From Candidatus Iainarchaeum sp. (GTDB lineage Archaea; Iainarchaeota; Iainarchaeia; Iainarchaeales; Iainarchaeaceae), in assembly GCA_043812975.1 (NCBI GenBank), contig JBDRLP010000027.1, forward strand, positions 85,731 to 149,730: a stretch of 64,000 nt of DNA, read 5' to 3'. Below the pieces are notes generated by a model. The model worked only from the letters and a program-made list of their open reading frames with translations, searched no databases and was not told the origin of the DNA. The position numbers and the translations under genes are program-made. Shown here one piece after another: positions 1 through 64,000 of this stretch. Within the stretch, counting starts at the first letter, position 1; every line of letters starts with the position of its first letter.

Positions 1-210
1 TTTGTCAAATTTTTCTTTTTTAATATCATTCATTCTTTCCTGAATCAATGATGCAATTATAATTCCTGCGCCGATTATTGATATTGTCCAGCCTCCAAAA
101 AAGGATATTGTGAAAAAGATTTCTCCAAAAACTCCGAATATTGGAAAAACAGTAAGCAAAATTAATCCAATTATTACAATTATTATTCCAATTGATTGTG
201 TTGTGTTCAT
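1..210 (-). CDS. small membrane protein (3' end runs off window)
   Basis: Manually translated from ATG 210: MNTTQSIGIIIVIIGLILLTVFPIFG...IKKEKFDK; two hydrophobic segments, no stop before position 1. Confidence 0.65.
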   Translation of the reverse strand, partial: MNTTQSIGIIIVIIGLILLTVFPIFGVFGEIFFTISFFGGWTISIIGAGIIIASLIQERMNDIKKEKFDK

Positions 211-258
211 TGAATAAATTAACTGCAAAGGGATTAAATTAGTATTTGAATTCAGAGT

Positions 259-453
259 CTAGGATTTTGATTTCCTAAATCCTTTTCCTTCAAGATTCTC
301 TTGTGCTTTTGTAGCAGCTGTTACTTGAGGATGTTTTTCTACGTTCATTTGATGTCTAAACTCCTCTGCATAAGCTTCCCTGTGAGTTAAACCTCGTGTT
401 CTATACAGCCCAATTCGCAAACTTGTTGGAGTTTTAGTAGGTCTTTTTGGCAT
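259..453 (-). CDS. small basic orphan protein
   Basis: ORF; ATG at 453 (MPKRPTKTP...) preferred over the track start; no recognised domain. Confidence 0.5.
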   Translation of the reverse strand: MPKRPTKTPTSLRIGLYRTRGLTHREAYAEEFRHQMNVEKHPQVTAATKAQENLEGKGFRKSKS

Positions 454-491
454 ATTTCCCAAAATAATTATGTTTTGATTCTATATTAATA

Positions 492-526
492 TTCGCACCG
501 GCAAGAATTTGAGTTCGCACCGGCAA
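492..526 (+). promoter_or_regulatory. tandem TTCGCACCGGCAA motif (locus 1) upstream of nurA
   Basis: CGCACCGGCA at 494-503 and 516-525 (22-bp period); TTTAAA at 542-547. Repeat is seen directly, regulatory role is inferred. Confidence 0.55.
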
Positions 527-570
527 CCAACCCTAAGTTAATTTAAAAACCTCGAACCTTTGCTTTTACT

Positions 571-1656
571 ATGAATATGTCTAAAGTGATTGATTCTGCG
601 GTTGAAACAATCCATTCAGGAGAACAAAGAAAAAAACTGGTTACTGAAAAGCTCACTCCGTTAAAATATAAGAAATTTTCTTCTCAGGAGCTCCCGGAAA
701 AAGTATTGGTTCTTCCTGTTGAAAAGTGGATTCCCGATTGTATAATTGGAGGGGTGGATTCTGGTTTTGTTGCAAAGCGCCTTGCGTCAGTTGACCTTGT
801 TCTGATTAGAGCTATGGGTGTCTGCTTTGATTACAAAAAGGGCATTGTGGATAAAGCCAATTATTATCCTGGTTATTTTCAGTTTCCGGAACCACATTTA
901 AGCAATAATGCATTGGAAGAAGATGAGGCTGAGCAAAGCAAATCATTAATGCGTTTAAAAGAAGAAGTTAAAGCGTCAAAAAAATTAATTGAAGAGCATT
1001 CTCCGAAATATTTGTTTATTGATGGTTCTATTGTTCCGCAGTACCAAGACAAACCAAGAAAGGAATCTAAGTTAACTGATAATTATATTAATATTATTCA
1101 GGAGTTTGAATCTTTTTATGAATTGGCTGAAAAAAATAATTGCACATTAATTTCTACGGTGGAAGATTCTAGAGGTTCTAGGTTCAGACAGATTATTCAG
1201 GATGAAATTCTTGAGAAGGAAAAAATTCTTGAAAAAGAAAAATTAGATGGTTTGTTTGATTCTTCTTTTTTGGATTATTTTTTGAACGTAGGAGAACGCT
1301 CAAGTTGTTTTACTTACACGAAAAATATTAAACAGCATCCTGTTCTTTCTGATTTCAATGAAAAGTGGAGCAACCATATTTTTGGTTTGTACATTAAACC
1401 TTCTAATTATGACAAACCCTTGAGGGTTGAATTCATCACTAAAGGGGGCATAAAAGAAAAAGCAGATGAAGTCGCAAAAGTCGCGTTTGCTTTAAGTTCA
1501 TTACATCGCGAGTATGCTTATCCTTCAATTTTAATAGAGGCGGATATGCATGCTAAATTAAAGCAGGATGAGATTGAAATTGTTTATAATAAAATAATGG
1601 ATAAATTGGGTAATTCAATTAAACTAAAAATGAGGCGTGATAATAGGCCTTTTTAG
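571..1656 (+). CDS. nurA: NurA 5'-3' nuclease
   Basis: GGVDSG, FIDGS, LRVEF and YPSILIEADMHAK motifs; same operon as herA. Confidence 0.9.
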   Translation: MNMSKVIDSAVETIHSGEQRKKLVTEKLTPLKYKKFSSQELPEKVLVLPVEKWIPDCIIGGVDSGFVAKRLASVDLVLIRAMGVCFDYKKGIVDKANYYPGYFQFPEPHLSNNALEEDEAEQSKSLMRLKEEVKASKKLIEEHSPKYLFIDGSIVPQYQDKPRKESKLTDNYINIIQEFESFYELAEKNNCTLISTVEDSRGSRFRQIIQDEILEKEKILEKEKLDGLFDSSFLDYFLNVGERSSCFTYTKNIKQHPVLSDFNEKWSNHIFGLYIKPSNYDKPLRVEFITKGGIKEKADEVAKVAFALSSLHREYAYPSILIEADMHAKLKQDEIEIVYNKIMDKLGNSIKLKMRRDNRPF

Positions 1657-1665
1657 GTGATTTTC

Positions 1666-2181
1666 ATGGTATTTGAACGTTTCTCAGAAGTTGATTCAAC
1701 TGTTTTCAGAAGTTCGATTCCGCGAACAAATGAAGACGTGGATTTTTTGGTTTCTAAAGGGATTTCAGAAGTGATTTCTTTTGAACTTGTTAATAAATCA
1801 TTGAGCGCCTATGCGGAATCAAAAGGAGTTAAGTTTCATGATTTTTCAACTATTGATCAGGATTATTTGCCTGATAAGAGAGAGGCAACTGCGTTTTTCA
1901 AAGTAATAAAAAACGCTGAAGTTTCAGGAAAGAAAGTTTTGCTTCATTGCAGTGCGGGTTTGCAGAGGTCTGGTGTGATGGTTGCTGTTTATTTGGTTGG
2001 AAAAGGAATGCATCCACTTCAAGCATACCAATTCGCAGGCACTGCCGAAGTTACAATTAAAGAACCATTGATGCGTGAGGCGAATGCGTTAAAAGATCTT
2101 TACACTAATATTAGAAAAGAGAGGCCTGGTTCAAGAAAATTGAGACATGTTGTAAAAAAACCAAGGAGAAAATTGAAATGA
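1666..2181 (+). CDS. dual-specificity/protein tyrosine phosphatase-family protein
   Basis: Intact CX5R loop HCSAGLQRSG; SD-like AGGTGA at 1655-1660 before ATG 1666; basic C-terminal tail. Confidence 0.85.
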   Translation: MVFERFSEVDSTVFRSSIPRTNEDVDFLVSKGISEVISFELVNKSLSAYAESKGVKFHDFSTIDQDYLPDKREATAFFKVIKNAEVSGKKVLLHCSAGLQRSGVMVAVYLVGKGMHPLQAYQFAGTAEVTIKEPLMREANALKDLYTNIRKERPGSRKLRHVVKKPRRKLK

Positions 2182-2294
2182 TTTGTCCAAAATGCGGAAA
2201 TGATTCTTTTGAAGAGCTTCCTTTAGAAAAAGGAAAACAAAAAAGATGCAGAAAGTGCGGTTTTGTGGGAAATCCGATGAGTGATTTCACGTGA
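2178..2294 (+). CDS. 38-aa Zn-ribbon microprotein (not in ORF track)
   Basis: MICPKCGNDSFEELPLEKGKQKRCRKCGFVGNPMSDFT; two CxxCG motifs; ATGA overlap upstream, GTGA overlap downstream. Confidence 0.8.
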   Translation: MICPKCGNDSFEELPLEKGKQKRCRKCGFVGNPMSDFT

Positions 2295-2473
2295 CTCAAA
2301 AAGAAAAAAATAAAGTAACTTTTTGTTCAAGCTGCGGTTCTACAAATGTAAAACCAAGTTATGCAATGGGAACTATTGATAATCGTGTTGAGTGCTTGGA
2401 TTGTAAAACTTTAGAGTTTCCTGTTGAGGCTGAGGAAAAGTTCAGGAAAAAGTTTATGGAGAGGAAAAAATGA
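2291..2473 (+). CDS. 60-aa Zn-ribbon protein
   Basis: CSSCG...CLDC; 4-bp overlaps with both neighbours. Confidence 0.75.
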   Translation: MTQKEKNKVTFCSSCGSTNVKPSYAMGTIDNRVECLDCKTLEFPVEAEEKFRKKFMERKK

Positions 2474-2862
2474 GCAGATCGCCTTTTTATTATGAGCACT
2501 CCCCAAAACTATTTTCAGGAAGGATTTCTTTAATAAAATCCGATTTAGATTATTTGAATAGTAAAGGAATCAAAAAATTAGTCTTATTACAGGATGTGAA
2601 TGATAATATATTGAATGCTCTTAGAACTGCCGGTTTTGCCGTTAAAGTTTTTCATTTAGGTACAAATCCCCCTTATGATTCAGAAAAATTAAGAGTGGTT
2701 TCTCGCGCTATGGCTTCTGCTAGAGTTTCTTTGCAAAAAAATGAAGGAGTGGCTGTTTTATGCAATCAAGGATTTCGTTCATTTGACATTTGTAAAGAAA
2801 TTCATAATCCTATTGACAGGAAAAGATTAACCAAAACTCGAATTAGGCGGTTGAGAAAATGA
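2470..2862 (+). CDS. degenerate DSP/PTP-like protein
   Basis: DLDYLNSKGIKKLV resembles DVDFLVSKGISEVI of the upstream DSP; loop VLCNQGFRS is CX4R; basic tail RIRRLRK. Confidence 0.55.
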   Translation: MSRSPFYYEHSPKLFSGRISLIKSDLDYLNSKGIKKLVLLQDVNDNILNALRTAGFAVKVFHLGTNPPYDSEKLRVVSRAMASARVSLQKNEGVAVLCNQGFRSFDICKEIHNPIDRKRLTKTRIRRLRK

Positions 2863-5800
2863 CCAAAAACGAAGAAATAGGAACAGTAATAAGCACTCCA
2901 GATGGTCCTTCTCCGAGTGCTTTGGATTTTGTTGTTTATTCAGGAACACTTCACAGAGGAATGTTTGTTGAATTAGATTATGCTGAAGGCACTCTTGTTG
3001 CTTTGGTTACTGATGTTGTTAAAACAAATCGTTATTTTGAAAGAGTTGAATCAGTAAAGGAATTCGAATCCTCAGGAACAAAATTATTTGAACAATTCCC
3101 TACTCATGAATGGGAATTCCTTTTAGCAAAAACAAGACCGCTTGGAGTTTACAATAAAGGGATGATTAAGCGTTCTAGTTTTCCTCCTTCTCCTGGGGCT
3201 AAAGTAAGGGTTGCTTCCAAAGAAACTCTTGAAAACTTTTTAGGTTTAGATTTGGAAAAAGGTTTAATGCTTGGAGAAATTGAACATCACGATGTTTCAG
3301 TAAAATTGAACATGTCAAGATTATTCCAGAAACATTTAGCTATTTTGGCTATGAGTGGAGCAGGTAAGTGTACAAGTTTTGATGCTGAAATATTGCTTGA
3401 AAATAAGGTGCAGGTAAAAATTGGCGAATTAGTTGATTCAATATTAGAGAAAAATAAAAGAGTTGAAGATGGTGTTGAATTTTGGGAAGGGGATTTGGAT
3501 CTAAAAACTTATTCTTTTAATGGAGAAAAAATTGTTCCTGCGGAGGTCAAAGGAGTTTACCGAAGGAAGTCTCCGCATGAATTGATTAAGGTCACAACTC
3601 GGAGTGGTAGGATTTTGAAGGTTACTCCTGAACACTTAATCCCTATGTTTAGTGGTTCTATTGAGTGGTTGCATGCAAAGGATTTGGTTAAAAAAAACTA
3701 CTTGATTTTTCCGAGGATAAATTGGAGTGGTTCTGAGCAAGTAATGGATTTTTCTTCAGTTGTTGGCGAGAAAACCATAGTTCGCGGTGGTTTTGCGGAG
3801 TCAAAGAAGTCCGGTAAAAAGGTTAGGTTATTGCAGAGTGTTGACAAGGATTTTGTCAGATTGTTTGCTTATCTTTTGGCGGAAGGACATAATACTTGCG
3901 GTTCTCAAATTTGGTTTAGTAACGAAGATGAGTTTGTACGAAAGGATTTTTCGAAGCTGGTTTTTGATAAGTTTGGTTCTCGTGTCAGTGTAGCTAAACA
4001 TGGGGGCGATTTGATTTTTTATAATAAGTTGTTGGCTCAGGCTCTTTCAAAGAAAGGGTTTACTAATTCTAGTTGGACTAAATTTGTTCCTCCTGAGATT
4101 TTGCGGAGCAGACGTGAAGTTTTGCTTTCTTTTCTTTCTGTTTTTATTGATTGTGACGGGCATATAAACAAAAGCAAGTCTGAGTTGGAGATAACTTTAG
4201 CGAGTAAAAAACTTATTTTTGGTATTGAAGAAATCCTCACAAAGCTGGGTATTGTTTCTTTTAGAGGGATCAAAAAGACTGATGGCAAGGTATATCAAAG
4301 ATTGTTTGTTAGAGGGGCGGAATTGAAAAAGCTGAAGGATCTCGATCTTTTGATTGGTTATAAAAAGAAGGCTCTTGAGAAATGGATTGCCTCTAAAAAC
4401 AACCCTAATGTTGATGTTGTTCCCAATTTACATTCTCATTTGTTTGAGTTGTTGTCTTTGTTGAGAATGCCTCAGCCACAGGCTGAGTCGTCAGGCATTA
4501 ACAATTATCTTTACCGCCGAGATAACCCTTCTAGGGAAAATTTGAGTGTTTTAATTTCTATTTTTGAGCGAAGATGTGTTGAGGTAGAAAAGGCAACTGA
4601 GGACGCTTATACTCTTTATAAAAGCATTCCTAAAGTTAGCGAAGAAGATGCTTTAGTGGTTGTTCAGGAAGCTTATTCCAGTGGTTTGGATTTTAATAAA
4701 ATCTCTTCAGGAAGTGGTGTTTCAAAAACTACTGCAAGAAGGGTTGTTAGAGGTATCACTTCTCCAAAAAGTAGTGTTTTTTCTTTGGCAAAAAACATTT
4801 CTCAGTCTAGGTATGCTGAATTTGGATTCGTTGAAAACTTCGACGGGAATTCAGCTTTAACTTCTATTAAGGAAATTTGTGAGAGGCTTGGTCATGAGAC
4901 ACAGACTTTTTGTGTTTCAAATGGGGTTTACAAGAATTTTCTATATTCTCATTCAAAAGATAGGGGTGTTGCTGACCATTCTATTGTACTCAAGTTGTCA
5001 GAGTCTCTTTGTGAAATTGCGAGAAAATCTGAGAAAAATTTGGGCTTAGCTAAGGGAATTATTTTTGATTTGAAGAAAGCGATTGATTTGAATGCTTTTT
5101 TTGACGAGATTGTGAAAGTTGAAAAAGTTCCTTCTGAAAACGAGTTTGTTTATGATCTTTCTGTTGATAATTCTAGTTTTGTTGCTAATAATTTGTTGAT
5201 TCATAATAGCTACTTAACTTCCGTTCTCTTTGAAGAACTTTTAGAAAGAAAAAAAGAAGACGGAAGACTGGCTTTGATTGTAATGGATACTCATGGAGAA
5301 TATAGGAATTTTGCTGAACCAGTAAAAGATTCAAAGAGTAAAGATTTTTCATCCAAAACAAGATTTGTTAAAGCAAGCGAAATTAGCATCGGTGTTCCTA
5401 AGCTTTCTATCGGAATGCTTTCCATTATGATTCCTGGATTATCAGGGCCGCAGAAGAGAGACCTTGCGAGAGTTCTTGAAAAATTAAGAAGAGAAATGAA
5501 AGACGGTTTAGGCCCCTATGATTTTGGTGCTGTAAAATCTGAAATATTTAAGGATGAGGAAATGAAAGAGTCAACAAAATTGGCTTTGACTGGATGGATA
5601 ATTTCATTAGAACAGTTGAAACTTTTCGGAAAAACTGATAATCCAAGTATTAATGATCTTGTAAAACCAGGACAACTTACAATTGTTGATTTGAGTGATG
5701 TCATTGAAATGAAAAAGAAACAGATTATTGTTTCTTATTTTGCTTCGAAACTTTTCTTTGAAAGGCGCCAAAAAAGAATTGCTCCTTTTTCTCTTGTTTT

Positions 5801-6239
5801 GGAAGAAGCACATCAGTATTGCCCTGAAGGCACTTCAAAAGAAGGGGCTATTTCCAGAGGTATTATTGAAACAATTGCAAGGGAAGGAAGAAAGTTCGGT
5901 GCTTCAATTTGTTTAATTTCTCAGAGGCCGATTAATCTTTCAACAACTGCATTAAGTCAATGCGGCACTCATATAATTCTCAGAGTAACAAATCCTTATG
6001 ATCTTGATCACATTGGTAAAAGCAGTGAAGGTCTTGACAGGCGTTCGCTGGACATGATTACTTCTCTAAGAACGGGAGAAGCTCTTCTTGTTGGTGAAGC
6101 CGTAAATTACCCTACTTTTTTCAAGGTTCGAAAAAGGACTTCTCAGGATTCTATTCATGAAAAGTCTCTGGAGGAGGCTTCTGTTGAGTTTGAGGAAATA
6201 AAGGAAGCATCACAGAAGGATATTGAAGATTTGATGTAA
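2859..6239 (+). CDS. herA: HerA ATPase/helicase, intein-containing
   Basis: HLAILAMSGAGK|S Walker A, DTHGEY, LEEAH, IAREGRKFG, SQRP motifs. Confidence 0.92.
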   Translation: MTKNEEIGTVISTPDGPSPSALDFVVYSGTLHRGMFVELDYAEGTLVALVTDVVKTNRYFERVESVKEFESSGTKLFEQFPTHEWEFLLAKTRPLGVYNKGMIKRSSFPPSPGAKVRVASKETLENFLGLDLEKGLMLGEIEHHDVSVKLNMSRLFQKHLAILAMSGAGKCTSFDAEILLENKVQVKIGELVDSILEKNKRVEDGVEFWEGDLDLKTYSFNGEKIVPAEVKGVYRRKSPHELIKVTTRSGRILKVTPEHLIPMFSGSIEWLHAKDLVKKNYLIFPRINWSGSEQVMDFSSVVGEKTIVRGGFAESKKSGKKVRLLQSVDKDFVRLFAYLLAEGHNTCGSQIWFSNEDEFVRKDFSKLVFDKFGSRVSVAKHGGDLIFYNKLLAQALSKKGFTNSSWTKFVPPEILRSRREVLLSFLSVFIDCDGHINKSKSELEITLASKKLIFGIEEILTKLGIVSFRGIKKTDGKVYQRLFVRGAELKKLKDLDLLIGYKKKALEKWIASKNNPNVDVVPNLHSHLFELLSLLRMPQPQAESSGINNYLYRRDNPSRENLSVLISIFERRCVEVEKATEDAYTLYKSIPKVSEEDALVVVQEAYSSGLDFNKISSGSGVSKTTARRVVRGITSPKSSVFSLAKNISQSRYAEFGFVENFDGNSALTSIKEICERLGHETQTFCVSNGVYKNFLYSHSKDRGVADHSIVLKLSESLCEIARKSEKNLGLAKGIIFDLKKAIDLNAFFDEIVKVEKVPSENEFVYDLSVDNSSFVANNLLIHNSYLTSVLFEELLERKKEDGRLALIVMDTHGEYRNFAEPVKDSKSKDFSSKTRFVKASEISIGVPKLSIGMLSIMIPGLSGPQKRDLARVLEKLRREMKDGLGPYDFGAVKSEIFKDEEMKESTKLALTGWIISLEQLKLFGKTDNPSINDLVKPGQLTIVDLSDVIEMKKKQIIVSYFASKLFFERRQKRIAPFSLVLEEAHQYCPEGTSKEGAISRGIIETIAREGRKFGASICLISQRPINLSTTALSQCGTHIILRVTNPYDLDHIGKSSEGLDRRSLDMITSLRTGEALLVGEAVNYPTFFKVRKRTSQDSIHEKSLEEASVEFEEIKEASQKDIEDLM
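3369..5207 (+). mobile_element. intein (613 aa) with LAGLIDADG endonuclease in HerA Walker A
   Basis: GK|CTSFD...LIHN|S junctions, block B TPEH, motifs LFAYLLAEGH and FLSVFIDCDG, VYDLSV block F. Confidence 0.92.
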
Positions 6240-6276
6240 AAGCAATTATTATTAACTAATTCTTCGTTTTTTTTGC

Positions 6277-7416
6277 ATGGCTATTGAGTCTTTAGTTTTA
6301 TTTGCTGTAGGAACTATTCTGCTGATTAAAGCTGCGGATTTTTTTGTAGATGCTGCTGCTAAAATTGCAAAACTTTTAGGAGTTAGTGATCTTGTAATAG
6401 GATTAACAATTGTTTCTATTGGAACTTCTCTTCCGGAAATTGCTTCGGCTATTTTTGCCGCTTTCTCCGGAGAACCAAGTCTTGCTATTGGAACGGTTGT
6501 CGGAAGTAACATTTCTAACATTGCGCTTATTCTTGGTTTGACTGTTTTTGTTGTAGGTACAATTAAAGTTGATAAAAAAGCTCTTGAAAAAGATCTTTTC
6601 ATAATGCTAATGGTTACTGTTTTATTTTTTTACTTTTCAGTAGATGGTTTAATTTCTTTTTTGGAAGGCATAGTTTTAGTTGTTATTTTTGTCCTTTACA
6701 TGTTTTTCCTGTTTGGTTTTATGAAACGTTTTGAGGAAATATTTTCATATGATCTTTTCCTGAAACAGTTTTTCGGAACTGAAAAGTTTTCTGTTTTTAA
6801 TGTTAAAACGTATTTCAAAATAATGCAGGCCGGAGTGGATCCTGTTACTTATCACAGGCTTCTTGGTTTTGATGGGAAGAAGTTCAGAGAAAAAATCGGA
6901 ACCAGAATTGATAAAGGGGAAGTAACCGAAGCAAAAAAACTTTTCAGCAAAGAATTCTTTTCATCAATTATCAACCAGTCAGTTATTTTAGTAATAAGTT
7001 CATTGGGTGTTTTGTATGGTGCTAAGATTCTGATTGATGGAGCAATAGGTCTGGCTACCTTTTTTGCAATTCCAAGTTCAATAGTAGGTTTGTTTTTGGT
7101 TGCTATAGGAACTTCGCTCCCTGAATTAGGAGTTTCAATTTCCTCAGCAAGAAAAGGTTACTTTGATATTTTAATTGGAAACATTATCGGTTCTAATATT
7201 GCAAATATACTCTTGGTTATTGGTGCTACTTCTGTTATTTCTGCTTTGAGTTTTTCTTTTGCAGAAATTCTTGCTCCTATGTTTTTCATGCTTACAATTT
7301 CCTTAGTCCTTGGATTTTCAATTCATAGAAATTACGACATCAATAAGGGTGAGGCTCTTTTATTACTGGTTCTATACGCAGCTTTTGCATATGTAGCTTA
7401 TATTACCTTGATTTGA
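6277..7416 (+). CDS. Ca2+/Na+ (CaCA family) antiporter
   Basis: Two GTSLPE and GSNI alpha-repeats, multiple TM helices, long central loop. Confidence 0.9.
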   Translation: MAIESLVLFAVGTILLIKAADFFVDAAAKIAKLLGVSDLVIGLTIVSIGTSLPEIASAIFAAFSGEPSLAIGTVVGSNISNIALILGLTVFVVGTIKVDKKALEKDLFIMLMVTVLFFYFSVDGLISFLEGIVLVVIFVLYMFFLFGFMKRFEEIFSYDLFLKQFFGTEKFSVFNVKTYFKIMQAGVDPVTYHRLLGFDGKKFREKIGTRIDKGEVTEAKKLFSKEFFSSIINQSVILVISSLGVLYGAKILIDGAIGLATFFAIPSSIVGLFLVAIGTSLPELGVSISSARKGYFDILIGNIIGSNIANILLVIGATSVISALSFSFAEILAPMFFMLTISLVLGFSIHRNYDINKGEALLLLVLYAAFAYVAYITLI

Positions 7417-7418
7417 AA

Positions 7419-7465
7419 TTCCGCACCGGCACGAACTTGGAGTTCGCACCGGCAATGTACCCCTT
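7419..7465 (+). promoter_or_regulatory. tandem CGCACCGGCA motif (locus 2) upstream of polB-like gene
   Basis: Copies at 7422-7431 and 7445-7454 (23-bp period); TTTAAA at 7476-7481. Confidence 0.55.
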
Positions 7466-7501
7466 AAAAACGCTTTTTAAATCAGAATCGAAAGTTGTAG
7501 T

Positions 7502-8998
7502 ATGCTCCATAATACGCGATTATTCCTGAGCAAGGTTAACTATAACTCTGAGAAAAGACAGATTACTGTAGAGTTTTCAAAGAAAAATCAGAAATCTTCA
7601 AAGAAGTACTCATTTTTTCCAAAAATGTATCTTTCTCTGAAAAAAATTTCTGAAAAACATTTACTTGATGCTTTAGCTGATTATGATGTAAGAAAATTAA
7701 AAATAGATTTTAAAGAAAATACAGCAACTATTTTTGCAGCAACATTTTCTGATTTGAAGAAAGTAAATAATCTTCTGAATAATTTTTTTAATTTACATTC
7801 AAATTTAATAGAACCTGAAAGGCAATTTCTGCTGGAAAAGAACTGGAGTTATTTTGATTTTTTTGATTTTTCTTATTCAGAACCCCAACAAATCCACACA
7901 ACTGAATTTCCTGATGTTTCAATGGACTTCCTTTCAGATTCTTTCAAAGAAACTATTGCTTCTTTATTGTTGAACAACAGGTCTCTTGCTAAAGAAACAA
8001 TTGAAAAAATCGTTTTTTCCAAGCTGTTAAGAATTCCTTTAATAGGCCGAGAAGAAGATAAGTCTCTTGAGGAAATTTTTATTGAAAATATTTTTTTCCT
8101 TAGCGAAAAACCAATTTCTATAGGGGGGTATAGAAACAAATCTTATTTTAGGCAAATCCATAAAAAATCAGTTATAGATTTTTCAAAAATGGTTTCAGTA
8201 ATGGCTTCAAAGCCGTTCAATAATCTTGGTTTTGAAACCATTAATTGCAGCTGTTGCAAACCATGGGATAAAGAAGCAAAAAACATTTTGCCTTCTTCTT
8301 TAGTCAAGGTTAATTTTTTGAGGGAAGCTTTTTACTTTGACTCTGTTTCAAGTAACTGGGCTGATGCTTATCATTTTTCTAATAAGGAAATGCAACAGCG
8401 TGAAAAAAGAAAAAGGGAATATTTTTTGGATTTTTATCCTTCAGGCCCGTTTTCAAGAAACTCGTCTGAAAATATACTTTTAGCTGATGCATTAAATCTT
8501 GAACAAAAAGGATTGGTTAAAATAGTTTCTCATGAAAATCCTTCCTGGTTTTGCCTGAAAAAGGAAAGTGCTTTTTCTTCAGAAGTCAATCGTTTGTATG
8601 AATCTCTCATTACTCTTAATTCAGTTGTTGAGAAGGAAAGTAATTCGGTTGTTGCTTCTGCTGGTTTGTTTTTCTCTCAGTCCCTTGAATCTAGTCCTGG
8701 GCATCATTATAGAAAAATTTTAGATAAAACAACTTCTAGGCTTTTAGCTTCTTTTCCAGGGTTGCTTACAAATTCTTCCGGAAGGTTTTTTGATAAGAAT
8801 TTTGCAATTGCTTTGGAAGCTATTAATAGCCTTATTTTGAAGGATTTTGAAGAAATTGCCAAAAACTCCAAAACAAGGGTTACTTTCAAGGATTCTATTG
8901 CTTTGGTTGATTCTTCTTCTTTCATGTCTGCCTCTAAAGAGTTCAGAGACCTCTATAAGGTTGACAAACGCTTGTTGAGCGTCTCCAAAAGCTTTTGA
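7502..8998 (+). CDS. degenerate, probably inactive family-B DNA polymerase-like protein
   Basis: IEPERQFLL, IDFSKM...NLGFETINCSCC and WFCLKK resemble PolB/PolB2 segments; SLYPS, KxxxNSxYG and YGDTDS absent. Confidence 0.65.
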   Translation: MLHNTRLFLSKVNYNSEKRQITVEFSKKNQKSSKKYSFFPKMYLSLKKISEKHLLDALADYDVRKLKIDFKENTATIFAATFSDLKKVNNLLNNFFNLHSNLIEPERQFLLEKNWSYFDFFDFSYSEPQQIHTTEFPDVSMDFLSDSFKETIASLLLNNRSLAKETIEKIVFSKLLRIPLIGREEDKSLEEIFIENIFFLSEKPISIGGYRNKSYFRQIHKKSVIDFSKMVSVMASKPFNNLGFETINCSCCKPWDKEAKNILPSSLVKVNFLREAFYFDSVSSNWADAYHFSNKEMQQREKRKREYFLDFYPSGPFSRNSSENILLADALNLEQKGLVKIVSHENPSWFCLKKESAFSSEVNRLYESLITLNSVVEKESNSVVASAGLFFSQSLESSPGHHYRKILDKTTSRLLASFPGLLTNSSGRFFDKNFAIALEAINSLILKDFEEIAKNSKTRVTFKDSIALVDSSSFMSASKEFRDLYKVDKRLLSVSKSF

Positions 8999-9062
8999 AT
9001 CAGGTTTTTAATCATTTGCACGGAGAAAATAGTAATAAATCCTGATTTTTAAGTGATTTTAT

Positions 9063-9269
9063 ATGACTATTTTAACAAGATTTGAAATAACTCGTCTTAT
9101 AAGCGCTAGGGCATTACAGCTTTCGCTTGGCGCTCCAGGAATGATTAAGGCTTCAAAAGAATCTAGCATGATTGATATTGCTAGAGAAGAGTTTGATAAG
9201 AAAGTTATTCCTATTTCAGTTTTAAGGGAATTTCCTGACGGAAGAATTGAAAAAATTGAGGTGGATTAG
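9063..9269 (+). CDS. rpo6: RNA polymerase subunit Rpo6 (K)
   Basis: LTRFE..RLISARALQLSLGAP signature. Confidence 0.93.
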   Translation: MTILTRFEITRLISARALQLSLGAPGMIKASKESSMIDIAREEFDKKVIPISVLREFPDGRIEKIEVD

Positions 9270-9270
9270 A

Positions 9271-9462
9271 TTGGGTAAAGCAGTCCCTCAGAATATTAAA
9301 AGTAAGGCAAATATACTTTTGCAAACTTATCCTAATGATGTGCCAAATGATTTTGATTCTATTAAGAAATTTATTGATACTTTTAAAATGCCGATGAGTA
9401 AATCACAGAGAAATCTTGTTGCTGGTTTTTTGGCTAGAAAAAAGTCTCAGTTAAAAGCCTAG
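9271..9462 (+). CDS. rps17e: ribosomal protein eS17 (S17e)
   Basis: GKAV..IK...YP...DF...KK...SKSQRNLVAGFL pattern; SD GAGGTGG 9258-9264 before TTG 9271. Confidence 0.8.
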   Translation: MGKAVPQNIKSKANILLQTYPNDVPNDFDSIKKFIDTFKMPMSKSQRNLVAGFLARKKSQLKA

Positions 9463-11469
9463 TACTTTTGTAGGTGCATCTTTTTCTTTTTCTCTTTCTA
9501 ATGAATATAATTTTCCTGATGCTGCATTTTCCATTTCTTTATCGTGGGTGATAATAAAAATTTGTTCAATCAATTCAGGTAAATGATTTCTCATTGTTTC
9601 GCTTAATTCCTTAACCGCGTTCACGTCTAAATTGTGGGTTGGTTCATCCAGAATAATCCAGCCTAAGTTTTGGGTTAATACGAGGGAGATTGCAATTCTC
9701 AGGGTTATTGCTGCTGCACTTCTTTCTCCGCCTGAAAGTATTCCTTCTACTCTTGCCCATTGTTCGTTTCTTTGTTTAACCATTACTTCGTAGCTTCCTT
9801 CTTCCACGATTATTTTTACACTCAAAAAATCTTTGTAAGGGTAAATCCTTGGCCAGATTTCTCCCATTGCCTGATTAACTGTTTCCACCATCATGTTTCT
9901 TAGTTCTCCTTGCGTGGATTTTAATGCCGAAGTAAAGATTGCTAGTTTTTCTGTTGTTTTTTCGTTTTCCTTAACTTGGGTTTCAAGTTCTTTAATCTGA
10001 TGTTCTATTTCTTTTATTCTTTTTACACTTTCATTGAGTTCTTTTAATAGTTCTTTTCCGCTTGAAATTTCAGTTCTGAGTTCAGCACTCTTTTCTTTTA
10101 AACCTAAAAACTCTTTTTCGTGCTTTTCGTGTTCTTTTTCATCAAACCCTGTTTTTTTCATCATTTCTCTTACTTTTTCTATTTCTTTCTCAAGGTCATT
10201 TTTTTGTTTTTCTTTTTCACTTAATTCTGCAGCAATTTCCTTCAGTCTTTTAAGTTCGTTAAGTTGCTTTTCAATAGTTTCGCCTTTCTTTTCAATTTTT
10301 CCCAGTTCTTCTTTCTTTTCCTTCAATTCTTTGATTTCCTTTTCCAAGTCTGAATTAAGTTCTTTTGTTTTTTTCAGTATTTTTTCTTCTTCATCTTTAA
10401 GCTCCTGCTCAAGCTTTTCTTTATCGTGCTCATTTAATGGTCTTTTACATATCGGGCAGTCTGATTCCAGTTTTTGTGCATTAGAAACGTTTTTTGAATT
10501 AGAATTAAGCAGATTGTTCTGTACAGCTATTTCTTCTTTAATTTTAGAAACCTTTCTCTCAAGTTTTTCATTTTCTTTTTCAAGTTTTTCATTTTCCTTT
10601 ATTTTTCCTTCAATTTTTTCGTGTTTTGTGTCTTTTAGTTTTTCCCTGCCTGTTTTCAGTTGTTCTGTTAGGGATTCTATTTTTGCTTTGCTTTGAATTT
10701 CAAGTTCTTTAAGGAATTTATTTTCTTTTTCTTTTTCTTCAAGCTGTTTTAGTGTTTTTTCCTTTTCTTTTATTTGTTTTTCCAGTTCAGAATTTTCTTT
10801 TTCCTTATCATTCAATTCTTTTTCCTTTTTTGAGATCTTTTTTTCATATTCTTCAAGTTCTTTAGGATTGTTTTTCCTTTTTTGTTCCTGTAAAAACTTT
10901 TTCCTGTCCTCAATAATGCGTTTGAGTCTGTTTGCAAGTGTTACAGAATTTGTCCTTACTTTTTCGTATTTATCCAGTCCTAATAATTCATCAAATTTTT
11001 CTTTTCTTTGTGCAGGAGTCAGCTTTAGAAAAAAGTCGATTTGGTTCTGCTCTGAATAAATAGCTCTGCTGAATAGTTCGTAGGAAACTTCCAGTATTTC
11101 CTCAATTTTTTTTGTTGTTTCAGTTGTTTTTGGCCCTGCCAGTATCTTTCCGAATTCCCTTAATGTTCCTTCATTTATTCCTTTTCTTTTTACAATTCTC
11201 TCAACCGAATATTCTTTTCCATTATAATCAAATTCAAGTGTTATTTTTGCGGTTTCCTGTTTGCTTGGTTTTGCCATTATGGTTTCTTCAAGAGTAACTT
11301 TTCTTGCTGCAAGTGTCGGGAATGTTCCGTATAATGCAAAAGAAATTGCATCCATTATGCTCGACTTCCCACTTCCCATTTTTCCTACTATTACATTGGT
11401 TCCTTTGGAAAAATCAAGTTCTGTATTATAATGGGTTTTCCAGTTCTCGAGTTTAATGGTTTTTATCAT
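9451..11469 (-). CDS. rad50: Rad50/SbcC-type SMC ATPase
   Basis: Walker A GKMGSGKS, coiled coil with central CPIC hook, LSGGE signature, LDEPT Walker B, ITHD. Confidence 0.88.
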   Translation of the reverse strand: MIKTIKLENWKTHYNTELDFSKGTNVIVGKMGSGKSSIMDAISFALYGTFPTLAARKVTLEETIMAKPSKQETAKITLEFDYNGKEYSVERIVKRKGINEGTLREFGKILAGPKTTETTKKIEEILEVSYELFSRAIYSEQNQIDFFLKLTPAQRKEKFDELLGLDKYEKVRTNSVTLANRLKRIIEDRKKFLQEQKRKNNPKELEEYEKKISKKEKELNDKEKENSELEKQIKEKEKTLKQLEEKEKENKFLKELEIQSKAKIESLTEQLKTGREKLKDTKHEKIEGKIKENEKLEKENEKLERKVSKIKEEIAVQNNLLNSNSKNVSNAQKLESDCPICKRPLNEHDKEKLEQELKDEEEKILKKTKELNSDLEKEIKELKEKKEELGKIEKKGETIEKQLNELKRLKEIAAELSEKEKQKNDLEKEIEKVREMMKKTGFDEKEHEKHEKEFLGLKEKSAELRTEISSGKELLKELNESVKRIKEIEHQIKELETQVKENEKTTEKLAIFTSALKSTQGELRNMMVETVNQAMGEIWPRIYPYKDFLSVKIIVEEGSYEVMVKQRNEQWARVEGILSGGERSAAAITLRIAISLVLTQNLGWIILDEPTHNLDVNAVKELSETMRNHLPELIEQIFIITHDKEMENAASGKLYSLEREKEKDAPTKVLGF

Positions 11470-11505
11470 TAGAATAATTAGAGGCTGAAAACCGTTTTAA
11501 GCCTA

Positions 11506-11769
11506 TTATAGAAGAGTCATACTTTCTTGTTCTACTTCTTCAATTGTAGCCATTTCTGAGAGTTCTTTTGTGGCTTTTTCCATTTGCCCCTCTTCTTTTT
11601 CGTTTACAAGAACACCTACTTTAAGAATAACAATTCCAAACCCTATCGGATCATCTTTAATGTCTTTGACTTCTCCTGCTTTAAGAGTCTGGATTTCTTT
11701 TTTAGTTTCTTCTAGTTTTTCCATGTCCTTAGGAGTAACCTTGTATATGATGAATGATTTATCGGGCAT
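11506..11769 (-). CDS. ef1b: translation elongation factor aEF-1beta
   Basis: DPIGFGI motif, ~87 aa from ATG 11769, canonical position after the Zn-ribbon gene. Confidence 0.85.
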   Translation of the reverse strand: MPDKSFIIYKVTPKDMEKLEETKKEIQTLKAGEVKDIKDDPIGFGIVILKVGVLVNEKEEGQMEKATKELSEMATIEEVEQESMTLL

Positions 11770-11779
11770 CAGTATCACT

Positions 11780-11932
11780 TTATGGTCCTGTGAATTCGCA
11801 TCCAGGACATTTGTAATCAAGGCTTCTTGCACGGGCTTCCATGCTTCTGATTATTCTTTCTCCGCATTTTGGGCACTTAAATTCTACAAAATCGTCAGTA
11901 ACGAGCTTGTTTGTTGTTACGCATGTTTTCAT
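11780..11932 (-). CDS. 50-aa Zn-ribbon protein, DUF1610/HVO_2753 family (not in ORF track)
   Basis: MKTCVTTNKLVTDDFVEFKCPKCGERIIRSMEARARSLDYKCPGCEFTGP; FxCPxCG and YxCPxCxFxGP; upstream of aEF-1beta. Confidence 0.88.
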   Translation of the reverse strand: MKTCVTTNKLVTDDFVEFKCPKCGERIIRSMEARARSLDYKCPGCEFTGP

Positions 11933-11972
11933 CTATGATTCATTCCCCAGTTAGCTTTAAAAAGGTTGATTT

Positions 11973-11990
11973 CCCCGCCTGCTTGCGGGG
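11973..11990. other. GC-rich intergenic hairpin
   Basis: CCCCGC-CTGCTT-GCGGGG, 6-bp GC stem; function unknown. Confidence 0.45.
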
Positions 11991-12022
11991 GTAAAGCGTT
12001 CTATCTTCGTTTGGACTCGATA

Positions 12023-12044
12023 GAACTTGTTCGCACTGGCAATG
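12023..12044 (+). promoter_or_regulatory. single motif copy (locus 3) GAACTTGTTCGCACTGGCAATG
   Basis: Core CGCACTGGCA 12032-12041; TTTAAA at 12059-12064. Confidence 0.5.
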
Positions 12045-12104
12045 AGGTCTCGAAACTATTTAAAGCAAATATATTTATACATTCATAGAGGTATAATTGT
12101 GAGT

Positions 12105-12314
12105 ATGGTTGCTAGTGATTCTTTTAAGACTTATGAATTCTATGCAAATGCTGATTTATCTAAGTATGCCGGTCAGTGGGTTGCAATAGTTAATAATAAA
12201 GTTATAGCCCATGGCAAAGATGTAAAGAAATTATTGAAAGAAGCAGAAAAAGAAGCTCCAAAAATCACTCCGTTTATAGCAAAAGTGCCTCTTAGAGATA
12301 TTCTTCTCTGGTAA
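12105..12314 (+). CDS. DUF5678-like small protein
   Basis: KYAGQWVAIVNNKVIAHGKD pattern; precedes an aspartic protease gene. Confidence 0.75.
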   Translation: MVASDSFKTYEFYANADLSKYAGQWVAIVNNKVIAHGKDVKKLLKEAEKEAPKITPFIAKVPLRDILLW

Positions 12315-12320
12315 TTGCAC

Positions 12321-12731
12321 ATGTCTTTCACTTTTAAATACAGAAAAGAGAAAATCGAAGGAAAAATTAGATATTTCCCAAAAGTTGTTATCAGTCTTTA
12401 CAATAAAGGTATCAAATTTGATTATCCTGCATTAATTGATTCCGGAGCAACTGATATTTTTGTCCCAAAACAGATTGCTGAAGCACTCGAGCTTGATTTT
12501 AAAGAAGAAGATATTGCCAGCAGTTGGAATGGTGATTTTAAGGTTTGGGGTTCTAATATAGGAGTTATTTTGGGCAAAGGAAGCCAGACCTTCAGAAGAG
12601 TTTTGCCATGCCTTATTCCTGATAGTGAAAATCCCAATCAAGAAGTAATTTTAGGCAGAGTATTATTCAAGTTCTTTGAGGTTACATTTAACGAACAAAA
12701 AAGAATTACAAAACTCAAAAAAATACAATAA
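12321..12731 (+). CDS. retropepsin-like aspartic protease
   Basis: ALIDSGAT catalytic motif and ILGR motif. Confidence 0.8.
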   Translation: MSFTFKYRKEKIEGKIRYFPKVVISLYNKGIKFDYPALIDSGATDIFVPKQIAEALELDFKEEDIASSWNGDFKVWGSNIGVILGKGSQTFRRVLPCLIPDSENPNQEVILGRVLFKFFEVTFNEQKRITKLKKIQ

Positions 12732-12815
12732 TCAGATTTTTTCCTTAACTAATTTTATTTTTGAGCAGAAACAAATATTAAATAACGAACTAGACCCCAA
12801 TATATTCTATTCAAT

Positions 12816-12890
12816 GGGCCTGTAGCTTAGCCTGGATTGAGCGTTCGCCTTCGGAGCGAAAGATCGGGGGTTCGAATCCCTCCAGGCCCT
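12816..12890 (+). tRNA. tRNA-Arg(TCG)
   Basis: Acceptor GGGCCTG/CAGGCCC, anticodon arm TTCGC-CTTCGGA-GCGAA, T-loop GGTTCGAATCC; no intron, CCA not encoded. Confidence 0.95.
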
Positions 12891-12893
12891 TAA

Positions 12894-12948
12894 CCTTTTT
12901 CTTTCTCTTGAGAAGAGAAACAAAAAGCTTAACCAAAAAGAAAGAGAA
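12894..12948. repeat. AT-rich palindromic intergenic repeat, copy A
   Basis: TTTCTCTT-GAG-AAGAGAAA hairpin followed by AAGCTTAACCAAAAAGAAAGAGAA; similar to 20242-20296 and 39916-40020. Confidence 0.55.
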
Positions 12949-12974
12949 CCTAATACTCTTCAAATTTACGTGGT

Positions 12975-13160
12975 TTAACCTTTCTTTAGTTTTCTTTTTT
13001 CCCTTTCTATATCTTTCCAAGTATAATGGCCTTCATGATATTTTGCACCATGTTCTTTCACGGGTTCTTCTATTAATAATTTAATTCCATGGGAAGTTTT
13101 ACCAAGAACTTTGTCGCCTGTTTTTGTTCTTGTTCCATCTAATCTTCTAACATCAATCAT
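12975..13160 (-). CDS. small basic orphan, possibly 3' part of a frameshifted gene
   Basis: 61-aa ORF; out-of-frame ATG at 13231 (MKPPRMKF...) directly follows cca. Confidence 0.4.
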   Translation of the reverse strand: MIDVRRLDGTRTKTGDKVLGKTSHGIKLLIEEPVKEHGAKYHEGHYTWKDIEREKRKLKKG

Positions 13161-13233
13161 TTCTCTAATTTTGCCTATTTTTTCCTGATTCCAAATCCGT
13201 GTTCAAGAAATTTCATTCTTGGTGGTTTCATTT

Positions 13234-14628
13234 TTAGTACTCCTCAAATTCTTCTATTCCTTTCAAATAAGTTGAGAACCATGCTTTGAATTCTTTATTT
13301 TTCCTGTATTTTTCAAGCACTTCCTTATCACTCAAAACTTTTGCTTTTTTGTTTAATGCTTTTCTGATTCCTGATTTTTCAGTTTTCTTCAGTTTTTTAA
13401 GGAGCTCTTTGAGATACTCCGTTGCTCGATCGTGTTCTCTTTCAATTTCAACAACCCATCTTCCTTTTTCAATCCGCGGACCGCTAAGTGCTTTCTTATG
13501 TGCTTTCAAAAACTGTTCAGAATGTTCTTCATTAGTAACATGAGGTCCTATTCTTTTCTGGGCTTTTTCCAATCTATTAGCTTCCAAATCAAAAACCAGG
13601 ATAATTTCTTTTTCCTCATCACTCCAAGAAGCATTTCTTAAAATCCTGAAATCCTTTTGTTCTAATGCAGAAATAATTTTCTTTCCTAATCTCCGTATCT
13701 GCCCCCACAAAATATCTGGAAGTTCCTTTGCAGGATAACCAATCTGAATAATAATGAGCCCTTCTTTTTCAACTAGTTTTTTTGCTTTTCCTGAATCAAG
13801 AGTTTTTGTTTTTGCTCCGAAGAAAAATTTAAGAGAAGGTTTTTTCAGAAAAGCTCTTGAGGCAGCAACGATTCGAGCATATTGATTTACACTCAATGCA
13901 GCTGCAACATTCCTGTTTGAATCAACTGGATCAATTATAATAAGCGAAGAATCAAATTTCTTCAAAGCTTCTTTTTTACTCAGTTGTTTTTCAATATCTA
14001 GTATTTCATGTTCCTGCCACTTTGCCATTGCAGATATTGTTTTCTTAAAAGAACCATAATTCACAATTAATAATTCTGTCACATATCCCGGAACCGAACT
14101 AACTTTCAGATCAGCACCATAAGCTTTAATCCCTTTCAAAAATTGTTTCAGTAATCTTACTTCATTACACAATTTTGGAGTTAATTTTTTTTGTAAGTAT
14201 TTGTTGTGAAAACTTGTTCTGTCAACAGCACTTCTTAATTTTTGGGTATCATTTATTGAATAAGCAGGAACTATTTCCACATCAAAACCTTTAATGACTC
14301 CGCGAATGTAAGGGTGTTCGGAATAAGCTTTTTCCCATTTGTGGCCGCGGAAAACGTTTTTTCCGATTCTCAGGCCTTCTTTTTCAAACTCTTCGCGTGA
14401 AATTTTTTCAGGAAAAAACACAAAAATATCAAGGTCATTATCACCGCGTAAATGCGTATTTCTTGCATTACTCCCTACTAATTCTACTCCAAGGTGGTTT
14501 CCTTTGATTTTTGTTATTTTTGTTATTATTTCGGTTGCTAATGCTTCCTGTTTAATTCTTTCGGGTTTTGAAGGGGTTATTTTTTTGGTTACTTTGTTTA
14601 ATATATTGTTCATCTTAACCACGGTCAC
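13234..14628 (-). CDS. cca: CCA-adding enzyme, archaeal class I
   Basis: VGSNARNTHLRGDNDLDIF NTase motif, YSEHPY, SAVDRT, DPVDSNRNVAAA; likely start ATG 14613. Confidence 0.93.
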   Translation of the reverse strand: MTVVKMNNILNKVTKKITPSKPERIKQEALATEIITKITKIKGNHLGVELVGSNARNTHLRGDNDLDIFVFFPEKISREEFEKEGLRIGKNVFRGHKWEKAYSEHPYIRGVIKGFDVEIVPAYSINDTQKLRSAVDRTSFHNKYLQKKLTPKLCNEVRLLKQFLKGIKAYGADLKVSSVPGYVTELLIVNYGSFKKTISAMAKWQEHEILDIEKQLSKKEALKKFDSSLIIIDPVDSNRNVAAALSVNQYARIVAASRAFLKKPSLKFFFGAKTKTLDSGKAKKLVEKEGLIIIQIGYPAKELPDILWGQIRRLGKKIISALEQKDFRILRNASWSDEEKEIILVFDLEANRLEKAQKRIGPHVTNEEHSEQFLKAHKKALSGPRIEKGRWVVEIEREHDRATEYLKELLKKLKKTEKSGIRKALNKKAKVLSDKEVLEKYRKNKEFKAWFSTYLKGIEEFEEY

Positions 14629-14670
14629 GTTTTATATAGTATAAATCTGTACTATAAATAGCTATTCTAA

Positions 14671-16248
14671 GTGGTTTTAATGGCATTTCAGTTTGCGGAA
14701 AAAAAAGGAAACAAGATTGATTCTTATGGTCAAACGGTTATCCATGAAGGATTCCCGTTTTTCTTTTATGATGTAAAAGAACCAAAGTTTAATGAAGAAG
14801 AAAATATCATGAAGGAATCTTTGATTAATCTTATTATGGGCCGCTGGAGTTTTGATGAGGTTCAGGGGCAGCTGGAAAAACTTTTTTCAAAACAGTTTAT
14901 GGAGCAGTTCAGGGAAAAAATAATCAAGCCGATAACTTATAGCGGTGCGATGGAATATTTGTTGCCAACTGATGATTATAATACTTTAAAATTAACTCTC
15001 ATAACTTTGTTTAAGGAATTTTTACCGGTTGTAAAAAATCATTCTTTATTAGCAGACAAAATCCTTGGGGACTCTATCGGTTACGGGAAAATAAATCCTT
15101 TTGTTATGGATGAAAGTTTAGAAGAAGTCATGGTTAATTCTTATGACAAGAACGTTTTTGTTTTTCACAAAAAGTACGGCCATTGTAAAACTAATATAGA
15201 TTTTTCAAACAAAAAAGCCCTTGATAATTTGCTGCAAAAAATTGCTCACACTATAGGAAAAAAGTTTGATGCTGACAATCCTTTATTGGACGCACGTCTT
15301 CCTGACGGTAACAGAGCTAATGCAACTTTTGCTTATGTAACTCCATTTGGCCCAAGCCTTACAATCAGGAAATTTTCCAGTGTTCCTCTTAGTATTGTTG
15401 ATTTAATTTCCAATAATACGATTTCAAGTGAATTGGCAGCATTTCTTTGGGTTATGGTTGAGGGTATGGGTGTTGAGCCAATGAATCTTATTGTTACCGG
15501 CGGTTCTGGTTCAGGAAAAACAACTACTTTGAATGCTTTGACTGCTTTTGTAAGATACCCTGAAAGAATTATTTCCATTGAAGATACGCTTGAACTGCGT
15601 TTGTTGGGGCGGCAAAATTGGGTTCAGATGGAATCCAGGCCAGCAATGAAAGGACAGGAAGGTGTTACCATGGATGACTTGTTAAAAAATGCTATGAGAA
15701 TGAGGCCTGATCGCATTATTGTTGGGGAAGTAAGAGGAAAAGAAGCAGAAACTCTCTTTGTTGCAATGGACACCGGCCATAAAGGATCAATGGGAACATT
15801 GCATAGTAATTCTGCCAAAGAAATGCTTCTAAGATTAAAATCAGAACCTATGGGTGTTCCTGATTCTTTAATTCCTTTACTTAATCTTATTATTGTTCAG
15901 TACAGGCTTTATGTTAAAGGGAAAGGCATCGAGAGAAGAGTAATATCTGTTACTGAGGTAAGTTCTATGGATAATCATGCTTTGCTCAGTAATGTGTATG
16001 AGTGGGACCGCGGAACTGATTTTGTGAAAAGAACCGATGTTCCGATGAAACTTATGGAGACCTTATCTGAAAAAACATTAAAAACTAAAAAAGAGGTTGA
16101 AATGGAGATTAATGTTAGAAAAAGGATTCTTGAATGGATGATGAAGAACGATATCCATTTCCAGCCTGAAGTAGAAGTGGTTGTTCAGCAGTATTATTAT
16201 AATCCTGAAGCTCTTTTAGAAAAAGTTCTTGCTGAAGATTCTCAATAA
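14671..16248 (+). CDS. VirB11/CpaF-type secretion or pilus ATPase (intein-free paralogue)
   Basis: LDARLPDG, GGSGSGKTT, IEDTLEL, RMRPDRIIVGEVRG, TGH..GTLH. Confidence 0.92.
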   Translation: MVLMAFQFAEKKGNKIDSYGQTVIHEGFPFFFYDVKEPKFNEEENIMKESLINLIMGRWSFDEVQGQLEKLFSKQFMEQFREKIIKPITYSGAMEYLLPTDDYNTLKLTLITLFKEFLPVVKNHSLLADKILGDSIGYGKINPFVMDESLEEVMVNSYDKNVFVFHKKYGHCKTNIDFSNKKALDNLLQKIAHTIGKKFDADNPLLDARLPDGNRANATFAYVTPFGPSLTIRKFSSVPLSIVDLISNNTISSELAAFLWVMVEGMGVEPMNLIVTGGSGSGKTTTLNALTAFVRYPERIISIEDTLELRLLGRQNWVQMESRPAMKGQEGVTMDDLLKNAMRMRPDRIIVGEVRGKEAETLFVAMDTGHKGSMGTLHSNSAKEMLLRLKSEPMGVPDSLIPLLNLIIVQYRLYVKGKGIERRVISVTEVSSMDNHALLSNVYEWDRGTDFVKRTDVPMKLMETLSEKTLKTKKEVEMEINVRKRILEWMMKNDIHFQPEVEVVVQQYYYNPEALLEKVLAEDSQ

Positions 16249-16839
16249 TTATTTCAAATATTTTTTGAATGTTTTTTCAAGTTTTTCAAGTCTCGTATAA
16301 TTTTTTCTAACTAATTCATTTGCTTCTTTCAACACATTCAGTAATTGTTTTTCGCTTATAAGTTTTTCTTCTCCGTTTTTTACCGGAAATTCCATTTTTT
16401 CAGTGCCCTGTAATTCTATTATGAATTTTCCTTTTTCAGCAAGCATTATCCCGCCTCTTTTGACTCCTGCTTCTTTCATTGCTTTCAAAATCACATTTGA
16501 TTTTTCTAAATCTGCACATCCAATATGCAGAATAAATGGATCTACTTTAAACCAGAGTTTTCCTTTTACTTTTTCATTAAAACCTTCTTTCAGTTCTTTT
16601 TTTGTGATTTCTCTATGCCATTTTCTGTGAAAAAAATTGTCAATTTTTTTGTTGCTTCTTTTTTCAAGCAGGATTATTCTTCCGCTACAGCAACTGGAAG
16701 TGTAGTAGTTTTTTGTTGAAACCACGTCATCACAAAGCCCCTGCATCTGTTCATCTACCTTTCCTTGGATTAAAGCCGTTTTGTAAGTGTTAGTATGTCT
16801 TTGTTTTATCATATCAAATCTGGTTGGCTTATCTTTCAT
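16249..16839 (-). CDS. taw3: Taw3/TYW3 wyosine-derivative methyltransferase
   Basis: YTSSCCSGRI, KWH and PFILH motifs. Confidence 0.88.
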   Translation of the reverse strand: MKDKPTRFDMIKQRHTNTYKTALIQGKVDEQMQGLCDDVVSTKNYYTSSCCSGRIILLEKRSNKKIDNFFHRKWHREITKKELKEGFNEKVKGKLWFKVDPFILHIGCADLEKSNVILKAMKEAGVKRGGIMLAEKGKFIIELQGTEKMEFPVKNGEEKLISEKQLLNVLKEANELVRKNYTRLEKLEKTFKKYLK

Positions 16840-16882
16840 ATAAAGTCCCTCTTTTTGGTCTCTTATAGGCTTTTTTGACCAA

Positions 16883-17734
16883 TTGTTTTATTTATTCTTC
16901 TGCTGCAATTTTATTTTGGGGGAATTAATTTTGTTTAAACCTATTATTGTATTAAGCATGCTTTTATTGCTAGCCTCATTGGCTTTTGCCGAGGTTAATG
17001 TTCTTTATCCTGTGGAAGCAACCCTTCAAAATGGTAATACTATTCAGGCTGGCTCAGTAGGCCCCAATCAGGTTTTTGAATTGATTTTTTCAGATAATTC
17101 AGGTCATGGTTTTGAGTGGGACACTGTTACAGTTAATGAAGCTTCACTTCCGGCAGGTTGGACAATTGTTTCCCAAAATAATACTGACACTTCTTTAATA
17201 GTAAATATCGGCGTTCCTAAAAACGCTCAGCCAAACTTTTATGTTATTGAGCTTTCATTATCAAATAGTAATAATCCTGCTGTGAAAGATTCAGTTAGTG
17301 TTAGTGTTGTTGTAAAACAAAATCTGTTAGATGTTTCTTTTATAAGGCCTTCAATAGAAAATGTTTCTGTTGTCGGTGAATCTGTTTTTTACAAAGGGGT
17401 TGTTTCTAATTCCTCAATAGCTCCGCAAAAAATTGTTTTTTCTTCCGATGTTCCTTCTAATTGGTTTGAAAGTATTGTTTTTGAAGCAGATCCGAACAGC
17501 ATGGAAGAAATCGAACTTGAACTAAATCCTAAGTCTTATGGAAAACATTATTTTTCTTTTCAAGTATTGGATGAGGAAAGCACAATAATTAAGAGTTATT
17601 CTTCAGAATTAAACGTACACCCTACATTGAAGGGAAAGTTCAGTTCTGCATTCTCTGGTTTTCCTTTCTTTACTTTCAGTTTGGTGCCATTCCAATTATT
17701 AGCTTCTTTTATTTCCTTAATTTTGCCTAATTAA
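16883..17734 (+). CDS. exported beta-rich protein with hydrophobic C-terminus
   Basis: Signal peptide ending LAFA, beta-strand-rich body; true start probably downstream of track start. Confidence 0.65.
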   Translation: MFYLFFCCNFILGELILFKPIIVLSMLLLLASLAFAEVNVLYPVEATLQNGNTIQAGSVGPNQVFELIFSDNSGHGFEWDTVTVNEASLPAGWTIVSQNNTDTSLIVNIGVPKNAQPNFYVIELSLSNSNNPAVKDSVSVSVVVKQNLLDVSFIRPSIENVSVVGESVFYKGVVSNSSIAPQKIVFSSDVPSNWFESIVFEADPNSMEEIELELNPKSYGKHYFSFQVLDEESTIIKSYSSELNVHPTLKGKFSSAFSGFPFFTFSLVPFQLLASFISLILPN

Positions 17735-19436
17735 GAATTTTTCCCATATAAATTCCATCTCTTTTGTAACCTAATTTTTTCAAATAGTATTCTCTGGCCC
17801 CAACACCACTTATAACAAGTAATTTATCTGCATTAAATTGTTCTTTTGCAATTTTTTCAGCTCGTTCCATCAATTTTTTACCAAAACCTTTGTGTTGGGT
17901 GCTTTCAGAATCTGTTTTTCCTATTCCTACTTCTAATCCAAGAACATGTAATTCTCTAACTACGCAAGTTTTTTCAGTGAACTCTTTTCTGAATGGTTTC
18001 CAAGGCTTTCTTAATCTGCAAAATCCAACTATTAAGTTATTCTTTGTGTCCTCAAATGAAATAAAAACTTCTTTCCCTTTACTTGCTTCATATTCTGTTT
18101 CAACCAACTCAACTTTCGAATATTCTGTTTCTATCCCTTTTCTCTGGTTTATACCTGATTCTCGGCATCTTATACATTTGCACTTAATTCCTTTCTCCCT
18201 TGCTTTTTTCTCAATTATCTGCCTTAAATTATTTTTATCAACTCCTCCTTTGGAGTACTTTGTTGGAATATCTCTTTGTACACGATGTACTCTTGTGTAA
18301 GAAGGAAAATATTTTTTTGCTTCAGAAATAATATCCGCGGCTTTTTCAGTATCTAAAGGAGTAAACTTCCCGTTTTCGTAAAGTTTTTCTAATGCAGTTC
18401 CTGGCATAACCATGCAAGGATAAATCTTCAATCCATCTGGTTTAAAATCAGGATTCTCAAACAAGTCCTTAAACATTTCAATATCTTTTTCTTCAGAACT
18501 AAGCGGTTGACCAGGCATCATGTGATAAGTAACTTTCAATCCGGAATCTTTCAAAAGCCTTGTTGCTTCTATCGTATCTTCTATTGTGTGCCCTCTGTTA
18601 GTATATTTCAGAATGTTGTTGCTTGTGCTCTGAACTCCAAGTTCAACTCTTGTAGTTCCCAGTTTTAACATCTGGTCAATTTCTTTTTCTTTACACCAAT
18701 CAGGTTTTGTTTCAATACACAGGGTAACTATTCTTACATTAGCTTTCTCATTTCGTAAATGTTCTTTTTCAACATTAGCTTCATGTTTTTGTTTAAGCAA
18801 TTTTTCTTTTAGGTTTTTGTTTAATTCCTTGTTTTGTTTTGAAAAAATTTTATTGAACTTTTCTGAATTAAATTTTCCTTTTGAAAACAGGTTTTTTGAA
18901 AAATCGTTCGTAGCTTGGAATGCTCCTGAAATAAATTCCTTCTGATATTCAAAAGTAAAACTTGGGAAAGTTCCGCCCATAATTATTAGCTCCAATTTTT
19001 GTGGGTTGTGGGCTGTAGAATAATATTGTGACAATCGGTTCATTGTCTGGAGGTAAGAATCATAAGAATTGTTTATTGCCCGCATTGTTGCAGGTTCATT
19101 TCCAGTGTAGCTTTGCGGGACATCCCCGAAAAAACTATTGGGGCCTCCGGGACAGTAAATGCATGTTCCGTGTGGACAGTTTATTGGTTTTGTCATTATT
19201 GCTATTGGTGCAACCCCTGAAAGTGTTCTTAATGGTTTTATTAAAAGTATTTTGCTTAATTTTTTTGACGGGTTTTTTGAATGGCTTAAAATATCAGGGT
19301 TGGACGGAACTTCGTTTAAACCAATTTCTTTTCCAACCTGTAGCTTTAATTTATTCAGTTCTTCTTTAGTGTTAATTTTGTTTTTTTCAACCGCATTTAT
19401 TATTTGGGTGCAGAATTGCTGTAATTTTGTTGCCAT
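17727..19436 (-). CDS. elp3: Elp3 radical-SAM/KAT tRNA wobble-uridine modification enzyme
   Basis: RTLSGVAP, CPHGTCIYCPGG, ELGVQS, QHKGFG, ISGVGAREYY. Confidence 0.95.
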   Translation of the reverse strand: MATKLQQFCTQIINAVEKNKINTKEELNKLKLQVGKEIGLNEVPSNPDILSHSKNPSKKLSKILLIKPLRTLSGVAPIAIMTKPINCPHGTCIYCPGGPNSFFGDVPQSYTGNEPATMRAINNSYDSYLQTMNRLSQYYSTAHNPQKLELIIMGGTFPSFTFEYQKEFISGAFQATNDFSKNLFSKGKFNSEKFNKIFSKQNKELNKNLKEKLLKQKHEANVEKEHLRNEKANVRIVTLCIETKPDWCKEKEIDQMLKLGTTRVELGVQSTSNNILKYTNRGHTIEDTIEATRLLKDSGLKVTYHMMPGQPLSSEEKDIEMFKDLFENPDFKPDGLKIYPCMVMPGTALEKLYENGKFTPLDTEKAADIISEAKKYFPSYTRVHRVQRDIPTKYSKGGVDKNNLRQIIEKKAREKGIKCKCIRCRESGINQRKGIETEYSKVELVETEYEASKGKEVFISFEDTKNNLIVGFCRLRKPWKPFRKEFTEKTCVVRELHVLGLEVGIGKTDSESTQHKGFGKKLMERAEKIAKEQFNADKLLVISGVGAREYYLKKLGYKRDGIYMGKILN

Positions 19437-19492
19437 GATTCAATTTTTTGCTTCGAAAAGGTTTTTATTGGGTGTTAGCGTTCTTTTTTTGA

Positions 19493-19798
19493 ATGACTAA
19501 AGCAGCAGAACAAGAATTTGTGAGTTATGTGCAAAACTATCCTGAATGCTATGCTATTGCACAATCTGAGATGTTCATGAAATTTTTAAATTTCATTTCA
19601 GAGGCTCCTAGGTCGGTTTCTGAGCTTTTAACGAATATTCCAAATATTGAGGATTTTGATTTAAGGCTTATTGTTCTTGCTTTAGAATCAGCAAAACTCA
19701 TTAAAAGAAGCAGAAATATTCAATCCGAGGTTTATTATCTCACTAATAAGGGAAAAACTCTTATAACTAAATATAAAAAGGCAAAAAAAGGTCTTTAA
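19493..19798 (+). CDS. winged-helix DNA-binding protein
   Basis: SVSELL...LESAKLI...YYLTNKGK wHTH pattern. Confidence 0.65.
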   Translation: MTKAAEQEFVSYVQNYPECYAIAQSEMFMKFLNFISEAPRSVSELLTNIPNIEDFDLRLIVLALESAKLIKRSRNIQSEVYYLTNKGKTLITKYKKAKKGL

Positions 19799-19888
19799 GG
19801 GGGCATTTAAACACGCTTTGAGCCGTTCTCTTTTATAAATATATTATATACTACACTATATATTAACAGTTAAAGTTGGGGGATTTTT

Positions 19889-20236
19889 TTGGGGAAAATA
19901 CTTTTAGCAGTTCTTGGAATAGGAAAAGGTACTTGGGGTCACGTAGCTAGGCTTATTTCAGAAGAAGAATGGGATAAAATTCTTCTGATTTCTAATGAGT
20001 GGGGTAAAGAAAATTTTGCTCCTGCAAAAGAATGCGAATGGATTATTGTTAATAACAGAGCAGGCTTTGAAATAATCAAAGACGAAATAAAAAACAATCT
20101 TCCTGATAGCGAGTTAGCAGTTTCACTTATCAGCGGTTCAGGAAAAGAACACATGGCTATTCTTGTTGCTTTGAAAGCAAAAAAATCAAAGTACGAAATA
20201 GTAATCCTTACTGGCGAAGGAACAAAATATTATTAA
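19889..20236 (+). CDS. small Rossmann-like hypothetical protein (possible stand-alone CARF-like fold)
   Basis: TTG start after GGGGA; LAVLG..GKGTWGHV, WDKILLIS, VSLISGSGKEHMA. Confidence 0.55.
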   Translation: MGKILLAVLGIGKGTWGHVARLISEEEWDKILLISNEWGKENFAPAKECEWIIVNNRAGFEIIKDEIKNNLPDSELAVSLISGSGKEHMAILVALKAKKSKYEIVILTGEGTKYY

Positions 20237-20241
20237 TCGCA

Positions 20242-20296
20242 CTTTTTCTTTTCTCTTTCCAAGAGAAAATAAAACCTGCACTAAAAGAAAAGAGAA
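20242..20296. repeat. AT-rich palindromic intergenic repeat, copy B
   Basis: TTTTCTCTT-TCC-AAGAGAAAA hairpin followed by CACTAAAAGAAAAGAGAA. Confidence 0.5.
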
Positions 20297-20339
20297 TAGC
20301 TTCGCATACTAATTTATTCTTCTCTTTCCTATTCTTTTA

Positions 20340-20708
20340 ATGCTTGATTTAATTTTTTTACTGGTTTTAGTTGTTGCAATTATTTTATTTCTTCTAGTTC
20401 TGTTTTTACTTTCCAGATTAAGTTCTTTAGGACAACAATTGAGTGAATTAAAGTTTTCCAAATCATCCCAGTCAGTTAAATATGGTAAAATGACAGAACA
20501 GTTTATTCCTTTTACAAAAGATTTTCCATTTAACCCAGAGGACTTCAGGTTCCTTGGCAATCCTATTGACGGTGTTGTTTTTGAGGAAGATAAAGTTGTT
20601 TTTGCAGAATTCAAAACAGCTTCTTCTCAGCTTTCACAAAAACAAAGAAACATTCGTGATTTAATTAAGTCAAAAAAAGTTGAATGGTTTGAATATAAAT
20701 TAAAGTGA
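20340..20708 (+). CDS. membrane-anchored Holliday-junction-resolvase-like PD-(D/E)xK nuclease (Endonuc_Holl-like)
   Basis: N-terminal TM; GKMTEQFIPF, FRFLGNPIDGVVF, EFKT..SQLSQKQR. Confidence 0.82.
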   Translation: MLDLIFLLVLVVAIILFLLVLFLLSRLSSLGQQLSELKFSKSSQSVKYGKMTEQFIPFTKDFPFNPEDFRFLGNPIDGVVFEEDKVVFAEFKTASSQLSQKQRNIRDLIKSKKVEWFEYKLK

Positions 20709-20709
20709 A

Positions 20710-21093
20710 TTATTTTCTCTTAAACTTTTTGAGTCCTTTGTAAAACTTTTCTTCATCAACCACCTGTTTCAGAGTTTTACTTTCAATTGTTTGTTTTACA
20801 ATAGAATTAACAAATCCAAGAATAAGAATTAATCCCGCGAACACATAAACTATTGTAAAAATCTTTCCAATATCAGTTTTTGGTGCCAAATCACCATAAC
20901 CAACAGTAGTCAGAGTTATTACTGTAAAGTACAAAGAATCCAATAAGTTCCAATGTTCTATATAACTGTAAAAAATAGTGCCAATTCCAAGTGTTACTCC
21001 TAATAGAAGGATAAGTGCTTCTGTTTCAGCATCCCTAAAACCGCGCCAGATGGCTCTAATAAAAAACAGTGCTTTTTGGATATATGCTTTCAT
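20710..21093 (-). CDS. 2-TM potassium channel (KcsA-like)
   Basis: TTVGYGD selectivity filter flanked by two TMs. Confidence 0.92.
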   Translation of the reverse strand: MKAYIQKALFFIRAIWRGFRDAETEALILLLGVTLGIGTIFYSYIEHWNLLDSLYFTVITLTTVGYGDLAPKTDIGKIFTIVYVFAGLILILGFVNSIVKQTIESKTLKQVVDEEKFYKGLKKFKRK

Positions 21094-21140
21094 TTTGAAC
21101 GTTTAGAGTAAGCATTTTGTCAGATTTAAAGGTTACTCTA

Positions 21141-22181
21141 TTATTTCCACCCTGATTTATACCTGAGAACTGCGGCGATTCCGCCAAAACCAAGTATTTT
21201 TTCTCCGGATTCATTTTTACCTGAAATAAAAATTATTTTTCCCTGCAATTGTTCTGCTTTATCCAGTATTTGTTCTGTTTCTTCTCTTTTTTCAGAAAGC
21301 ATTTTTTCATGAACCACTAGTTCATCAACTGCACCGGAATCCATTGCTTTTTTTACTTCATCAAAACCAATTGCACTTAACCCGTCAGAAAGTCCTGCAA
21401 GAATTTTTTCCATTGCTTTTGTTTCTTCTGCAGCATGGAATCCTTCAATGAGTTTGTCAATTTTTCCGCTTTTTATGAGTTCATTTAACCCTGTTAGCCC
21501 TACTGAATTTGTTGATTCGAAGATTGGTTTTAACTTAGAATTTTTTTCATTTAAGAATTTTTCAAAATTCTGTTTCTCAAAACCAGGGCCTGCTATAACA
21601 ATTTTTTTAGGTTCAAGTTCAGTTAGTTTTTTTAAGAGTTCCTCGAAGTAAGGGTTTCCTTTTTCAGTATTCTCAAATCTTTTGCCGCTTTTTTTTCCAA
21701 GAATTTTTGCTTTCTTATCTAATCCGGAATCTTTCAGAAAAGCAAGTTCGGCTTCCTCATCATCCATAACCACTAATAACAAATTTTCTCTTCCAGATGC
21801 TTTTTTAGCCCGTTCAAGTCTATCAAGGTGGTATTTTTTCAATGCTTTTTTTGTAACCCTTACCTTTTCTCCAACCTCAGCTTCAATTGTATGGTGGCTT
21901 TTCAATTCTACTAGTTCCTCTGGTTTTGCTGAAACAACAATTCCCTGAATCCTGAGCTGGTTTGTTGCTTCATGGAATTCTGCTTTTTCAACTTCCAGTT
22001 CTACAAAAATTTTCTGTTTGAAAGCCTTTTCTCCTTCATTTTTTGGCTTGATTTTTCTTTCAGACTCGCCGCTAACCAAATCACCTTTCTCTATGAGTTT
22101 TTCTATATGCCAGAGATCATCAAATGAATCCGGAATGGCTTCAAAATAATTGTTTTTCCGGTCAACTTTGAGTATTTTCAT
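21141..22181 (-). CDS. pelA: Pelota ribosome rescue factor
   Basis: DDLWHI, LRIQG, HHTI, IAGPGFEK, GFGGIAAVLRY. Confidence 0.93.
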   Translation of the reverse strand: MKILKVDRKNNYFEAIPDSFDDLWHIEKLIEKGDLVSGESERKIKPKNEGEKAFKQKIFVELEVEKAEFHEATNQLRIQGIVVSAKPEELVELKSHHTIEAEVGEKVRVTKKALKKYHLDRLERAKKASGRENLLLVVMDDEEAELAFLKDSGLDKKAKILGKKSGKRFENTEKGNPYFEELLKKLTELEPKKIVIAGPGFEKQNFEKFLNEKNSKLKPIFESTNSVGLTGLNELIKSGKIDKLIEGFHAAEETKAMEKILAGLSDGLSAIGFDEVKKAMDSGAVDELVVHEKMLSEKREETEQILDKAEQLQGKIIFISGKNESGEKILGFGGIAAVLRYKSGWK

Positions 22182-22238
22182 GATAAATCATGTGGCTGTA
22201 AACAGTTAAAAAACCTTAGAACTGAAATCTTAGAATGA

Positions 22239-22335
22239 CCCGAGTAGCAGTATTGGAACCACAGTTGCGGCTGTGGACGCCCTTCGGGCGGCGTACTATC
22301 TTTGCCTTTAGAAGGCTCGATAGTACTTACGAGAG
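22239..22335 (+). ncRNA. candidate structured RNA or 5' leader of ABCE1
   Basis: Three consecutive hairpins: CCACAG/CTGTGG, CGCC-CTTCG-GGCG, GTACTATC/GATAGTAC enclosing GCCTT/AAGGC; GC-rich within AT-rich DNA. Confidence 0.5.
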
Positions 22336-22343
22336 ATGAGTGT

Positions 22344-24122
22344 ATGACTAGAGTAGCTGTGCTGGAAAAGGACCGTTGTATCAACAAAGAAGGCTGTAAT
22401 TTCATTTGCGGAAAGGTTTGTCCAGTGAATAGAGCAGGCAAGGAATGCATTTCTTTGGAGAAGGAAACAAATAAACCAGTAATAAATGAAAACCTCTGCA
22501 TAGGCTGCAATATTTGCGTTCAGAAATGTCCTGTTGATTGCATTTACATTGAAAACCTTGTACAGGAACTGAATGAAGAACCGGTTCAGAGGTTTGGTGA
22601 AAACGAGTTTAGGGTTTACAGGTTGCCTCTGATTAGAGAAGGGGAAATAGTAGGTTTGATTGGAAGAAACGGAATCGGAAAAACCACTATTCTGAAAATT
22701 CTTTCAGGCCAGTTAATACCGAATTTAGGGGATTATGAAAATGAATCAAATTATGATAAAGTAATTGCTTTTTTTAGAGGAAGAGAATTGCAGGATTATT
22801 TTTCGTCATTAAAAGAAAAATTAATAAAAGTTTCTTTCAAACCCCAGAACATTAATGATATTCCAAAAAATTTTAAGGGAAATGTAAATGAGTTGCTGAA
22901 AAAAGTTGATGAAAGAAAAAAACTTGGAGAAATCACAAAAATACTCAATTTAGAAAAAATTTTGGATAGAGACTTAAAAAGTTTAAGCGGAGGAGAACTA
23001 CAAAGAGTTGCTATTGCAGCAGCTGCTTTGAAAGATGCTGATTTTTATGCGTTTGATGAACCCACCTCTTATTTGGATGTTAAAGAAAGACTAAACATGG
23101 CTTCCTTGTTAAGGTCTCTGGCAAGTGAAAAGAAAACAGTTATTGTAATTGAACACGACTTAGCGGTTTTGGATTACTTGAGTGATTATGTGCATTTGCT
23201 TTATGGAAAAAAATCTGTTTATGGAATTGTTTCAAATTCCAAAAGCGTGAAAAACGGTATTAATGAATTTTTGGATGGTTTTGTAAAGGATGAAAATGTC
23301 AGGTTCAGAAAAGAAGAATTAAAATTTGAAGTTAAACCATCAACTGATTTTAAAATGAAAAATATTGCTGCTAAATACCCATCTATGAAAAAATCTTTCA
23401 AGGATTTTTCTTTAGAAATCGAGGGCAGTGAATTCAGAGAAGCAGAAGTTCTTGGTATTATGGGTCCTAATGGAATCGGTAAAACAACTTTTGTAAAAAT
23501 GCTTGCAGGAGTTGAAAAACCAGATGAAGGTTCTATTGATCTTTCTCTAAAAGTTTCTTACAAGCCTCAATACCTTGCTGCTGAACATGGAGTTACTGTT
23601 GCTGATTTTATTGCTTCTCAAAATATTGACAGGGCTATTTTCAAGCAGGAAGTTGACAGGCGTCTTTTCATCAGTGAGTTGGAAAACCATAAGTTAGAGG
23701 AACTTTCAGGAGGAGAACTTCAGAAGGTTGCTGTTGGAATGGCTTTATGCAGAAATGATGCTGAATTAGTGCTTTTAGATGAACCAACGGCGTTTGTTGA
23801 TATTGAAGACCGTCTCAATATGGCTGATACTATAAGATCTGTTACTGATTCAAAAAAGAAAGTTTGTTTGGTTGTTGACCACGATATTTTGTTTCAGGAT
23901 TATGTCAGCGACCGCTTAATGATTTTTGAAGGAGAATCCTCAGTAAGAGGTTTAGCAAGAAAGCCTTTCACAATGCATGATGGGATGAATCATTTCCTCA
24001 AAGAAATGGGTCTCAGCCTAAGAAGGGAAATTTCGAATGGTAGGCCTAGAATAAACAAACCAGGTTCTCAATTGGATCAGGAACAGAGAGCTAAAGGAGA
24101 ATATTATTACGCAAAAGGATAG
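22344..24122 (+). CDS. rli: ABCE1/RLI ribosome recycling ATPase
   Basis: N-terminal Fe-S Cys motifs (CPVN, CIGCNICVQKCP), two ABC domains with LSGGELQ; start MTRVAVL at 22344. Confidence 0.95.
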   Translation: MTRVAVLEKDRCINKEGCNFICGKVCPVNRAGKECISLEKETNKPVINENLCIGCNICVQKCPVDCIYIENLVQELNEEPVQRFGENEFRVYRLPLIREGEIVGLIGRNGIGKTTILKILSGQLIPNLGDYENESNYDKVIAFFRGRELQDYFSSLKEKLIKVSFKPQNINDIPKNFKGNVNELLKKVDERKKLGEITKILNLEKILDRDLKSLSGGELQRVAIAAAALKDADFYAFDEPTSYLDVKERLNMASLLRSLASEKKTVIVIEHDLAVLDYLSDYVHLLYGKKSVYGIVSNSKSVKNGINEFLDGFVKDENVRFRKEELKFEVKPSTDFKMKNIAAKYPSMKKSFKDFSLEIEGSEFREAEVLGIMGPNGIGKTTFVKMLAGVEKPDEGSIDLSLKVSYKPQYLAAEHGVTVADFIASQNIDRAIFKQEVDRRLFISELENHKLEELSGGELQKVAVGMALCRNDAELVLLDEPTAFVDIEDRLNMADTIRSVTDSKKKVCLVVDHDILFQDYVSDRLMIFEGESSVRGLARKPFTMHDGMNHFLKEMGLSLRREISNGRPRINKPGSQLDQEQRAKGEYYYAKG

Positions 24123-24131
24123 ATTTTACAA

Positions 24132-25631
24132 TTAGTAAAAATACCTGTACTCAACAGTGTATGTAACCTCTGCTTCTCCTTTTGCAGGAACATTCACATT
24201 GAATTCTATTTCGCTTGAACTCTTTTTATCATAAGGAAGCGAACTCTTTGTAACATTCCAGCTTGAACCAAGATACTCTTTAACCTTAACAGTTACTGCT
24301 TCATCTTTCTGGTTTTCCAGTTTAATTTTGTACTCATATCTGTAATATCCTTTGGTAATGTTTTCTGAATTGGTTTGTGTTCTTTCTCCTGTAACATCAA
24401 ATGCATTTCCTAAAAATAATTCTATTTCATCTTCTGTTTTTGTATGGTCTATTTCATCTTCTCCAACAAATTGTAATTGTCCGTCAGAATCTTTTTTGTA
24501 AACCCTTACAATTCCTTTTGGTAAAGGCATTCCAAGTCCTTGTGATTCTGAATTTTTAAATCTAAGTTTTACCTGAACTTTATTTCCGTTGCTTTGACCA
24601 TCATAAACAAATTCTTTTTGTGACGGAACATTGTTTGAGGATAATAGTGAAATTTGTTTGGTTTCATTATTGTTAATTGTGGTTTTTCTATCCAGAGTGT
24701 ATAAATGGTATTCGAATAATGATTCTTCTCCGAATTGCTGAGGAACCGCAGCTCCAGATTCCATAGCATAATCAAACACTTCTCTGTATTTAGGGCTTTC
24801 CTGTACTCTATGAACATCTCCTGCAACAAGTTTTAGTTTAGTATCAGGATAACCTGTTCCTGATTTATTTGTTATTGTTGTCCAACCAGTAAAGTCTAAT
24901 GCAGTATCATTATCATTAACTGTTGCAATATAATCAGCCCTCCAATCTAATCCTGTTGTCAAGTAAACCGTTTGCGTTTCCCTGTTTCCGGCTTGTTCTG
25001 CATAAATTTTCCACACAAGAGTAGGTTTTGTAAGCAAACCACCTGGAAGTTCTGTAAATTCTATTTTGTTGTTGTTTGAAAGTGCAATTATTTTTCCTCC
25101 AGAATCCAGTACAACTCCGTCATTAAAACTCAGAAGTATTCCAGTGTATTCCCTAACTTCATTTCCTTCAATAACCTGAACAGTAATTTCTTTATCTAAG
25201 TATTTTTCCAGAATTTTATTTTTGCTCACAAGATCATATTCATAATTTTGTTCAACAACAAACGAACTTGGAAAACTCAAATCCTGAAAGAAAACACTTG
25301 TAGCATCTATGCCTGATGCAATATCCTTAAACTGAACTAAATTAATTCCCTGCTCCAAAAACATTTCCCTGACATCTTTTACTAAAGCAAAATTCTGGTT
25401 GTAAACAGTTATTTCGCTGGAACCTTTTTCCCCAATATCTCTGGCGGGTCCTTCAAATAATGCTGTTTCTGGTTTTCCAACAGCAACTTTGTATGAAACT
25501 TCATTAATATTAAAATTTGGTTTTGCTTTTACAGTTATTTGCTCATTTCCGATTATGCTGTTTAATCCAATCAAACCAATGATCAATATTACTGTTATTC
25601 CTAATACCATTTTTTTATCCATTTTTTTCAC
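24132..25631 (-). CDS. DUF4139-family exported protein
   Basis: N-terminal TM; ITVYNQNFALVKD, WRADY, FEYHLY, PLPKGIVRVY. Confidence 0.8.
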   Translation of the reverse strand: MKKMDKKMVLGITVILIIGLIGLNSIIGNEQITVKAKPNFNINEVSYKVAVGKPETALFEGPARDIGEKGSSEITVYNQNFALVKDVREMFLEQGINLVQFKDIASGIDATSVFFQDLSFPSSFVVEQNYEYDLVSKNKILEKYLDKEITVQVIEGNEVREYTGILLSFNDGVVLDSGGKIIALSNNNKIEFTELPGGLLTKPTLVWKIYAEQAGNRETQTVYLTTGLDWRADYIATVNDNDTALDFTGWTTITNKSGTGYPDTKLKLVAGDVHRVQESPKYREVFDYAMESGAAVPQQFGEESLFEYHLYTLDRKTTINNNETKQISLLSSNNVPSQKEFVYDGQSNGNKVQVKLRFKNSESQGLGMPLPKGIVRVYKKDSDGQLQFVGEDEIDHTKTEDEIELFLGNAFDVTGERTQTNSENITKGYYRYEYKIKLENQKDEAVTVKVKEYLGSSWNVTKSSLPYDKKSSSEIEFNVNVPAKGEAEVTYTVEYRYFY

Positions 25632-25687
25632 CTGATTAACTTACTCATTCCAGATTTAAACCTTTTTCTTTTTACTTAGTAATTTCC

Positions 25688-25918
25688 CTAATTTTCCTCA
25701 GCAAGCTGTGAAAGCCATAAAGTAACAAGCACAGCCACTATTGTAACAATAATCGCGTATACTGCCATTGGAAGTAAAGTATTTGGTTTCCCAAAAAATT
25801 CTATAAAAAGAGCCTGAATTGCGTCATTCCATGCTAATGCTGCTACAAACCCAAAAGCAGCAGTAACCAGGGTCACAAGCCTTTGAAATATTCTTTTTTT
25901 CTTTGGAACTATTCGCAT
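25688..25918 (-). CDS. DUF5654-like 2-TM protein
   Basis: TAAFGFVAALAWNDAIQ. Confidence 0.75.
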   Translation of the reverse strand: MRIVPKKKRIFQRLVTLVTAAFGFVAALAWNDAIQALFIEFFGKPNTLLPMAVYAIIVTIVAVLVTLWLSQLAEEN

Positions 25919-25997
25919 TATTTCATTAGGAATTGGTGTATTTATTGTTTTTGGTTTTGCTGTTTCATTCTTAAACTTTTCAATGTGCTGCTTTATT

Positions 25998-27416
25998 ATG
26001 TGTTCAATTATCGGAATGTATTCAAAGCAGAAAAAAGACGTTTCTGGTTATTTGCATACTTTAATGGATTCATTAAAGCACAGGGGGCCTGAAGCATTCG
26101 GAATTAAAACTCCAAAAGAAGAATCAAAATCCAAATCATTTAAACAATTAAAACTTCCAAAAAGTTCTGTGGGCCTTGGACATTGTTTGCTTTCCACTAC
26201 TGGTTATGGTATACAACCGCTTTCAAAAGGAAATGTTTCAGTTTCTCATAATGGTCAGATTTACAATTACAAAAAACTTGTAAAGGAAAAAAAATTAGTT
26301 TCTGATTCTGAATCTATTGTTCATTTTTTTGCAAACGAACTAAAAAAAAGTTCTTTTGAAAATGCGTTAAAAAAATTCATGAAAAAAGCAGAAGGAGAAT
26401 ATTCTGTTGGTTTGCTTCACAGAAATTCATTGTATGCTTTCCGAGACCCAATAGGGCTGAAACCATTGTGGTTTGGTTCTAATGATTTTGTTTTTGCTTT
26501 TGCTTCAGAGCCAAGTGCTTTAATGAAAATCGATATTCAGTTTCCACAGCCAGTACTTCCGGGTTATATGTTAAAAATAACAAAAAATGGGTTTGAAACA
26601 AAACCAATTTTTACTATTGAAAACTTCAAAAAAATGATTCCAAAAAAACATTCAACAAAAAACCTAAAATTTGCTTTTGATGAAACAATTGAATTACAAA
26701 CACAAGGGTTGCAGAAAGCAGCGGTCCTTTTTAGCGGAGGCGTTGATTCTTCCTTAATTGCAAAGGCTGTTGCTGAAAAAGTTCCTGATACAAAGCTTTT
26801 TGTTTGCGGAACTAAAAACAGCCAGGATATGGTTGCTGCTAAAGAAGTTGCTAAAGAATTAAGATTGGAATTAGAATCAATTGAACTTTCCGAGGAGAAA
26901 ATAAAAAAACTCATGTTTCGTTCAATGAAAATTATTTCTTTTTTTGATGAAATGCAATTAGGGATTGCTGTTCCCGAACTTGCTTGTGCAAAAGAAATAT
27001 CAAAACAGGGTTATAAAGTTGTTTTTTCAGGCCAAGGAAGTGATGAGATTTTTTGCGGTTATTCCAATTATGCCAGAATCCTCAAGGAAAAAGGGTATAT
27101 TGCGGTTGAGAAAGAAATCTGGTTTTCTCTTTCAAGAATGTGGTCAAGGAATTTTTACAGAGATGATGTAATAATTGCTAGTGAATCCCTTGAATTAAGG
27201 GTTCCGTTAGTTTCAATGCAGTTTTTGAAAGAAGCAATGGCTGTTCCTGCAAAAGAAAAAATCCATTCTGTAAATGACAAACTCAGAAAATGGCCTGTTA
27301 GGGAAATCGCAAAACTTTATGGTATTTCTGATTTTGTTGCTTTAAAACCCAAGAAAGCTTTACAGTACGGTTCTGGTTCTCAAAAAATTGTTTCAAAAAT
27401 ATTAAAAGGGAATTAA
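25998..27416 (+). CDS. asnB: asparagine synthetase B-like glutamine amidotransferase
   Basis: Ntn N-terminal MCSIIG, HRGP, HNGQIYN, RDPIGLKPL, SGGVDS, SGQGSDE. Confidence 0.88.
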   Translation: MCSIIGMYSKQKKDVSGYLHTLMDSLKHRGPEAFGIKTPKEESKSKSFKQLKLPKSSVGLGHCLLSTTGYGIQPLSKGNVSVSHNGQIYNYKKLVKEKKLVSDSESIVHFFANELKKSSFENALKKFMKKAEGEYSVGLLHRNSLYAFRDPIGLKPLWFGSNDFVFAFASEPSALMKIDIQFPQPVLPGYMLKITKNGFETKPIFTIENFKKMIPKKHSTKNLKFAFDETIELQTQGLQKAAVLFSGGVDSSLIAKAVAEKVPDTKLFVCGTKNSQDMVAAKEVAKELRLELESIELSEEKIKKLMFRSMKIISFFDEMQLGIAVPELACAKEISKQGYKVVFSGQGSDEIFCGYSNYARILKEKGYIAVEKEIWFSLSRMWSRNFYRDDVIIASESLELRVPLVSMQFLKEAMAVPAKEKIHSVNDKLRKWPVREIAKLYGISDFVALKPKKALQYGSGSQKIVSKILKGN

Positions 27417-27917
27417 TCAGGATTCTTCAATTATTAATGAAACCCTATCTACTACTTTGCAAGTATCAGGCAGCCCAGGTACTACTTCCCCTTGCTTATA
27501 AAATGCCACTGTTCTTGTTTCTATAATATCGGTTCCATCCAAAGAAACAGAACATTCAAGAACTCCTGTAACAAGAACTTGCCTGATAGCAGGCACAGTA
27601 ATTACCGGGCCTGTCGTAAATATACAGTCAACAGAGGATTTTGAATTAAAATTAGTTATTATTGCTTGTAAATAATTTCTTATGTTATCTGCATTAAACT
27701 GATCACAACTCGGTGCACTTAAATAATCAAAATAATTTTTGGATGTTGCTTTATCAAGAATCCAGATTAAGTTATTTGCTTTTACATTAACCTCCCTTGC
27801 AGCTTCCATTTTTATGAAAGCGTCATTGTTACTTGTAATGTTTAATGATGCGTTTGCAACAAAAATTAGTAATGCGATTGCTCCAACCGCAACCCATGCT
27901 GAAATAAATCCTTTCAT
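27417..27917 (-). CDS. pilin-like protein
   Basis: MKG|FISAW plus hydrophobic stretch; ATGA overlap at 27914-27917. Confidence 0.65.
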   Translation of the reverse strand: MKGFISAWVAVGAIALLIFVANASLNITSNNDAFIKMEAAREVNVKANNLIWILDKATSKNYFDYLSAPSCDQFNADNIRNYLQAIITNFNSKSSVDCIFTTGPVITVPAIRQVLVTGVLECSVSLDGTDIIETRTVAFYKQGEVVPGLPDTCKVVDRVSLIIEES

Positions 27918-28201
27918 GTTGCTCTGCATTCTTTCACCTTGCTTTTAACAGTTGGAGTAGTTCCACTAAACTCAAATAATTCTTTGCAGTTTACTGTTGG
28001 TCCTGCATTTTCATTATTAGATGTGCTGAGAGTTTCATTAGTATAAAAAACAATTAATGCATTATCTGTTGCTTTTGCACTCAACAGAACTTGTGGCGCT
28101 TCTCCGTTTGAAGCAAGATTAGAAATCGCCAATCCTGAAAAAAGAGCTATGATTACAACCATTGCCAGAATTGCATCTGTACTGAATATTACTCCTTTCA
28201 T
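27914..28201 (-). CDS. pilin-like protein
   Basis: MKG|VIFSTDA class III-like signal; ATGA overlap. Confidence 0.72.
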   Translation of the reverse strand: MKGVIFSTDAILAMVVIIALFSGLAISNLASNGEAPQVLLSAKATDNALIVFYTNETLSTSNNENAGPTVNCKELFEFSGTTPTVKSKVKECRAT

Positions 28202-28770
28202 GTCAACCACACCTTTATTGTTAATTCATTTACTGTTGGACTGTAAGGGCAACTACCCATTCCACTAATACAATTATCAAATCCTGCTTTTTCAATATTA
28301 TCTCCGCTTAAAAATTTTCTTTTAATAACCAGAACATTTTCAGTATTTTCCAGAGCGTCAGTTTGGCATGCACTTGTCATTTTTCGCGGCAATGTAGAAG
28401 GATTACTTTCATCAACAAGAGTTACGTAACAACCAATGTTGTCTGGTATCATTAATTCTGCCTTTGTAGTATCTTCAAAAAGATTTAATGGGTCATTTGG
28501 ATTAACACAACCCAATAATTCATAACCCTGATCACTAAACTTTACAGTTCCAGCATTACTTGGATCACAACTATTTTCTCCAATGTAATTGTTTCCTGCA
28601 TTAATTGCTATTGCAGTTAATTCATTTCTCAATCTTGCTTCTTTGATTTCATAAGAGCTTAATTCATAAACATTCAGAAGCATTCCTATTGCTAATACTG
28701 CTAATGTCATTGCTATTAGGAAATCAAGCGAAAATATTTGTCCTTTTGTTTTTTGTTTTTCCATTATCAT
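28198..28770 (-). CDS. pilin-like protein
   Basis: KG|QIFSLDF class III signal; ATGA overlap at 28767-28770. Confidence 0.78.
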   Translation of the reverse strand: MIMEKQKTKGQIFSLDFLIAMTLAVLAIGMLLNVYELSSYEIKEARLRNELTAIAINAGNNYIGENSCDPSNAGTVKFSDQGYELLGCVNPNDPLNLFEDTTKAELMIPDNIGCYVTLVDESNPSTLPRKMTSACQTDALENTENVLVIKRKFLSGDNIEKAGFDNCISGMGSCPYSPTVNELTIKVWLT

Positions 28771-29150
28771 ACCTTCGTAATCGTTATTATATCTCCACAT
28801 TTGATTCCTGGATTTGGAGTAAATGTAACCCCAATTAAATCAAGTCCGGTATAACTGCTTTCTATTCCTGAATCAGGATTCCGAATAGTAATGCTTCCAT
28901 TTGCTGAAGTATCAATTACCACTTCACAATCAATCGGACTTGGAATAGTATACTGCACCTTAACACCATAAGCCTTTACTGCGCCTATTGTGCTGTAAAC
29001 ATCCAGTCGTATCGAATCTAGTGCATTTTGAGTTTCTGATTCCTGGATTGTTGCATTGAATCCTTCCATGTAATTCTGCATTAAAATCAGGAACAAAACC
29101 ATCGCAAATATGGCTAGCAGAAGATCTATACTTAATTGTCCTTTTTTCAT
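28767..29150 (-). CDS. pilin-like protein
   Basis: MKKG|QLSID class III signal. Confidence 0.78.
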   Translation of the reverse strand: MKKGQLSIDLLLAIFAMVLFLILMQNYMEGFNATIQESETQNALDSIRLDVYSTIGAVKAYGVKVQYTIPSPIDCEVVIDTSANGSITIRNPDSGIESSYTGLDLIGVTFTPNPGIKCGDIITITKV

Positions 29151-29197
29151 TGTTATTGAATATACATTCTTTTTATATAAAATTAGCGTCAGACTGT

Positions 29198-29896
29198 TTA
29201 TTCTAAGTAATAATGATTTACTGCGTTTAGATTTTCATCCAGCTCATAAACAAGAGGTTTACCAGTGGGTATTTCAAGAGACGGTATTTCAGCATCACTA
29301 ACATTATCTAAATGCTTCACAAGTGCCCTTAAACTATTCCCATGAGCTGAAATAAGAATTTTCTTTTTTTGTCTTAGTTGAGGAACAATTTCACTTTCCC
29401 AATAAGGAAGAACCCTTTCAATGGTGTCCTTGAGGCTTTCGCCTAAGGGTCTTTGATCATCACTTAATTCAGAATAAATTTCATCATAACTTGGGTTGTT
29501 TTTATCATTTTTTTCAAAAAGAGGAGGTTTTGTGTCAAAGCTTCTTCTCCAGATCTGTACTTGTTTTTCACCATGTTTTTTTCTCATCTCGTCTTTATTC
29601 AATCCAATCAATGCACCGTAGTGTCTTTCATTAAGTCTCCAGCTTTTTTTAATCGGAACATCCAAACCCATTTCTTTCAAACATAAATCTGTTGTTTTTG
29701 TTGCTCTTTTTAAGTAAGAAGTGTAAACAAGGTCAAAAGAATATCCTTTTTCTTTCAATATTTTTCCTGCATTAATACATTCTTGTATTCCTTTTTCAGA
29801 AAGATCAACATCTTTCCACCCGGTAAATCTGTTTTCCAGATTCCACTGGCTCTGTCCGTGTCTTAGTAAAACAAGTTTTATTGTTTTTGTCATCAA
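29198..29896 (-). CDS. gpmA: 2,3-BPG-dependent phosphoglycerate mutase
   Basis: LLRHGQSQWNLENRFTGW, LNERHYGAL, AHGNSLRAL. Confidence 0.95.
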   Translation of the reverse strand: MMTKTIKLVLLRHGQSQWNLENRFTGWKDVDLSEKGIQECINAGKILKEKGYSFDLVYTSYLKRATKTTDLCLKEMGLDVPIKKSWRLNERHYGALIGLNKDEMRKKHGEKQVQIWRRSFDTKPPLFEKNDKNNPSYDEIYSELSDDQRPLGESLKDTIERVLPYWESEIVPQLRQKKKILISAHGNSLRALVKHLDNVSDAEIPSLEIPTGKPLVYELDENLNAVNHYYLE

Positions 29897-30252
29897 ATCA
29901 CATTCAATTGTTCCTGGTTTCCTTTATTATCAAAAGCCTTGATTGTATTTAAATCGTAAGGGTAACTTATGATGATGTGAATTTTTCCGAATTTTCTGAA
30001 TGCATCAACATCTGCTTTTGAAGGCTGATTATAAACTGAAGGATGGCTATGAATAGTTCCGATGATTTTATTATCAAAAGGAATTAAATCAGCTCTGAAG
30101 CTTGAAAAGTTTTTTCCATAAGTAGCCGGAATAATAACCAGTTCTTCAATAAGCAGGTTTGTTCCGCCAAGCATTGAAAAGAATTCATCAGGATAAACAT
30201 TCTTTGCCGCGATTATTATTGATTCAATAACTTCTTTTTTTATTTTGAACAT
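29893..30252 (-). CDS. JAMM/MPN+ metalloprotease
   Basis: E...HSHP....PSKAD motif. Confidence 0.88.
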   Translation of the reverse strand: MFKIKKEVIESIIIAAKNVYPDEFFSMLGGTNLLIEELVIIPATYGKNFSSFRADLIPFDNKIIGTIHSHPSVYNQPSKADVDAFRKFGKIHIIISYPYDLNTIKAFDNKGNQEQLNVI

Positions 30253-30274
30253 AAGTAGATTTCTTTTTTGTTAT

Positions 30275-31444
30275 TTAAAAACTAATTCCAAGATAAAAAA
30301 GCATTGTCGGAACCATGAGAAAAGACATTGCCAAGCCTCTTTTTACTTTGCTTGCCAAACCAAACAAAGACACTCCTGCAGCACTCAAAGTCGCAATTAA
30401 ACCAATTACTCCTGAAAAATAAATTACAATAAAAACCAGAAATACTAATATTCCCTTGCTTATGTTTTGATAGTTAATTTTTGTAATTTTTATTGCTTCT
30501 CCTGCAACAAATTCACTAGTAATCGCAGCCAAACCAACACTAAAAGCAGCCCCTGCAAGTAATATTGGGAAAATTTTTAAATCCGTAGAAATAATGCTGT
30601 TTAATGCTACTGTCATCCCAGTTCTTGTTTTTCCAATAACAAAAAACATTAGTAAACTAAACAATAAATTGGCCGTGTTTATTCCTCCGATTATTGTCAA
30701 GTAACCTCGTTTTCCGATGTTTTTGAAAATTTTTTTTGAAACAAAAGCCGCCTGGCTAGGGCCTACTCCTGGAAATATTGAAATTAATCCTGCGACAAAA
30801 CCAGCTAGTAATGCAGTTTTTGAACTTCCTTGTCCAAAACTCTTTTTTTGTTCTGGAATTTTAGTATCTGAAAAAATTGATTGTAATAAACTCGGTATTG
30901 CAAAAAAACCTATTACTAATACCAAAATAGGATTTTTTATTCCTGAATTAAGAGCAATAATTCCTAATGTGGCTGAAATGAATATTACAATAAGCGCATT
31001 AGGTTTCTTTTTTTCGCTGAGGAATAATAAAAGTAATGTCCCGAATAAGATTGCAGGAATTATTAAAGGTAAAATTTCATTATAATTATTTGTAAAAGAA
31101 AAAAAGAATGGCATTAAAATTAATGATATTATTGAAGCAAATAATCCTCCAAAAATAGTTAGTTGTATTGCTTCAAATCCTTTTCCCTGTAAAAGCATTC
31201 TGTGCCCTGGAAGAATGCTCAGAAAACTTTCTTCTGATGGTGCGCCCAATAAAATTGTCGGGATTGCATCAACAAAAGAATGAGTAATGCTCATGGAAAT
31301 TACAAACAAAGCAAACCCGAGATTTTTTTCCAAGGGTGAATAAATTGTTATTAATGCAATTGTGTTTGCATGCAGTCCAGGAATTAAACCTGTTATTGTT
31401 CCTGCAATAATTCCGATTAATAAAAAACTTATTTCTTCTATCAA
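30275..31444 (-). CDS. TctA/DUF112-family polytopic membrane protein
   Basis: GLIPGLHAN, IPTILLGAP, LPGH, PGVGPSQA. Confidence 0.85.
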   Translation of the reverse strand: MIEEISFLLIGIIAGTITGLIPGLHANTIALITIYSPLEKNLGFALFVISMSITHSFVDAIPTILLGAPSEESFLSILPGHRMLLQGKGFEAIQLTIFGGLFASIISLILMPFFFSFTNNYNEILPLIIPAILFGTLLLLFLSEKKKPNALIVIFISATLGIIALNSGIKNPILVLVIGFFAIPSLLQSIFSDTKIPEQKKSFGQGSSKTALLAGFVAGLISIFPGVGPSQAAFVSKKIFKNIGKRGYLTIIGGINTANLLFSLLMFFVIGKTRTGMTVALNSIISTDLKIFPILLAGAAFSVGLAAITSEFVAGEAIKITKINYQNISKGILVFLVFIVIYFSGVIGLIATLSAAGVSLFGLASKVKRGLAMSFLMVPTMLFYLGISF

Positions 31445-31794
31445 ATTCTCTCAACCTTTTCCACTATTAACTCTAATTCATTTTTGTAAAGGCTGATTTT
31501 TGCTGTGGCTTTCACTGTTTCATTTTCTTTCAGAAGAAGCATTTGCTCAGTTTTTGGTTGAAAATAAACAGATTTTATTCTTCCTTCATTTTCTAAGTAA
31601 AAGAATACATTTCCGTTTCGGATTTTTAGTTCTTTAATAATTCCAATAATTTTTACATTTTCCCCGATATGCTCTTGTTTTATTTCAGTTACTCTTAAAT
31701 TTTTCTCTTCAGGCAAAACCATTGCCAGAACTAGTATTCCTAGTAATGCCAGTCCAAGGCCTATTATTTTAGTTTTATGAAGGTCAAACAGCAT
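31441..31794 (-). CDS. membrane-anchored OB-fold protein
   Basis: N-terminal TM; GENVKIIG...VKATAKISLYKNELELIVEKV OB pattern. Confidence 0.72.
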   Translation of the reverse strand: MLFDLHKTKIIGLGLALLGILVLAMVLPEEKNLRVTEIKQEHIGENVKIIGIIKELKIRNGNVFFYLENEGRIKSVYFQPKTEQMLLLKENETVKATAKISLYKNELELIVEKVERI

Positions 31795-31842
31795 ATTATT
31801 AGTCTAATAGAAAAAGAATAAAAATTCGTTGATTGACGAATA

Positions 31843-32205
31843 TCAGCAGATTAGTGGTAATTCTGAATAATCAAAATTTATAGTAATAATAGGATCAAAT
31901 GCCGCTCTTACTTTAGATTCAATTGCATCTCCGGTTTCACTCAGGGGGCCTGTTGGAGGAGGATATAAACTAGGGATTGTAACTATTGAAACAGTTAATG
32001 TGTCGACATCTTCACAGGTCTGTATTCTTTGAAGGGCATAGCTTTTGTTTGTTTTTTCTATTTCACTTATCACAATCTGCCTTACTGTTGCATCGTTAAA
32101 AATATTATCTTGGTACATCATGAACTTTCCAAGTATTAATGTCGATATTGCAATTATCACTCCGGCAATTATCACTACTTCAATACTCAGCTGACCTTTT
32201 TCCAA
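31843..32205 (-). CDS. pilin-like protein
   Basis: KG|QLSIE class III signal (TTG start). Confidence 0.78.
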   Translation of the reverse strand: MEKGQLSIEVVIIAGVIIAISTLILGKFMMYQDNIFNDATVRQIVISEIEKTNKSYALQRIQTCEDVDTLTVSIVTIPSLYPPPTGPLSETGDAIESKVRAAFDPIITINFDYSELPLIC

Positions 32206-32220
32206 TCATATCGCCTGTTT

Positions 32221-32688
32221 TTATATAAATCTTACATTAATTCCAGAAGGACTAATTCCTGATTCTTTGTCCACAGTAACTATTATCAATCTAGAATTGG
32301 GTTCTGCATCATCGGGAATTGGTTCAAAACAATCAAATTCCGCCCCTACATCTATTGTGTTTGTACAACTTCCTGAAACACAATAGGGTATATTAATTTG
32401 ATTATGAGAAAGTGCAGAGTATGTTGTTTCTAACAAATTTCCTGAACAGTTTATTGTTGCTTCTGCAGGAACAACAATGTTAATTGTTTGTTTTGTTCCT
32501 TCTCCGGATAATGCTACAAATTGTATTGTGTCTGCTAATTTTTCTGCAGAAACTTTAAGCTTGCTCAGATTGGCAACATCTTTTGTTGAATTTGATGCCA
32601 ATTCAGCACTTGGTTGTACAAGAGCTACAATAAACATTATAGCAATGAGTATTGTAAAAAGAAATTCAACCGATGCTTGTCCTTTCAT
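32221..32688 (-). CDS. pilin-like protein
   Basis: MKG|QASVEF class III signal; ATGA overlap with peptidase. Confidence 0.8.
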   Translation of the reverse strand: MKGQASVEFLFTILIAIMFIVALVQPSAELASNSTKDVANLSKLKVSAEKLADTIQFVALSGEGTKQTINIVVPAEATINCSGNLLETTYSALSHNQINIPYCVSGSCTNTIDVGAEFDCFEPIPDDAEPNSRLIIVTVDKESGISPSGINVRFI

Positions 32689-33818
32689 CCCAGTATTAGA
32701 TTCCATAAAAAATCTCCTGTTAATTGAAGTGCGATATATGCGATGAAGATTGCTGGAACAAACGCCATTGTTTTTCTTACTTTAATTTCTTTTGGCGCTA
32801 ATCCTTTTTTTGCTTTTTCTTTAAGCATTGCAACATCTTCTTCGGTAAAGCCTCCTGCTTGTGATGGACCCCCAATTATTTTTCCTTTAATTTGGAAGTC
32901 TTCCAATGAGCTTTCTATTTTATTATTCATTAAGTTCTTTATAACTCTTTTTATTGACGGTCCTTCCACTAATTCAATTTTTTCCTTCTTCTGAACCATA
33001 TAAACATCAGATATCATCCCTTCTTCTAAATCACTAATTTTTATTGTTTCTTTGAAAGCATATTCTCTTGTTTCATTATACAATTTCCAGAACCAGTAAC
33101 CAATTAACAAGGGGAAGAAAACAAAAGCAGCATCCATTATGAATATCTCATAATTCAGAACCAAACCAACAATACCAACACTTATAACAAATAAATATCT
33201 TATTTTTCTTGGCAAAGCAGAGATTATTATTAATGCAGGGAATATCAAAAACTCAGTAACTGCCAATTGTTCAATACTTAATTTCAAACCTGCGATAAGA
33301 ATCCCCAAACCTAAAAGGTTCTTTGATTTATCCTTCATTATTTCAAAAGTTTTTCCTATTATTTCAGGGTGTTTTCTCAAAGCAGTAAAGCTCATTAAAA
33401 TTCCTAATGGGAAAACAGCAAGAGCAGAGTAAAGTATTAAGCTGAAAGAAAAAATCGGGAGTTCTATTGTAGTAAAAGGCCAGTTAGTTAATTGAATAGC
33501 ATTTGCAAGTACTGCATAATTTACTGGATTAACAATTGCTAAAGCGGTTACTAGTTTTACATCTCCTCCGGCCCATACTCCTAATTTCCATAATAAGTAG
33601 GATACTCCGAATGCTATTGCTCCTGCGCCTATTGCAAACAATAATGGTTCTATTGATTCAGCTTTTATACTTTCAATTATTTTAAGCCCCAACCCTGCTC
33701 CTATTAGTGTGTAGGTTAGTTTGTTGTAAACCATCCGTTCCTTAAGGTCTGTATAAGTAGCAATTAGTAGAGCTATGATTGATAAGAAAAAGTAAAGCAG
33801 GATGATCACAAGAATCAT
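32685..33818 (-). CDS. A24 prepilin peptidase (large, EppA-like)
   Basis: TDLKER and WAGGDVKL aspartates, extra TMs, C-terminal FVPAIF. Confidence 0.88.
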   Translation of the reverse strand: MILVIILLYFFLSIIALLIATYTDLKERMVYNKLTYTLIGAGLGLKIIESIKAESIEPLLFAIGAGAIAFGVSYLLWKLGVWAGGDVKLVTALAIVNPVNYAVLANAIQLTNWPFTTIELPIFSFSLILYSALAVFPLGILMSFTALRKHPEIIGKTFEIMKDKSKNLLGLGILIAGLKLSIEQLAVTEFLIFPALIIISALPRKIRYLFVISVGIVGLVLNYEIFIMDAAFVFFPLLIGYWFWKLYNETREYAFKETIKISDLEEGMISDVYMVQKKEKIELVEGPSIKRVIKNLMNNKIESSLEDFQIKGKIIGGPSQAGGFTEEDVAMLKEKAKKGLAPKEIKVRKTMAFVPAIFIAYIALQLTGDFLWNLILG

Positions 33819-33985
33819 CCTGTTAGAGTTTGGATAATATCATTTCTGTTTTGAATTACTTGCATCTGTGCCTTGTCAGCCATTCGATCCATACCAAAAG
33901 CAATTATGGTTACGGCGATTACCAACATCAGTGCAAAGAGCACTGTAAATAAGTATTCCACCGAAACCTGAGCTTTTTCATTCAT
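33815..33985 (-). CDS. 56-aa mini-pilin (not in ORF track)
   Basis: MNEKA|QVSVEYLFTVLFALMLVIAVTIIAFG...QTLTG; ATGA overlap with peptidase. Confidence 0.82.
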   Translation of the reverse strand: MNEKAQVSVEYLFTVLFALMLVIAVTIIAFGMDRMADKAQMQVIQNRNDIIQTLTG

Positions 33986-34000
33986 TAAAAATCACTAGTT

Positions 34001-34267
34001 TTACGACGCTGTTGCAGTACAGTTTGGGTATGTTCCGCCGCATGTATAGGTAATCTGGTCAACTAGTACGGTACCGCCGCAAGCTCTTGGATTAGCCAAA
34101 GCTGCTTGTTGTGTACACAATGATGTAGCTGCTGATAACCCTGTTTGTGTTCCTCCGGTATCTGCAATACTTAACAGCAGTGTGATAACTATGACTGCGA
34201 CCAGTACTGCTCCTCCAATTAAGAGAAGATATTCTAGTGCTCCTTGTCCTTTTTTATCCAAAATCAT
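34001..34267 (-). CDS. class III signal peptide pilin, probable major pilin
   Basis: KKG|QGALEYLLLIGG; strong SD GGAGGT; four Cys. Confidence 0.85.
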   Translation of the reverse strand: MILDKKGQGALEYLLLIGGAVLVAVIVITLLLSIADTGGTQTGLSAATSLCTQQAALANPRACGGTVLVDQITYTCGGTYPNCTATAS

Positions 34268-34296
34268 TACCTCCTTTGCGTTTTATTGAATAAATA

Positions 34297-34461
34297 TTAT
34301 GTGCTTGTGGACTCAATGGCCTCATTAATCCGAGTCCCGCCTTCTTCTACTACATTTTGTTTTATTCCGAGCATTATAAATGTTACAACTAATATTACTG
34401 CTCCAAGTAAAACTAATATTTCTACTGAAGTTTGTCCTTTTTCTTCTTGTAACAATTTCAT
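34297..34461 (-). CDS. 54-aa mini-pilin (not in ORF track)
   Basis: MKLLQEEKG|QTSVEILVLLGAVILVVTFIMLG...STST; ATGA overlap with upstream gene. Confidence 0.82.
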   Translation of the reverse strand: MKLLQEEKGQTSVEILVLLGAVILVVTFIMLGIKQNVVEEGGTRINEAIESTST

Positions 34462-35411
34462 AATGTTCCCACCAATCCCGCGGCAAATAGCTCTGCTGCG
34501 ACATAGGCTGAATAAGCTATAAACAGAAGCACTGGGAAGTATATAATACTTTTCCCCATGTTACCATCTCTCATGATTGCCATCATTAAAGCGGTCGCTA
34601 AAGTTTCTATGAAAATGTAAGCCTGTATTGAAAGATTGATTATGTTAAGCGCTGACTCTGCAGATGCCTGTTCTGCCTGAGATGCTACTGAGGAAGCAGC
34701 GCTAATTAATAGTGTTGAAATTGTTGACACAAACCCGAAAATCATTGGCGCTACGAACCCTCCGGCCACAAACATAAAGATAACCTGCATGACTGTTCTT
34801 GCTTTTCTGTCTTTGTTAATCCTATGAGATTCTCTTACATCTTCGGCTATTTCTTCTAATACACTTGCAAGTCCTGCCCCTGCATAAACAGAATCAATGA
34901 TAATTGTAACTGTTCTCTGAACAAGTCGTGAATCAACATTCTCTGAAAGACTTTTCAATGAGTTTTCAAAGTTTTCTCCTTCCTCAAGTTTTCTTAAAAC
35001 CTCATTCATTTCTTTTTTCAAAGGACCATATTCTGCATTTGCGATTTCCCTTAAAGCATATTCATAAGTCCCTCCTGCCCTTAAAGTATCAGCCATTTGT
35101 CTTAATGCATCAGGAAGAGCTTCTTCTATCTGATCAATTCTTCCTTTTGCTTTTAAGTAAGGGTAACCAATAAGAATGTCAACCAGAACCATGAAAACAA
35201 GAATTCCGAACTGAACGCTTTGTTTTAATCCAAGTATTAGTTCAACAAAAAAGAAAGTTGCTATTCCTGCAACTATTGAAATTATTCCTGCAAGTATTAT
35301 CCATAAGAATGGATCTACTTTGAATTCTGCACTTCGCAAATAACGCGAGTATTTTTGCAGTAAAGGAGAATTCTTTAACAATGGTGTTTTTTCTATGATT
35401 CTTAATGCCAT
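34458..35411 (-). CDS. TadC/T2SS-F pilus platform protein
   Basis: IEEALPDALRQMADTLRAG, YGPL, TM pattern. Confidence 0.88.
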   Translation of the reverse strand: MALRIIEKTPLLKNSPLLQKYSRYLRSAEFKVDPFLWIILAGIISIVAGIATFFFVELILGLKQSVQFGILVFMVLVDILIGYPYLKAKGRIDQIEEALPDALRQMADTLRAGGTYEYALREIANAEYGPLKKEMNEVLRKLEEGENFENSLKSLSENVDSRLVQRTVTIIIDSVYAGAGLASVLEEIAEDVRESHRINKDRKARTVMQVIFMFVAGGFVAPMIFGFVSTISTLLISAASSVASQAEQASAESALNIINLSIQAYIFIETLATALMMAIMRDGNMGKSIIYFPVLLFIAYSAYVAAELFAAGLVGTL

Positions 35412-35415
35412 TTTT

Positions 35416-36549
35416 TCACACTCTCGGTTGGGATATTTTTAGGTAAAATATTAGGAAGCCTAGAACAAGAGGCATTCCAACTAAATACATTAATGCTATT
35501 GCTATTGGTGAAATAGCTACGCTTCCAACTGAAATTGGAGCGTTTGTTACTGATCCTATAATTGCCACAAATACTGGGGCTACTATTGCAATGAAAATAT
35601 ATATTACTCCGAAGAAGTTCATTCTTTCTGCAAAGTCTCTTATTTTTACTCTCATATCAAAACTTACATCTTCTGCTATAGTGTTCATTATTTTTGATAA
35701 GTTTCCTCCGGTTTTTAGTGCTCTTATAATGTGAAATAATGCGCTTCGGAGCGCTTTTGATTGTGTTCTTAATGCAAAGTGCCTTAAAGCATCTTTTGTG
35801 TCAGTTCCTTCTTCAATTTCACTAATAGTTCTTGAAAATTCTTCACTTAAAATTCCATAATCAGAAGTTGCAATTGTTTGTATTGTTTTGTACAAACCAA
35901 TTCCTGCTTTTAGTTCTGTTGACATGTGCCTTAAAGCAAAAGGAAGTTCTATACTTACCGCGTCTCCTCTTTGTTGTGCTTTGCTTTTTGGTATCATCAG
36001 CATTATCAGCATAAAAAAAAGACCAACTACTCCTCCGAATATAACTGAAAAAGTATAAGGGAGTTCGAAAAACCAGCTAGTTGCTGCTATTATTGCAAAA
36101 GTAAACAAACCTACAAGTGCTGCTGAGGCAATTGAAACCGCCAGCCATTGATTTAAGGAATATTTCATGTTTGCTGAGTAAAGATAATATCTAATATCGC
36201 TTGCTAAAGGTAGCCTTTTTATTAAATTAGAAATCGGCTGGAAGGGCAACCTGAATAATAAGTAAAATGACCCTAACTGTTTTATTGCAGGGGATTGGAA
36301 TTCTTGTAAATCTTCAACTTTTTGAATATTAATTTTTGCCTGTTCTCCTTCAGCAATAATACCTCTTAGTTCTCCAAGCTTTCCGCCAACTTGTTCAAAT
36401 TCAACACCCTGTTCCCTGTATTTCTTTTTCATCCGGCCGACAATTTTTTCAACCTGGTTATAATCAACAGTTTCTGGTTTTTTATCAGAATCTTTTTTTT
36501 TCTTGTTTTTTTCTTCAATTGTTTTTTTCAGATTATCAAGGCTTGGCAT
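35416..36549 (-). CDS. TadB/TadC pilus platform protein
   Basis: ELPFALRHMSTELKAGIGL, YGILSEEF, TGGNLS. Confidence 0.88.
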   Translation of the reverse strand: MPSLDNLKKTIEEKNKKKKDSDKKPETVDYNQVEKIVGRMKKKYREQGVEFEQVGGKLGELRGIIAEGEQAKINIQKVEDLQEFQSPAIKQLGSFYLLFRLPFQPISNLIKRLPLASDIRYYLYSANMKYSLNQWLAVSIASAALVGLFTFAIIAATSWFFELPYTFSVIFGGVVGLFFMLIMLMIPKSKAQQRGDAVSIELPFALRHMSTELKAGIGLYKTIQTIATSDYGILSEEFSRTISEIEEGTDTKDALRHFALRTQSKALRSALFHIIRALKTGGNLSKIMNTIAEDVSFDMRVKIRDFAERMNFFGVIYIFIAIVAPVFVAIIGSVTNAPISVGSVAISPIAIALMYLVGMPLVLGFLIFYLKISQPRV

Positions 36550-36551
36550 TT

Positions 36552-39500
36552 TTATCGACCTTTAAACAAATATTTTTTCAATTCCGGTGCAACTTCACTC
36601 ATCTTTCGTATTTTTTGTTTTGCCAATTTTAAAAGGAACTCTGTTCTTTTTTCAATTTCTTTTTCAATTTCTTTTTCAGAAATTCCTGTCATAGTTGCCA
36701 ATAATTGAAGGTATTTAACTTGTGTTTTTGTCTTTTTAAGGGAATCGGTTTTGGCATCTCTGCTGTAAATTAACTCGGTTTTGGCCTTTCCTTTAAGAAC
36801 ATCAACGACCTCAGAAATTTCAGTTATTCTTCTTATTGTTCCTGTTTTTTTATCATGTAATCTGTGTTGGACTACAATAAAGTTTAATCCTGAAAGCATT
36901 ACTTCCGGAACATTCATTGGAGGGCTTGTAACTCTTACTATTGTTTCTTGAGGGCTGTTTGCGTGCACTGTTCCGAGCGAGTTTCCCACTATCATGCCTT
37001 CTGCCACAAAGTTGTGCGGTTTTCTCCCACTCATCTTTTTTTCATTAATTGTTAGGTCGTACACAAAACCATTGTAATGATATGAGTGTATTGCGACTAT
37101 TTTATCCCAGAATATGTCGCTTTTGCCAAGCATTCTGAGTTTTGGCGTGTCAATTCCAGTTTCTTCGAATGCCTCAGCCAGTTTTAGTGTAACTTCTCTG
37201 CTTGGCGTTCTTTCTTTTCTCTTGTAAAAGCTAATCAAACCCTGTGTTACTCCTGCCCTTCTTGCTATCTCTGAATTGCTGTAACCTTTTTGTTTTGCCT
37301 TTTCAAGAAGATTTATTATAATGTCATTGCAATTTATGAGATCAACATTTGTGTTTGCCTTTTTGTTTTGCCTTAGTAATTCCTCTGTTTTTGCGATTTT
37401 TTGTTCGTACTTTATAGGGTATGTTTCATAGAATTTTTTTACCTGACTGATTCCGTAAATGTATAATCTGAACCACCTGCTGTTGTGTGATTTTGACTCG
37501 TATTTCCTTGAAATAATTCCTTCAGTTAATAATGCGTATTTGAAAAAATCAATGTAGTATTCGTTTCCGCATGTGAACACTATAGCATTATTTTCCGCAT
37601 CTATATGCCCTTCTGCGTCGAAAAATCCTGCTACAAAAGATTTTAGGTCTGAAGTATAGTGTGAATTTGACATTTTTGTTTTTGCCCTATCTCCTGCGGG
37701 GATATCCAAGAGTTTTTGGATGGTTCTGGATTTTTCAATCCCGCTCACATGAGCCTCGTAACAATCCTTTTCTGGGCGGGGATAAACAATTCCAACATGT
37801 GTGTCATTGAGTTTTTCTTTCATGAAACGTGTGAATTTTGGTATTATTTGTTCTTCTTCCGCGAAAAGGCTTATCCTTCCTTCATTACAGAGATATTCCT
37901 TTCCATTTTTTTTCCTTATTCTTTGATAATCAAGAATATTTCCGTCTCCGTGAAGAAGTCCTGACCAGTACTCGATTTCTTTTTCCGATACATTTTCATC
38001 TCTAATTAGTGTTCGTGGTGTTGCTATGCTAATCCCTTCCACAAGTTTTTCAGCATTAACCTGGATTATGTCATTGTCCAAAGTGTAGAATGGATGGTTT
38101 CCAGTGGCTGTTATTTCTGCCCCCGAAGCGAGTTTTATGTGGTAAACTTTTCCCTGGTATGGTTTTCTTCTTGCTTCAACGATTTCTGATTTGAAAATTT
38201 TTCCATCGGAATCCATTGAATTGATGTACTCGTTTTTGACTTCGCACACTTCCCAATCTTTTTCTCTTCGGATTTTGTTTTTGCTTAATTGTTCTTCAAC
38301 AAACTCATCCATAGACCTCAAACCAGAAGTCAAAGCAATTTTTGTGTTTCCTGTTAAACACCCATCATGTCCTGTATTGAATGCAGTGAATAATGAAAAT
38401 GCTTCATCGTGTCTGATTTCTCCTACAATAATCCTGTCAGGACGCATTCTCAAAGAGTTTTTGGTTAAAATATCAAGTGTTAATTCTCCTGTGCCTTCCA
38501 GTCCCGGAGGTCGTGCTTCCATTCTGATCCAGTGTTTTAAAGGAATGTTCAATTCAGCTGTATCTTCTATCGAAATTATTCTTTCGGTTTCCGGAATAAA
38601 GCTTGCCAAAACGTTTAGTGTTGTTGTTTTTCCAGAACCAGTGCCACCAGCTATCAAAATATTTGCAGGTCTTGTATTAAGTCCCTCAACACATACCCAC
38701 AAAAATGCTGCAGCTTCTGCATTTAGTGTTCCGTAAATAATCAAATCTATTATCGAGTAAGGATCATCTCTGAATTTTCTGATTGTTAATGTTGAGCCCT
38801 GAACTGATGAAGGAGGTATTGTTGCATTAACACGACTTCCGTCAGGAAGTCTTGCATCCAATAACGGGCTGCTTATGTCAACTCTTCTGCCTATTTGTCT
38901 TGCAATTCTGTTAATTAAATCCTGAATCTCGTTATCAGAATAAAATTCAATGTTTGTAAGCATCATTTCATGCTCTCTGTGAAAAACATAAACCGGAAGT
39001 TTTGGCCCTATAACCATTATTTCCTCCAGTTTATCATCCTTGATAAGGTCATCTATCAACCCATAACCAACCATTTCTCTGACAACAGCATCAGCATAAA
39101 ATTCATACCTTGTTTTTGGGATATTTAATTCAGGAGAATCCCTTAGTATTTCCAAAATTTTTTCATAGTAAACATTTCTTCTTTGTTCCTGGTTTCTAAT
39201 CCTGTAAGGAGTTATGCTGACTATTCTTGTGGCTGCTTCTTTAATTGTTTTAATAATTGTTTTTTCGCTTCCAACAGGTCTTGGCACAGGCGTCCAGTAA
39301 TACAGAAGCGGTTCTCCTGGTATTTCATAAATTTTTGTGTTACCGTATTCTTCCAGTAATTTTTTGTTTGATTTTTGCAGTTGTTTTTCTGTTTGTGATT
39401 TTTGTTCTTCCGGAACAGCATCCACGCTGTCAGGAAGAACTTTTTCCTGCGGAGGAAGTGCTTTTTTTATTTCCTCAATTTTTTTCTTTGCCTCTTCTGC

Positions 39501-39878
39501 TTTTTTTGCAGCTTCATCATTTTCTTTTGCAAGTATCTGGGCTTGGGTGTGTTCAGCAGGGATTTCTATATTGTTAATACTAAACGGTTTTGATACTGGT
39601 TCCTTTTTTTCTGCGACAGCATCAAGTTTTAAGTTTAGTTCATGTTCGGGTTTTTCTTCTGAAATAGGTTCTTCTATTGTCTCTTCTGCTTTTTTCACTT
39701 CATCCATCAGTTTTTTGGTTGTATCAGAAACAGGTTTTGCAGCTGGAGAAGGTTGTTGAACTGGTTTTGGTTCAGGTATTGGTTGTTCCACTGGTTTTTT
39801 CTGCGGTTCAGCATCTTCTCCTTTTTTGCCTTTTTTTGATTTTATTTTGTGAAATAAATCATCCATATAGTCTGCCAT
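36552..39878 (-). CDS. pilus assembly ATPase (KlbA/CpaF-like), intein-containing, long Pro/Glu/Lys-rich N-terminus
   Basis: GGTGSGKTT, IEDTAEL, RMRPDRIIVGE, TGHDG|...|SLGTVHAN; start MADYMDD at 39878. Confidence 0.92.
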   Translation of the reverse strand: MADYMDDLFHKIKSKKGKKGEDAEPQKKPVEQPIPEPKPVQQPSPAAKPVSDTTKKLMDEVKKAEETIEEPISEEKPEHELNLKLDAVAEKKEPVSKPFSINNIEIPAEHTQAQILAKENDEAAKKAEEAKKKIEEIKKALPPQEKVLPDSVDAVPEEQKSQTEKQLQKSNKKLLEEYGNTKIYEIPGEPLLYYWTPVPRPVGSEKTIIKTIKEAATRIVSITPYRIRNQEQRRNVYYEKILEILRDSPELNIPKTRYEFYADAVVREMVGYGLIDDLIKDDKLEEIMVIGPKLPVYVFHREHEMMLTNIEFYSDNEIQDLINRIARQIGRRVDISSPLLDARLPDGSRVNATIPPSSVQGSTLTIRKFRDDPYSIIDLIIYGTLNAEAAAFLWVCVEGLNTRPANILIAGGTGSGKTTTLNVLASFIPETERIISIEDTAELNIPLKHWIRMEARPPGLEGTGELTLDILTKNSLRMRPDRIIVGEIRHDEAFSLFTAFNTGHDGCLTGNTKIALTSGLRSMDEFVEEQLSKNKIRREKDWEVCEVKNEYINSMDSDGKIFKSEIVEARRKPYQGKVYHIKLASGAEITATGNHPFYTLDNDIIQVNAEKLVEGISIATPRTLIRDENVSEKEIEYWSGLLHGDGNILDYQRIRKKNGKEYLCNEGRISLFAEEEQIIPKFTRFMKEKLNDTHVGIVYPRPEKDCYEAHVSGIEKSRTIQKLLDIPAGDRAKTKMSNSHYTSDLKSFVAGFFDAEGHIDAENNAIVFTCGNEYYIDFFKYALLTEGIISRKYESKSHNSRWFRLYIYGISQVKKFYETYPIKYEQKIAKTEELLRQNKKANTNVDLINCNDIIINLLEKAKQKGYSNSEIARRAGVTQGLISFYKRKERTPSREVTLKLAEAFEETGIDTPKLRMLGKSDIFWDKIVAIHSYHYNGFVYDLTINEKKMSGRKPHNFVAEGMIVGNSLGTVHANSPQETIVRVTSPPMNVPEVMLSGLNFIVVQHRLHDKKTGTIRRITEISEVVDVLKGKAKTELIYSRDAKTDSLKKTKTQVKYLQLLATMTGISEKEIEKEIEKRTEFLLKLAKQKIRKMSEVAPELKKYLFKGR
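36981..38360 (-). mobile_element. intein (460 aa) with LAGLIDADG endonuclease and HTH
   Basis: DG|CLTGNT...IVGN|S; TGNHPF block B; WSGLLHGDG and FVAGFFDAEG; VYDLTI. Confidence 0.92.
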
Positions 39879-39915
39879 AGAAGTCGGAATAATTGAGGGT
39901 TTTGTATAATATAAA

Positions 39916-40020
39916 CCTTTTTCTTTCTTTTCAAAGAAAGAAACCGGACAGAAAAAAATTTTTGTACGACCTAGCAAAACTGGAAGTTTTGCACGGAAGC
40001 TTCACCAAAAAGAAAGAAAA
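39916..40020. repeat. AT-rich palindromic intergenic repeat, copy C with internal insertion
   Basis: TTTCTTTCTTT-TC-AAAGAAAGAAA hairpin, inner GCAAAAC/GTTTTGC hairpin, then AAGCTTCACCAAAAAGAAAGAAAA. Confidence 0.55.
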
Positions 40021-40032
40021 TAAGACAAAAAA

Positions 40033-41763
40033 TTATTTTTTGTCGGAAATTTCCATTTCCATTTTTTCTATAAATTTATCTAATTTAACTCCAAACTCAA
40101 CTTTTCCCTGTCTATTTCTAACAGCTATTGTTTTCGCTTTCTCTTCTTTTCCCCCTACATTGATTATGTAAGGAACTTTCTCAAGCTGAGCTTCTCTTAT
40201 TCTATAGGACACTGTTTCGGTTCTTGCATCTAACTCACTTCTTATTCCTTTTTCCATAAAAGTAGCGTGTACTTTTTCAGCATAATCATTAAACTTCTCA
40301 CTCACAGAAACAATTTTCACTTGTAACGGAGCCAGCCATAAAGGAAATACTCCGGCATAATGCTCTATGAGAATTCCAATGAATCTTTCCATTGAACCGA
40401 ATACAACTCTGTGCAACATTACTGGCATTTTTTCCTTATCATTTTTGTCAATGTAACTTATCCCGAATTTTTCAGGCATCTGGAAGTCCAATTGTATTGT
40501 CCCTAATTGCCAGCTTCTCCCTAAAGAATCTTTAATATGAAAATCTATTTTTGGCCCGTAAAAAGCTCCGTCTCCTTCATTGATTTTGAATTTCTTTTTT
40601 GTTGATTCAAGAACTTTTTTTAGGGAAGCCTCTGCTTTGTCCCACATTTCCTTTGACCCCATTGCTTTTTCTGGTCTGGTGCTCAGCTCAATATCATATT
40701 CAAATCCAAAGATTTTTTTATAATAATATTCAAAGAGTTCTATTACTCCTTTTACTTCGCTTTCAATTTGTTCAGGTGCACAAAAAATATGCGCATCATC
40801 CTGCGTGAATTTTCTTACTCTTAAAAGCCCATTCAGTACTCCTGAAAGTTCATGCCTGTGCACAATACCAAATTCCGCCATTCTTATCGGCAGATCTCTG
40901 TATGAATGTCTTTTGTTTGCGTAAATTAAAATATGCCCTGGGCAGTTCATTGGCTTAACTGCATATTCTTCGTCATCAATTTTTGTGAAGTACATGTTGT
41001 CCTTGTAATGATCCCAGTGACCCGATTTAATCCAGAGTTCCTTTTTCATAATAAGTGGAGCTATTACTTCCTCGTAACCTCTTTTCCTGTGTTCTTTCCT
41101 GGAAAAGTCAATAAGTTCATTCCATATTATTGCTCCTTTGTTGTGGAAAAAAACATTTCCGGGTGCTTCTCTTTGCATTGAAAATAAATCTAATTCTTTT
41201 CCGAGTTTTAAGTGGTTTCTTTTTTCAGCTTCCTCTTTTTGTTTCAAGTACTCTTCCAATAATTCTTTTTTCGGAAAAGCAATTCCATAAATTCTTTGTA
41301 AAGTTTCTTTTTTTGAATCTCCTCTCCAGTAAGAAGCTGATGTTTTCAATAGTTTCACTGCTTTTACTCTTGAAGAGTAATCCACATGCGGGCCTTTGCA
41401 CAAATCAACAAAGTTTCCGTTCCTGTAAATAGAAATCTTTTCTCCTTTTGGCAATTCATTAATTAATTCTGTTTTGTATTTGTTGTCTTTGAACATTTTC
41501 AGAGCTTTCTCACGCGTAAGTTCTTCCTTTTCAAACTTATCATTTTTCTTCACGAGCTCTTTCATTTTCTTTTCAATTTTTTCAAAGTCTTCCGGAGTAA
41601 AAGGTTTTTTCACGTCAAAATCATAGTAGAATCCTTCGTCAATCGCTGGTCCAATGGTTAGCTTTGCTTTCGGGTAAATCTCCAGAACAGCTCCCGCCAT
41701 CAAATGTGAAGCAGAATGCCACAGTTTTTCCCTATCCTCTTTATTGTTCCAGTCTATTGCCAT
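40033..41763 (-). CDS. thrS: threonyl-tRNA synthetase, bacterial type
   Basis: HSASHL and DLCKGPH editing domain, KPMNCPGH, FTQDDAH, FYGPKID. Confidence 0.95.
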   Translation of the reverse strand: MAIDWNNKEDREKLWHSASHLMAGAVLEIYPKAKLTIGPAIDEGFYYDFDVKKPFTPEDFEKIEKKMKELVKKNDKFEKEELTREKALKMFKDNKYKTELINELPKGEKISIYRNGNFVDLCKGPHVDYSSRVKAVKLLKTSASYWRGDSKKETLQRIYGIAFPKKELLEEYLKQKEEAEKRNHLKLGKELDLFSMQREAPGNVFFHNKGAIIWNELIDFSRKEHRKRGYEEVIAPLIMKKELWIKSGHWDHYKDNMYFTKIDDEEYAVKPMNCPGHILIYANKRHSYRDLPIRMAEFGIVHRHELSGVLNGLLRVRKFTQDDAHIFCAPEQIESEVKGVIELFEYYYKKIFGFEYDIELSTRPEKAMGSKEMWDKAEASLKKVLESTKKKFKINEGDGAFYGPKIDFHIKDSLGRSWQLGTIQLDFQMPEKFGISYIDKNDKEKMPVMLHRVVFGSMERFIGILIEHYAGVFPLWLAPLQVKIVSVSEKFNDYAEKVHATFMEKGIRSELDARTETVSYRIREAQLEKVPYIINVGGKEEKAKTIAVRNRQGKVEFGVKLDKFIEKMEMEISDKK

Positions 41764-41812
41764 ATTATCACTAGAATTAGAATTGGGAAATTAATAAGAA
41801 TGTTGTTTAATG

Positions 41813-42157
41813 CTATGTGTTGAGCCCTGTAGTATCATATCCTTTGCTTTGGAGTGATCTTTTAATATCGTGTTTTTGCCAGGTAGCCAGTCGATGAAAA
41901 GCAGAATAACTGTATCCTGTTACTTCTTTAATTTCTTGTGCTAATCTTGCATCTGTTACTTCTTTTAATTTTGGTTTTTTTGCCTTTTTTCCTTTGGAAA
42001 CTTTCCTAGCAGTAAAATCCATCGCCTTAATTCTTTTTATCGTGCTCGGCCTAGACCTTGAACTTCCCATTGTTGAAAGCCCCGAAGCCCTCATTGTTCT
42101 TTTTTCAGCGGGCTTTGTTGATTTTTGTCTTCTTCCTGTCCTGCTGTGTGCCGGCAT
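41813..42157 (-). CDS. highly basic orphan protein
   Basis: 114-aa ORF with upstream GGAGAGGGG; MPAHSRTGRRQK... Confidence 0.6.
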   Translation of the reverse strand: MPAHSRTGRRQKSTKPAEKRTMRASGLSTMGSSRSRPSTIKRIKAMDFTARKVSKGKKAKKPKLKEVTDARLAQEIKEVTGYSYSAFHRLATWQKHDIKRSLQSKGYDTTGLNT

Positions 42158-42214
42158 ATAAAAACAACCCCTCTCCTGATATATAAATTATTTGGTGCTT
42201 CTGGCACTTCTTTT

Positions 42215-42619
42215 TTAATTACTTGTATTTGCTTTTCTCCATGCGAGTGAAATCGATTCAAAAATCTTGGTTTTTGGGCTAATTTGTTTCCACCCATAAG
42301 GCGTTCTTTTTTCCCATATCTGGAGGCCCCCTTCCTCCTGCAGGACAGCGTATTCTTTTTGTCTATATCTCACGATTTTTGCTTTTCCGAGACTTTCTAA
42401 TAGTTTCTCGTTATCCCTCCTATCCCTCACCCTGAAAGTGTTTGTTCTCGCGTTGTCCACCCATGTTTCAGAGAAGTGCTGTGAATCGTTTTTCTGAAGC
42501 TCCAGCAACTGTTTTTTTGTCAGTCCTCCAATCTCCCCCCTTCTCAGTATCCCAATCTGCCTTCTCCTGTTACCAGATGGCGCCATAAAACTATAATTGC
42601 TTCCAACCTTATTATTCAT
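42215..42619 (-). CDS. basic orphan protein
   Basis: ORF; likely internal start MAPSGNRRRQ. Confidence 0.5.
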   Translation of the reverse strand: MNNKVGSNYSFMAPSGNRRRQIGILRRGEIGGLTKKQLLELQKNDSQHFSETWVDNARTNTFRVRDRRDNEKLLESLGKAKIVRYRQKEYAVLQEEGGLQIWEKRTPYGWKQISPKTKIFESISLAWRKANTSN

Positions 42620-43885
42620 ATGTCCGCTCCCCTGAATGCATTAACCCCGAGCCCTGAAATTTGCGTGAAATGCAAAGGAAGATTATGGTGCGGTTCGAAG
42701 TGCTTTATTCTTGAGCGATTGGAAAGAAAAAAAACAACTATCCAGAACATTAAGCAGAATGAAATTCAGGGTCAAAGCCCTCCGGGTGTTTTTGTTTCAT
42801 GGCATGGTTACCCGAAAGTTAATTTTTCTCCGATGGCTCCTGCAATCGAACCTGAAAATAATGATGCGTGGATTACTGATGATACTGATTTATGGTTTGG
42901 CAAACCAGCAGAGGAAATAATCAATTTCAGGGAATCATTGGTCAGGGGAAACATGAAAATAGAAGTAAATCAGGCTAAAGATCCTGATTATAGTTTAACA
43001 GAAATCCATGAAACCCTGATGGCGAAAAAACCTGTTGATGTTGAAATGAAATTAAAAGGAGCTCCGAGAATGAGAGGAGTGTCTTTTTCAGATTTTCATG
43101 CTCCAATGGGGCCTCAAGCGGAGTTAAAAAAATTTTCAATGACTGAAAACCCCAGTATAAATCCAAAAATCGATTATCTTTATTCTGATACTGATGCAAA
43201 AAGTTTAGATGCAATGATTGAGCTTTACAAATCAGATGTCGGGGTTAACCAATTGCACAAGATTCTTAGTGCTGGAATGCTTGGGGTGAAAAAGAAGAGA
43301 AAATTTGTTCCGACAAGATTCGCGATAACGGCAATTGATTCCAATTTATCTGAATATTTCATAGATGAAAAAATTAAATACTTTCAGCAGATACCGGAAG
43401 TTGAACTTTATAATTCAAAGTATCTCGAAAACTATTTTTTCATTATATTGATTCCAAAAGAGTGGAGCTACGAGTTGATGGAAGTATGGAAGCCAGGCGC
43501 TTCATGGAACATTGATGCGAAAGAACCAACTTTTATGACTGATTATGAATTTTATAATGGGCGAAAAAATTATGCTGAAAATACTGCGGGAGGATATTAT
43601 GCGGTTAGGATTGCAATTGTTGAGCATTTAATGAAAAGAAAAAGACAAGCTACTGCATTGGTGTTCAGGGAAATTGGCGATTCGGGAGCTCCAAGTTTGG
43701 GTGTTTGGAAATGTAGAAACACTGTGAGAGATGCAATGTCAAAGAAGCCATTAACTTTTTCAACGGTCAATTTAGCTCTTGATTACCTTGCTGCAAAACT
43801 CACCGTCCCAATAAAATACTACAAAAACAACAGCAAGATTCTTGATGCTTTAGCCCATCAAAGAACTTTGTTGGATTTCTCATAG
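42620..43885 (+). CDS. nreA: Nre-family DNA repair protein
   Basis: CVKCKGRLWCG, SPPGVFV..GYPKV, VPTRFAITAID, GGYYA, C-terminal PIP-like QRTLLDF. Confidence 0.92.
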   Translation: MSAPLNALTPSPEICVKCKGRLWCGSKCFILERLERKKTTIQNIKQNEIQGQSPPGVFVSWHGYPKVNFSPMAPAIEPENNDAWITDDTDLWFGKPAEEIINFRESLVRGNMKIEVNQAKDPDYSLTEIHETLMAKKPVDVEMKLKGAPRMRGVSFSDFHAPMGPQAELKKFSMTENPSINPKIDYLYSDTDAKSLDAMIELYKSDVGVNQLHKILSAGMLGVKKKRKFVPTRFAITAIDSNLSEYFIDEKIKYFQQIPEVELYNSKYLENYFFIILIPKEWSYELMEVWKPGASWNIDAKEPTFMTDYEFYNGRKNYAENTAGGYYAVRIAIVEHLMKRKRQATALVFREIGDSGAPSLGVWKCRNTVRDAMSKKPLTFSTVNLALDYLAAKLTVPIKYYKNNSKILDALAHQRTLLDFS

Positions 43886-45291
43886 TCTGGTCTCTCGGGA
43901 ACAACCCATTCGGAAATATTCGGATTGTAAGTATAAACATGTCGTACGGATCTGACAACATTAAATTTGTCTGGAAAAAGACCTTTTTTAATAGAAATAA
44001 TATTTGCCATTTTCAGTATGTCAATATAAAATTTTATAGAGTGTCCCCACTTCCCCCCATAACTTTTCAGATTCTTATCTTTAAGTAGTTGATCAATTAT
44101 TTTGTACCTGTATGTTTCTTTCTGTTTTTTGATTGTTTTCAAAACTTCTATCAACTGAATTTTAGTCCCTCCTTGTTTCGGATAAACTTTTTTGAAAGAA
44201 TCTATTGCTTCCTGAAAAGAATTTACTTTTCCAGTGTAACCTTTTATAGAATCATTCAATTTATGCCATTTTTCTGTATTCGGTTCAAACAATTTTTTCC
44301 AGTCTTCCGCCTCTTCGTTGCTTAGTGCGCCGCTCCAAAACCGCCAGTATTTACAGCTTGTTCTTGTCATTTTCACGTGTTTTATTTTATTTTCCAGAAA
44401 AACATCGGTTAAATCGTTTAAAAAATTTTTGCTTGAAACACAAAATTCAATTTGATGTTTCATTCCAACTCCTGCCTCAAATGAAAGAGCACCAATAGCA
44501 AAAGCTTTTCTAAATTGTTTTTTTGATTTCTTAATTATTTTAGGCATTCCTACTGTTTTACATTTATTTCCATTCGGAAATTCAAAAATTTTCTGTAAGT
44601 ATCTTGAAAATACTTTGTTATTGAAAGTAATTTCCCATTCATTTGGACTCTTCTCATTTACTGGATAATTAAATCCAAATTCTTCATGAATCCATTTTTT
44701 GAAGACTATTAAATTGCTTTTGTGTCCATCAGTAATACAAAAAAAATTATCTCTTGATGAACCATCTGCTGCATGTGCTCCTGCAATTTTGCACAAGTTT
44801 TTTGTGAGTGTTTTTGGTGCTTTTACTATTCTTAATGGTGGTTGGCTAGCTTTCAAAAAATCTATTTTTGAAATCACTTGGAACTTTTTATCATTATTTT
44901 CTGTCAAATCAAGCAAAGTTTGCATGAAAATTAGTGGAACCCATTCTTTTCTTTGGTAAACAATTCTCTCTGCAGTAATAACAGAAACATTCAGTTTCTT
45001 TGCAATTAATTCTGAAAATCTTGCTTTTGAAAGTTCTAATTTAGAACAAGCTTCATCGATTAGATTTTTTAATTCTTGTTTCAACTCTGCCCCATTAGCA
45101 CAAATCCATTTTTTTGGTTTATCATCAACCTTGGGATCGTGCAATTTGAACAAGTCAATCTTTGGTGTGTTTTCCATGCCGCGAGCCTCTTTTCCAGAAA
45201 CAGACTGATCTAATTCTCTGCTCGCAATAATATTATTTGCCTTTTTGTCTTTAATGCTTTCCAAGGGGCACATTGCCGATGCGGTTCTCAT
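43858..45291 (-). CDS. free-standing LAGLIDADG-family protein with probable HTH and wHTH regions
   Basis: IAGAHAADGS and AIGALSFEAG motifs; no intein junction motifs; start either ATG 45291 or ATG 45177. Confidence 0.72.
   Translation of the reverse strand: MRTASAMCPLESIKDKKANNIIASRELDQSVSGKEARGMENTPKIDLFKLHDPKVDDKPKKWICANGAELKQELKNLIDEACSKLELSKARFSELIAKKLNVSVITAERIVYQRKEWVPLIFMQTLLDLTENNDKKFQVISKIDFLKASQPPLRIVKAPKTLTKNLCKIAGAHAADGSSRDNFFCITDGHKSNLIVFKKWIHEEFGFNYPVNEKSPNEWEITFNNKVFSRYLQKIFEFPNGNKCKTVGMPKIIKKSKKQFRKAFAIGALSFEAGVGMKHQIEFCVSSKNFLNDLTDVFLENKIKHVKMTRTSCKYWRFWSGALSNEEAEDWKKLFEPNTEKWHKLNDSIKGYTGKVNSFQEAIDSFKKVYPKQGGTKIQLIEVLKTIKKQKETYRYKIIDQLLKDKNLKSYGGKWGHSIKFYIDILKMANIISIKKGLFPDKFNVVRSVRHVYTYNPNISEWVVPERPDYEKSNKVL
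45263..45284 (-). promoter_or_regulatory. motif copy (locus 4) CGCATCGGCAATGTGCCCCTT
   Basis: 19/21 identical to 7445-7465; ATTAAAG 19 bp downstream on the minus strand. Confidence 0.5.
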
Positions 45292-45440
45292 ATTAGCACC
45301 GCCATTAGAGTCATTCCTGAAAAGAATGTGATTGAATATTTCAGGTACTTTAGTATCTGGCTTTTTGAACCATGGAGATCTATAATCAACACTGAAGAAA
45401 TCCAGATGTATGCTATTTCTATGAATGGAAAGTGATTCAT
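45288..45440 (-). CDS. 50-aa hydrophobic micro-ORF
   Basis: SD GGAGGTGG; ATGA overlaps at both ends; MNHFPFIEIAYIW...MAVLI. Confidence 0.5.
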   Translation of the reverse strand: MNHFPFIEIAYIWISSVLIIDLHGSKSQILKYLKYSITFFSGMTLMAVLI

Positions 45441-45559
45441 TTAGAACCACCTCCGAATTCTGACAAGAGCCAGATTTCTCTATCTGTAAATTCTTGATCG
45501 GATTCTTTTAAATCCGCTAAACTTTGAATTTCACTTATTTTTGGAAATGGAATTTTCAT
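45437..45559 (-). CDS. 40-aa micro-ORF
   Basis: SD GGAGGTGA; MKIPFPKISEIQSLADL...FGGGSK. Confidence 0.5.
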   Translation of the reverse strand: MKIPFPKISEIQSLADLKESDQEFTDREIWLLSEFGGGSK

Positions 45560-45796
45560 CAACCAAATCACCTCCTGGAAAGACGAATTTTTTCCGTAGA
45601 CGTCTTGCGGGTTTTGGAGGCATTAAATCCTTGTCCCGCAGGGGTAAGGTTTAAGCCGAGAAAATCCGAGTCTTAGGGAAAAATTCTTTATAGGGGGTGA
45701 TTTATGAAAAATTTCTATTCAATTAGTTGGTATTTCTAAATCCCTTGTATCCAATAATTTTAATTTTGCAATTAATTCTTTTAAGACCGATTTCTC

Positions 45797-46366
45797 TTAA
45801 AAAGATTCAATTGATTTTTGTAATTCTTTTTTTCCGATTATTTTTTTTGCAGAGTAAAGAAACAAAGCCACAATTAAAATCATTAAATCGAATTTTACGA
45901 CAAATAAATGGAAAAAATCAAATCCTTCTAATCCAAAAAAAGCAGCTGCAAATATTACAATTATTATCCGAAGAATGTTTGCCGCAAACAGTATAGGGAT
46001 TCCGAATTTTAATGCGTTTAATTTTTTTTTGATTTTAATTTTTGGCAATGCTAATATCATTGCTGAAAAACCAGCTATCGGAAACCAACCCAAACAAATA
46101 TCGTCTATTGAAACTGCAAAATTACTATATGTTCCGTTTACAACCAAGTTGCTTATTACATTCAGATCAATCTGTACTAAGGGATATGCTAGTTTTACAA
46201 AAAAGTAAGCTATGTTTGCTTCAATTAAGTTTACAAAGTGAAATCCGCCGAATAAGCTTATCAAAAGGTATGAGATAAAAAATACTAAATAGATTGCAAT
46301 TAATCGTAATCCGAAAACCAGAAACCATTTATGAATCCTGCTTAAACCCATTATTTTAATCCTCAT
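45797..46366 (-). CDS. archaeosortase/exosortase-family membrane protease
   Basis: IDDICLGW (Cys), ANILRI (Arg), FFHL (His) in a multi-TM protein. Confidence 0.78.
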   Translation of the reverse strand: MRIKIMGLSRIHKWFLVFGLRLIAIYLVFFISYLLISLFGGFHFVNLIEANIAYFFVKLAYPLVQIDLNVISNLVVNGTYSNFAVSIDDICLGWFPIAGFSAMILALPKIKIKKKLNALKFGIPILFAANILRIIIVIFAAAFFGLEGFDFFHLFVVKFDLMILIVALFLYSAKKIIGKKELQKSIESF

Positions 46367-46419
46367 TTAGGGTATAATAACCCTTATTAATTTTGAATAC
46401 CAATTGTTTAACGGTTCTT

Positions 46420-46962
46420 ATGGAAATAGATATTTTTTTAATTCTAGTATTTATCGGAATAGGTGCTATGTTAGTTTATTGGGGGTATAATTCTAAAAAC
46501 ATCTCCCCTTACAAGAGCAATTTTATTCTTATTGAAGCAGGAATAATCTTTGTTTTTGTTGGAATAGGGTTATTTTTAATCGTTCCAATATTACAATCTT
46601 CTTTTAGTCAAACGCCTGTTTTTAATTCACAGAATGTTCAGATTAATCCTGTGGAAATTAATATGCAGAATATTCAGGTTAATCCTGCGGAAATTAATCC
46701 CGAAAAATTTTCTTTTGTTATTGCAGAAGTGATTTCGGATGTTTCAGAATGCGGTTCAAATTATTGTTTTGATGTTTCAGTAAATGCGGTTATCAAAGGA
46801 GACTTCAGCGTTGGTGAAAAAGTAAAGGTAGAGGTTGACTGTAGCCCCGCGGTTTTTGGGGAAGTTGAAATCCGCGGGGAAAAAGAAGGCAATAAAATAA
46901 ATGCAAAGTGTTCCGGCATTTCGATATCTATGGTTAATGAAGGGGAAGGGGTGCTCGAATGA
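46420..46962 (+). CDS. membrane protein with Cys-containing outer domain
   Basis: Two N-terminal TMs; 36-bp-period duplication at 46630-46698; ATGA overlap with next gene. Confidence 0.65.
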   Translation: MEIDIFLILVFIGIGAMLVYWGYNSKNISPYKSNFILIEAGIIFVFVGIGLFLIVPILQSSFSQTPVFNSQNVQINPVEINMQNIQVNPAEINPEKFSFVIAEVISDVSECGSNYCFDVSVNAVIKGDFSVGEKVKVEVDCSPAVFGEVEIRGEKEGNKINAKCSGISISMVNEGEGVLE

Positions 46963-48557
46963 AGCATTTTCTTTTCGCGTTTTTTTTGATTATTTTTGGT
47001 TTTTCTGTTTTTGCAGCTGACTGCATAGCCCCTGTGCCTTCCTGTGTTGATCAGCCGCAGTGCGCATGTTTGACTTTGTTCGAAACATATGATTCAGAAG
47101 GAACCCCAACTACTAATTTTGGGGCAGGGGACACCATTTACATGGATCTTATTGTGAAAAATGCCGGAACAGCAAAGCTCGAAAACATGAAATTGTTTTA
47201 TCTAATATACGGAGGGGGAACTTTTCCAACAGGAACTTACACTACTATGGTTGTGGATAATCAAGATATTGATGCAGGGAAAGAACTCCCTAAATATACT
47301 AATGTCCAGATTCCTTTGCTTTCCAACATCCCTAAAGAGGATCCAGGGCAAGATTATCGGCTCAACCTTTATGTTTCAAGCGAGTCATATTATTATTATC
47401 AGGTTCCAATAAAAATAATCAATGTAATAAATCCCAATTCTGATTGGGTAGGGGTAACTATTTCAGGCTCAACCAGAAAAGCAGGCACTTCTTGGGCTAG
47501 CTCGACTTATATTCTGCCTGATGGCAAGTTTGATATGCGTTCTTATTTGACAAACACGAATCCTTCTGCCCCTGTTCTGGCGGATATCATGATTTTGACC
47601 GGGGGTATTGAAGCATGTGAAATAGTTCCGCCTGATTTTTCGCCTCTTTCTGGCACAGCATACACCACCAGAAATATTTCAATTCCTGCAGGCGCATCCA
47701 AAAAATATATTTTCGAGAACTGCACACTCAAAGAATCCTATAAAGATGACGGCTCTGTTTACCTTACTCAAAGAGCTTATTATAATGGCAACCTGCTTCA
47801 AAACACTTATCCAAGAGTGGTTGTTGAGGTGCCCAATATAGCTTATTTTAATATCTGGGATACCGATCCTAGCGGTGAAACCGCGCTAATGCCCGGTGAA
47901 GACAAAACAATCGGCGTGAATTTAACGGTTTCCTTTGCCAATCTCCCTCCTGGCTCAAAAGCAGTTTTCAAATTCACTGATTACATTAATGGCGAAAGCA
48001 TTCCTGATGTTGAAGTAGATATTTCAGGCCTTGCTATTGGCAATCATGACATATTCGCAACAATAACTTATCCTGTTTCAGCTCCAGGACCGTCTAATCT
48101 GTATAATGTGCATGTTTCCTTGGAAGATGCAAGCGGAACTCCTTTCATAATAATTTGGGGTACTACGTCTAAGACTTTTTCCCCTCCTTCTCCGAATGTG
48201 GTAGTTGATCTTGCTGCAGGAACAGTTACTCCAAGTGCAATATGCACTCTTACTGATATCACCAGTTTGAGAAAAAGCCTTGAGTGTACTTTGCCTACAG
48301 GGCAGCAGGTTGTTTTGATTGGGGGAGAAGGCTACGATATAAGTGATATTACTGTAACGGGCGCAAGTCAGTACATTTTTCAAAGCGTAGGGGATAATCA
48401 GTATCTTTATGTGTGGAGGCAGTCAAACCCAGTGGTGATAGAGTTCAGTGTGCATTCAGAATTCTCTTCAATTCCTGCGCCTGATTTTATTGAAACTTTA
48501 GGGATTATTGGGGTGGCTTCTTTGTTTTTGTTTTTCTTTGTGAGGAAGATACAATGA
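46959..48557 (+). CDS. exported beta-rich surface protein with C-terminal sorting-like signal
   Basis: Signal peptide ending VFA; tail IPAPDF-TM-RK. Confidence 0.78.
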   Translation: MKHFLFAFFLIIFGFSVFAADCIAPVPSCVDQPQCACLTLFETYDSEGTPTTNFGAGDTIYMDLIVKNAGTAKLENMKLFYLIYGGGTFPTGTYTTMVVDNQDIDAGKELPKYTNVQIPLLSNIPKEDPGQDYRLNLYVSSESYYYYQVPIKIINVINPNSDWVGVTISGSTRKAGTSWASSTYILPDGKFDMRSYLTNTNPSAPVLADIMILTGGIEACEIVPPDFSPLSGTAYTTRNISIPAGASKKYIFENCTLKESYKDDGSVYLTQRAYYNGNLLQNTYPRVVVEVPNIAYFNIWDTDPSGETALMPGEDKTIGVNLTVSFANLPPGSKAVFKFTDYINGESIPDVEVDISGLAIGNHDIFATITYPVSAPGPSNLYNVHVSLEDASGTPFIIIWGTTSKTFSPPSPNVVVDLAAGTVTPSAICTLTDITSLRKSLECTLPTGQQVVLIGGEGYDISDITVTGASQYIFQSVGDNQYLYVWRQSNPVVIEFSVHSEFSSIPAPDFIETLGIIGVASLFLFFFVRKIQ

Positions 48558-48748
48558 ATTTGGAAGATTTTTTTAATGATGAAAAAGCTCAGGGTTCTCA
48601 GGAATATATAATGTTAATCGGCGGAGCAGTACTTATTGCTATTGTAATTATTACTTTGGTTTTAAGTCTCACAGGAACTTCTAAAGGAACTACGGCTGGC
48701 AGTGTAAGAGAGTATGATAATATTTTTGAAAGATTCAGAAGGGATTAG
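48554..48748 (+). CDS. mini-pilin with class III signal
   Basis: EKA|QGSQEYIMLIGGAVLIA, close to the N-terminus of pilin 34001-34267. Confidence 0.8.
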   Translation: MNLEDFFNDEKAQGSQEYIMLIGGAVLIAIVIITLVLSLTGTSKGTTAGSVREYDNIFERFRRD

Positions 48749-49717
48749 TTATTTTTTGTATTTCAAAAACTGTGCAAGCAGAGCTTCCAACTGAACTCTC
48801 TCATTTGCCCCTTCAACCATTCTGAAATTATATTCTCCGATTGTATCAATCAGTTCGATTTTGGTTTTGCCTGGAACTTCGCTTTCATCCATTGCAATGA
48901 GTTCGCGATGCAATTGTAAAATAACATCTTCTCCAGACATTCCGTATTCATAAAGCATTTTATCCAGCGAATTTCTTGCTTCCAAAAAGTTTCCATCAAG
49001 TGCTTGTTTAATCATTTGTTTTATTTCATCAGGTCTTGCTTTTGATGAAACTTCATAAATTACTTTATCAGTAATTTTTTCTCCCGTTACTGCTGAAGCC
49101 TGTAAAATATTAATTGCTTTTCTCATGTCTCCTTCACAAACATAAACTATTGCTTCTATTGCTTTGTCATTGATTTCAATTTTTTCTGTTTTTGCGATTT
49201 CTTTTATTTTTTTTTCTATGTCTTTCGCTGAAAGCTGACTGAACCGGAAAACAACACACCTTGATTGAATAGGTTCAATAATTTTGCTTGAATAGTTGCA
49301 TGACAAAATAAATCTGCAGGTTCTTGCATATTTTTCCATTGTTCTTCTCAATGCCTGTTGCGCATCAGTTGTTAAAGCATCGCTTTCATCCAAAAAAATT
49401 ATTTTAAAACCAAAGTCAAAAGCAAGGGTGCGCGCAAAATTTTTTATTGTGTTTCTTACAACATCAATTCCTCTTTCATCAGAAGCATTTAATTCCAGAA
49501 AATTCTGGGAAAAACTATCTTTGAAAAATTCTTTTGCAAGTGCAACTGAACAGGATGTTTTTCCTATTCCTGCCTGCCCTGAAAAGAGTAAATTGGACAT
49601 AGTGTTGTTTTTTACGTAATTTTCAAGTCTTCTTGTAATTTCTTTTTGCCCTACAATTTCGCTCAATGTTTCTGGCCGGTATTTTTCAACCCACGGCAAT
49701 TCTGTAATATCTGGCAT
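48749..49717 (-). CDS. rfcS: replication factor C small subunit
   Basis: PWVEKYRP, GQAGIGKT, ELNASDERG, IQSRC; no intein. Confidence 0.95.
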   Translation of the reverse strand: MPDITELPWVEKYRPETLSEIVGQKEITRRLENYVKNNTMSNLLFSGQAGIGKTSCSVALAKEFFKDSFSQNFLELNASDERGIDVVRNTIKNFARTLAFDFGFKIIFLDESDALTTDAQQALRRTMEKYARTCRFILSCNYSSKIIEPIQSRCVVFRFSQLSAKDIEKKIKEIAKTEKIEINDKAIEAIVYVCEGDMRKAINILQASAVTGEKITDKVIYEVSSKARPDEIKQMIKQALDGNFLEARNSLDKMLYEYGMSGEDVILQLHRELIAMDESEVPGKTKIELIDTIGEYNFRMVEGANERVQLEALLAQFLKYKK

Positions 49718-49776
49718 GAAAAAGATTGAAATCATAATAGTTATAAACCAATTGCGACCATTTTACGTAGGTTTAA

Positions 49777-50253
49777 ATGTCTTCAAATACTCCTAAAGTT
49801 TTGTTTGTTTTTGCACTTGTTTACATTGCATTATATGCAATCAGCCTGTTTACTCCTCTGCAGGACTGGACTTTAACAGGTCTTGACAAACTTGATTATA
49901 CTTTATTTCTACTTCCTTTTCCGGGATTTTTCTTTATTTATTTGCTTGTCCCTTGGATTAGGGAAGACCTGGGTTTTGGGAATCTTTTCGTGTATATTTT
50001 TCCTATTGTTTTTGCAGTAGGGTCATTTTTTGCTTTTTATGTTGCAGCATTTTACTATTTTGGAAACCAAGCATTGTTAGGCGGAGTAGATATTTCTGCT
50101 TTTGGTATTGATTATTTTGACCAGTTCATTAAGTCTTCTTTTATTTTCTTTGTATTAGCCGGAATTGGTGGTTGGGGAGCAAGAGTTCTAATTGAAAACT
50201 TTGATGAAGAAACACCTGCTGATGCTAAATCCGTTGTCAGTTCAACTAACTGA
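49777..50253 (+). CDS. 4-TM membrane protein
   Basis: Hydrophobic segments only. Confidence 0.6.
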   Translation: MSSNTPKVLFVFALVYIALYAISLFTPLQDWTLTGLDKLDYTLFLLPFPGFFFIYLLVPWIREDLGFGNLFVYIFPIVFAVGSFFAFYVAAFYYFGNQALLGGVDISAFGIDYFDQFIKSSFIFFVLAGIGGWGARVLIENFDEETPADAKSVVSSTN

Positions 50254-50280
50254 ATAAATAATATTTTTTGGAGCTTTGTT

Positions 50281-51525
50281 ATGAAAATTTACGTCGAGGG
50301 CTATGGCTGTTCTATGAACCTTGCCGAAACTGAAGCGATAAAAGGCCATGTTTCCTCAAACAAAATTTTAATTTCTGACAAATCTAATGCGGATTTTTTA
50401 GTTATCAATACTTGTGCGGTTAAAGAACAAACTGAACTAAAAATGTTAAACAGAATTAAAGCGCTTAATGAACTCGCAGAAAAAAATAATTCCCAGTTAA
50501 TTGTTTTCGGCTGTCTTCCTAAAGTAAGTCCCAACCTTGTTGAAAAAATCTCTCCGAATATTATTCAAATGGGGCCTGATCTTGAAAAACTTTCTCAGGT
50601 TCTCGGAATTAGAGAAGCAGAATTTTCGCCAAGTATTAATGCGGTTCGTGAAAATCCTTTTGTAACAATAATGCCTATAGGAAAAGGCTGTACAAATTTC
50701 TGTACCTTTTGCGGAACAAAATTAGCAAGGGGCAATGTGAAAAGTTATACTGTTGAACAGCTGAAAGAAAAATTTACCAGTTCTTTGAAAGAAAACAAAG
50801 AGTTCTGGTTAACAGGCCAGGATACTGGCGCATATGGTTTGGATATTAACAGTTCGCTTCCAAAGTTATTGCAAAGTTTTTTGGATGTTAAAGATGAATT
50901 CAGGTTAAGAGTAGGTATGATGAATCCTCATCATTTAAAGAGAATTTACAATGAGTTAATTCCTCTGTTTGAGGATGAAAGAATTTACAAGTTTTTGCAT
51001 GTTCCTGTCCAGTCCGGTTCTGACAGGATATTAAAATTGATGCGCAGAGGTTATACAGTTGGCCAGTACAAAGAACTAATTGAAAATCTTAAGAAAGACA
51101 TTCCAAATATTACAATTGCTACTGATATTATTGTCGGGTTTCCAACAGAAACAGAGAATGAATTTTTAGATACTTTGAATCTGGTGAAAGAAACCAAACC
51201 TGATGTTATTAATATGTCGAGATTTGGTGCAAGACCTGGCACAGTTGCTTTTGATATGCCTCAATTGCATGGCAGGGATAAAAAGGAAAGGAGCAGAAAA
51301 CTTACTTCTGTATGCCGAGCTGTTGCTTTTCAGCAGAACAAAAGGATGCTGGGGTCTGTCGGGAATGCTTTTGTTTCTGAGAAAGGCACTAATGGAAAAT
51401 TTGTGGGCAGAACCTCTAATTATAAGCCAGTTCTGCTAGATTCTGACTTAAGGGGTCAATTTGTTAATGTAGAAGTCACTGAAATATTCCCTTTTTACCT
51501 AAAAGGCAGGGTTTTTGGCAATTGA
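50281..51525 (+). CDS. tRNA methylthiotransferase (MiaB-like, archaeal MtaB type)
   Basis: YGCSMN, NTCAV, CTNFCTFC radical-SAM motif, RVGMMNP, TRAM-like C-terminus. Confidence 0.9.
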   Translation: MKIYVEGYGCSMNLAETEAIKGHVSSNKILISDKSNADFLVINTCAVKEQTELKMLNRIKALNELAEKNNSQLIVFGCLPKVSPNLVEKISPNIIQMGPDLEKLSQVLGIREAEFSPSINAVRENPFVTIMPIGKGCTNFCTFCGTKLARGNVKSYTVEQLKEKFTSSLKENKEFWLTGQDTGAYGLDINSSLPKLLQSFLDVKDEFRLRVGMMNPHHLKRIYNELIPLFEDERIYKFLHVPVQSGSDRILKLMRRGYTVGQYKELIENLKKDIPNITIATDIIVGFPTETENEFLDTLNLVKETKPDVINMSRFGARPGTVAFDMPQLHGRDKKERSRKLTSVCRAVAFQQNKRMLGSVGNAFVSEKGTNGKFVGRTSNYKPVLLDSDLRGQFVNVEVTEIFPFYLKGRVFGN

Positions 51526-51572
51526 AACTTTTTTAATATCTTTCAAACATCCTTTACATTAGGGGTTTTATA

Positions 51573-52304
51573 ATGAGCTTTAATGATGCAATTATCAGTT
51601 ATAAAAAAAACATTTCAACAGCATTCAGCTTTGCATTGCTGCTTGTTTTTGTTCTGCCATTTGTCTGGCTTTCAAATGCATTCATCTCATCAGGTACTGT
51701 GCTTATAGATTATGGTTTTCTGAAAGAACCTATTTTAGATGCAGTATTGCTCCTTATAACTTCGCTGGTTTTTTTGTATTTTTATTCTTTATTTGTGTGC
51801 TTAATGGTTTTTTCAGTAAGGAAGGATTTGAGCAATGTAAAAATAAATTATTTCCTGAACGAGAAAATCCACAAACTCGCATTCAAATATTTCAGGTTTC
51901 TTGCGATATTTACTGTAATCGCAGCATTAGTTTCTTCTCTGCTTATAGATTACGGGATTCCTATTGAAATAATTAATTTAATTTTGTTTATAATTTCATC
52001 TTCTTTCTTATTTTTGGGCCAGACAATTGTTGTTGATGAGGAAAGTTTGAGTAGTTCTGTACTTTCAAACTGGGATTTTATATTAAAGAATTTTTCAGAT
52101 TTTATTTTAGTGATTATAATTGGAGCAGTTAGCATTTTTATACTGCAATTGCTAGAATTTGTTATAGATTACTTTTTGCTTGTAGGAAATTTCGTTTCAC
52201 TTTTAATCGCATTGATTTTTTTAGTTCCTTTTTTGGAAGTTTTAAAAACCAGAATTTATATGGAAAGATTTGAACTTATCAAAAGTTATCATTCTACTAA
52301 ATAA
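51573..52304 (+). CDS. polytopic membrane protein
   Basis: About six TM segments. Confidence 0.6.
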   Translation: MSFNDAIISYKKNISTAFSFALLLVFVLPFVWLSNAFISSGTVLIDYGFLKEPILDAVLLLITSLVFLYFYSLFVCLMVFSVRKDLSNVKINYFLNEKIHKLAFKYFRFLAIFTVIAALVSSLLIDYGIPIEIINLILFIISSSFLFLGQTIVVDEESLSSSVLSNWDFILKNFSDFILVIIIGAVSIFILQLLEFVIDYFLLVGNFVSLLIALIFLVPFLEVLKTRIYMERFELIKSYHSTK

Positions 52305-53838
52305 TTTTAACACTTGGAACATCATTTAGTAATTCTTCTGCTTCTTTGACACTTGAAACTTTATATTTGAAGCCGTAGCTTTTTCTTTGACGTGTATTTA
52401 CTTGCAGTAACATTTCCTGTGTTTTTTCAAAGTCTTCAGAAATCCCGAATTTTTCCAGCGAGTCTTTTTCATTCATTTGCATTGTTATAAACTTTTTTTT
52501 CTGGAAAAAAGAAATAATATTTTCAGCAGCCTTGTTCGGATTATTTTCTTTTAACTGTGAGCTTACACTAAATAACCCCGCAAGATTTATTCCGGTTGAT
52601 ACTTCATCCAGAATGTTCGCGTCGATATATTTCCTTTTTTTCAGCAATTCTTTTTTCTCTTCAGCTAATTCCTCAACTATTTTTGATATTTTTTCAAGAT
52701 TTTCATAAAACATATTTTCATTTTCTGCAGATGTCATAAATGTTTTTTCCAGGTTAATTCCTGTTAATTGAAGTAACCCATTAGTATTTCCGGTTATTAC
52801 ACCGAAATCAAAGTGGGTTGTTCTTTCTTTTGAATTATTGCCTAGAGTAATCCCTTTGATGTTTTTCCCGTCAAGAAGTTTAAGTTTGTATTTGGTGTCA
52901 ATTGCTATTATTGGGTTGAACGAATTAGTTTTTTCTGAGAGGAAAGTGTTTGCGATTTGGGTTGCCTTTTTTTTATGCCCTGAAAACCCCTGCCATTCAA
53001 AATCATTAAACAATGCCAGTTCAACAGTTCTTTTTTTAGTGAGAGAAAAAATCAAATCAATCGCTTTTATCTCTTCTTCGATTTTCTTTTTTGATTTTAA
53101 GTTTGTTGAATTAGAAAGTGAAAAATTCATTGCTCTAGGAGTCAAAGGTATTGTTGATTGTTGGTCAATAGCAAAGGCATTTACTGCTAGTTCTTCTTTT
53201 GTTCCGTCTAAAAAATCTGAAAAGCAAAAAATTTTTGTTGAAAAATCTTCAGGGGCATAAATATGAATTAGTGAATCAAAATGCATTTCTCTTGCTTTTT
53301 TGTTGATTACTTTTAGCCAGTTATATTCTCTGAAGATTTCCGGATTATTGTTCGAGTTTTCCTCGAGTTTTTTTTCAACCTCAAACACAGGCATTCCCAA
53401 TCTTGCATACTGGGAGTGAATAGGTTCATGTCCATAACCAAGAAGTTTTACATTAACCATTTCTCTTATCAGGTGTGTATTCAAATATTCTATTTTCAGG
53501 TCTTTAATTTCATCCTCTACTTCGCTCCCGATTTTTTCAGCCACGCCTCTGCTGATGCTTGTTTCTTTTAATAAAGATTTAATTATGTTTCCTCTGTCAA
53601 ATGCTTCGCGTTTTTCTTTTGAAGTAAAAACTTTTAGTTTTTCAAATGACCTGAATGTTTTTGCTGCATCGGGATTTAGTTTTTCCAAAGTTTCGGCGGC
53701 TTTTTTTCTTAGTTGTTTTTCTGTTCCCGGAAAAGTCTCAAGTTCTTTAAGTACTTTCATAACTTCCCATTTTGAAGCTCCGCTTTCCTGACACTCTAAA
53801 ATTAGTTTTTGTATTGTTTCCTTAATTGCGTTCTGCAT
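52297..53838 (-). CDS. ATP-cone protein, degenerate class III ribonucleotide reductase (NrdD)-like
   Basis: ATP cone (FDRGNIIKSLLKET...LIREMV), RLGMPVFEV, MHFDSLIHI; no RxxGY glycyl-radical loop or C-terminal CxxC. Confidence 0.68.
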   Translation of the reverse strand: MQNAIKETIQKLILECQESGASKWEVMKVLKELETFPGTEKQLRKKAAETLEKLNPDAAKTFRSFEKLKVFTSKEKREAFDRGNIIKSLLKETSISRGVAEKIGSEVEDEIKDLKIEYLNTHLIREMVNVKLLGYGHEPIHSQYARLGMPVFEVEKKLEENSNNNPEIFREYNWLKVINKKAREMHFDSLIHIYAPEDFSTKIFCFSDFLDGTKEELAVNAFAIDQQSTIPLTPRAMNFSLSNSTNLKSKKKIEEEIKAIDLIFSLTKKRTVELALFNDFEWQGFSGHKKKATQIANTFLSEKTNSFNPIIAIDTKYKLKLLDGKNIKGITLGNNSKERTTHFDFGVITGNTNGLLQLTGINLEKTFMTSAENENMFYENLEKISKIVEELAEEKKELLKKRKYIDANILDEVSTGINLAGLFSVSSQLKENNPNKAAENIISFFQKKKFITMQMNEKDSLEKFGISEDFEKTQEMLLQVNTRQRKSYGFKYKVSSVKEAEELLNDVPSVKII

Positions 53839-53938
53839 GCAAATAATAAACCAATAAAACTCTTAACCTTGCTTGGTTTTTGGAAAATTAACTTTTTAAT
53901 GCTTTTGTGTTTGTTTATTTAATAATCTGAGGTGTTTT

Positions 53939-54412
53939 TTGTTGGAATCACTTGATAAAATCGATAACAAAATTATTAGTATGCTTTTAGAGGATGGCAG
54001 AGCTTCTTTCAGTAATATAGCCGGAGAAGTGAAACTAACCGATGTTGCCATTAAAAAGCGTTTTGAGAGGTTAAAGAGAAAGGGCATTATTAATTCTATT
54101 ACTGCTGATCTGAATTTGAGGACTCTTGGGTATGAAAACCCTATTTTTGTCCAGATTCGTTCTGAACTTTCAAAGAATAAGGATGTTATCAAGAAACTAA
54201 AGGAGCTTGATTATGTACTAGATCTTAATCAGGTTTTGGGGGAATATAATATTTTAGCAAAGCTCGTTGTTCCTGATCTTGATTCTGCTGAAAAGTTTGT
54301 TGAAAGCTTGTCTAAAATGGACGGTATTCTTGACATAAAAACTCTTGTTGTTATTTCAGAGGTAAAAAAATCCAAAGCTTTGCCTTCATTTTCTTTACAG
54401 AAAAGATTATGA
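53939..54412 (+). CDS. Lrp/AsnC transcriptional regulator
   Basis: LDKIDNKII..L.EDGRASFSNIA HTH; GEYNIL RAM domain. Confidence 0.92.
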   Translation: MLESLDKIDNKIISMLLEDGRASFSNIAGEVKLTDVAIKKRFERLKRKGIINSITADLNLRTLGYENPIFVQIRSELSKNKDVIKKLKELDYVLDLNQVLGEYNILAKLVVPDLDSAEKFVESLSKMDGILDIKTLVVISEVKKSKALPSFSLQKRL

Positions 54413-55618
54413 AATTTTCTTGCTTTCTCTGAGTGATTTTTTTTCTATCAGTTCTTCCTGTAGTTTTTCTTCTTCGGTTTTGGGTCGAACCATAATGCGT
54501 GTTATTATTAGTGAAAGAAGTATGCTGATTATTATTGCTATATAGGTTATTTTTACAATTATTTCCGCTCCAATAATCCCATAAGCAGGTATCAAAACCA
54601 GCGGGGCTAAAGCTGCAGGTGAAACCCCTTTCGGAGCAATTAAACCAATTTTAATTTTTTCTGCAAGATTAAATTCTGAATTAAAAAGCACAACCATTAC
54701 TGTAAGCATTCTTGCGAGTATAAGTGCTATTATAACTGCTAGTATTTCCTGTCTGGTGAAAATCAAATCACTTACATGGAATTGTGCACCTAAAAGCACG
54801 AACACAAATAGCGTTGAGATAAATGCTAATTCTGAATTGAATTCTCCTAAAAAAGTTTTTTTAGGAAAATGTCCTGCGTTTAATAGTATGCTGCAAACAG
54901 CAACTGCCATTATTCCTGATCCTAGTAATTGTTCTGCAATAACATAAGTTGCTATTGCTATTGCTAATCCTAAAGTTTGACTGTGCTCTAGTTTTGCCTG
55001 TGTTAAAAGTTTTTTTCCTATGACTCCGCCTGTAGCACCAACTATGATTCCGATTGTGATTAGTAAAAATAATTTTGGAACATTCAGTAACACATCTTCC
55101 GGTATTGCAATAAAATCAAGCAAAAGCAGAGGAAGTATTACTGTTACAGGGGAATTGAACAAACTTTCTGCCCTTAAAAGTTCACCAACCTTGCTTTCCT
55201 TTTTTGGTAATGCTTGTGAAATAGCTGCAGGGTCGGTTCCTGAAAGTAAAACCCCTAAGAATGCTGCGGTTATAAGAGGAATTGGAAGTAAGTAAAGGGT
55301 AGTTGTGGTGATCATTAAAGTAGTAAGCAGGACTCCGATTGTGGCCAGCATTACAAGTGATTTTGAATGCTTTTTCAGTTCCTCTACATTTAGGTAAAAT
55401 GCTGAACTAAAAACAACAAGTATTAATGCTACTGTTCTGATCATTTCTGGTAATGGGTCAAGGCTTTTTACATCAATTATCCCGTAAGTTGCAAGTAAAG
55501 TACCTCCTAAAACAAGCAGGACTATAAAAGGTATTTTGGCCTTATCTGCGAGTTCTTTAAGAAAAAAACTAACAACCAAAATTATTGCTAACTGGCTTAA
55601 AACATCAAGCATGAACAA
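54407..55618 (-). CDS. cation:proton antiporter (CPA1/NhaP-like)
   Basis: GTDPAA, AESLFNS, PKG; about 12 TMs. Confidence 0.85.
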   Translation of the reverse strand: MFMLDVLSQLAIILVVSFFLKELADKAKIPFIVLLVLGGTLLATYGIIDVKSLDPLPEMIRTVALILVVFSSAFYLNVEELKKHSKSLVMLATIGVLLTTLMITTTTLYLLPIPLITAAFLGVLLSGTDPAAISQALPKKESKVGELLRAESLFNSPVTVILPLLLLDFIAIPEDVLLNVPKLFLLITIGIIVGATGGVIGKKLLTQAKLEHSQTLGLAIAIATYVIAEQLLGSGIMAVAVCSILLNAGHFPKKTFLGEFNSELAFISTLFVFVLLGAQFHVSDLIFTRQEILAVIIALILARMLTVMVVLFNSEFNLAEKIKIGLIAPKGVSPAALAPLVLIPAYGIIGAEIIVKITYIAIIISILLSLIITRIMVRPKTEEEKLQEELIEKKSLRESKKIS

Positions 55619-55697
55619 TTAATGGTTTTCAGATTTTTAATCTTTTTCACTGCCATTTAAATTCTTTTTCAGGTGAAAACTTAATTAGCTGAGGATT

Positions 55698-57773
55698 ATG
55701 AAACTAATTATTAGTGAAAAAGCAATAGCCGGAAGAAATATTGCGAATATTCTTGCAGGAAAACAAGTGCCTCAAGCAAACATTGGTTCTGCTCAGGCGT
55801 TCAGATTCAGCAAAGGAAATGATGAATATGTTGTTGTTCCTTTGAGGGGGCATATTGTTGATGTTGAATTTCCAAAAAAGTACAAATATTGGGTTGGAAC
55901 TGATTTAAAAAAATTAATCGATGCTGAAATAGAGTATGAGGGGAAAGAAAAGTTTATTATTTCTGCTTTGAAACAAGCAGCAAAAGAAGTTGATGAGGTT
56001 ATAATTGCAACAGATGCTGATCGTGAAGGTGAATCAATAGGAGTTGAAGCATTAAATTATGTGCAAGCTTCAAACCCAAAAATAAAAGTTAAGCGGGCTT
56101 ATTTTTCTGCTATTACAAAAACTGATATTGAAGAATCTTTTTCAAATCTTGTTGAGCTTGATCGAAACTTTGCAGATTCTGCTGACGCCAGAAGAGAAAT
56201 AGATTTGATTTGGGGGGCAGTATTAACAAGGTTCATGTCTCTTGTTTCAGGAAAACTCGGAAAAGAATATTTAAGTGTTGGAAGAGTGCAGACTCCTGCT
56301 TTAGCTTTGATTGTTCAGCGCGAAAAAGAAAGAAATGCTTTCAAAAATAAAAAATACTGGGAACTGAAAGCACTTTTTAGTAAGGACTCCAAAACTTTTG
56401 AAGCAGACCACAAGAAAGGGAAATTCTGGGAAAAAGAAGAGCCTGAAAAAATTTACAAAGAACATAAGAAAGAAGGGACTGTAAAAAGCATTAAAAGCAC
56501 AAAAAGAATTTTGAAAAAACCAACTCCCTTTAACACAACAGATTTTTTGAGACAGGCAACATCTATTGGTTTTAGTGCAGGTCAGGCAATGGAAGTTGCG
56601 GAATCTCTTTACCAGCAAGGATTAACTTCTTATCCTCGAACTGACAATACAGTTTATTCAAAAACTCTTGATTTGAAAAAAACCCTGAATGAAATTTCGA
56701 AAGTCCCTGATTTTAAGAAAGATGCGGAATCAATACTTGCTAAAGGAACCCTTACTCCTTCAAGGGGTAAAAAGGAAACTAAAGATCATCCTCCTATCTA
56801 TCCTGTAACTGCTGCTTCTAAAGAAAAGCTTAGTGAAAGGCACTGGAAAATTTATGAATTAATAGTAAGGCGTTTTTTAGCTACTCTTGGTGATGATGCA
56901 AAAACAGAAAACCAGTCCGTTGAAATTATGCTTGGGAAAGAACCGTTTGTTGCTAAGGGACAGCGTATTATTGATCCTGGGTGGAAAGAACTTTACCCTT
57001 ATTCAACAATTTCAGAGGTAATTCTTCCGCCTATGGAAGAAGGGGAAAAAGTAAAATTAAACAAACTTGATATGTTTGCAAAAGAAACCCAGCCTCCTTC
57101 AAGGTATAGCCAGTCAACTTTAATCAAATTAATGGAAGATTTAGGGATAGGAACCAAGAGCACGAGGCACACAATAATCCAGAAATTATACGGCAGGAAA
57201 TATGTTTCTGGTGCAAAGGCTATTGAGCCGAGCAAACTTGCGTTTGCAGTTATAAATTCTTTAGATGTTCGCGGTGTTGATGCGGTTAAAGCCGAAATGA
57301 CTTCGGTTCTTGAAAAAGAAATGGATAAGGTAGCTGCAGGAAAAAAAACAAAAGCGCAGGTTGTAGAAGATTCAAGAAAATTTTTACACGATATCCTTGA
57401 CAGAATGTTAAAGGATAAAAATGAAATTGGAACAGAGTTAAGGTCTGCGGTTCGTGAAGATTCTATTGCAGGCGATTGTGATATATGTGACGGGAAACTC
57501 CGAATGCTCATGAGTCGTAATAATAAAAGATTTTTAGGTTGCACTGGTTATCCAAAATGCACTAACACTTATCCTCTCCCTCAAAAAGGAAAACTAATTT
57601 TTACAACCAAACTTTGCGAAACCTGTCAAAAGCCAATGATAAAAGTTGCTGGCACAAGGTATAAGTTTGAAATGTGCATCAATCCAGATTGTGAAACCAA
57701 AGCAGAGTGGAAAGCAAACTATGAAGCTAAGTTAAAGGCAAAAGCAGAAAAAACAACTCCGAAGAAAGCCTGA
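55698..57773 (+). CDS. topA: DNA topoisomerase IA
   Basis: ISEK, ATDADREGE TOPRIM, SVGRVQTP, SYPRTD, C-terminal Zn ribbons. Confidence 0.95.
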   Translation: MKLIISEKAIAGRNIANILAGKQVPQANIGSAQAFRFSKGNDEYVVVPLRGHIVDVEFPKKYKYWVGTDLKKLIDAEIEYEGKEKFIISALKQAAKEVDEVIIATDADREGESIGVEALNYVQASNPKIKVKRAYFSAITKTDIEESFSNLVELDRNFADSADARREIDLIWGAVLTRFMSLVSGKLGKEYLSVGRVQTPALALIVQREKERNAFKNKKYWELKALFSKDSKTFEADHKKGKFWEKEEPEKIYKEHKKEGTVKSIKSTKRILKKPTPFNTTDFLRQATSIGFSAGQAMEVAESLYQQGLTSYPRTDNTVYSKTLDLKKTLNEISKVPDFKKDAESILAKGTLTPSRGKKETKDHPPIYPVTAASKEKLSERHWKIYELIVRRFLATLGDDAKTENQSVEIMLGKEPFVAKGQRIIDPGWKELYPYSTISEVILPPMEEGEKVKLNKLDMFAKETQPPSRYSQSTLIKLMEDLGIGTKSTRHTIIQKLYGRKYVSGAKAIEPSKLAFAVINSLDVRGVDAVKAEMTSVLEKEMDKVAAGKKTKAQVVEDSRKFLHDILDRMLKDKNEIGTELRSAVREDSIAGDCDICDGKLRMLMSRNNKRFLGCTGYPKCTNTYPLPQKGKLIFTTKLCETCQKPMIKVAGTRYKFEMCINPDCETKAEWKANYEAKLKAKAEKTTPKKA

Positions 57774-57851
57774 TTATTCAATAGTGTAAGGCCTTTTCAG
57801 GAAGAAAGTTATTAATGCTAATAAAATTAGTGATGTTACAATAACAATCAT
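57774..57851 (-). CDS. 25-aa hydrophobic micropeptide (candidate)
   Basis: MIVIVTSLILLALITFFLKRPYTIE; stop abuts the topA stop. Confidence 0.4.
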   Translation of the reverse strand: MIVIVTSLILLALITFFLKRPYTIE

Positions 57852-57861
57852 AAAAAAACAC

Positions 57862-57993
57862 TTGTGAAGGGGTTATTGCAATATTAGAGGGGTAGAGTTA
57901 TTTGCCAATTTGTTTCCAATTAGCCTGGTGAGCCTAACCCTGACCCCTCAATTGCTTTTGGTTTGATTCACTTTTTAGGATTGGATCCCCCCG
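57862..57993 (-). ncRNA. candidate ~130-nt structured RNA
   Basis: Nested stems GCAAU/AUUGC, GAGGGGU/ACCCCUC, AGGGUUA/UAACUCU, GCUAAUUG-GAAA-CAAAUUGGC; followed by U7. Confidence 0.55.
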
Positions 57994-58027
57994 ATTTTTT
58001 TATTACAATAAAATTAAAGTCTTTTTT

Positions 58028-58043
58028 GTTAATATATATTAAC
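58028..58043. promoter_or_regulatory. perfect 16-bp palindrome, candidate operator or bidirectional TATA
   Basis: GTTAATATATATTAAC between the candidate RNA and the Lrp-like gene. Confidence 0.4.
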
Positions 58044-58109
58044 TGCATTTTAATGTATATTTTTTACATATATTAATAAAACAAGTGTGCTAAAAGTATA
58101 TTGATTGTT

Positions 58110-58649
58110 ATGCCAAGTGTAATGAAAGCTGGAGATGAGGTTCGTCTTAATATACTTTCTGCTTTGTTAAAACAAAATTCAGTTTCTCCTAATATTAAAC
58201 AATTACAAAAATATACTGGATACCATAAGGCCACAATAAAATCTTCTTTGGATTTTTTGATTAATGAAGGCCTGATTACGGGTTATGGCCCTAAGGTTGA
58301 TTTCAGGAAATTTGATTACAAACTCGAGGTTCTTGTTTTAATGCAGGCTGATTTAACAAAAAAAGAATTTTTCGAAACATTTCTGAGTGAAATAAAAAAA
58401 GATCCGCATCTTTATTCCTTAACAACTCTTGCAGGTTCTGGTAATTATAATCTTGTTGCAAGACACATTTACAAAGATATTGAATCATTCCATGAAGCAG
58501 TTAACAAAAAGTATTTTGAAAAACTTAGCGGTATCCATGATTTTATTAAACGAAGAGATATTGTTTATGTTACTGAACCATATTTCAAAATGGAATCAAG
58601 AACCAGAGCTATGATAAAAATCCTTAGAGAATCAAGGGGTTATGATTAA
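58110..58649 (+). CDS. Lrp/AsnC-like regulator (divergent)
   Basis: wHTH N-terminus, GYGPKVDFRKFDY linker, GNYNLV RAM-like segment. Confidence 0.75.
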   Translation: MPSVMKAGDEVRLNILSALLKQNSVSPNIKQLQKYTGYHKATIKSSLDFLINEGLITGYGPKVDFRKFDYKLEVLVLMQADLTKKEFFETFLSEIKKDPHLYSLTTLAGSGNYNLVARHIYKDIESFHEAVNKKYFEKLSGIHDFIKRRDIVYVTEPYFKMESRTRAMIKILRESRGYD

Positions 58650-59446
58650 TGAAAATCGAAATTGACCTTACTAAATCAATTCAGGAAAATGCCAGTTCTT
58701 ACTATGATTTTTCAAAAAAAGCAAAGAAAAAATTATCAGGTTTATCAAAAGGGATGCAGGAAGTAGAAAAGAAGATTTCAGAAGAAGGAAAAACCAAAGC
58801 TGTTCAAAAGATGCTTGTGAAAAAAAGAGAAAAGAAATGGTATGAAAAATTCCACTGGTTTTTCACAAGTGAAAGTTTTCTTGTTGTTGCTGGAAGAGAT
58901 GCGAAAAGCAATGAACAAGTTGTAAAGAAAATAATGGAGCCTAAAGATATTTATTTCCACGCAGATATTCAAGGAGCTCCGCACACAATTCTAAAAACTG
59001 ATGGAAAAAACCCCGGAAAAAGTTCGAAAGAAGAAGCCGCGATTTTTGCAGCATCTTTTTCTAAAGCATGGCGTGAACAATTATCTGGAATAGATGTTTA
59101 TTCTGCCAATCCAGAGCAAGTAACCAAAAAAGCTCCAAGCGGAGAGTCTCTTGGAACAGGTGCTTTCATGATTTACGGTAAAAGAGAATGGTTCAAAAAA
59201 ACTCCTTTGCAGTTTGCAATTGGCTTTAAAAAATCTGGAGATTCTATTGAATTGTTCTCCGGTCCTGAAAATGCTGTGAAGAAGAATTCAGATTATTTAA
59301 TCAAAGTTTTTTTCGGAAAGGATTCTAAAGGAGCTTGTGCAAAAAAGATCCGCAAACAATTTTTAGACAAATCCGGTTTAGAGGTAAGGCTTGATGATAT
59401 TGAGTTTTTACTCCCTTCTGGGGGGCTTTCTTTAGGTAAAACCTAA
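58649..59446 (+). CDS. NFACT-R domain protein (short Rqc2/NEMF homologue)
   Basis: [47 protein letters not shown] and HhH absent. Confidence 0.88.
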
Positions 59447-59489
59447 CGGATTAGTTATATTATTATTACTTTTCAAGAGTTGTTCATTT

Positions 59490-62400
59490 ATGGTTGAAAA
59501 ATCTAAAAAGCAAATTAATCTGAGGGTTGAAGATCCTGATCCTAGCCATGTCGGCAGGAACATTATTACTCTTGACAGGGAGACTAAAGAAGATTTAGGA
59601 GTCACTTCAGGTGATATTGTTGAGATTACTGGTTCTCAGAAGACTGCTGCTGTTATATGGCCTGCAAGACAGGAAGATGAGGGTAAAGGCCTGATAAGGA
59701 TGGATAATTTAATCAGAAGAAATGCAGGTGTTGGTCTTGGAGAAAAAGTAGCAGTTAAAAAAGCTGAATTTGAGGAAGCAAAAAGAGTTGTTATTGCTCC
59801 GACACAGGAAGTCAGGATTATTGCTTCAGGTTATGATAGGATTTTGAAGAAAAATTTTATAGGAAGACCTTTGCATAAAGGAGACAGAGTTCTCATTAGT
59901 GTTTTTGGTTCTGGTTTTATTTATCAGGTTGTTGATACTAATCCTCGCGGTATTGTAAAGGTAACTGATTTTACTCAGTTTGTTCTGAAAGAAGAACCTG
60001 TTAAGGATGCTCTTGCAGGAATTCCAAGAATTGCTTATGAAGATATTGGTGGTTTGGAAGAACAAGTACAAAAAGTAAGAGAAATGATTGAGCTTCCGAT
60101 GAAGCACCCTGAAATTTTCAGAAAGCTAGGCATAAGTCCGCCAAAAGGAGTGCTTCTTTATGGTCCCCCGGGCACAGGAAAAACTTTGTTGGCTAAAGCA
60201 GTTGCAAATGAAACTCAGGCACATTTCATTTCAATCAGTTCACCAAGCATTATGAGTAAGTTTGTTGGAGAAGCCGAGGAAAGAATCAGGGAAGTTTTTA
60301 AGGAAGCTGAAAAGAATGCACCTTCAATTATTTTCTTTGATGAAATTGATGCTATTGCTCCGAAAAGGGATGAGGTTGTTGGGGAAGTTGAGCGGAGAGT
60401 TGTTGCACAGATTCTTTCAGCAATGGATGGCATGGAAGCAAGAGGACAAGTAATTGTAATTGGCGCAACCAACAGAGTAAACAGTATTGATGAAGCTTTG
60501 CGTAGGCCGGGAAGATTCGATAGAGAAATTGAAATCGGTGTTCCTTCCAAAAAAGATCGTTTGGAAATTTTGCATATTCATACAAGAGGTATGCCTATTT
60601 CCCCGCCAAATGATTTAGATAGTATTAAACGTGTTTTGAGTAAAATAAAAAAAGAAGTAATTTCTGAAGATAGGAAAAAAGAAATTATAAGAAAATATGA
60701 TAGTTTTTCAGAAAATTTAGTTTTGCGTGTTAGTGAACTTGAAGATAAACTTGAGGCTAGAAAAGTATCAGGGATCGAGAAAAAACATAAGTGTGATGAA
60801 CTTATTAAAACTGAAAGAAAGAAATTTTTTGATTTATTGTCTGGTGGAGAAGAAGTTGAGATCAACTCTGCGCTTCTTGATCAGTTTTTAGAAGATCAAG
60901 CAACTATTTTGCACGGTTTTGTGGGAGCTGATTTAGAAGCTTTGGCAAAAGAATCTGCAATGAAAGCTTTGAGAAGATACTTGCCAAAAATTAATCTTGA
61001 TGATGAAACAATTCCTACTGAAGTTTTGGAAAGTTTAGAAGTTAATAAGGATGATTTTTTAGAAGCTCTGAAAGATGTTCAGCCTTCTGCCTTAAGAGAG
61101 GTTGCGATTGAAGTTCCTAATGTTAAATGGGATCAGATTGGCGGCCTTGAAAAAGTTAAGGAAGAATTAAAACAGGCTATTGAGTGGCCGTTGAAATATC
61201 CTGAAAGTTTTCAAAAAATGGGGATTAAACCTCCGAGAGGGATTTTATTTTATGGGCCGTCCGGGACTGGAAAAACTCTTTTGGCTAAAGCAGTTGCTAC
61301 TGAATCAGAATCCAATTTCATCAGTATTAAAGGTCCACAGTTAATTTCTATGTGGGTTGGTGAAAGTCTTCCTTATGATGAAGAACTTTTGGTGTTTGAT
61401 GGCAAACGCATTTACAGGGAAAAAATAGGGAGAATTGTTGAGGAAGAACTTGGAGTGCAGGTTGTCACATTTGATTCTGATGGCAGGGTGATTTTTTCCA
61501 AAATAACTGGGCACATAAAGCACCCTTTCAATGGCAAAATGCTTGAAGTCAAAACAAAGACAGGGAGAAGAATAAAAGTCACTGACAAGCATTCGCTCTT
61601 TTCGCTTGCTGGATCGGAGATAGAATCTGTGGCAACGAAAAATCTTGTTGCAGGTGAAAGTGTAATCGCAATCCCCTCAAGAATCCCTAATATTTCAACT
61701 GCTTTTTCTGAAATCAATCTGTTTGAACAGTTCAGGAATCGGAAAGGCTATATGCTTTCAAATGTTGCCGGGAGTCTGAAGTTGGCAAAAAAAGAATATG
61801 GGTTGGGCAAAGTATCTTTGGCTTTGGGATTAAGCAAAAAATATCTTGCTGATATAATCTGCAAAAATCTTTCTGTTGATGTCAGAAAATTTAGTAATCT
61901 TCTTGATAAAACAGGATTTAAACCGGACTTTTCAAAAATAACAATTGGGGTCAAGGGTGCAAGGAGTCACCTCCCGATTTTCCTTAAGGCCGATGCTGAT
62001 TTGTGCAGGTTATTGGGGCTTTTTGTTGCCGAGGGAGATTTTAATGGAGATATTGTGAGGATTACAAATGCAAATCCAGAAATAAGGCGGGACGTACTGC
62101 GGATTCTTCAAACCTTGGGGCTGGGGGTCACTAAAACTGAAACAAATATTGTTGTAAATTCCTGTATTTTCAAACATGTTCTTGACCGAGTTTTTGGGCT
62201 GAAAACTGGTGCTTTCAATAAAAGGGTTCCTGGTTTTTTGTTTGCTGCATCAAATATTCAGGTTCATAATTTCCTCAAGGGTTATTTCAGCGGTGATGGG
62301 TCGATAACAAGGTCAGAGAGAAGATATGTCATTGAAGCTTCGACAGTCAGTAAAAATCTGGCAAACGATCTGCTTTATCTTTTCCTTAAAACCGGAATTG

Positions 62401-63434
62401 TCGCAATCTGTAGGGAAAAGCTTGAGTGGAATGGTACTATGAGTTATGGTGTGCAGGTGTTTGGGGTTGAAAATTTCAGGAAGTTCATGGCTATTGGTTT
62501 TATCGATTCCCGTAGAAATATGCTTGTGGGAAGTTATATAAAAGAAAAAGTATGGTCCCGCAGCAATGTCATCCCAGTCAGCCATAAGATAACTGAAGTT
62601 CTTGAGGGTGCTTTTGGGTCTTATCCTAAGAATCATTCGGTCGGTGTGCGGAAGCTGAGAGAAGCGCTGTGTGTAGTTGACATGCAAAAAGAAAAATATT
62701 CTTCATTGTGGAAGCTTGTTGAGGCGGACATTTATTGGGATAAGGTGAAGGAAATAAACGAAGTTGAGCATTCCGGTGATGTTTATGATATTTCTGTAGA
62801 ACCGTGTCAGAATTTTGTTGCAGGATTCGGCGGGATTTTTGCACACAATAGTGAAAAAGGCATAAGAAAAATTTTCCAGAGGGCAAGACAGGTTTCTCCT
62901 GTTATTATTTTCTTTGATGAGTTTGATGCTATTTCGTCAAGAAGAGGTTCAGTTGGGGATTCAGGTGGCGGTGAACGAATGGTTAACCAGCTTTTAACAG
63001 AACTTGACGGGGTTGAGGAACTTAAAGGGGTTGTTTTTGTTGCAGCTACTAATCGTCCTGATTTAATAGATCCTGCATTACTGCGCCCCGGCAGGATAGA
63101 TAAAATTATTCATATTCCTGCTCCTGACCTTGAGGCAAGAAAAGGTATTTTGAAAATACACTCTAAGAATGTTCCTTTAGCAAGTAATATTGATTTGGAT
63201 GAGATTGCCCAGAAAACTGAAGGTTATAGTGGTGCTGATCTTGAAGGTTTGATAAGAGAGGCCGGATTGATTTCTCTGAAAGAATCAAAATTAAAGGTAA
63301 AAGAAATTAAGCTTTCTCATTTTGAGGAAGCTATGAATAAGATAACTCCTTCTATAAGCAAGGAGACTGTTGAGGCTTATCAAGCTTTTAATAGTCAGGT
63401 TGCAAAATCATTCAAACCTAGTTATGTAAGATAA
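59490..63434 (+). CDS. cdc48: CDC48/VAT AAA+ ATPase, intein-containing
   Basis: N-domain, GPPGTGKT and GPSGTGKT Walker A, FDEID/FDEFD, RPGR. Confidence 0.95.
61365..62849 (+). mobile_element. intein (495 aa, Ser1) with LAGLIDADG endonuclease in CDC48 D2
   Basis: [10 protein letters not shown]...FAHN|SEK; TDKHS block [11 protein letters not shown] and [11 protein letters not shown]. Confidence 0.92.
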
Positions 63435-63439
63435 TTAGT

Positions 63440-64000
63440 TTATTGACCTGGCATGTCACATACTTCTGAAGTATTTCCTTCTGCAATAACAATTCCTGTT
63501 GCTTCAGTGCAAGTGTCCTTTTTGTCAAATTCCGGTTCGCAGTAAATTAACTGAAAATCAAAATCTCCGGGAACTTCAATATTTCTTATATCCCAGACCT
63601 GTCCTCTAAACGTGCCGTAAGTTACGTGGCTGTACTCTAATTCTTCCCAAAGAATCTGATCTTTTTTATAATTGCTTTGAATTGTTTTAACCTGTGCTTT
63701 ATCAATTTCATCAATCTTCATCCAGACTTTTGCACCGTAAGTTGGCCTGTTATCAGTCCTGTTTCTAATCTGGTAAAAGAACGAATATTTTTTTAGCAAA
63801 CCATCAAATTCGCAATATTTAAGTTCAGCGTCAAAATCAAATTTTTGATTTACTACTGGCGCAGGTGGTTCCTCTTCACAAGCTTCTTCCCATACTCTTA
63901 AACATTTTTGTTTTTCTTCACACCAAGAATATCCTGCTGAGCCAATACACTCATGTTCATCAACATCGCCGCCAATAATTGGCTCTTCAGGAGGTTCTGG
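63440..64000 (-). CDS. Cys-rich, probably exported protein (5' end outside window)
   Basis: Frame open from 64000: PEPPEEPIIGGDVDEHECIGSAGYSWCEEKQKCLRVWEE, continuous with track ORF 63440-63799. Confidence 0.75.
   Translation of the reverse strand, partial: PEPPEEPIIGGDVDEHECIGSAGYSWCEEKQKCLRVWEEACEEEPPAPVVNQKFDFDAELKYCEFDGLLKKYSFFYQIRNRTDNRPTYGAKVWMKIDEIDKAQVKTIQSNYKKDQILWEELEYSHVTYGTFRGQVWDIRNIEVPGDFDFQLIYCEPEFDKKDTCTEATGIVIAEGNTSEVCDMPGQ

Follow-up and report, generated by a model that had tools for sequence, protein, structure and literature searches.

Why does one short GC-rich sequence recur directly upstream of promoters that drive genes as different as a nuclease-helicase operon, a polymerase-like gene, a DUF5678/protease pair and a putative homing endonuclease gene? 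This question is raised by a stretch of 64,000 nt from a genome of Candidatus Iainarchaeum, an archaeon of the DPANN group (contig C27:85731-149730; genome of 1.24 Mb, 34% G+C, 94% complete), which is called the window below. The window contains six matches to CGCAYYGGCA, the core of the sequence. In 100 dinucleotide-preserving shuffles the mean number was 0.13, and no shuffle reached six. A preliminary description of the window had listed these six cores, two tandem pairs with periods of 22 and 23 nt and a match in 19 of 21 positions between the second and the fourth locus. All six are present where they had been placed and on the same strands (Table 1), the periods were measured as 22 and 23 nt, and CGCACCGGCAATGTACCCCTT and CGCATCGGCAATGTGCCCCTT differ in 2 of 21 positions. 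The distances from the end of the core to the TATA-like hexamer are 16, 20, 17 and 18 nt instead of the 17, 22, 18 and 19 nt given earlier, because the first base of the box was chosen differently.

Table 1. Copies of the element in the window, with the adjacent promoter boxes and genes (gene calls are simple ORF calls).
Feature	Position	Strand	Basis or remark
Distal motif copy before nurA	492..504, core 494-503	+	sequence match
Proximal motif copy before nurA	514..534, core 516-525	+	extended element to ~534
TATA box of nurA, AATTTAAAA	541..548	+	
nurA operon	571..6239	+	Pfam, ORFs
nurA	571-1656	+	nurA operon
Dual-specificity phosphatase-like gene	1657-2181	+	nurA operon
130-aa unknown gene	2470-2862	+	nurA operon
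herA with LAGLIDADG intein	2859-6239	+	nurA operon
Distal motif copy before 498-aa gene	7420..7432, core 7422-7431	+	
Proximal motif copy before 498-aa gene	7443..7465, core 7445-7454	+	extended ATGTACCCCTT
TATA box of 498-aa gene, TTTTTAAAT	7474..7482	+	
498-aa protein gene	7502..8998	+	predicted family-B DNA polymerase fold, shortened
Single motif copy before DUF5678 gene, CGCACTGGCA	12030..12050, core 12032-12041	+	
TATA box of DUF5678 gene, TTTAAA	12059..12064	+	17 nt past core
DUF5678 gene	12099-12314	+	Pfam; probable GTG start at 12099
Aspartyl-protease-like gene	12315-12731	+	pair with DUF5678 gene spans 12099..12731
Single motif copy CGCATCGGCA	45264..45285, core 45283-45274	-	extended ATGTGCCCCTT
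TATA-like box ATTAAA	45250..45255	-	18 nt past core
439-aa ORF	43858..45177	-	probably free-standing LAGLIDADG-type homing endonuclease

Pfam agrees with the earlier naming of the nurA-herA operon and of the DUF5678/aspartyl-protease pair. Two other names were borne out in part. The gene behind the second locus had been called an eroded polB. Its 498-aa product has no sequence match in Pfam, NCBIfam or PDB. In a search with a structural model built from 15 orthologues (pLDDT 87.9, pTM 0.89), the best 50 Foldseek matches were all family-B DNA polymerases (E from 5e-8, TM by query 0.34-0.50, identity 7-11%), and therefore the name holds at the level of the fold. According to this confident model, the protein is predicted to be a shortened family-B DNA polymerase fold. 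The 439-aa ORF behind the fourth locus, described as a free LAGLIDADG gene, has no match in Pfam. Its look-alikes in the language-model Atlas are LAGLIDADG_3 clusters (0.96) and it clusters with LAGLIDADG_3-bearing ORFs. Hence, it probably encodes a free-standing homing endonuclease of the LAGLIDADG type. The ATG of nurA at position 571 lies about 25 nt downstream of the TATA box; therefore, the mRNA probably has little or no leader.

In the entire genome, the core occurs 20 times and its reversed control twice. Corresponding numbers are 17 versus 1 in the relative G003, 25 versus 2 in G022 and 13 versus 0 in G008. Seventeen of the 20 cores have CC, TC or CT in the middle. The other three, which read CGCATTGGCA, are found without a TATA box or promoter context and look like chance matches. 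All 17 CC/TC/CT copies are followed by a related sequence AATG..CCCYT and then by an A/T box. A TATA hexamer begins 16-20 nt past the core in 12 of the 17, versus 6.7% of 20,000 random positions. The five cores that lack a hexamer comprise the two distal tandem members and three with weaker A/T boxes at the same place. A weight matrix derived from the 17 copies detected additional promoter copies in which the first or second base varies (TGCA.., CACA.., CCCA.., CAGA..). By core pattern and weight matrix together, about 27 promoters in the genome carry the element, and its copies are spread over at least 20 contigs. An ORF start lies 55-131 nt past the core at 24 of the 27 proximal sites. In ten of them the distance is 55-58 nt, i.e. 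about 25-30 nt past the TATA box, as expected of leaderless mRNAs.

The full extent of the element became visible in 104 distinct family sites from orthologous promoters. To be selected, a site had to match the core in 8 or more of its 10 positions and to be followed by a TATA hexamer, so that only positions outside core and box are unbiased. Their consensus yyCGCACCGGCAAyGArSyCT is about 21 nt long and asymmetric. The central CCGG is the sole palindromic part of the element. Positions +10 to +18 are conserved, and the box begins 16-17 nt past the core in 75 of the 104 sites. The conserved element stops 7-8 nt before the TATA box and never overlaps the TATA box or the start site; therefore, the space between them just fits a BRE. 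An upstream linker GAAyTTGAG accompanies 5 of 29 copies in the genome (3% expected), a modest enrichment, and is not conserved in the relatives G001 or G003. DNA folds of motif stretches yielded z-scores of -0.41, -1.94, +0.74 and +0.65. In the stretch with -1.94, the linker itself is a small palindrome.

Which genes are preceded by the element? Pfam identifies as genome-maintenance genes the nurA-herA operon, radA, mcm and a gene for a Hef-type helicase-ERCC4 nuclease. This group also includes genes for a DHH/DHH-CID/DHHA1 protein resembling RecJ/GAN, for a PDDEXK_1 nuclease and for a PDDEXK_5 nuclease followed by an integrase, the gene of the 498-aa protein and an operon encoding a small protein and a Hel308-like helicase. 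Selfish and accessory genes with the element, toxin-antitoxin pairs among them, comprise three or four free LAGLIDADG genes, HicB, MazE-PIN, ParE, nucleotidyltransferase-HEPN, two DUF7718/HVO_A0114 pairs, the DUF5678/aspartyl-protease pair and several small unknown ORFs. According to Pfam, herA, radA and mcm of this genome each contain a LAGLIDADG intein.

To assess conservation, orthologues were located and their upstream regions read in 23 genomes from six genera of the family. At radA, the element is found at the same distance to the TATA box in 23 of 23 genomes, at mcm in 22 of 22 (often as CGCAGCGGCA) and at the gene of the 498-aa protein in 19 of 19. For nurA, this holds for 18 of 22 promoters, and those of G009, G020, G013 and G018 have degenerate versions at that place. 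A motif variant CA(A/G)TGGCA is seen in G009, G013 and G018. The hef promoter has it in 13 of 15 genomes (missing in G004 and G011). Of 19 promoters of the RecJ/GAN-like gene, 15 carry it and three carry near-variants; that of G005 lacks it. At the operon encoding a micropeptide, the small protein and the Hel308-like helicase, it was found in 20 of 23 genomes, with one variant in addition. Conserved members of the set are thus radA, nurA-herA, hef, the Hel308-like operon, the RecJ/GAN-like nuclease gene, mcm and the gene for the PolB-fold protein. The flanks further upstream cannot be aligned between genera. The element is kept at the same orthologous promoters across six genera, which speaks for vertical inheritance under selection. 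Its copies are co-oriented with the downstream gene and located at a fixed distance to it and to the TATA box. The distal copies are a peculiarity of this genome: in G001 and G003, nurA has the proximal copy only and the 498-aa gene likewise lacks the distal one. Arrays with a period of 22-23 nt recur elsewhere, e.g. with three copies at the helicase operon of G003. In other families of the order, a recognizable copy was found at radA in 5 of 10 genomes, and two further genomes are doubtful; in the other three, the examined stretch stopped short of the promoter.

Sites of four relatives were inspected as well, 60 in total. For G007, G014 and G008 these were all the sites listed, and for G022 they were 17 out of 25. 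Leaving aside the TT type, 53 sites remain, of which 32 are followed by a TATA hexamer at the expected distance. A Pfam search of 52 of the 87 ORFs downstream revealed genes of the same kinds as here: DNA methylases, a restriction enzyme, LAGLIDADG genes, toxin-antitoxin pairs, Nre (G008, G022), Hel308-like helicases, PDDEXK_1 nucleases, TnpB and Bro-N. A scan of a contig collection for core plus TATA box yielded, among the matches listed, mostly single chance matches in bacteria. Recurrence among these matches was confined to archaeon MAGs (two of them Ca. Iainarchaeum) and one bacterial MAG with two entries.

The element is selective. The upstream regions of nurA, radA, mcm and hef have weight-matrix scores of 20-31. 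The replicative PolB, two PCNA genes, DNA ligase and the rad50-like gene of the window are without it, with best scores of -7 to -13 in 250 nt upstream, where these genes could belong to operons with promoters further upstream. The set is therefore neither 'all repair' nor 'all replication'. As judged from gene content, the regulon would comprise recombination, fork repair and the MCM helicase, not the whole replisome.

The preliminary description had proposed an activator site just upstream of BRE and TATA box for a DNA-damage or stress regulon. The comparisons argue for the central part of this proposal, a protein-binding site at this position that defines a DNA-repair-type regulon. Two findings named there as contradicting it, copies placed irrespective of gene orientation and absence before the nurA or polB orthologues of relatives, did not turn up. 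Of the genes suggested there for inspection, radA and mcm carry the element. The input signal may be DNA damage, replication stress or the cell cycle. We infer that a protein binds at the element, and it is probable that the element is the site of one sequence-specific protein and defines a genome-maintenance regulon of about 27 promoters that is conserved in this DPANN lineage, the Iainarchaeia. No description of the element was found in the searched literature on archaeal radA promoters and regulons and on promoters and regulons of Diapherotrites, Iainarchaeota and DPANN. Likewise, no description of its four 10-mers was found among the matches listed, whose titles and abstract beginnings concern unrelated subjects.

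Whether the bound protein activates or represses is a separate issue. Activation is slightly favoured because the element sits wholly upstream of the BRE. A bound factor would help TBP and TFB onto the neighbouring BRE/TATA, and tandem copies 22-23 nt, i.e. two helical turns, apart might add cooperative occupancy. Activators of the Ptr2, TFB-RF1 and EarA type bind next to the BRE on its upstream side, at a constant distance and in one orientation and in some cases at tandem sites; they presumably recruit TBP/TFB. The element shares with these sites the position just upstream of the BRE, the fixed distance and orientation and the occasional tandem arrangement. It differs in sequence and in that it marks a genome-maintenance regulon conserved across an order of DPANN archaea.

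Alternatively, the same site and the same regulon might be governed by a repressor at an operator similar to an SOS box. Strong promoters would then be held off until a damage or cell-cycle signal arrives, e.g. by a protein that oligomerizes over the adjacent BRE or over tandem sites. Many element promoters indeed have a consensus-like BRE/TATA directly after the element, and the gene set with its recombinase, nucleases, toxin-antitoxin pairs and mobile-element genes resembles the bacterial SOS regulon. In addition, an inverted copy located 8-22 nt from the TATA box of a second cdc6-type gene in 10 of 20 genomes is more operator-like. Archaeal repressors usually bind at the TATA box or the start site, but in all 104 family sites the element ends before the BRE. 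The SOS box is a palindrome overlapping the promoter, and LexA, the repressor that binds it, cleaves itself. As in the LexA system, one site is common to a recombinase, nucleases, helicases, toxin-antitoxin and mobile-element genes. In contrast to the SOS box, the element is asymmetric and located upstream of the BRE, and PF00717, the S24 peptidase domain of LexA, was not found in the 94% complete genome; a control search was positive in 10 of 14 genomes. A repressor appears less likely than an activator and is the most serious of the competing explanations.

Under the preferred reading of a site just upstream of the BRE, candidates for the bound protein have to be considered. The genome encodes two Orc1/Cdc6 paralogues, one on contig C38 and a second, more divergent one at C44:6560-7675, which is followed by the gene for the large RFC subunit. 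It was considered that the second paralogue binds the element, which would then be a diverged site similar to an origin recognition box. By analogy with Orc1-2 of Sulfolobales, this assignment is possible but rather doubtful. The inverted copy mentioned above is located at this gene and lies within 200 nt of its TATA box in 15 of 20 genomes; outside the family, it is kept in 1 of 5 genomes. The link between this copy and cdc6 is weakened because the copy also serves a divergent conserved non-coding locus, and because another box, CCACTGCAAyC, is retained at the cdc6 promoter in genomes in which insertions have moved the two apart. The promoter of orc1-1 has its own, different palindrome. If the assignment were true, a replication-initiator-type AAA+ protein would have been recruited as master transcription factor of a recombination/replication regulon, independently of Orc1-2 in Sulfolobales.

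The ORB and mini-ORB sites of Orc1/Cdc6 are described as asymmetric, about 20-30 bp long, with TTCC...GAA motifs and a C/G-string that comes after a 13-nt core (PMC1904270). The element is likewise asymmetric and of this size class, and it also has a core of 13 nt with a C/G-string behind it. When compared by eye, the reverse complement of the Pyrococcus furiosus ORB1 core given there and GTTCGCACCGGCAAT agree in 11 of 14 positions with one gap. The most conserved positions of the element (CA..GGCA) coincide only partly with the mini-ORB as described. In contrast to the ORB, the element has its C-string nearer to the core and on the opposite strand, its copies are dispersed singly at promoters and not clustered around an AT-rich unwinding region, and each of the two orc1/cdc6 promoters has a different box.

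Orc1-2 of Sulfolobales is a close archaeal parallel. There, one global regulator reads a short promoter motif, ANTTTC, within AATAGTTTCRGWDTACTCWS (PMC6061795, PMC9738581). This DDRE motif is located within the proximal promoter, where the regulator acts as an activator, and genes named for it are upsA, upsE, tfb3 and cedA1 (PMC6061795). Expression of DNA repair genes is reported not to be raised by UV irradiation in Sulfolobus (PMC2246294). Both systems are archaeal regulons with a short motif in promoters, which belong to DNA-damage-response genes in the Sulfolobales accounts. Unlike ANTTTC, the motif found here is CGCACCGGCAA, to which it is unrelated, and the genes found here, radA, nurA-herA, mcm and hef, differ from those named there. 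Both Orc1/Cdc6 paralogues score best to the Cdc6-1-type chain 2qby_A (243 and 191 bits) and match the ORC2 structure 1w5s weakly (71 and 59 bits).

Other candidate regulators were inspected as well. An 82-aa MarR-like ORF between carA and carB has a high-scoring copy in frame, but was set aside as it is found in only 3 of 23 genomes. Genes for wHTH proteins of the HVO_A0114 type sit in accessory two-gene cassettes. The E2F_TDP domain had no match in the genome, but none in any control genome either. E2F and MBF govern the G1/S regulons of eukaryotes. Their gene set overlaps strikingly with that of the element: MCM, a Cdc45/RecJ-like gene, Rad51/RadA and a Cdc6-type gene beside a copy. Unlike the gene set, the motif is unrelated to that of E2F/MBF.

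A separate regulator would not be needed if the element were part of an extended core promoter and recognized by a dedicated general factor, i.e. a second type of TFB or TBP. The fixed distance and orientation of the element to the TATA box and its position abutting the BRE would agree with this idea. An alternative general factor is nevertheless very improbable because only one TFB gene, with both cyclin repeats in a single frame, was seen in the 94% complete genome, together with one TBP of two repeats and a single-repeat ORF with a TBP fold. In addition, the element lies at least 7-8 nt upstream of where the BRE ends. A REP- or MITE-like mobile micro-element that lands near promoters by chance, the alternative named in the preliminary description, is consistent with the many copies, some of them at selfish genes, with the upstream linker shared by a few and with the genome-specific tandem duplications at nurA and the 498-aa gene, but it was rejected as hardly credible because only about 21 nt are common to the copies and their flanks differ, there are no terminal inverted repeats or stable hairpins (z -0.4, -1.9, +0.7 and +0.7), orientation and spacing to the TATA box are strict, and the element is kept at orthologous promoters in six genera with only the distal tandem copies being genome-specific.

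To our knowledge, Sulfolobales are the only archaea for which a cis-element has been defined for a DNA-damage or replication regulon. A protein-binding site as proposed here would link radA, nurA-herA, hef, a Hel308-like helicase, a RecJ/GAN-like gene and mcm by a single defined sequence across an order of uncultivated archaea with tiny genomes. With its 21 bp, the element provides a concrete bait for finding the regulator. In bacteria, prophages and toxin-antitoxin systems share the SOS switch. Similarly, selfish genes that act on DNA seem to have taken over this promoter module, namely those for free homing endonucleases, restriction-modification, TnpB and toxin-antitoxin pairs. They would be an example of such genes sharing the repair switch of the host. 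For homing endonucleases, this might be of advantage because homing needs the recombination machinery. If the second Orc1/Cdc6 paralogue were the master regulator, homing endonucleases and inteins would have adjusted their expression to it and would cut DNA only when this machinery is up. Some copies at selfish genes may have been inherited with the gene family and not been selected independently.

The element also yields a list of putatively co-regulated unknowns: the PolB-fold protein, the micropeptide, a small beta-sheet protein and the conserved non-coding locus. These probably act in genome maintenance. For the non-coding locus, Rfam gave no match at E up to 1 (five loci around), and RNAalifold on 7 copies showed an invariant stem with 0 compensatory pairs. 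The small protein of the regulon, about 80 aa long, has no sequence match in Pfam or PDB. Its best Foldseek matches are of the Pur-alpha and PC4 type and weak (E 0.16-0.5). With VIA-align, the best Z was 5.5 to an uncharacterized protein, and Pur-alpha reached a Z of 4.0.

The regulon, about 27 promoters in the Candidatus Iainarchaeum genome G000 that carry the asymmetric motif with core CGCAYYGGCA, includes an operon conserved in all 23 genomes of the family and predicted to be motif-controlled. It encodes a 27-aa micropeptide (MYxFRxxRFVE...), followed by an 80-aa protein and a Hel308-like DEAD helicase that adjoins orc1-1. The 80-aa protein is modelled as four strands and a helix (pLDDT 88.8). 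Fold searches with this model returned weak matches of the Pur-alpha/PC4 type (E 0.16-0.5; VIA Z at most 5.5).

The two orc1/cdc6 genes have their own conserved promoter elements. In the orc1-1 promoter, the palindrome TACCGGAAGTGGTTTGCTTCCACAAC, which differs from the regulon motif and probably serves in Orc1 autoregulation or as an origin box, is kept and abuts the TATA box. Immediately 5' of its own TATA box, the second cdc6-type gene carries the conserved box (T)GCCACTGCAAyCC. The version of this box in the related genome G002, TTCCACTGCAAC, is close to the mini-ORB core as printed in PMC1904270. In G000, a GC-rich double-hairpin insertion stands between the motif and the promoter of this gene.

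Divergently oriented from the second cdc6-type gene is a conserved non-coding locus with a motif-plus-TATA promoter directly upstream of it, both in G000 and in relatives. The locus has the sequence pattern GGCTCATTGG..GTTAAGGGA..CTNCTTCT..CCCTTAACTCCC, and an Rfam search yielded no match for it. It contains a stem of 8-12 bp, which is invariant and therefore provides no covariation evidence for or against pairing.

Among the regulon genes, most of which look leaderless, radA is an exception: Its leader is unusually long (about 100 nt from TATA box to start codon) and contains blocks conserved across genera, e.g. AGCATTCGTGCCAATGGGC...GCCAAGGGAA...GGAGGAA. This leader may confer a second, post-transcriptional control. 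Each of the three core regulon genes herA, radA and mcm is interrupted by a LAGLIDADG intein in G000. Both radA and mcm lack the intein in several relatives, where their open frames span about 320-350 aa and about 700 aa, respectively.

For the 498-aa regulon member, structure modelling confidently predicts a family-B DNA polymerase fold. The matched polymerases are about 270 residues longer and share 7-11% identity with it, and a Pfam search found no DNA_pol_B match. In addition to canonical TBP, G000 has an ORF with a single-repeat TBP fold.

Features discussed in the text (C, contigs of G000; L, loci read from G000 or its relatives)
Feature	Position	Strand	Remarks
orc1-1 promoter palindrome	C38, L132:30-75; relatives L154-L163		10 family genomes read
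Box of second cdc6-type gene	C44, L133:545-570		also in relatives
GC-rich double-hairpin insertion	C44, L133:495-553
Conserved non-coding locus	C44, L134:640-703	-	same place in relatives L135, L136, L138, L141-L144
radA leader	L051-L073		about 100 nt
Micropeptide-helicase operon	C9:7056-7386 (L415), continuing on C38; relatives L416-L437
herA, radA, mcm with intein	window 2859-6239; C27:49429-51912; C41:9515-13183
498-aa regulon member	window 7502-8998	+
Single-repeat TBP-fold ORF	C21:14190-14390		111-aa frame
MarR-like ORF	C40:27832-28077, L411:530-778	-	82 aa
Upstream linker GAAyTTG(G)AG	window 504-515, 7432-7444; also C10:3140-3156
Back-to-back motif pair	C45:9505-9547

A high-scoring motif copy lies within the reading frame of an 82-aa MarR-like ORF that is flanked by carA and carB, abuts the carA stop and occurs in only three of the 23 family genomes. 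This ORF may be the relic of a selfish cassette bearing the motif. A similar upstream linker accompanies 5 of the 29 motif copies in G000 (3% expected) and is not conserved at the same promoters in the related genomes G001 or G003. The common linker could reflect recent copying between promoters. Finally, two copies stand back to back 24 nt apart, one for each of two divergent promoters.
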